DNA of 27,996 nt, taken from Microcoleaceae cyanobacterium (GTDB lineage: Bacteria; Cyanobacteriota; Cyanobacteriia; Cyanobacteriales; Microcoleaceae). Shown here piece by piece: positions 1-27,996 of this stretch. The stretch is from positions 1-27,996 of the forward strand of contig JBOFUV010000088.1 of NCBI GenBank assembly GCA_051652765.1. Direction: 5' to 3'. Below the pieces are notes generated by a model, which saw only the letters and a program-made list of their open reading frames with translations, did no database searches and was not told the DNA's origin. A program made the translations under genes and the position numbers. How positions within the stretch are numbered: the stretch's first letter is position 1; each line of letters opens with the position of its first letter.

Positions 1-251
1 ACTCTCCTCCAACCACCCGCCAAGGACGACAAGGCAAAATCTACTATGGCACTCAGGTCAGCATTCAGCCGCCAACGTTTGTCTTGTTTGTCAATGATCC
101 CAAACGGTTTAATGAAAACTACCGCCGTTACATTGAAAGTCAGTTCCGCAAGAATTTAGGGTTCGTGGGGACACCGATTCGAGTATTCTGGCGAGGAAAG
201 GCGATGCGGGAGATGGAGCGAGGATCGGCAAACCGAGCCACTCGGGTATAA
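1..251 (+). CDS. der: Ribosome biogenesis GTPase Der/EngA, C-terminal KH-like domain (5' part lies outside the window)
   Basis: Not in the ORF track. Frame 3 reads [66 protein letters not shown]...RATRV*, stop TAA at 249-251. This is the typical EngA C-terminus. Confidence 0.95.
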
Positions 252-318
252 AGGTCTGCTTTTGCCTCCATTGACTGAGTGTATAGTTCTTGATAACCAA
301 ATCATCTGAAGTGTCATC

Positions 319-1269
319 ATGGATTTAATGCGATCGCTCCCCATTGGGCTCTACCTTGAGCAACCCGTGACTTGGTTGCACAACCTTGACCCTCGCATTA
401 AACTGTCGTGGCTCATGAGCTGTTTGCTGACTCCCTTACTCGCCAATCCCCTGTGGCGATTGTCTGTAGTTGGGTTTTTGGTTGGGATCACCCTGAGCGC
501 AAGAATCCCCTGGCGGGTGTGGAAACGGCAAATGGGATGGCTGTTAATGTTTTGTAGCTTGCTGTTTATCATCAGTTGTATTTTGCCCGATGGGGTTACC
601 GTTGAGCATCGTCCCCGTCTACCTGAAGATGAAATTGCTTTCCAGCGTTCCTCAATGCCTTCGAGCCAAAATACCCAAACGGCTCAAAGTGGATCTAGTG
701 AACAGCAAGCCTTACCTCAACCCACACCCTATCGTTATACGATCTTTCAGCAAGGCCCCTTAACAATTACCCGTCGTTCTGTTGACCTAGGCATCCGAAC
801 CAGTACCTTGTTGTTTACCTTGGTTTACAGCACCAATTTATTTTTGCTGACCACCTCTCCCGAAGAAATTACCACTGCGATTGAACGTTTTCTAACACCT
901 TTACAACGGTTCAAGCTGCCGGTAGTAGAAATTGCCTTGACCTTAACTTTGTCCCTGCGATTCTTTCCGCTGGTTTTGGAAGAAATTCAAAATTTGGTGC
1001 AGTCCGTGCGAACCCGTGCCATTAACTGGAAAAAGCTAGGATTTCGGCGGGCAACTCAAATTTGGTTATTGGTAGCCGAACGATTGTTGGAAAACTTATT
1101 ACTCCGAGCCGAACAAATTTCCAATGCGATGCAGGTGCGAGGGTTTACAACTCCGAATCAACATCGAGTGGAATGGTACCAACCTCAAATTCGGGGCGTT
1201 GATTGGCTGGCGATCGCCGGGTTAACCGTCTTCTGGGCCGTTCGACTGATTTGGGGGGCAGAACCCTAG
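319..1269 (+). CDS. ECF transporter transmembrane T component (CbiQ/EcfT family, Ycf92-like)
   Basis: MDLMRSLPIGLY..WLHNLDPRIKL N-terminus, LLTTSPEEI, LSLRFFPLVLEE, RAEQISNAMQVRGF motifs; hydrophobic segments. Confidence 0.88.
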   Translation: MDLMRSLPIGLYLEQPVTWLHNLDPRIKLSWLMSCLLTPLLANPLWRLSVVGFLVGITLSARIPWRVWKRQMGWLLMFCSLLFIISCILPDGVTVEHRPRLPEDEIAFQRSSMPSSQNTQTAQSGSSEQQALPQPTPYRYTIFQQGPLTITRRSVDLGIRTSTLLFTLVYSTNLFLLTTSPEEITTAIERFLTPLQRFKLPVVEIALTLTLSLRFFPLVLEEIQNLVQSVRTRAINWKKLGFRRATQIWLLVAERLLENLLLRAEQISNAMQVRGFTTPNQHRVEWYQPQIRGVDWLAIAGLTVFWAVRLIWGAEP

Positions 1270-1875
1270 TTGAAAAGATATTTGGGGTTGACTCCGGGTT
1301 GAGTTTGCTGACCAACAAAATCTGCTAAAAATTTTGCACATCATACATTTTATTATGAGGTTTTTGCATAAGCTGTCAATTGGCATCTAGATTAACCAGA
1401 ATAATTGCATCACTAATCTTTTTAGATTTACTAGAGCGAAACAACCTAAACACAACTAAAATTTTGATTCCCAAGGTCGGTAGACTTCAATAAATTAGCC
1501 AGAAGCTCTTACTATTCTTGCTCCTGCCCTGTCAGAAGTCACGTCATATCTCCTGCAAGTAAGCAGACTGTAGAAGGTTTTACCATTAATTTTGCTAACG
1601 GGGGGATTGCCTGACTTTCATCCTGTATATTGATAGTAAACCTTTCCTATTCTATAATTAGAAAACTGTAAAATCAGAAAAAATTGTGCCTCTTTTTACA
1701 GAGCCTTGACGATGAGCTAAGGCTCAAGGGTTGGGATAAGAGACGGGCTCCCGCTAACACTTTACAACTCTAAAGTGTCAGATGAATGGGTTAGATAAAT
1801 TGGAGTTCCTCAGCCGTGAATGTCTAAATCATTTCTATCAATAGTGAATTGTTAGTGATTGAATTGTGCAGTTGA

Positions 1876-2145
1876 ATGACTACAGAAACCTATATGAACC
1901 ACCCAAACTTTGGCCTACTGTTCAAAGTTTGCTCAGTTGAGGAGCATCAGGAACTTTTTACCACGCTTTATGCCCACCGCCTGTTTTTTTTGGTAACTCA
2001 CGGGCCGAATGGCTTGAAGTTTGAACCCGTGAGTCGCTCGGATGCCAAGCTTGCCGTAGAAATTCGCCTTCGCACCCTGCGCCGAATGAGCCAGCTAGAG
2101 GAATATAAAAAGCTTCAACTGACCCATCAACAAACTTTCCAGTAA
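1876..2145 (+). CDS. pipX: PII/NtcA-interacting protein X
   Basis: 89 aa, ETYMNHPNFGLLF...LFTTLYAHRLFFLV...FEPVSRSDA; sits immediately before a yggS-family gene as in other cyanobacteria. Confidence 0.95.
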   Translation: MTTETYMNHPNFGLLFKVCSVEEHQELFTTLYAHRLFFLVTHGPNGLKFEPVSRSDAKLAVEIRLRTLRRMSQLEEYKKLQLTHQQTFQ

Positions 2146-2153
2146 TTTGAAGC

Positions 2154-2849
2154 GTGAACACAGATTCAATTGCAGAACGCATTTGTCAGCTTCAATCTAT
2201 TCTTCCTGAAACCGTGCGGTTAATAGCAGTCAGCAAGACTTTTTCAGTTGATGCGATTCGCCAAGCTTATGCTTCAGGAGTGCGGGATTTTGGTGAAAGT
2301 AGAATTCAAGAAGCCCTGGAAAAACAGTCTCAGTTGCAAGATTTGCCCGAGATTACCTGGCATTTTATCGGCCACCTCCAGGCCAATAAAGCGATCAAAG
2401 CAGTGCAGCATTTTCAATGGATTCATTCCGTAGACAGTCTCAATTTGGCTCAGCGCCTCGACCGTCTGGCACAAGAGTCCAACTGCACTCCCCGAGCTTG
2501 CCTGCAAGTGAAATGTTTACCCGATCCGAAGAAATATGGTTGGAGTACTGCCGAGTTACTGGCTGATCTGCCGAAATTAAATCAATGTTGCCACTTGCAG
2601 ATTAAAGGGTTGATGACTATTCTGCCTCAGGGACTCAAGGATTCAGAGGCTTTAGACGTGTTTCATCAAGTGTGCGAATTGGCAGCAGAAATTCGTCAGC
2701 AAATTCAGCAGCAAAATTGGCACAATCTTGTGATGGAAGAACTTTCAATGGGAATGTCGGGGGATTTTACCCTGGCTGTTCAAGCTGGAGCAACGATGAT
2801 TCGGCTCGGACAAACTGTCTTTGGTGCGCGAGAGACCAAGACAGGATAG
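2154..2849 (+). CDS. pipY: PLP homeostasis protein (YggS/PLPBP family)
   Basis: LIAVSK, DFGESRIQE, WHFIGHLQANK, LSMGMSGDF, GATMIRLG motifs; GTG start 8 bp after pipX. Confidence 0.95.
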   Translation: MNTDSIAERICQLQSILPETVRLIAVSKTFSVDAIRQAYASGVRDFGESRIQEALEKQSQLQDLPEITWHFIGHLQANKAIKAVQHFQWIHSVDSLNLAQRLDRLAQESNCTPRACLQVKCLPDPKKYGWSTAELLADLPKLNQCCHLQIKGLMTILPQGLKDSEALDVFHQVCELAAEIRQQIQQQNWHNLVMEELSMGMSGDFTLAVQAGATMIRLGQTVFGARETKTG

Positions 2850-3000
2850 GATATTAATTTGTGTAGATGGCTAGGTCAATTAAACTAGCCTGTTAAGACG
2901 ATGCATCAAAATTTAGATGTATCTCAGGTATGGCTAATTCCAAGCAACTGGCCTAAAATGAGGGTCTAGTTTGGGCTAAATGTCTCATGGAGAATGCGCT

Positions 3001-3609
3001 GTGAATACATTGTTCAGTAAGTTGCGGGACTTCGTAGGACTCAACGACTCTGTTGAGTACGACTACGAATACGACGAAGTAGAAGGGGAACAGTACCAAC
3101 AGATGTACCAGGCCCCCCAAGAATTTGCTCCCCCTGCTCCCGCAGAGGAAGAGCGTCGCAGCCTCCGTCGCCCCCGTGAACGCACGGTTGGCACTGTCAA
3201 TACTAGTTCTGTCATGTCTGAAGGAGTCGGTTCAGCGATGAATAATGTAATTGGAATGCCCGGTGCTCTCAATGGCATCTCTGAAGTCGTTGTCATGGAG
3301 CCTCGTACCTTTGAGGAAATGCCTGCAGCAATTCGGGCACTGAAGGAAAGAAAGTCCGTCGTGCTCAACTTGACCATGATGGACCCTGATCAAGCTCAGA
3401 GAGCAGTTGACTTTGTTGCGGGCGGAACCTACGCGCTTGACGGTCATCAAGAACGAATTGGCGAAAGCATCTTCCTCTTCACTCCAAGCTGTGTTCAAGT
3501 TAGAACTCAGGCAGGCGTTATGAATGAAGTCTCTGGTCAAGGTCGCACCCGGATTCCCTCTCCCATGGCCTCAACTTGGCAGTCTGAAAAGGTTCAGGCC
3601 GTTCAGTAG
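3001..3609 (+). CDS. sepF: Cell division protein SepF (Cdv2)
   Basis: N-terminal amphipathic [12 protein letters not shown]; core EPRTFEE...[32 protein letters not shown] at 3001, preceded by GGAG, is preferred over the ATG at 2980. Confidence 0.93.
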
Positions 3610-3795
3610 TTAGATCTGCTGAAGTTTAGTTAGGTTAAGTGTGTACCCTCAAGTTAAGGTTAGTTGAGATGAGGCAATGCTTCACTTTACTAACTATTGA
3701 TATGGCCCGTTAACTCGAACAAGCCCTATCTAGGGTCGGTTTCTCTCAGTAATATTGTGAATATCAAGTCCGGTTGATCAGTCATATTTTAGTAT

Positions 3796-3828
3796 TTTTG
3801 AAAGCCCCGCGTCGTGGGGCTTTCAAAA
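3796..3828. terminator. Intrinsic terminator-like hairpin between sepF and proC (possibly bidirectional)
   Basis: TTTTGAAAGCCCC-GCGTCGT-GGGGCTTTCAAAA, perfect 13-bp inverted repeat. Confidence 0.65.
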
Positions 3829-3980
3829 GTGATTACAGGACTTATATCGTGGATTTGATCTAAGAAGATTCCTTTAAGAAGCCATCACCCATATCAACTT
3901 TTTACGCTCAATTTCAGAATGCTTTGTACTCTAATGCTTTGTACTCCTGAGTTTGGGGATAATAGAGTTCAGTTTTAAAT

Positions 3981-4802
3981 ATGGCATCTTATAAACTAGG
4001 TTTTATTGGTGGCGGGGTAATGGGAGAAGCTCTCTTATCCCGCCTAGTTGATCAGAACCTTTATGCAGCAGCAGAGATTTTGGTCAGCGAACCTCAAGTC
4101 CAACGTCGAGATTTCCTGGCGACTCAGTATGGTGTTGCGACAACGAATAGTAACCCAGAAGTCATTCAGGCGACTGAAGCGGTGTTGTTAGCCATCAAGC
4201 CTCAGATTTTTCAAACCTTGGCCACGGAGCTAGCTCCCTTGGAGCAGGATTCCAAGTTGGTCTCTTCAGGTATGATCATCTCAATTTTGGCCGGAGTCAC
4301 CCTAGGTCAATTGGAGGCTGCTTTTCCGCACCGACCCATGATTCGAGTCATGCCGAATACGCCAGCAACGGTCGGAGCTGCAATCAGCGCGATCGCCCCC
4401 GGCATCAAGGTTCAACCTCGTCATTTGGATCGGGCCAAGCAAATTTTTTTGACGGTTGGGGACGTGATCGAAGTTCCAGAATATCTGATGGATGCGGTTA
4501 CTGCCCTTTCTGGCTCTGGCCCTGGATATGTGGCCATCTTCATTGAAGCGCTGACTGATGGTGGCGTGGCGGCAGGTCTGCCCAGGGCGATCGCGACCCA
4601 GCTTGCCCTACAAACCGTTCGAGGCACGGCAGAATTGCTCTATCAATCCGGTCTGCATCCTGCCGAACTCAAAGATCGAGTCACGAGTCCCGGTGGGACT
4701 ACTATTGCGGGTATTGCCCAACTGGAACAAGCCGGGTTCCGTTCAGCCTTGATTGAAGCAGTTAAAGCAGCCTGCGAGCGTTCAAAGGAACTCGGACATT
4801 AA
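3981..4802 (+). CDS. proC: Pyrroline-5-carboxylate reductase
   Basis: GFIGGGVMG, LAIKPQ, RVMPNTPA, TALSGSGPGY, VTSPGGTTIAG motifs. Confidence 0.97.
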   Translation: MASYKLGFIGGGVMGEALLSRLVDQNLYAAAEILVSEPQVQRRDFLATQYGVATTNSNPEVIQATEAVLLAIKPQIFQTLATELAPLEQDSKLVSSGMIISILAGVTLGQLEAAFPHRPMIRVMPNTPATVGAAISAIAPGIKVQPRHLDRAKQIFLTVGDVIEVPEYLMDAVTALSGSGPGYVAIFIEALTDGGVAAGLPRAIATQLALQTVRGTAELLYQSGLHPAELKDRVTSPGGTTIAGIAQLEQAGFRSALIEAVKAACERSKELGH

Positions 4803-4819
4803 AGGATAGAAGCATAATC

Positions 4820-6307
4820 ATGATGAAAACACGGTTACCCGAGCTAGAAACCATTCGGAATGGATTGCCTAATATTTGTGGTTTTGAAGCTGAAATTGCC
4901 TCAATTATCCAGGGTAATGAACCCGTTTTTTTACCCGTTACCAACCTAAAGTTAGACCAGATTACGGCTGGATTTGCCTGTGCGCTACATATGCACCAAC
5001 CCACAATTCCAGCCGGAAACAACGGTGAATTAATCAGCAATCTGCAGCACATGTTTGAACATCCTCATGACGGGAATAATCACAACGCTGGCGTTTTTAC
5101 CTGGTGTTATCATCGCATGGGACAGTTTATTCCTCAGTTAGTTTCTGAAGGATGCAACCCTCGAATTATGTTGGATTATTCTGGGAACTTGCTCTGGGGA
5201 TTGCAACAAATGGGGCGGGACGATGTTCTGCATGATTTGAAAACTATTACCTGCGATTCCCGCTATTTTCCCTATGTTGAATGGTTGGGAACCCTGTGGA
5301 GTCATGCCGTGGTTCCGTCCACTCCGGTTCCGGATATCAAGCTTCAGATTCAAGCCTGGCAGCATTATTTTGCCGCCCTGTTTGGGTTTGAAGCATTGCA
5401 AAGAATCAAGGGGTTTTCGCCTCCAGAAATGCATTTGCCCAACCACCCTGATACTTTGTTTGAATATATTAAAGCCCTGAAAGAGTGTGGTTATCGCTGG
5501 CTTTTAGTCCAGGAACATTCAGTAGAACAAATGGACGGCTCCCCGTTAAAATCAGAAAATAAGTATATTCCCAACCGTTTAATCGCTCGGAATTCTTTAG
5601 GAGAAATAATCAGTATTACGGTTCTCATTAAAACTCAAGGGTCAGATACAAAATTAGTGGCTCAAATGCAACCCTATCATGAAGCCAAAGGACGAAGCCG
5701 ACAACCCCTTGGAAAGATCACCATTCCCTCTTGCGTGACGCAAATTGCAGATGGGGAAAATGGTGGGGTGATGATGAATGAGTTTCCCCGTGATTTTCCT
5801 ACTATTTGGCATCAGATTAAAAACAATGGCCGGACTGAAACTGGCGTAGTGGGATTCAACGGCACAGAATATCTAGAACTCCTTGAAGCAGCCGGAGTAA
5901 CGCTTGAAGATTATCCCCCTTGCCAAGCCGTGGGTCAGCATAAAATTTGGCAAACCGTTGATCCCAACCATTCAACTCCAGCAGCCATTGAACAGGCCAT
6001 TCAAAACTTGAAAAAAAATGATTCCAATTTTCAGATGGAAGGAGCCTCTTGGACAAACAGTATTAGCTGGGTTCAAGGGTATGAAAATGTCCTCGAACCT
6101 ATGAATCAACTCAGCGCTCTGTTTCATCAAAAGTATGACCCGTTGGTTGAACATGACCGCTCAACCACCCGTCGCTCAGACTATCAAGCGGCACTGCTTT
6201 ATCTTTTACTGCTGGAAACAAGTTGTTTTCGGTATTGGGGCCAAGGGGTGTGGACAGATTATGCCCAAGAGCTATATCAACGAGGGGCCGATCTTTTGCA
6301 GCCCTAA
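4820..6307 (+). CDS. Glycoside hydrolase family 57-like protein (cyanobacterial type)
   Basis: ALHMHQP (GH57 HxHQP motif), GFSPPEM nucleophile region, IADGENGG, ETSCFRYWG. Confidence 0.8.
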   Translation: MMKTRLPELETIRNGLPNICGFEAEIASIIQGNEPVFLPVTNLKLDQITAGFACALHMHQPTIPAGNNGELISNLQHMFEHPHDGNNHNAGVFTWCYHRMGQFIPQLVSEGCNPRIMLDYSGNLLWGLQQMGRDDVLHDLKTITCDSRYFPYVEWLGTLWSHAVVPSTPVPDIKLQIQAWQHYFAALFGFEALQRIKGFSPPEMHLPNHPDTLFEYIKALKECGYRWLLVQEHSVEQMDGSPLKSENKYIPNRLIARNSLGEIISITVLIKTQGSDTKLVAQMQPYHEAKGRSRQPLGKITIPSCVTQIADGENGGVMMNEFPRDFPTIWHQIKNNGRTETGVVGFNGTEYLELLEAAGVTLEDYPPCQAVGQHKIWQTVDPNHSTPAAIEQAIQNLKKNDSNFQMEGASWTNSISWVQGYENVLEPMNQLSALFHQKYDPLVEHDRSTTRRSDYQAALLYLLLLETSCFRYWGQGVWTDYAQELYQRGADLLQP

Positions 6308-6386
6308 TCCTTGACTCTGCTTGCAGGTATGCCAACGCTTGGTCAGGTTTGATAGAATTTCACCTGCTGGCCCTAGAGATTTAGGG

Positions 6387-7916
6387 TTAAAACTGCTCAG
6401 CCTCTTGTTCTAGGACTTCAGCCCTAGATGGGTTAGGGAAAATCGGCAATTTAATTGCAGCTAATGAGGCTAGCTTGCTCTGCCGCTGAGGATTGAGTAA
6501 GGGAACTTGCCAAGGACTCTGTCCAATTTTGTTCGATAGAGCTGATTCCTGGTTTGATACATCGTCAGGTTGGATTGGGGCTAGAGGATGAATATCCTGA
6601 GTCTGCAGATCAGAGTAAGGTGAGTTCAAGCTGGGGGGAAGCGCAGAGGTATCTTCTGAGGCATACTTCAAGCGAATCTGATCCAGTTCATCTTCGATCA
6701 ATATGGGTTTAATATTGACGAATTCCGCCTCAGTGAGAAAGGGTTGAGTCGATGACTCAATATGCCAGTAGGCTTCTAGAGTCACTAAGTCATTGGGGGA
6801 AATGGACTGCACTGAACCCGTTGAGCCTGTCTCTTCTAAGTTGTTTACAGGGTGTTCTAGGGATGCCAAGTCTTCTGCTAAAGGATTTTCTAAGGGATCT
6901 TCTAAGGTAAATGAGATCGAATCAGGCTGAATTTCCAAGCGAGCGAGTTCACCCAATCGGCCAAGTTCAGTGCCTGTAGAATGGGCTGACCAAGGCTGAA
7001 CAGGCTCAGTTTTGAGTAGAGAAATAGGTGCTAAGCGGGGTGTAGCGGGAGCGACATCGTGAGTCATGAATTCTGCGTCCACTAACTCTAACTCTCCTAA
7101 CCCAGATGTGCTAACTTGAGGGCTGATTGAGGTTGCAGGATGACGTAAGGTCGGCATCTGTATGTGTTCCGGCTGCATCTCTAGACATCGCTCCAAGGCA
7201 GCTTTGAACTGAAGGGTATGACGCTGCTGGCGATGAAGCCGCGATCGCAGTTCTTGAGCCGTGCTCTGGGCCTGCACGAGGTCATTAAATTGCTCATTGT
7301 AGCGTTGCTGGGCTGCGACACATTCCCGCTCCAGTTGAGCCATGCGAGCTTGACTGGTTTCCCACTGTTCCGTCAAAGTTTCAACTAAAACCTGCTGGCG
7401 GCGAATCACCTGATTAGACAACTCCAACTTGCCAAATAACCGAGCCACTTGATCTTGGGCAAGTTCAAAGTCTTGGCTGCGCTGACTCAGGAGACTATCT
7501 TTCTCCTGCAAAGCATTCTGACAGTTTTCTAGCTCTGCTTCCAACTCGGTGACTCGACTAATCAAGTCTCGATTGCAATCATGCAACGCTTGCACCAGTT
7601 GGGTAGAACTTTCATTCGGTGGAATTGATCCTAGGGCTTGAACGGGTTCTTGAAAGTGCTCACTCATGGTTCTCTCCTGAAAAATACCCCCATCCTCAGA
7701 TGGATCAATAGCAATGGGCAGATGATCAACATTAGTCGCATTGGGGAAGGTCACTGTTTCCCAGTCAGAACCTTGGTTAGATCCTAGAGGATTGATGATC
7801 GGTCTACTCGATTGGGTTGAACCCAGAGCCCGAGAAAAGTTTGAAATGCCAGACCCTTGGTCAGCAGAGGCAATCTTGTCGGAAGGCTGACTAGGCGGGA
7901 GATCAGCTTCAGGCAT
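6387..7916 (-). CDS. Hypothetical protein with long central coiled coil and low-complexity termini
   Basis: Open frame; heptad-rich segment (NRDLISRVTELEAELE...LHRQQRHTLQFKAALERCLE). Start MPEAD at 7916, after GGTGGA, is more plausible than 8066. Confidence 0.75.
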   Translation of the reverse strand: MPEADLPPSQPSDKIASADQGSGISNFSRALGSTQSSRPIINPLGSNQGSDWETVTFPNATNVDHLPIAIDPSEDGGIFQERTMSEHFQEPVQALGSIPPNESSTQLVQALHDCNRDLISRVTELEAELENCQNALQEKDSLLSQRSQDFELAQDQVARLFGKLELSNQVIRRQQVLVETLTEQWETSQARMAQLERECVAAQQRYNEQFNDLVQAQSTAQELRSRLHRQQRHTLQFKAALERCLEMQPEHIQMPTLRHPATSISPQVSTSGLGELELVDAEFMTHDVAPATPRLAPISLLKTEPVQPWSAHSTGTELGRLGELARLEIQPDSISFTLEDPLENPLAEDLASLEHPVNNLEETGSTGSVQSISPNDLVTLEAYWHIESSTQPFLTEAEFVNIKPILIEDELDQIRLKYASEDTSALPPSLNSPYSDLQTQDIHPLAPIQPDDVSNQESALSNKIGQSPWQVPLLNPQRQSKLASLAAIKLPIFPNPSRAEVLEQEAEQF

Positions 7917-8782
7917 ATTTCCACCATAAACATCACAGAATACTAATTTCAGTTTACCGTGACATGCCTGAACTGCCAAAGCACCGAACGAGCCGACATG
8001 AGTCAACCTAAAGTCGATGGTAGAGCGGCATGAGCATTTCTTGGCATTCGGATAGGTCAATGACACCCGCCGATCCCTTATTTTTGGCTTAGTGTAAATT
8101 CGATTTTACAATTTTGGAGCCAAATCCTTTTACTGTTGCCGGAGAAAACCTCAAGAATATTCCAATTTAGGGCATTGTATTTGAAGATTAAGCGTTCAAT
8201 CTCCAGGGGAAATGACAAGCCGCAATTTTTCACCCTTTTCTACAGTTGAGGCTCAAGCGCTAGAACTTGAATCGGTTGCAAAGACACGGGGATAAGTATT
8301 GTTGAAATAGAGTTAGGAGTAGTAGCAATTTAATGAGAAGGCGGATAGCAATAAATGACTTAAAAATTGGGCTCTTTGAAACTTTTATATAAAAAAGCCT
8401 TGATAATTGCTTTCAACCTAATAAATCGCTGGAATCCAGTAAACTCGTTCAACAATAAGAATTGCTGACTTATCAGACAGCTTAATGCAAAAAAGTAATA
8501 GTGTGTTACGATTATTGCAAGCCAAGTATAAGTCAAACCTCAATTAAGGCTTGAGATTTTTGCGACGGAGTTAGCATTACTTAGGCTTTTCAAAGAATTT
8601 ACTAGATTACATAGTTTTAGTTGCACAAGACTTTTACTGAAAACAAGGGATTACAGACTTCAAACTAGATGGGGTTTGTGCGGTTTTCTGCGTATGGATA
8701 AAACCTGAAATCTGAAGAAGCTCGGCAATTTTAAGGAAGGCTTCTCAATCGTTTGAGAATAAATTTAAGGAACTTTAATTGT

Positions 8783-9904
8783 ATGGCAGCCATAAAAGAA
8801 ACGGCTTTAGTTTACTGTGAAAATCAATTTGGCTTAGTAGATGGAAAAACCGCATCAGGGTTAGTTCGCCACTCTGAAATTTATACTATTGTTGGGGTTA
8901 TTGATAGTTCATTAGCGGGCAAAGATGCCGGGGAAGAGTTGGGGGACAAGAGGAGTGGGATTCCCATTTTTGCTAATTTAGAAGATGCTTTGAGCAAGCT
9001 TTCAGCAACCCCAAACTGTTATATCTATGGAAAAGCCCCCTTGGATGCTTGTATATCCACGGTCGAAAGACTTCTGATTTTAGAAGCGATGGAAAAAGGA
9101 ATGGACATCATTAATGGTCTGCATCAATTCTTCTCCGAAGACCGAGAATTTGTTCATATGGCTGTCCAGTGTGGTGTCCAAATTAAAGACATTAGAAAAC
9201 CCCCAAAATTAGAAGATCTGCATGTTTTCACAGGTCAAATATCCAAGGTGAATGTCCCTGTAATTGCTGTTTTAGGGACTGATTGTGCTTGTGGGAAAAT
9301 GACTACCGCAGTGGAACTCGACAAAGCTTTAAACCGCTTGGGAGTGAAGTCGGTCATGGTCGCAACCGGGCAAACCAGCTTAATGCAGGGGGCAAAGTAT
9401 GGCGTATCAATGGATGCACTTGTCTCCCAATTTGCAATTGGTGAAATCGAAAATGCTGTTGTTCAGGCTTTTGATCATGAGCATCCCGATATCATTTTGG
9501 TCGAGGGACAAAGTGCCGTCAGTCATCCTGCTTTTATGAGTTCTATTGGGATTTTAAAAGGAAGTAAGCCCGATGGCGTTATCCTACAGCATCCACCAGC
9601 CCGAAAGTTCCGATGTGATTTTCCTCATTTAACAATGCCGACTGTCGAGAGTGAAATTCAACTGATTGAAGCGATTTCTCAGTCTCAGGTGGTTGCGATC
9701 GCCCTGAGCCACGAAAATCTAACGGACGCAGAAATCCCGAAAATTATCAGGGATTATGAAAACCGTTTGCACTTGCCAACGACGGACGTACTCAATTATG
9801 GATGCCAAAAACTGGTTCAAGCTTTGTGCAAGCATTTTCCAAAGCTGAATCAAAAGATTAAACAAGAGAGTTTAGAAATAGTGCCTCTACTCATGATGAG
9901 GTAG
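8783..9904 (+). CDS. DUF1611-domain protein (P-loop NTPase fold; family that includes D-glutamate N-acetyltransferase DgcN)
   Basis: GKTASGLVRHS, IINGLHQF, VLGTDCACGKMTT, VATGQT, ILVEGQSAVSHP motifs; ATG at 8783 after AAGGA. Confidence 0.85.
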   Translation: MAAIKETALVYCENQFGLVDGKTASGLVRHSEIYTIVGVIDSSLAGKDAGEELGDKRSGIPIFANLEDALSKLSATPNCYIYGKAPLDACISTVERLLILEAMEKGMDIINGLHQFFSEDREFVHMAVQCGVQIKDIRKPPKLEDLHVFTGQISKVNVPVIAVLGTDCACGKMTTAVELDKALNRLGVKSVMVATGQTSLMQGAKYGVSMDALVSQFAIGEIENAVVQAFDHEHPDIILVEGQSAVSHPAFMSSIGILKGSKPDGVILQHPPARKFRCDFPHLTMPTVESEIQLIEAISQSQVVAIALSHENLTDAEIPKIIRDYENRLHLPTTDVLNYGCQKLVQALCKHFPKLNQKIKQESLEIVPLLMMR

Positions 9905-9929
9905 ACGCAAAGCCTCTGGATAGACATAG

Positions 9930-11000
9930 ATGAAAGCGTTAATCCCCAGAATAGAAATTGCCCTCTCTCAAATCCGACATAACACTCGGATGCTGTCCGA
10001 ACTGTATGGGCAACAAGGAATTTCCTTAATGGGAGTTTCTAAAGCGGTATTAGGAGATCCCTCAATTGCCGAGGCCATGATTCAAGGCGGAGTAAAATTC
10101 ATTGCCGACTCTCGCCTTGAAAACATTCAAAAGATGAAAAATGCTAGGATTTCAACTCAGTTTGTCTTGCTTCGCACGGCTTTAAGTCAAGCAGAATCTG
10201 TGGTTAAAACTGTGGATATCAGCCTCAATACGGAACTTGAGACGATCAAAGCACTGTCTTATTATGCAAACGCCTATAATAAAGTTCATCAAATTATTAT
10301 TATGGTCGAGTTGGGCGATTTGCGAGAGGGAATCCTTCCTTGCGATCTGTCTCAATTCATCAAAGAAACCCTTGATCTATCCAATATCAAAATTGTTGGC
10401 ATTGGTTGTAACTTGGCTTGTTATGGTGGAATCAAGCCAGATGACCCAAAAATGTGTGAGTTATCTGAATTAGCTAATTCTATTGAAAAAGAATTTCAGA
10501 TTAGCTTGGAAATAATTTCGGGCGGAAATTCGGCAAACTACGAATGGTATGAATCTGCACAAAGAATTGGGAGAATTAATAACCTACGTTTAGGGGAATC
10601 AATTCTTCTAGGATGTGAAACTATCAACCGAAAAGCCATTCCAGGCTTATACACCAGTGCATTCAAGTTGATTGCTGAGGTGATCGAGTCAAAAGAAAAG
10701 CCGTCTTTACCCTTTGGAGAAATTTGCCAGAATGCGTTCGGAAATGTTCCTACCTTTCTTGATCGAGGCATTCATCGGAGAGTTATTATTGCTTTGGGAC
10801 GGCAGGACGTTCTAGTATCTGGCTTAAAACCGAATCATGATCTAGAAATATTAGGAGCCAGTAGCGATCATGTGGTTCTCGACAGCAAAAACAATGATTT
10901 AAGAGTTGGAAGTGAAGTGAAGTTCAACCTAGATTATGGTGGACTGCTGGCAGCGATGACTTCTCCTTTTATTAAAAAGCAATTTGTCGGCTGTTTTTAA
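9930..11000 (+). CDS. Alanine/ornithine racemase family PLP-dependent enzyme (Orr-like, fold type III)
   Basis: GVSK (PLP lysine), ADSRLEN, MVELGDLREG, GCNLACYGG (Cys), ISGGNS, NLRLGESILLG, LGASSDH. Confidence 0.88.
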   Translation: MKALIPRIEIALSQIRHNTRMLSELYGQQGISLMGVSKAVLGDPSIAEAMIQGGVKFIADSRLENIQKMKNARISTQFVLLRTALSQAESVVKTVDISLNTELETIKALSYYANAYNKVHQIIIMVELGDLREGILPCDLSQFIKETLDLSNIKIVGIGCNLACYGGIKPDDPKMCELSELANSIEKEFQISLEIISGGNSANYEWYESAQRIGRINNLRLGESILLGCETINRKAIPGLYTSAFKLIAEVIESKEKPSLPFGEICQNAFGNVPTFLDRGIHRRVIIALGRQDVLVSGLKPNHDLEILGASSDHVVLDSKNNDLRVGSEVKFNLDYGGLLAAMTSPFIKKQFVGCF

Positions 11001-11639
11001 AGCGATCGCCCTGATGCCGTTAATGCTGCAATCCAATCTCGGAACACCTCTCTTTTCTGTGCAATTTCAGTTCGTTTTGCAAAAATCTGCTGCGTGCAGA
11101 AGCGTTTCTCTGGGTCGCTCACCGTTTTAAGGAACTTTTCGGACTGATTAAAGAGCAGATTTTCGACTTCAACCCACCGCCATGTTCGATTGTTATCCCA
11201 ATCTAGCTCCACGTAATGGCGGGTAGTTCGGTCTTGGACTCCCATCTGGATATTCCAATCCAGCCTTGTGCAGTCGAGCCAGCATTTTCGCTGCACTGAT
11301 GCATTCTGCCTCATTCTCTCAATCCAGCATCCGTCCCATCATCAACGGAAATAGCGTAACCAGTAAACCATCATGACAAAAGTAAGTAGAACCGTCATGA
11401 GCAGGGATTGGTGCTGGAACTTCTGGAATCTGAAGGCTCATGAATTGCATCAGCTTATGCTCGTAAGCGATCGCTTCTGGGGTGCTGGTCAGATGGCTGA
11501 TTCTCAGAACAAAAGCACCTCTCTCACAACTGAGATGGAGTAACTTGTTCCACTCTCCACCTGTTAAAGCGCACACCTCTTGAATCACACCAATTGAATA
11601 ACGTTCTTTAAGTCGTAAGCAAAGTTGAGGTGAAATCAT
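10997..11639 (-). pseudogene. Inactivated phosphotransferase (APH / type II homoserine kinase-like); probable integron cassette 2
   Basis: LTGGEWNK..FVLRI..EHKLM..VPAPI..TLFPLMMGRMLD, then in-frame TGA at 11321-11319, then ENEAECISAAKMLARLHKAG..PPLR. One extra base near 11210 shifts to ELDWDNNRTW...SGRSL*. It ends before any HGD catalytic motif. Confidence 0.8.
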
Positions 11640-11727
11640 GCTCCTTGTTCATGCATAACGACAGCATAACTTGATACTGGAACCAACCGAAAATCCTCTG
11701 ATGACCTCCCTTATGAAGGATTGAGCA

Positions 11728-11814
11728 GCCCAACGACCAAGATAAGCGGCGGTAGACAACTTCGGCAACCTCACCAAGATCTCTCGACCGTCCGCTGCAT
11801 TTGAATTGTTAGAC
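11728..11814 (-). mobile_element. Integron attC recombination site (87 bp)
   Basis: Minus strand GTCTAAC (R'') AATTCAA ATGCAGCGGACGG ... CCGCCGCTTAT CTTGGTC GTTGGGC (R'). Imperfect palindrome with unpaired C and A, i.e. extrahelical G and T on the opposite strand. It lies 58 bp after the parA-like stop. Confidence 0.9.
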
Positions 11815-11872
11815 AGACCTAGCCTCTCAACGGAAATCTAGACTTATCTTCTACGGCAATCTTTGCAGATTT

Positions 11873-12922
11873 TCACAGCTTTCCAACAAGCGTCTCAATC
11901 ACCTCATAACACTTATTTCTTTGCTCTTGAGCAACCTGAATCTCCTCGCCATACACTACGTAGCGACGCTGATCCAGCATTTGACTGAGTGGCAACCCTT
12001 GATTTGCTGCTACAACACCAGCACTATTGAAATCTCTCAGTTCACAACTGTAGACATCTTCAAATTGACTCTGAGAGTAACTATGCTTTTCTCCATCAAC
12101 AAAACGAGATTTATTTTTTTCATACTCCTCAAACATTTTTCTCACCGCTTCATTTGACAGCGCCTTGAAAGCCTGCGCTGCACCTTTCTTCTGGGTAAAT
12201 CTATTACCTAATAAAAGCGCAATCTTCGGTCTTTCCATACCAAAAGTATCAACCTTAGCAGCAAAAGTATATTTTCCGTAGACTGGATGCGTTTTCTCCG
12301 TGCCCCATATTAAATTGAACAATCCTGATATCGCATAAATTGAAGAGTCATCAGCATTGATAGGAACTAATAACTTTTGCCCTGACAAAATTGCAATTTG
12401 CGTGTAGATCGAGAAGCTGGGGTTAGTATCGATAAAAAATGTTGTTGGCTTGTCAAATATAGTACGCTCTGTAAATTTTTTAATGATTGAATGTATTTCA
12501 ACCCAAGGCGAATCCGTGCTGGATAATGGTGTTGCATCAGCTCTTTCTGCCAACAAGGGAGCAATTAGCTCAAGATTTCCGTCACCAGACATAAGAAAGA
12601 GATTTGACGGTAACTTTGGATTACTTTCCTGCAATTGAAGCAGATACTTCTTGACATCTGTGGTGTCATTTTTCAATACACTGTCTGTCAAGTAACCCAC
12701 AACAGTTCTAGGAATATCTCCAACAATTAGCTCTTGTAGACGAGATTCTGCACCAGTCCCACCACCCATCAGCATCATTGATGAGTTTGCTTGTGGACAC
12801 ATATCTACAACCACTACATTCTGCTCGCTGTGTTTCTCAGCGTACATAGATGCAATGTGGAAAGTAATGGTGCTTTTACCAACACCTCCTTTGTTATTCC
12901 ATATAACGTAACTTTTGTTCAT
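11873..12922 (-). CDS. Orphan ParA/Soj-family ATPase (integron cassette 1)
   Basis: Deviant Walker A WNNKGGVGKST, VVVDMCPQANSS, FFIDTNPS (Walker B), LLVPINAD. ATG at 12922 after AGAGAGG. AT-rich, no HIP1 seen, no parB next to it. Confidence 0.88.
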   Translation of the reverse strand: MNKSYVIWNNKGGVGKSTITFHIASMYAEKHSEQNVVVVDMCPQANSSMMLMGGGTGAESRLQELIVGDIPRTVVGYLTDSVLKNDTTDVKKYLLQLQESNPKLPSNLFLMSGDGNLELIAPLLAERADATPLSSTDSPWVEIHSIIKKFTERTIFDKPTTFFIDTNPSFSIYTQIAILSGQKLLVPINADDSSIYAISGLFNLIWGTEKTHPVYGKYTFAAKVDTFGMERPKIALLLGNRFTQKKGAAQAFKALSNEAVRKMFEEYEKNKSRFVDGEKHSYSQSQFEDVYSCELRDFNSAGVVAANQGLPLSQMLDQRRYVVYGEEIQVAQEQRNKCYEVIETLVGKL

Positions 12923-12970
12923 GAGCAACCTCTCTAAAACAACTCAACTCACCGCTTAATTGTTCTCTTA

Positions 12971-13036
12971 GTCTAACAATATCTCAAGGTTCAGTCTGTC
13001 TGAGGATTACCTTGAAATTTTCTGTATAAATCCCAA
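12971..13036 (-). mobile_element. Putative attI region; core site G|TTAGAC at 12977-12971
   Basis: GTTRRRY core exactly complementary to R'' of the downstream attC, located between the first cassette and the divergent intI start. No intact RYYYAAC arm is seen. Confidence 0.7.
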
Positions 13037-13182
13037 ATGGAACAATGCCCAAAAAAGCTACTGGATCAGGTGGCCGCTTCCACGCAGAATCAGGCATTCA
13101 GCGCTCTACTGTTTCTGTATCGGGAGGTATTCGGCAGGAGTTAGATTTACCGATTGATTCCATTCGAGCCAAACGCCCTCGT
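13037..13182 (+). pseudogene. intI: Integron integrase remnant (internal deletion, frameshift, truncation)
   Basis: ATG at 13037 gives MEQCPKKLLDQV-AASTQNQAFSALLFLYREV; a 1-nt frameshift near 13130 then gives RQELDLPIDSIRAKRPR. KLLDQV and VAASTQNQA.SALLFLY are characteristic IntI N-terminal motifs. The catalytic domain is absent. Confidence 0.88.
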
Positions 13183-13243
13183 GAGATTCATGCCTCAGTT
13201 CAGCAACGCCATAAATCCGTAGTGGGTTGCATTTGAGTTCAGA

Positions 13244-13342
13244 TTGATTGCTCATCAAACTCCTATTGATCTCACATTCAGATCAAGTTGATCACAGAGC
13301 ATTTACCCGTTGATCTCATACCAAACCCACTTTGATACAGAA
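13244..13342. repeat. Five TTGAT(C)-based motifs at exact 22-bp spacing
   Basis: TTGAT starts at 13244, 13266, 13288, 13310, 13332; the middle three are TTGATCWCA. Confidence 0.7.
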
Positions 13343-14005
13343 CTAATACAGATTGTCAGATTCCGAAGCAAAGTCATTGCCTCCCTTCACCCGGGCCTTG
13401 GCTTTAGAAGCACTACGTTTGAGGGCTTGCAGACGAGATTCATATCGGGCCCGTTGTCGCTTTTTAGGGGTTTGTTCAATTAACGCCTTGAGGGCACTGC
13501 CAAGACTTTTATAAGCATTCGGGAGGGTATAGCCAAAACGAGTCGCGATCGCGATCGCCTTTTCATCAGCTTCAATGGACTCTTGCAATGTTTTTTCGCC
13601 GCTATTTTTCTGATAAAGCCGATAGCCAGAAATCCCACACAACCCCAGGGCTAGTACCAGGAGTAGACCATCTTGTACCCACAGTTCACCCACAGCACCG
13701 CCTAAACCAATAGCTAAGGCAGCCATTTCCCAACCGTCTTTGGGAATCGTGTCACTTTGAATCCGAGCAACTTCATGCCAGAACATTAAATTCCGCTGAT
13801 CCATGGCCAACTGTTCCCACTTCGCCAAGTCAACTTGAACCTCAACCTGATCCTTCCCAATTTCTTCGCAGCGGATCAGGGGAGGATTGATCTCTACAGA
13901 TTTTTCAACAGTAACCCAGCTTTGCAACTCGGGCGGAAGTAAGCTCTTGAGTCGCCGGAGTTCACTAATCTCAGCTCTGGCTGTAGAGGTTGCATACGAG
14001 GTCAT
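13343..14005 (-). CDS. Conserved cyanobacterial membrane protein (DUF3318 family)
   Basis: ELRRLKSLLPPELQSWV, DQRNLMFWHEVARIQ, WEMAALAIGLGGAVGELWVQD. Confidence 0.8.
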   Translation of the reverse strand: MTSYATSTARAEISELRRLKSLLPPELQSWVTVEKSVEINPPLIRCEEIGKDQVEVQVDLAKWEQLAMDQRNLMFWHEVARIQSDTIPKDGWEMAALAIGLGGAVGELWVQDGLLLVLALGLCGISGYRLYQKNSGEKTLQESIEADEKAIAIATRFGYTLPNAYKSLGSALKALIEQTPKKRQRARYESRLQALKRSASKAKARVKGGNDFASESDNLY

Positions 14006-14102
14006 AGTTCAGACTCTACAAAACGTCTATGGTGTTCATCTAGATTATTTTGTATTGTAGACCTTCAGCGCTAAGATTGTGAGACTCTTTGTCCGAGATT
14101 CC

Positions 14103-14828
14103 TCAATTTCGAGAACAATCTGACCCAAAGCAACGGTCATAGTTCTGATACCACAACGCTTGAGTCATCTCGTTGATCTCGCTATGGGGGGGAAAGGCAG
14201 GATATTTCAAGGTACTATCAAATCGGATATGTAGCCAGGGAACCCCATGGCCATGGGTATTGCACCAGAGGATTTGCTGTTGTTGAATCGCTTGGGCCAC
14301 AATTTCTCCAACCTGGGCCCAAAGGGTGTGGCGCAATGCTTGAGGTGCAGTTTGACAGAACTCGGCAATATGGCCATAGTTCCCGACCACTTTTGGACTG
14401 ACGAGCAGGGCATCTCCGGCAAGATTAGGAAAGGCAGCCACTAACTCCTCCGACCCCAATTGCTGTAAGTAGGGCTGAAACTCAGCCGGATCGGCGGGTT
14501 CAAAGGCTGAGGGCACGAGAACCGCAAAGAAGGGCAGGGTGTCAACGGTTGTGGGATGAATGGGGACAGGTTTCCACTGAAAATCAAACACTGGATCTGC
14601 CCAAGTCTGATTCCACAGTTCGCGAAACTCTGGAACCTGGCAGAGTCCTTGGGCGATCGCTGGCCAAGTCAATGGGTTTCCCTGAGGGTCAAGAAATCGC
14701 ACCATCAACACATTTTGTCCTGCAAAGGTGAGCGGGGCTTGATCTGGAATGACATGAAGCAGACTTGCGTCGGGACAGGAATTGACTGAATCTACAAGTC
14801 TAGAGAATAGAGGTTGCAATTGTGTCAA
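14103..14828 (-). CDS. Hypothetical protein (DUF6940-like)
   Basis: Open 241-aa frame; FPNLAGDALLVSP, YGHIAEF, WCNTHGHGVPWLHIRFD motifs; start uncertain. Confidence 0.6.
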   Translation of the reverse strand: MTQLQPLFSRLVDSVNSCPDASLLHVIPDQAPLTFAGQNVLMVRFLDPQGNPLTWPAIAQGLCQVPEFRELWNQTWADPVFDFQWKPVPIHPTTVDTLPFFAVLVPSAFEPADPAEFQPYLQQLGSEELVAAFPNLAGDALLVSPKVVGNYGHIAEFCQTAPQALRHTLWAQVGEIVAQAIQQQQILWCNTHGHGVPWLHIRFDSTLKYPAFPPHSEINEMTQALWYQNYDRCFGSDCSRN

Positions 14829-14916
14829 AACGTTTACCCTAAATCATACGGTTATACCCTAGCCCAGAAAATTTAAGGATAAATTAACATTATTCCGAGA
14901 AAAATGGAGTTTTGTT

Positions 14917-15753
14917 CTACAGCTTGCGTTCAGTCACCAAGGTCAGACTTTCCCATGCTCCCATAGCATCGTACCGACGAATTAGCCGTTGGCGTTCCTG
15001 AGGGGTTACTAACCAACCTGCTTCGATAAAGTAGGGTGATCGCAATTGGACGTGTTGAGGAACCGTTGCCGATGTGCCACTGGGCAAGAGAATCACTTGC
15101 ATCGGTTGAGATCCCTGATCAAACTGTAAAACGGAGCCGTGAATTTGACCGCTAGAACGAATGGTTTGATTGCCAAAGGTGATCTGCTGGTTTAATCGCC
15201 CGCTGCTGTCTAACTGAAGCTGCATTTGGGTGGGGTAAGTCTCTGGCGATCGCAAGTCAGGATACAAGGTCACCGCTTCTCCCTGCCAAGTTCCTAATAG
15301 TTGCTCAACCGTTAAGATTGGACTTTCCTGGGCATCCGTTCTCGCGCAGTTTTCCCGAATTAGGGTCAACTTTTCCAAGTTTCCCTGGGAGTCAAATAGT
15401 TCTACTAATCTCAGGCGGCGATCGCCCTGAATAAAGCCAAATTCACCACCAGATTGAGCAAAGGGAGCCAGTTGAATTGTTCCCTGGGAAAACGCCCCAG
15501 TTTCAAAAAATAAGATGTCCTTGCCTAAGCTCTGATACTGCCGAACTAGCTCTTCAACGGGGGGGTTTGTGGTAGTATCAGGACTCGATGGAAAGCGACG
15601 GAGGGTAAGACGGACAGTTTTATCCCCATCCAGGGCTTCTAGGATCAAGATACTGGGTGTGTCTTTGAGGATTTCACCAGTGGGTGAAATATTTGTAAAG
15701 GAACCGTGCCATTCCCCTAAATTTTGCAGAAAACTTTCCCATTGCGATCTCAT
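14917..15753 (-). CDS. DUF3598 family protein (Ycf58/BFA1-like, lipocalin-like barrels)
   Basis: MRSQWESFLQNLGEWHGSFT, FFETGAFSQG, LLGTWQG, RQRLIRRYD..GAWESLTLVTE. Confidence 0.82.
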   Translation of the reverse strand: MRSQWESFLQNLGEWHGSFTNISPTGEILKDTPSILILEALDGDKTVRLTLRRFPSSPDTTTNPPVEELVRQYQSLGKDILFFETGAFSQGTIQLAPFAQSGGEFGFIQGDRRLRLVELFDSQGNLEKLTLIRENCARTDAQESPILTVEQLLGTWQGEAVTLYPDLRSPETYPTQMQLQLDSSGRLNQQITFGNQTIRSSGQIHGSVLQFDQGSQPMQVILLPSGTSATVPQHVQLRSPYFIEAGWLVTPQERQRLIRRYDAMGAWESLTLVTERKL

Positions 15754-15816
15754 TGTTTCAATTTGCCCTAGCTCTAAACGTTTGTCTTTAACCTATTCTT
15801 AATTCCGTGCAACTCT

Positions 15817-16827
15817 ATGATGCATCCTCCGATGATCACACTGTTAACTGATTTTGGCATCAGCGATGTCTACGTTGGGGTCATGAAGGGGGTGATTGCT
15901 GAGGTGAGTCCAGAACTGCAAGTGGTTGACCTGACTCACCAGATTCCCCCCCAGAATATTGCCGCAGCCCGCTTCTGTCTGATGAATGCCGTGCCCTATT
16001 TTCCGGTTGGCACCATTCATGTTGCTGTGGTTGATCCAGGGGTTGGAACTCGACGGCGGGCGATCGCGATCAGTACTCCCCAAGGCTATTTAGTGGGGCC
16101 AGACAATGGGTTGTTCAGTGGAGTCGTTGAAGCGGCCTCAGAGGAGAAGGGGCCAGAGGCAATTGAAGCCATTGAGCTGACCAATTCCAAGTACTGGCGC
16201 ACTGCCAAACTCAGCACAACATCCAGCATGACATCCAGTGCAACACCCAGTACAACCTTTCATGGACGTGATATTTTTGCTTCGGTAGCGGCCCATCTCG
16301 CTACTGGTATTCCCTTGGAACGGTTTGGCCATCCGATTGATCCGGCCACGTTGGTGGATTTATCCTGGCAAAAATCTGAATTTACAGAGGAAGGGATTGA
16401 GGGTTGTATTCAGTACATTGACCAGTTTGGCAATTTAGTCACCAATATTCCTGGAGAAGATGTTCAGGGAAAAACCTGGTTTGTTGCCATTAGTGATCTG
16501 AATGGCGAAGCAACCAAAGAAAAAGACGGCAAAGACAAAAAGAAAAAGAAAGAAAAATCAAAAAAAGATAAATCGCTCAATGAGGCCCAAATCGAGACTG
16601 AAGTTGTTGCTATGGTGTCTCGAATTATTCCTAGTGGCAAAACCTATAGTGACGTGCAGGTGGGACAGCTTGTAGCTTTTGTGGGTTCCCATGGCTGGGT
16701 TGAGATTGCCGCCAATCAGGGTAATGCTAAGACCCAGTTGATGCTGGGCTGGGGCGAACGGGTTCAGGTTTTGTTGTGTGAGTCATCCGAAAATCTCGCT
16801 AGAATCTCGCTAGAATTTAGAGAGTGA
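15817..16827 (+). CDS. SAM hydrolase / S-adenosylmethionine hydroxide adenosyltransferase (DUF62, chlorinase/fluorinase superfamily)
   Basis: ITLLTDFG, YVGVMKGVI, VVDPGVGT, VGPDNG, STTFHGRDIFA, YIDQFGNLVTN, GSHGWVEIA. Confidence 0.92.
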   Translation: MMHPPMITLLTDFGISDVYVGVMKGVIAEVSPELQVVDLTHQIPPQNIAAARFCLMNAVPYFPVGTIHVAVVDPGVGTRRRAIAISTPQGYLVGPDNGLFSGVVEAASEEKGPEAIEAIELTNSKYWRTAKLSTTSSMTSSATPSTTFHGRDIFASVAAHLATGIPLERFGHPIDPATLVDLSWQKSEFTEEGIEGCIQYIDQFGNLVTNIPGEDVQGKTWFVAISDLNGEATKEKDGKDKKKKKEKSKKDKSLNEAQIETEVVAMVSRIIPSGKTYSDVQVGQLVAFVGSHGWVEIAANQGNAKTQLMLGWGERVQVLLCESSENLARISLEFRE

Positions 16828-16909
16828 CTGAAAGATTCGTTAAGCTACGGCGGTCTTTACCTCAACCCTGAAGTACTCAATTCTTGCTCCATTTTCCCCT
16901 CTTCTATTC

Positions 16910-18379
16910 ATGCTGTCTCCTGGAACTGTTTTAAACACTCGCTTTCGCCTCAAACAATCCTTTAATACTGATTCTATCCGTCACACTTGGTTGGCCGAGG
17001 ATTTAATGTTTCAGGATCAAGTTGTTTTAAAGTTGCTGGCTTTAAGCGGTTCGATGGATTGGGATGATTTAAAACTTTTAGAGCGCGAAGCTCAAATTTT
17101 ACAACAATTAACCCACCCTAGAATTGCAAAATATCGAGATTATTTCGCCCTCAATACGTTTAACCAATGGTTTGGCTTGGTCACAGAATATGTTCCGGGG
17201 GTTTCCCTCAAACAGAAGTTGGAAAAACACCACCGTTTTACTCAGGAACAACTCCAGTGGATTGCCCAAGAGGTGTTAGAAATTTTGCAGTATTTGCATC
17301 AATTAGCACCCCCTGTATTGCACCGAGATATTAAGCCAAGCAACTTAATTTGGGGAACAGATCATCAAATTTATTTAATTGATTTTGGCTGTGTACAACT
17401 GCAGCCGCGTTTGCCTGGGGCCACGTTCACCGTGGTTGGAACCTATGGCTATACTCCGATTGAACAGTTTGGCGGAGAAACGGTTCCGGCTTCTGATCTG
17501 TATGCGTTAGGAACAACCTTGGTGCATTTGCTAACGGGAATCCCCCCTGCAGAATTGCCGCAAAAAGACTTTCAAATTCAATTTCAGGATCGAGTCCATT
17601 CTCAACTTGATGCTCAATTTTCTCAGTGGTTAGAGCGGTTAATCAAGCCGACTGTGGGCGATCGCTTTCAATCGGCTCAGCAAGCTTTAATTGCTCTCAA
17701 TGCTTCGGTTTCAGGGTTAATTCAATCCCCTGAAAATACTGGGATTCAGTTATCTAAATCTACTGAGCGATTAACCATTGAAATTCCCTCTCGTTTTTCC
17801 ATTGAATATGTCCGTCCCTTCCGTCGAACTGCGGCAGGTTCAATGTCTAAATTAAAACACCGATTTCAGCAGATCCCTTGGTTAGTCAGAGGACAAATTG
17901 CCGGAGTACTGATTCTCACGGCCTTTGCTTTACAACTGCTCCCCGTTCCCCTGGAAGAGCTTGGCCTCAACTTGGCCCATACAGCTCTGTACCTGCCTGT
18001 CATGCTGCTGGTTTTAGGGGTTCCCGTTGGATTGGCTAGCCTGATTTTATTGCTGAATTCAGGCTTAAATTATTTCGAGCGGGTGCGGATAGACTTAGAT
18101 GACAGCAACTGTGAAATTTCCTGGCGATCCGCTGGATGGCCGAAACGCAAAAAAGTCGAACTGTCTCAAATTCAGCAGGTCAATTTAGCTCAGGTGAAAA
18201 ATCTCAGAGGTCACTTACAGCCCAGCTTGGAAATTGCTGTTCATAAACCCAGATTATTTCTCTTTTCTCAACGCAGGGCATTACATTTTGGTCAGCAACT
18301 GCGGGAGGAAGAGTTGCAATGGTTAAAGCAGGAAATCTGGGATTGGATTACGTCCCATTCGACTTCCCGTTCAATTTAG
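16910..18379 (+). CDS. Hanks-type Ser/Thr protein kinase with C-terminal TM segments
   Basis: VVLK, EREAQIL, HRDIKPSN, DFG, GTYGYTPIEQ, SDLYALG; two hydrophobic helices in the C-terminal half. Confidence 0.93.
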   Translation: MLSPGTVLNTRFRLKQSFNTDSIRHTWLAEDLMFQDQVVLKLLALSGSMDWDDLKLLEREAQILQQLTHPRIAKYRDYFALNTFNQWFGLVTEYVPGVSLKQKLEKHHRFTQEQLQWIAQEVLEILQYLHQLAPPVLHRDIKPSNLIWGTDHQIYLIDFGCVQLQPRLPGATFTVVGTYGYTPIEQFGGETVPASDLYALGTTLVHLLTGIPPAELPQKDFQIQFQDRVHSQLDAQFSQWLERLIKPTVGDRFQSAQQALIALNASVSGLIQSPENTGIQLSKSTERLTIEIPSRFSIEYVRPFRRTAAGSMSKLKHRFQQIPWLVRGQIAGVLILTAFALQLLPVPLEELGLNLAHTALYLPVMLLVLGVPVGLASLILLLNSGLNYFERVRIDLDDSNCEISWRSAGWPKRKKVELSQIQQVNLAQVKNLRGHLQPSLEIAVHKPRLFLFSQRRALHFGQQLREEELQWLKQEIWDWITSHSTSRSI

Positions 18380-18388
18380 GGTAGGGTT

Positions 18389-18595
18389 CTAATTCAGCTT
18401 CAAAGCACTAACGGGAACGTCGTCCCAAGACGCTACAGTTCGCATCCGAGCAACCCAACCCTGTTGTTTCTGGGCTTCGGTAAGGTTCTGTTCAAAAGAT
18501 TCGTGGCATTGCTTTGCCTGAACTTCGTCACAGCAGGCAATACAAGAATAAATCAGTCCAGATGGATCGACCTGCTCATTGACCCATATTGTCAT
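18389..18595 (-). CDS. Small conserved-looking cyanobacterial protein (68 aa)
   Basis: [24 protein letters not shown]...[13 protein letters not shown] after AGGGGG. The longer ORF-track version runs into the tRNA. Confidence 0.75.
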
Positions 18596-18641
18596 ACTCA
18601 GCCCCCTTAAGACCTGAAAGCTCAACGAAATAAAAGTTTTA

Positions 18642-18715
18642 CGGGATCGACGGGGCTCGAACCCGCAACTTCCGCCGTGACAGGGCGGTGCTCTAACCAA
18701 TTGAACTACGATCCC
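18642..18715 (-). tRNA. trnD: tRNA-Asp(GTC)
   Basis: GGGATCGTAGTTCAATTGGTTAGAGCACCGCCCT-GTC-ACGGCGGAAGTTGCGGGTTCGAGCCCCGTCGATCCCG; cloverleaf, CCA not encoded. Confidence 0.97.
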
Positions 18716-18733
18716 TTTTTTGCACTGAGATTT

Positions 18734-18762
18734 ATCATAGCCCGACTCTCAAAAATTGTCAA
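18734..18762 (-). promoter_or_regulatory. Sigma70-type promoter of tRNA-Asp
   Basis: Minus strand TTGACA-N17-TATGAT ending 18 bp upstream of the tRNA. Confidence 0.8.
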
Positions 18763-18851
18763 CCTTTGAATTAAACCCCGGCGATTCCTATTGCAGAGTC
18801 TCACCTCCGTGTTGTCAGGCGGGAGTTCTAACTCTAATCCCTGAATTCAGA

Positions 18852-19532
18852 CTACCAGACAAACGGAATTAAACGAGCAGTGCGTTGCTGATAGTCTTCA
18901 TAGTCAGGGTACTTTTCGGCCATGGATTTTTCCTTTTGGAAGATTCTTTGGAGGTAAAGCAACGCTACTAGTCCAGGAACCAAATATGCCCAAAGAGATC
19001 CTGCAACAACTGCAAAGCTGAGGTAACGCAACAAATCCCCAAGGTAGTTAATATTCCGAGAAAACCGCCAGATGTTATCCTGGACTAACCCTACGCTGAA
19101 TTCTTTGGCTGTCAATTTCTGCACATCTGCACTCGTATTAATTAAGCTCCCAAAAAAGAATAGCGGTAGGGCAATAAAAACAGTCAGCTCAGCAATTGGC
19201 TCTGGATTAATAAAGGCTAAATATCCTGGTAAAGCATAGAGAAAGCCAATAAATAACAGCATAAACGTAAACTCTCCAACTCCCGCAGGGTCACTAAACA
19301 TGACCTGCCTGCGTTTTGGAAAGAGCCACTGCTCCATCAACCACCACGTACAATAACTCACATGCAAACAGAGATAAATAACTTGACGCATTCCGGCAAT
19401 TCCTAGCAGGATTGCACAACCAATTAGAAATAAAATTGTAATAATCTTTGCAGTATTAATTGCGGTGAGCTGAGTCACTTGCAAACGTTTTTGTGAACTG
19501 TTAAAGGCTGAATCCTTTGCTGTCTGACCCAT
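18852..19532 (-). CDS. DUF1295 / steroid 5-alpha-reductase-like (ICMT superfamily) membrane protein
   Basis: Multiple TM helices, ADVQK, IWRFSRNINYLGD, YEDYQQRTARLIPFVW. Confidence 0.78.
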   Translation of the reverse strand: MGQTAKDSAFNSSQKRLQVTQLTAINTAKIITILFLIGCAILLGIAGMRQVIYLCLHVSYCTWWLMEQWLFPKRRQVMFSDPAGVGEFTFMLLFIGFLYALPGYLAFINPEPIAELTVFIALPLFFFGSLINTSADVQKLTAKEFSVGLVQDNIWRFSRNINYLGDLLRYLSFAVVAGSLWAYLVPGLVALLYLQRIFQKEKSMAEKYPDYEDYQQRTARLIPFVW

Positions 19533-19688
19533 TGTTCACTCCTAGGATTTCTCCCCTGTGGGAATTTACCAATTACTCTAACATTTTTGACATCTTCCCC
19601 ACGCTTACTTAAAGATAAGGATTCTACCGAAAGTCGTCGCTAGATCTCTTTTTACCCCCATCTTGAGAAGTGTGCTACTATACTCACT

Positions 19689-19772
19689 CAAGCTAGGGGT
19701 GCCTGCGAAGTCCAGGCTGAGAGACACCCTTGGAACCTGAGTTCGGTTAGTACCGACGTAGGGAAGCTGTTT
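19689..19772 (+). ncRNA. TPP (thi-box) riboswitch
   Basis: AGCTAGGGGTGCC...GGCTGAGAGACACCCTTGGAACCTGA...GTAGGGAAGCT directly upstream of thiC. Confidence 0.93.
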
Positions 19773-19787
19773 TCTGAGGAATTGAAT

Positions 19788-21167
19788 ATGAGATCTGAAT
19801 GGGTTGCAAAGCGTCATGGACAAGACAATGTAACGCAGATGTATTATGCCCGTCAGGGGGTTTTGACCGAAGAAATGCACTATGTTGCCAATCGGGAGAA
19901 CCTTCCTGTGGACTTAATTCGGGATGAAATTGCCCGAGGTCGGTTGATTATTCCAGCCAATATTAACCACCCCAATTTAGAGCCGATGGCCATCGGGATT
20001 GCGTCTAAATGCAAAGTCAATGCCAACATTGGTGCATCTCCAAACTCATCCAACATCGACGAGGAGTTAGAAAAACTCCATCTAGCCGTGAAGTACGGGG
20101 CAGACACGGTGATGGATTTGTCCACTGGGGGAGGGAACTTAGACACGATCCGCACCGCCATTATCAATGCGTCTTCGGTTCCCATCGGCACAGTTCCAAT
20201 TTACCAGGTAGTTGAAAGTGCCCATGGTCAAATTGAAACCCTAACGCCCGATGACTTCCTACATGTGATTGAAAAGCACGCTCAACAGGGTGTGGACTAC
20301 ATGACCATTCATGCGGGTATTTTGATTGAATACTTGCCCTTGGTCAGAAACCGGATCACGGGAATTGTCTCTCGGGGGGGTGGCATTATTGCCAGGTGGA
20401 TGCTGCATCATCATAAGCAAAACCCACTCTACACTCACTTTGATGACATTATCGAGATTTTCAAAAAGTACGATGTCTCCTTCAGTTTGGGGGATTCCCT
20501 GCGTCCGGGCTGCACCCATGATGCCTCCGATGAAGCCCAATTGTCTGAATTGAAAACCCTGGGACAACTCACTCGTCGAGCCTGGGAACATGATGTCCAA
20601 GTCATGGTAGAAGGGCCAGGGCATGTTCCTATGGATCAAATTGAATTTAACGTCAAGAAACAGATGGAGGAATGCTCGGAAGCCCCCTTCTATGTGCTTG
20701 GCCCCTTGGTCACGGACATTGCTCCGGGTTACGATCACATTACCTCCGCTATCGGCGCGGCGATCGCTGGCTGGCACGGAACGGCAATGCTCTGCTACGT
20801 CACCCCAAAGGAACACTTGGGTTTGCCCAATGCTGAAGATGTTCGCAACGGCTTAATTGCTTACAAAATTGCGGCCCACGCTGCTGATATTGCCCGTCAT
20901 CGCCCAGGAGTCCGAGATCGGGATGACGAACTCTCTGCGGCTCGGTACAACTTTGATTGGAACCGTCAGTTCGCCCTGTCCCTCGATCCCGATCGGGCCC
21001 GAGAGTACCACGATGAAACCTTGCCTGCGGATATCTACAAAACGGCTGAATTCTGCTCAATGTGTGGGCCAAAGTTCTGCCCCATGCAGACCAAAGTTGA
21101 TGCAGACGCTCTGTCTGAACTGGAGAAGTTTTTAGCTCAAGAAAAAGCTGTCGTGGCACAAAGTTAA
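19788..21167 (+). CDS. thiC: Phosphomethylpyrimidine synthase
   Basis: [53 protein letters not shown] (Fe-S motif); ATG at 19788 after GAGGA. Confidence 0.98.
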
Positions 21168-21242
21168 GACAGCAAGTTAAGACAACAAGCTAAGACAGAC
21201 AACAAGTTAAGACAACAAGTTAAGGCAACAGGTTAAAGCAAC
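21161..21242 (+). repeat. Tandem array of six ~13-bp units AAGTTAAGACAAC starting at the thiC stop codon
   Basis: aagttaagacagc aagttaagacaac aagctaagacagacaac aagttaagacaac aagttaaggcaac aggttaaagcaac. Confidence 0.9.
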
Positions 21243-21344
21243 AGCCGTTTTTAAATCAGTGCGGGACATCTCAGCCACTTAAGTTCGCCTTTTTTAGAGG
21301 AGATTTGGGGAAACTGCTGGTCACACTTGAACAAAAACGGCTGT
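21241..21344. mobile_element. 104-bp MITE-like element with 12-bp terminal inverted repeats
   Basis: ACAGCCGTTTTT (21241-21252) and AAAAACGGCTGT (21333-21344); non-coding interior. Confidence 0.55.
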
Positions 21345-21357
21345 AAGGGCAAGAATC

Positions 21358-21401
21358 AAAAAAAATGAGGGACTAGCCATTGTGCTAATCTCTCATTTTT
21401 T
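21358..21401. terminator. Bidirectional terminator between thiC and the convergent gene
   Basis: AAAAAATGAGGGACTAGC-CATTGT-GCTAATCTCTCATTTTTT, hairpin flanked by A and T runs. Confidence 0.7.
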
Positions 21402-21451
21402 ATACAGTTCTAAGCATCTGTACGGATAACAAGATCAAATCCCCTGGCAAG

Positions 21452-22246
21452 TCAAATGGGATTGCTGTTGAACTCTGCCATCGGCCAGTTAGACTCTCGG
21501 TGATATTGGGTCATGTCTTCAAATTTACTTAAATGCGCCTGATAAACAGATAAATCCTGAGGCGCATCAATCCATTGATGATTGAGTTCTGATAAGTCAT
21601 GACTGATCTGTTCTCGGTTTAAATCAGTCGGAATGGTGCCAAAATATCCCAACGTAATGTGAGCCGTGAAGTGATACTGCTGCTCAATACCTAAAGCCAT
21701 CAAATCTGAATTTTGATAGATTACCCGTCGGAACTGGGCTGTTGCATTGTAGGACGTTTCATCTTTTGGAACTAAGCAAACCCCAATTGCCCTAGCCATC
21801 ACCAAAATCCCAAAAACTTGCCAAGTAATCGCCGCTTGGGGTTGAGTTTCAGTAAAGATTGCAAAGGACTGAGCGATCGCCTGCCGGAGTTGCGGTTCAA
21901 ATTCAGGGGCTTGACAAGCTGCTTGATAGGAACTATCCCAAATCAAGTCCGCCAAAGTGAAATGAAGACTCTCGGGTGAAACTGGAATCAACAACTCTGT
22001 CCCAAAAACTTTGCCAAGCTGGTGCTGACAGGTTTGTAAACTTTTATAAAATTCCTGATTTTGAGGGTCTTCTCCAGCAGTCGGGGTGATCACACTGTAT
22101 CCCGGAAATGGGACAGCAATTCTCGTCCCTGAAGCATCTAGCTGATATTTTGGAGACTCCTGAATATATTCCAACTGAGAGAGATAAGCCTCTGGCAGAG
22201 TCATATGCGCCACTCGGCTAACATAAACTTGATAGATATCGTCCAA
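21452..22246 (-). CDS. DUF1868-like 2H-phosphoesterase-fold protein
   Basis: Two HxT motifs (SLHFTLAD, FTAHITLGY) and PFPGYSVITP. TTG start at 22246 (MDDIYQ..) avoids overlap with holA. Confidence 0.72.
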   Translation of the reverse strand: MDDIYQVYVSRVAHMTLPEAYLSQLEYIQESPKYQLDASGTRIAVPFPGYSVITPTAGEDPQNQEFYKSLQTCQHQLGKVFGTELLIPVSPESLHFTLADLIWDSSYQAACQAPEFEPQLRQAIAQSFAIFTETQPQAAITWQVFGILVMARAIGVCLVPKDETSYNATAQFRRVIYQNSDLMALGIEQQYHFTAHITLGYFGTIPTDLNREQISHDLSELNHQWIDAPQDLSVYQAHLSKFEDMTQYHRESNWPMAEFNSNPI

Positions 22247-22278
22247 CCTGGCCACCTCAACGTTGCTAAAGAATAATA

Positions 22279-23274
22279 ATGACAATTTACCTCTACTGGG
22301 GAGATGATGAGTTCTCACTAGAAAAAGCGGTTAGAGCTTTGCAACAGTCCGCCCTCGATCCCAGTTGGGCTAGCTTTAATTTTGACAAAATTCTGCCGAA
22401 CCAACCAGACTCTGTAGTTTTCGGTCTAAATCAGGCAATGACTCCTCCCTTTGGATCGGGCGGACGTTGCGTTTGGCTGATGAACACTCCCCTAGTTCAA
22501 CGCTGTTCTGAAGCAACGCTAGCAGAACTCAAACGGACTCTCCCAACTCTTCCGGAAACAACAACCTTGATTTTAACCTCTCCAACTAAACCTGACAGTC
22601 GGCTCAAGTCAACCAAGCTGATCCAACAGCATGGCACTATTCGTGAGTTTACTCGAATTTCCCAGTGGAAAACCGATCAGCTCATCCAACAGGTGCAAGA
22701 CGTTGCAAAAGATCTGAACGTTCAGCTCACCCCTAAAGCCATTACAGTCCTAGCTGAGGCCGTAGGAAGTGATACCCGTCAACTGTACAACGAACTGGAG
22801 AAATTAAAGCTTTATGGCTTTACCTATGGCAAGCCCTTGGATGAAAAGGCGATCGCCCCTCTCATTCAGAACACTCAGCAAACTAGCCTCAAGCTCGCAA
22901 CTGCGATCAAAGCCGGAAAAACGATTCAGGCCCTAGAGACTTTAGCCGATTTGCTCAATCAAAATGAATCTGGCCTAAAGATCGTAGCCACATTAGTCAA
23001 TCAGTTTCGGCTATGGCTGTGGGTAAAGTTGCTGATTCAACAAGGGGTTCAGGATGAAAAAGAAATTGCCAAAACCGCTGAAGTTGGCAATCCAGGCCGA
23101 GTCTACTTTCTCCGCAAGGAAGTCCAACCCGTGACCCTCAACCAACTCCAACAAACCCTGCCCACTTTGCTTGACCTAGAAGTCAGCTTGAAGCGAGGTG
23201 CTGAGGAACAATCAACCCTCCAGACTAAGGTAATTGAGCTGTGCTCTCTATTCAAATCCCCCGGCAAATCCTGA
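22279..23274 (+). CDS. holA: DNA polymerase III subunit delta
   Basis: IYLYWGDDEF, QAMTPPFG, LAEAVGSDTRQLYNELEKLKLY, LLDLEVSLKRG. Confidence 0.93.
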   Translation: MTIYLYWGDDEFSLEKAVRALQQSALDPSWASFNFDKILPNQPDSVVFGLNQAMTPPFGSGGRCVWLMNTPLVQRCSEATLAELKRTLPTLPETTTLILTSPTKPDSRLKSTKLIQQHGTIREFTRISQWKTDQLIQQVQDVAKDLNVQLTPKAITVLAEAVGSDTRQLYNELEKLKLYGFTYGKPLDEKAIAPLIQNTQQTSLKLATAIKAGKTIQALETLADLLNQNESGLKIVATLVNQFRLWLWVKLLIQQGVQDEKEIAKTAEVGNPGRVYFLRKEVQPVTLNQLQQTLPTLLDLEVSLKRGAEEQSTLQTKVIELCSLFKSPGKS

Positions 23275-23625
23275 GCCCCAGATCCAACCCTTGGCCCAAA
23301 AGTCAAAGAGAGGGTTGAGGATCAAGTCCCCAAGAAAATGCAACGCCCCTTCACCTCTAGCTCACAAATTATTCCTGATTGCTATATTTTTCGTGAACTT
23401 ATATCACAAGCCACTATTGCACAAGTCGTTTGAGATGCCATCGCTTGGACTTAACTAGATTAATTGGGTTTTGGATGGCCTAAATGCTGATATGACCTTG
23501 CTTCTACGCTCAAATTAGCCGCCAAATTGATCTCATGGATACTAGAGCTTCACGAAAACTATTGCCAATCCGAGTAAGAGTGATAGTATCATTGAAAATG
23601 CTAGTTACCCTAGAGAGGGTCAGTC

Positions 23626-24642
23626 ATGTCAGAGCAGAATCAACGGGAACTTGCTAGACAGGGCGATCCCCAAGCGATCGCTGCTGCAATTAATCATTCA
23701 CTTAAGCCTAAAGGTATCACTGCCGACGTGATGCGTGATAATGGTCGCCTTCATGTCTCGATTGAGGGAGAACAAGTCCCCCTCAACCAACAAGCCCTAG
23801 TCAGCTTCATCCGCAATGGAATGCAGAAGTTGGATATTGACGCGATTCATACTGTCAAAGTATACGGTCGTCGCCATGAAGGAGACTTACCCCTTTGGGA
23901 AGAGGAAATTGCTCTGAAAACTCCTGTTGGGGAAGATGAGTTTCTTCTGCAGGAGGTGGATCTAGATGAAGATGGGATCAGCAATGGCTATGACCCTGAG
24001 GAAGTCGTGAGTGCTGATTTTGAAAATCATCTAGAAGGTGACAATTTTGATCTGGACGAAGATCCTGAGGTTGGCCACTACAACCCCGAGGAAGATGATG
24101 ACTTTGAAGAAGATGTGGAAGCAACGGAGCAGATACAACCAGACAACCGTGGGAAGCTTCTACTCTTGCTCTTGCCGCTATTATTGCTAGCTGCTCTTGC
24201 CGGACTTCACTACTTAGGCGTTTTTAAACTGCCCTTTCTTCCTTCCGTTGCGGAGAAAACTGAGACGGCTCCGGCTCCGGCTCCGGCTGAATCCCCCGAA
24301 GCCAGCCCAACTCCAGTAACAGAAGCAGTTCCTGAAACTCCGACAGATCCAGAACCAGCTCCAGATGAAACAGCAACTCCTACTCCAGAAACAACTTCTG
24401 CGGTAGACAACAATGCCTGGGTGGAAGGGGTAAGAGCGGCAATTAGTGCTGCAGAGTTGGCCCAAACTGCAAAGTCCAAGACAGAGTGGGATGCTGTTGC
24501 TAGCCAGTGGCTAAAGGCGACAGAGCTAATGAAAAAGGTTCCTGAAGCCAGTCCTAATTATCAACAGGCAACAGAACGGGTGACCAGCTATGAAAATAAT
24601 CGTCAAGTTGCCCTACAACGAGCGGCTCAAGCACCTAATTAG
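23626..24642 (+). CDS. Hypothetical single-pass membrane protein (acidic linker, TM, Pro/Thr/Glu stalk, helical C-terminal domain)
   Basis: ELARQGDPQAIA N-terminus, D/E-rich tract, poly-Leu TM, APAPAP/ETPT repeats, AAELAQTAKSKTEWDAVASQW domain. Confidence 0.8.
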   Translation: MSEQNQRELARQGDPQAIAAAINHSLKPKGITADVMRDNGRLHVSIEGEQVPLNQQALVSFIRNGMQKLDIDAIHTVKVYGRRHEGDLPLWEEEIALKTPVGEDEFLLQEVDLDEDGISNGYDPEEVVSADFENHLEGDNFDLDEDPEVGHYNPEEDDDFEEDVEATEQIQPDNRGKLLLLLLPLLLLAALAGLHYLGVFKLPFLPSVAEKTETAPAPAPAESPEASPTPVTEAVPETPTDPEPAPDETATPTPETTSAVDNNAWVEGVRAAISAAELAQTAKSKTEWDAVASQWLKATELMKKVPEASPNYQQATERVTSYENNRQVALQRAAQAPN

Positions 24643-24935
24643 AAGTTAACAGAAGATTTAGAGGAGGTTCAGGAAAAAGCAAGACCTCCCCCAGGAGTTC
24701 ATCTCTGAGGACAATTTCTACAATTTCTAATTTCTATTGCCTGCCTGGGGAATAAAGGTTAATCACCTCTAAAATCTGGTGGGTTAGGCATCTTTCCTGA
24801 CTGAAACGGTAAGGGTGTAACAGTGCCTTGCCTCTACCCTCTCCAGCCACTAAAATCTTTCCTGAAGAGAAATTTCGTGGTTTTTCAGGTTTTTTCAATT
24901 TAGTTCTTCAATCTCAATTCTGTCTACTGAACTGC

Positions 24936-25523
24936 TTACTCAACAAATGTTCCAGACAGCGGAGCCTTGGGAATTTCAAAAATAGGCTGATCCACCGAGA
25001 TACTGAGATCATCTTGATTAATGAGAGGAACAATTGGCTCGTTCAGTGCGATTTTTAGAGGTTCTGACTCAGCCTCTTGTTGAGCAAAGAGTGAAACTCG
25101 AGCCGGGTTCTCAAATACAAGACCTGAAAGAGCTGCCATAAACAGAGCTGCAATCGCCGTTCCGCTCCAGATCAAAGTCCGTTGAGTTCTACGGTTGATC
25201 TGGTGAAACACTCGATTTGCAAACGCCTGAGGGGACAGGTTAGATGTAGGAGTTGGCATAGCTTGCCACTGAGACCGAAGATGGAGCAATTGACGATAGG
25301 CGATCGCCAACTCAGGATCTTCAGCTAGCCATTGTTCAACTTGAGAGCGCTCTGAAGCTGTTGTTTCTCGGTCTAGATAGCTGCTGAGTAATTCGTATTT
25401 AACTTTGAACAGCTCAGTAAAGGGCTGAGACAAACCCCCCTCATCGGATAAGTTCTCAACTGATTGTGGTGTTTGTTGAGTGTCTTGACGACGGTCTGAA
25501 TGTGAATGAGCTTCAAATTGCAT
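24936..25523 (-). CDS. Transmembrane anti-sigma factor cognate to SigG
   Basis: YELLSSYLDRETTASERSQVEQWL anti-sigma domain, one TM helix, downstream of an ECF sigma. Confidence 0.85.
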   Translation of the reverse strand: MQFEAHSHSDRRQDTQQTPQSVENLSDEGGLSQPFTELFKVKYELLSSYLDRETTASERSQVEQWLAEDPELAIAYRQLLHLRSQWQAMPTPTSNLSPQAFANRVFHQINRRTQRTLIWSGTAIAALFMAALSGLVFENPARVSLFAQQEAESEPLKIALNEPIVPLINQDDLSISVDQPIFEIPKAPLSGTFVE

Positions 25524-25737
25524 CAGTTGACCCCCCTTGCCATAACATATAGATTTAAATCTGAGTGGAGTGATGGAGACAAAACCCTCAAACCATTTAG
25601 GGAAAATCTATGCCCTCCCCCTATTTTACTAAAATTATTAGTATTTAAGTTAAATAAGTTGAGCTTAATTGATTGCCGTTGGTTGCTAGTTCCTGCCTTC
25701 ATCCTATTAGTTTTATAACGTTGATTAAGCTTGTGAT

Positions 25738-26394
25738 TCAGTCATGTAAATAGGGCTGTAGCTGAGTTTGAAGCCGTTGTCTAGCCCGCGCAATTCTTGA
25801 CTTCACGGTTCCAAGAGAAACTCCAGTCATTGCTGCAATCTCCTCATAGGCCAACCCTTCAATTTCTCGTAACACAATAGTGGTACGGAACACCTCGGGT
25901 AAGTCAGCGATCGCCTCTCTGAGTTGATCATAAAATTCCCGCGTGCTTAAGTCCTCATCTGGGCCAGGACAATCTGCTGGAAGATCCCAGTCAATCTCGC
26001 CATCGTCTAAGCTCCGAGGAGCATCCAAGGAAACCATTGGTCTGACTCGCTTCCGCTTTCGCAATTCATCGTAAAAAAGGTTAGTTGCAATTCGGCTCAA
26101 CCAACCTCTAAACTTTTCAGGTTCCTGCAAACGATGGATATTTCGATAAACCCGAATCCAAATTTCTTGGGCCAAGTCTGCCCGGTCTTGCCAATCTGGT
26201 GCGAGGTGATACAGCAACTTGTCAACATGGGACTGGTAGCGACGCAATAGCTCAGTGAACGCGATACGGTCAGGACATACCCCGTCCTGACACCGCAAAA
26301 TCAAATCACAATTTGATAGCTTCTCTGGAGGCAATTGCACTTGAGGAGTGGTCGATTCGACCGTAGACCAAGATAGGGACAGAGATTGACTCAT
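25738..26394 (-). CDS. sigG: ECF RNA polymerase sigma factor
   Basis: DLAQEIWIRVY, FRGWLSRIATNLFYDELRK, LREIEGLAYEEIA..GTVKSRIARAR; MSQSLSLSWS N-terminus typical of cyanobacterial SigG. Confidence 0.92.
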   Translation of the reverse strand: MSQSLSLSWSTVESTTPQVQLPPEKLSNCDLILRCQDGVCPDRIAFTELLRRYQSHVDKLLYHLAPDWQDRADLAQEIWIRVYRNIHRLQEPEKFRGWLSRIATNLFYDELRKRKRVRPMVSLDAPRSLDDGEIDWDLPADCPGPDEDLSTREFYDQLREAIADLPEVFRTTIVLREIEGLAYEEIAAMTGVSLGTVKSRIARARQRLQTQLQPYLHD

Positions 26395-26424
26395 GGATGG
26401 AACCTAGCAGATACGCTGATGTCT

Positions 26425-26452
26425 CTGACGGAACCCTAGAGAAGGATGTTCC
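26425..26452 (-). promoter_or_regulatory. Candidate ECF (autoregulatory) promoter of sigG
   Basis: Minus strand GGAAC-N17-CGTCAG about 30 bp upstream of the sigG ATG. Confidence 0.55.
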
Positions 26453-26626
26453 AGCTCCAAGCAATAAGTTTAAACCTGCTCAAAGTTTATCAGGAGCCGG
26501 AGGCTGAACGGTTGGTCTGGGTCAAAACATCATGAACGCTACCCCTCGGCAGCATCATCCAGATCAAGAGAAGAATCTGTCTGTAAGCACCGCCCCCACT
26601 TCATAATACTACCTGGTACATCAAGC

Positions 26627-26658
26627 CTGGTAAAAGAGGGGATTAGCTCTTTTACCAG
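26627..26658. terminator. Perfect 12-bp inverted repeat, possible terminator
   Basis: CTGGTAAAAGAG-GGGATTAG-CTCTTTTACCAG. Confidence 0.45.
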
Positions 26659-26942
26659 TCATAACAAAAACCTGGGCATTTAGATCGCTTCAGGCGATCC
26701 GGAAGTGGCTTTGATGGAGTTGACATGATTCAATGTCTACTGGCAAGTCGTTCACATGCCAACATTAAACCAGAAAAGTTTTTCAGCTTGGGAAAGACCA
26801 ATTTCAAACTGACCGATAATGCACAAAGCCGTGATCAGAACAATCAAGCTAAACCGTTTCATCATTCCCTCCAAAATAATTATCATTTCAAAATAGGTTT
26901 TCAGATGGGTAAGCTAACCTCCTCCTCATCCCTCAACTCTGC

Positions 26943-27437
26943 CTACTGCCATCCCTGAAAGCTAACACTTAGCCCCTCAGGGTCTTGTCCCTGCAAGTCA
27001 GCCTTATCAAAGATTTCACTCACGGGGACGGACTGTTTGGGTTCTAACACGCGATTTAGGGGAATGGAGATGGTGGTCAGGGGTTTGTTAGAACGAGTAA
27101 TCCGCAACTGTACTACCGCCACTTCAACCGGTTCGTCACTGCGATTGATCACCGTGGCCTTGACCCTGGAGGAGAGAAACTCTTCCTCTGCCACCTCAAG
27201 CTTAAGGTTCGTCGCCGTAATCGAAGCTGCGCCCGTAATTCGTCCCGCATTACAGAGACTAGTCAGATCGACAATCTGACCCTCAGGAGTGGCCCGGTAA
27301 CAAAATGGGTCTTGGGCGATCGCACCAGGAGCGGCAAATCCTCCCAGGGCAATAGACACCAGGATCATGCTCCACAATTTCCCTAAAGGTTTTCCTAAAG
27401 GCATTCTTGGCATCAGGCTTGACATCATTGTCTCCAT
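26943..27437 (-). CDS. Hypothetical exported protein
   Basis: Signal-peptide-like hydrophobic stretch ending AIA, CY...GQIVDLTSLC motif, beta-rich C-terminus; start uncertain. Confidence 0.7.
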   Translation of the reverse strand: METMMSSLMPRMPLGKPLGKLWSMILVSIALGGFAAPGAIAQDPFCYRATPEGQIVDLTSLCNAGRITGAASITATNLKLEVAEEEFLSSRVKATVINRSDEPVEVAVVQLRITRSNKPLTTISIPLNRVLEPKQSVPVSEIFDKADLQGQDPEGLSVSFQGWQ

Positions 27438-27469
27438 TTGGCTTCAAGGATTTTTATTCTAATGTTGGC

Positions 27470-27996
27470 CTAAGGTTGTACGTTGAGTGAGCGCTTCAGG
27501 ACAAAACCTCCCCAGAGCAGACCAAACACAACAACTCCCGCAACGCTAGAAGGCTCGGGAACAGGCTGAGTAACATCTGCCAGGGTAATATTGCCGGGGC
27601 CTGTGATGGTATTGGTAAAGGTTCCAAAGCTAATATTTGCGCTGTCGGGATTTTCAAAACCAGTGGTGACTAGAAAATATTGCGTCCCGTTCATGAGAGA
27701 TAAATCAAAAAAGCCAGAGTTGCCCACCTCCGGAAAGGAATCACTGCCACTGAGCAAATTGGTCAGGGGAGCCTCTGGATCAAACCCAGTCTGGTACAGG
27801 AACTGCAACCCATCAAAGTCTTGAACGCCTGCAACATCGTAGGAACCCGTTGCATCGACGGAAAACTGTTGGCTGAAATAGTTAACGGCTGTGCCAATGC
27901 TCGACAGGGATGTAATCGGGTTATTCACCCCTTCAAACCCTGGAGCGGCGGGACGGTTAAATATGGGGCCATCGGTTGTATCCCCAGAATAGGACA
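27470..27996 (-). CDS. PEP-CTERM sorting-domain protein (start lies beyond the window end)
   Basis: C-terminal VPEPSSVAGVVVFGLLWGGFVLKR. The frame stays open to the window edge (SYSGDTTDGPIFNRPAAPGFEGVNNP). Confidence 0.88.
   Translation of the reverse strand, partial: SYSGDTTDGPIFNRPAAPGFEGVNNPITSLSSIGTAVNYFSQQFSVDATGSYDVAGVQDFDGLQFLYQTGFDPEAPLTNLLSGSDSFPEVGNSGFFDLSLMNGTQYFLVTTGFENPDSANISFGTFTNTITGPGNITLADVTQPVPEPSSVAGVVVFGLLWGGFVLKRSLNVQP

Follow-up and report, generated by a model that had tools for sequence, protein, structure and literature searches.

What kind of integron lies beside the DUF3318 gene of this Microcoleaceae cyanobacterium, and how did it come to be there without a working integrase? 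In the stretch analyzed here (27,996 nucleotides of one contig, hereafter the window), an earlier note made from the sequence alone had described a decayed cyanobacterial integron and read it as a sedentary chromosomal integron that lost its integrase in place while keeping its attI and two cassettes. Our analysis partly confirms that description: the integron remnant is real, two of the details were wrong, and the frame was too narrow; the interpretation as a whole is partly supported. The locus is made up of the following features:

11000 to 11733, minus strand: remnant of cassette 2, an APH-family phosphotransferase pseudogene with its start at 11639; the last ~125 codons and the attC are lost.
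11728 to 11814, minus strand: attC, with R″ GTCTAAC, R′ GTTGGGC, and the crossover at 11734/11733.
11734 to 13001, minus strand: cassette 1 (ParA-like), its first two bases missing where it is fused to the platform remnant (13001/13002).
11873 to 12922, minus strand: intact orphan ParA/MinD-family ATPase gene (ATG at 12922, 349 amino acids, 40% GC).
12971 to 12977, minus strand: GTTAGAC, the attI proposed earlier; it lies in the cassette 1 leader and is not conserved in genome G072.
13002 to 13036, plus strand: final 35 bp of the platform of attI and intI, including one repeated GAAANTTTC-centred box at 13007 to 13029.
13037 to 13179, plus strand: intI 5′ remnant, codons 1 to 12 joined to codons 67 to ~105; the catalytic domain is absent.
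13184 to 13210, plus strand: short dispersed repeat where the intI remnant breaks off at its 3′ side, also found standing alone on several other contigs.
13211 to 13248, plus strand: 3′ half of a ~70-bp noncoding tail common to 13 other intI stubs.
13244 to 13336, plus strand: about four degenerate units of a 22-bp tandem repeat, ending no more than ~10 bp from the DUF3318 stop codon.

The IntI-like peptide that had been proposed at 13037 to 13182 is genuine. In a profile search, the frame starting from the ATG at 13037 matched the integron integrase family TIGR02249 (E = 7.2e-6) as well as PF13495 (E = 6.8e-6). At the DNA level, the remnant shares 91% identity over 110 bp with a longer stub on contig C74 and 87% over 116 bp with the intI of a genome of the same genus, G002, which is near-complete, with a single in-frame TAA, and scores 478 bits against TIGR02249. 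The reading frame is kept for 12 codons, after which ~162 bp (54 codons) are missing across a junction at 13072/13073 with a short AGGT microhomology; a second lesion, a 1-bp deletion, follows position 13131, and homology to intI ends near 13179, at codon ~105. The remnant runs on the strand opposite to the cassettes, i.e., divergently, as the intI ancestor of an integron should. In a complete integron, intI encodes a tyrosine recombinase that has both the catalytic and the IntI-specific C-terminal domains; the locus holds only this 5′ remnant with its deletions, bearing out the view of a dead integrase.

The attC-shaped palindrome noted between the two cassettes was recovered at 11728 to 11814 by a covariance model trained on 13 attC sites of other genomes (bottom strand, 68.2 bits and E = 2.9e-18; top strand, 9.4 bits; runner-up in the window, 12.5 bits), a model that is not fully independent because its 13 training sites were found with this genome's HMM. 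An HMM built from the other attC sites of this genome, with the window left out of training, gave E = 4e-16 for the same site. R″, R′, and the bottom-strand hairpin of an attC, bulged bases included, are in place, with compensatory change in 10 of the 16 pairs of the model. Folding energy by itself did not exceed the chance level (z = −0.93, with 33 of 200 shuffles equally good), and hairpin energy, not being significant, was dropped as support. An Rfam search gave no match in the region, and no second attC was detected after the phosphotransferase at E < 0.26 with filters off. Both an attC and an IntI similarity, whose joint absence the earlier note regarded as fatal to its reading, are therefore present.

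Of the two minus-strand cassette genes that had been read here, the ParA-like one is intact, its 349-residue product matching PF13614 (E = 6e-16), whereas the phosphotransferase-like one is a truncated pseudogene in two pieces. The ParA-like gene sits in a gene cassette proper, an open reading frame that lies between TTRRRY and an attC of its own and is found in other arrays: an adjacent attC match accompanied it in 6 of 10 other genomes, the start of the cassette agrees with its own R″ flank, and the same cassette lies behind an attC in G072. Relatives of the protein with ~70% identity occur in Vibrio and Desulfobulbaceae records; no solved structure is close to it (best E = 7e-5). A ParA/ParB partition system would have parB and parS adjacent, and the neighbors are instead the phosphotransferase remnant and the intI stub. 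As to a defense function, PADLOC returned a single weak match for the gene (E = 0.002 over 38 residues) and nothing further, and the idea was not retained. Lacking an att site upstream, the cassette would by now be immobile, but its gene is intact. Cassette 2 begins at the attC crossover and has lost its 3′ end. Its two pieces belong to one 340-residue phosphotransferase (97% identical to P0001), with an in-frame TGA at 11319 to 11321, a frameshift at ~11210, and homology ending near 11000, at residue ~213; a locus with an intact relative was found in none of 400 genomes, and a further search for such loci also retrieved none.

The proposed attI fared differently. GTTAGAC is indeed present at 12977 to 12971, 60 bp from the intI ATG, and had appeal as the complement of the cassette R″, in a window where GTTRRRY occurs 80 times with both strands counted. 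Its identity as attI was ruled out by the starts of the same cassette in G072 and in metagenomes. In the 94%-identical cassette of G072, the position reads GTCAGAT and the cassette begins 26 bp further up, immediately behind an attC; metagenome contigs from runs X2 and X8 match as far as 13001, where the X2 contig enters an attC-like end. Since cassette 1 thus starts at ~13003, GTTAGAC falls inside it and is not the attI core. Platform homology ends at 13002 and cassette homology begins at 13001, and the attI core and the remaining boxes of a platform that spans ~190 bp in sister copies are deleted, leaving the locus with no attI.

This junction also bears on whether the cassette entered a secondary genomic site beside a stub already devoid of attI, by the attG route described in bioRxiv 10.1101/2022.09.11.507474, or in a variant used a pseudo-attI after the last box and then underwent a 4-bp loss. 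Sister copies do have a G 7 bp outside the last box, at the spacing that the true core has outside the first box. However, the G|TT left behind by every IntI insertion is missing from the 13001/13002 junction, one deletion suffices to account for it, and the attI core is retained in 17 of the 18 intI stubs of this genome (16 by HMM, that on C71 by eye; see below). We regard such an entry as very improbable.

A sedentary chromosomal integron would occupy a fixed locus common to related species. The divergent intI remnant, the cassette, and the attC are all what loss of the integrase in place at DUF3318 would leave behind, but the attI supposedly kept is deleted, and no integron part was found beside DUF3318 in any of the five relatives examined. 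The neighbors of DUF3318 and of the racemase operon differ in every relative fetched, which leaves the synteny test uninformative. Genome G001, of the same genus, has no stub, attC, or repeat. None of six G002 platforms fetched lies at a platform site of the present genome (G000), and the G000 counterparts of those loci are without a platform; no empty-site allele was found among the relatives fetched because the flanks are nonsyntenic there. With 17 sister stubs elsewhere in the genome, the data do not support death in place of a sedentary integron, an idea that is largely refuted and to which we give hardly any credence.

The genome carries at least 18 intI 5′ stubs on 17 contigs, none with a catalytic domain; the genome-wide tally is 18 stubs, 21 attI-like matches, 19 tails, and 93 attC matches on 36 contigs, 79 attC sites being found by the covariance model at E ≤ 1e-3. 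The further attC copies anticipated by the earlier note are thus plentiful. Sixteen of the stubs have an attI HMM match, 14 a tail, and 13 the repeats; an attC lies within 5 kb on the expected strand at 14 of the 18, and 43 of 84 attC sites have an attI or a 5′ stub no more than 10 kb upstream of them. An N-terminal protein profile detects only 4 of the 18 stubs. In 12 of them, intI is truncated identically at codon 21 and fused to the common tail, usually followed by the 22-bp repeats, whereas the other six, including the window copy, have private break points. The stubs adjoin unrelated housekeeping genes: the longest nearby distal open reading frame differs at all 17 other stubs, and none of these frames is a transposase. 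No common distal terminus of the platforms was seen by inspection and BLAST comparison. Arrays of the 22-bp repeat also stand without an integron on C49, C63, C109, C134, and C145. The repeat was absent from 300 other genomes of the order, G002 has three units at one locus where no integron part was seen, and the tail pattern had no match in the metagenome collection. A promoter scan for Pc candidates gave a chance-level result (4 found versus 3.3 expected). Among the sequencing runs listed as sharing sequence words with the locus, none was of RNA and none contained half of the words.

Nearly all attI copies head different cassettes, joined at the canonical G|TT crossover. The first 500 bp behind the 21 attI sites are unrelated except for a short piece common to C50, C67, and C97. 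Across 14 pairs of attI and first attC, the R″ flank of the cassette itself agrees with 82 of the 112 positions that follow GTT (shuffle mean, 52.9; none of 100,000 shuffles as high). G002 and the present genome have one first cassette in common, 88.6% identical, behind different platforms. The locus is, in our judgment, probably a heavily eroded member of a dispersed, multicopy family of integrase-less platforms served by IntI in trans, and the window copy is best read as the most eroded of them. The platform, consisting of attI, intI, tail, and 22-bp repeats, would have been copied or recombined to many sites, largely after most of intI was lost, and an IntI from elsewhere (since lost, unassembled, or transiently acquired) would then have loaded cassettes at each attI by ordinary attI × attC recombination. 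The ParA-like cassette would be the last one loaded here, ahead of the phosphotransferase cassette, and attI, 54 codons of the stub, and the last part of the phosphotransferase cassette would have been deleted later.

The serving integrase might still be at hand, encoded by an intact intI in an unassembled part of the genome or on an unassembled replicon, in which case the system would be active. Many attI and attC sites look intact and the G002 intI is near-complete; furthermore, the assembly (158 contigs) has no contig under 1,614 bp, and the platform on C68 runs off the contig end just before the intI start. The continuation of C68 may, however, be C101, which starts inside a 22-bp array. 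No sequence of the genome exceeded the TIGR02249 cutoff at a completeness of 99.97%, and tblastn with the G002 IntI over the contigs found no intI 3′ part save two 35 to 49% Xer/Fim-like matches. This part is unique and should assemble with its flank. Among the seven tyrosine recombinases of the genome, the two closest resemble Xer and FimB in their size and domains and were discarded as candidates. The intact intI sought elsewhere in the genome was therefore not found, and a still-active system appears improbable.

How the platform spread is a matter of inference. One reading, to which we give slightly less than even chances, is a nonautonomous mini-integron that, once its integrase was lost, was itself amplified to 12 or more chromosomal sites and captured different cassettes at each via IntI in trans. 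Its unit would be ~400 to 600 bp, comprising attI with its repeated boxes, 21 intI codons, the 70-bp tail, and the 22-bp tandem repeats. Against the dispersed platform family in general speaks the window copy, which is without the shared codon-21 junction; having its own intI break, it would have joined the family before or apart from the codon-21 event. The lack of a fixed distal end and of an empty-site allele likewise weighs against dispersal, as do the 22-bp arrays that stand without an integron. The codon-21 junction is found on two attI types, distinguished in a platform tree that was used for that alone (the alignment being gappy, with rows unequal in length), and the tails are only 79 to 97% alike, a pattern for which gene conversion between older copies would account as readily as amplification.

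The presence of the junction on two attI types would also fit the insertion of many complete integrons at many loci, each decaying in place after its own IntI loaded the cassettes, with gene conversion between copies spreading the junction afterward; loading would then require no action in trans. In cyanobacterial genomes that are closed or nearly so, several full-length intI genes do lie far apart (at 20 loci fetched, intI was full in 8, 3′ truncated in 9, and internally deleted in 3), and the private break points of six stubs point the same way. Against this, the intI 3′ part is kept in 0 of the 18 copies here versus 3 of 12 broken copies elsewhere, and the tail and repeats would still need to travel with the platform because conversion requires shared sequence on both sides. 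On balance we consider decay in place with conversion unlikely. The platform could also have moved as a cassette, a circle entering an attC through its attI, which fits the tandem intI units of G016 and the attC found beyond the repeats at C61, C116, and C144, although no shared sequence precedes the attC at those three loci. For dispersal of the integrase-less platform, it is about an even call that the copying step was driven by recombination and not transposition, with homology between platforms, cassettes, or 22-bp repeats perhaps acting at one end and IntI or illegitimate joining at the other.

The locus does not qualify as the CALIN-like array initially proposed: CALINs are defined as having a minimum of two attC sites with no intI nearby (PMC4889954), and the 28-kb window has only one attC. 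Like CALINs and SALINs, it has an attC with no functional integrase nearby, and with a single attC, tools would call it a SALIN; however, SALINs, proposed to arise from attG insertion, are defined in the cited part of bioRxiv 10.1101/2022.09.11.507474 as being without nearby att sites or integrase, whereas an intI 5′ remnant adjoins here. The cited section of PMC4889954 reports a search for intI pseudogenes with the IntI_Cterm profile, in which 95% of CALINs had none nearby; because this profile covers the C terminus, 5′ stubs such as these are invisible to that survey. Xanthomonas chromosomal integrons with inactivated intI similarly keep cassettes and attC beside a truncated or absent intI, and integrase-less arrays can be mobilized in trans (bioRxiv 10.1101/2025.06.18.660453), but as described there intI occupies, apart from a few exceptions, a single conserved locus (ilvD), in contrast to 18 stubs at unrelated loci unshared with a congener. 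MITE-flanked integrons and the integron mobilization unit (IMU) are likewise defective integrons that move or moved with help in trans, although those reported in PMC3575428 have paired flanking MITE copies and are moved by a transposase. Here, one end is attI itself and the other is ragged, ending in 22-bp tandem repeats, with no flanking pair or neighboring transposase seen. Cyanobacterial integrons are known, with a phylum-specific attC model (PMC8352920), the relevant passage being silent on multicopy attI platforms. A search of mainly open-access literature found no paper on multicopy attI/intI-stub platforms in cyanobacteria.

Taken alone, this is an ordinary dead integron. Its surroundings in the genome speak to the open question of where integrase-less arrays originate. 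To our knowledge, attI has never been defined by experiment in cyanobacteria. The 21 natural variants of attI in this genome, together with their crossover points, make loading in trans directly testable. If the platform is indeed an amplified mini-integron, the integron of a cyanobacterial chromosome would be a distributed one, in which many landing pads are served by a single integrase, shared or visiting. Many of the CALINs and SALINs of cyanobacteria would then be arrays headed by attI, with an intI stub too short to be picked up by present tools.

The integron remnant in the window is genuine. At least 18 platforms are dispersed over the genome, and this one is the most eroded; a platform is an attI with repeated boxes plus the 5′ end of intI (stub), usually followed by a ~70-bp tail and 22-bp tandem repeats. 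The window spans all of contig C88, which belongs to a 5.04-Mb genome (158 contigs, 99.97% complete); the relatives of its genes are cyanobacterial, and HIP1 density is 1 per 1.56 kb. An IntI-like peptide had been proposed at 13037-13182, and the reading frame starting at 13037 indeed matched TIGR02249 (E 7.2e-6) and PF13495 (E 6.8e-6). Compared with the longer stub on contig C74 and with G002, a genome of the same genus that has a near-complete intI, the remnant has an in-frame deletion of ~162 bp at 13072/13073, lacks 1 bp after 13131, and stops near codon 105. Its break is private, and half of the tail plus ~4 repeat units are retained up to the DUF3318 stop. The contig also carries a TPP riboswitch (19685-19781, plus strand) and a tRNA gene (18642-18715, minus strand).

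The earlier note had placed attI at GTTAGAC (12977-12971). This assignment was rejected, as the motif lies inside the ParA-like cassette and reads GTCAGAT in G072, the one genome of 400 others carrying the ParA-like gene at 94% identity. In G072 the cassette directly follows an attC, its first bases being G|TTAGACAGAC, and DNA identity with the window extends to 13001. Contigs from two of the four metagenome runs compared (X2 and X8) match the window up to the same position, beyond which the X2 contig runs into an attC-like end. The cassette start, TTAGACAGAC, also complements exactly the sequence flanking R″ of the same cassette. Since cassette homology reaches 13001 and platform homology starts at 13002, a single deletion took the first two bases of the cassette together with ~190 bp of attI; of the repeated boxes, only the last survives.

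The attC-shaped palindrome at 11728-11814 was confirmed by an HMM trained without this site (E 4e-16) and by a covariance model of 13 sites from other genomes (68.2 bits, bottom strand only), which is not wholly independent because its training sites came from this genome's HMM. Compensatory changes occur in 10/16 pairs of the training alignment, and the site has numerous BLAST relatives on other contigs. Folding energy alone was not above shuffles (z −0.93). The runner-up in the window scored 12.5 bits with the same covariance model, and the CALIN-like array of the earlier note did not hold. The ParA cassette did:

13001-11734, minus strand: cassette 1, intact 349-aa ParA/MinD-family ATPase

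This ATPase has 2037 relatives at E≤1e-30, including ~70% identical proteins from Vibrio and Desulfobulbaceae records, and no parB lies beside it. Among 10 genome loci retrieved with the gene (one of which, L039, is the G072 locus again), an attC was found just downstream in three (two of them near-identical), and just upstream a full attC in one and a partial attC in two; the remaining four gave no attC match. One weak match suggests a possible defense role. The phosphotransferase assignment of cassette 2 stands as to family (97% identity to P0001, a 340-aa APH-family protein), the gene itself being a pseudogene: it is interrupted by a stop codon at 11319-11321, shifts frame near 11210, and has nothing left after aa ~213. 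The remnant abuts a racemase gene whose last codons diverge from G002 and a contig of metagenome run X1 after 10988; an HIP1 site at 11002 adjoins. At 8484-10988 lies a DUF1611 and alanine/ornithine-racemase-like gene pair (40 to 42% GC), 74% identical to G002 and without a match in four other relatives searched.

Genome-wide, DNA profiles detected 18 intI 5′ stubs, 21 attI-like sites, 19 tails, and 93 attC matches on 36 contigs, the covariance model accepting 79 attC out of 150 candidates scored. An intact intI was also sought, and the assembly contained no TIGR02249 match above cut-off and no 3′ part of the gene. An intact intI outside the assembly is improbable in our estimation and would fit a spread of the platforms as well as decay followed by gene conversion. 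An attI match accompanies 16 of the 18 stubs and the tail 14; the 22-bp repeats are present in 13, and for 14 an attC on the expected strand lies no more than 5 kb away. Each of the 17 other stubs has a different gene as its longest nearby distal ORF (MutL, MurJ, LplA, NUDIX, and others; Pfam match in 16, transposase in none), so that these are separate loci.

In twelve of the 18 stubs, intI ends at codon 21 and the common tail follows directly. The main alternative to platform spread, in-place decay and subsequent gene conversion, draws on the occurrence of this junction on two attI types and on a tail identity of 79 to 97%; we regard it as unlikely, if less so than an intI missing from the assembly. 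Between attI core and intI start (e.g., C17:34440-34770; also G002 and two other genomes, G017 and G028), the boxes are centered on GAAANTTTC, with inverted TTRKAY-like arms on the sides and ~40-bp spacing. The box region is of two sequence types, each present in both the host genome and G002, and internal boxes are missing in several copies.

IntI recombines attC with attI at G|TT; of an integron's cassettes, the one adjoining attI is the newest. Downstream of each of the 21 attI there is a GTTRRRY-like core and then sequence unrelated between sites, apart from a short piece common to three. For the 14 attI sites that have an attC no more than 3 kb away, the nucleotides following GTT equal that cassette's own R″ flank at 82/112 positions (shuffle mean, 52.9; 0 of 100000 shuffles reach 82). 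Judged from sequence, unrelated first cassettes with matching R″ flanks are the signature of separate attI × attC insertions. A ~210-bp cassette starting GTTATCTTGCCAGCG, below ordinary gene size, recurs in many arrays (C21, C22, C30, C34, C82, C136, C50, and C67), and a single attC is reversed within an array at C22:53918-54006. On C94, an ORF with ~17-residue tandem repeats (locus L005:2033-3061), presumably phage tail-fiber-like, lies near a 191-aa tyrosine recombinase.

The 22-bp repeats are noncoding and nearly genome specific, and a search of 300 further genomes from the order gave none. They also exist where there is no integron:

22-bp arrays without an intI stub
Host genome, C49:7034-7143
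Host genome, C63:18298-18495
Host genome, C109:8279-8520
Host genome, C134:30390-30631
Host genome, C145:12540-12803
Host genome, C116:6680-6789
G002, C107:621-732

They may have provided homology for platform spread. Just past the arrays, the platforms on C22, C45, C50, and C97 have a further 55 to 198 bp in common and therefore descend from one larger copied segment.

The lone sedentary integron initially envisaged is not what the comparisons reveal, no integron part being present beside DUF3318 in 5/5 relatives. In G002, a single near-complete intI contains an in-frame TAA; at least five further copies are stubs, which lack the tail and have private breaks. None of the six G002 platform flanks mapped to a place with a platform in the host genome. 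Searches of G001, of the same genus, detected no stub, attC, or repeat. An IntI N-terminal profile matched in 136/251 genomes of the class (≥2 matches in 84, ≥3 in 53); up to 21 candidates were scored in each genome, and the profile may have caught other integrases as well. Of 20 intI loci hand-picked from seven closed or near-closed genomes, 8 are full length, 9 3′ truncated, and 3 internally deleted, with an attC match nearby in 17. Distant copies of attI plus 5′ intI are 88 to 92% alike in three genomes (G849, G862, and G028). Survey and sample together indicate that cyanobacterial chromosomes commonly carry multiple dispersed integrons. Among the genomes searched, only this one had the form with 18 copies, a shared junction, and repeat tails. 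Elsewhere, G016 C1:4478000-4500000 (L032, L033) carries tandem intI-cassette-attC units, with three long intI and two fragments in ~25 kb, each 3′ of the preceding array's attC. G862 C1:2637000-2641000 (L119) has nine attC at ~308-bp spacing with near-identical repeated cassettes, also present in a second integron 2.3 Mb off.

The window locus works like a decayed chromosomal integron and fits none of the definitions of a complete integron, a CALIN, or a sedentary integron. Published work reports more than one intI in 20 to 22% of integron-bearing genomes (PMC4889954, PMC9024848), truncated intI at a single conserved locus in Xanthomonas (bioRxiv 10.1101/2025.06.18.660453), and MITE- and IMU-flanked integrons (PMC3575428), with cyanobacteria merely listed as hosts in PMC8352920 and PMC8618304. 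The attG preprint describes no significant rate of insertion of attI donors into genomes (bioRxiv 10.1101/2022.09.11.507474), which would count against simple attI-driven platform hopping. No description of a multicopy attI-stub family was found in the part of the literature covered, which was limited to main texts.

Taken alone, the window locus is ordinary. Across the assembly, the platforms occur in many copies with the anatomy described, twelve having a common junction, and carry distinct, canonical first cassettes, with no catalytic intI. The platform would have spread largely after intI truncation, with IntI acting in trans, and the window copy would subsequently have lost its attI, so that the ParA-like cassette would be fixed in place. 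Tentatively, and with somewhat less than even confidence, we interpret the family as an amplified, nonautonomous mini-integron forming a distributed system.
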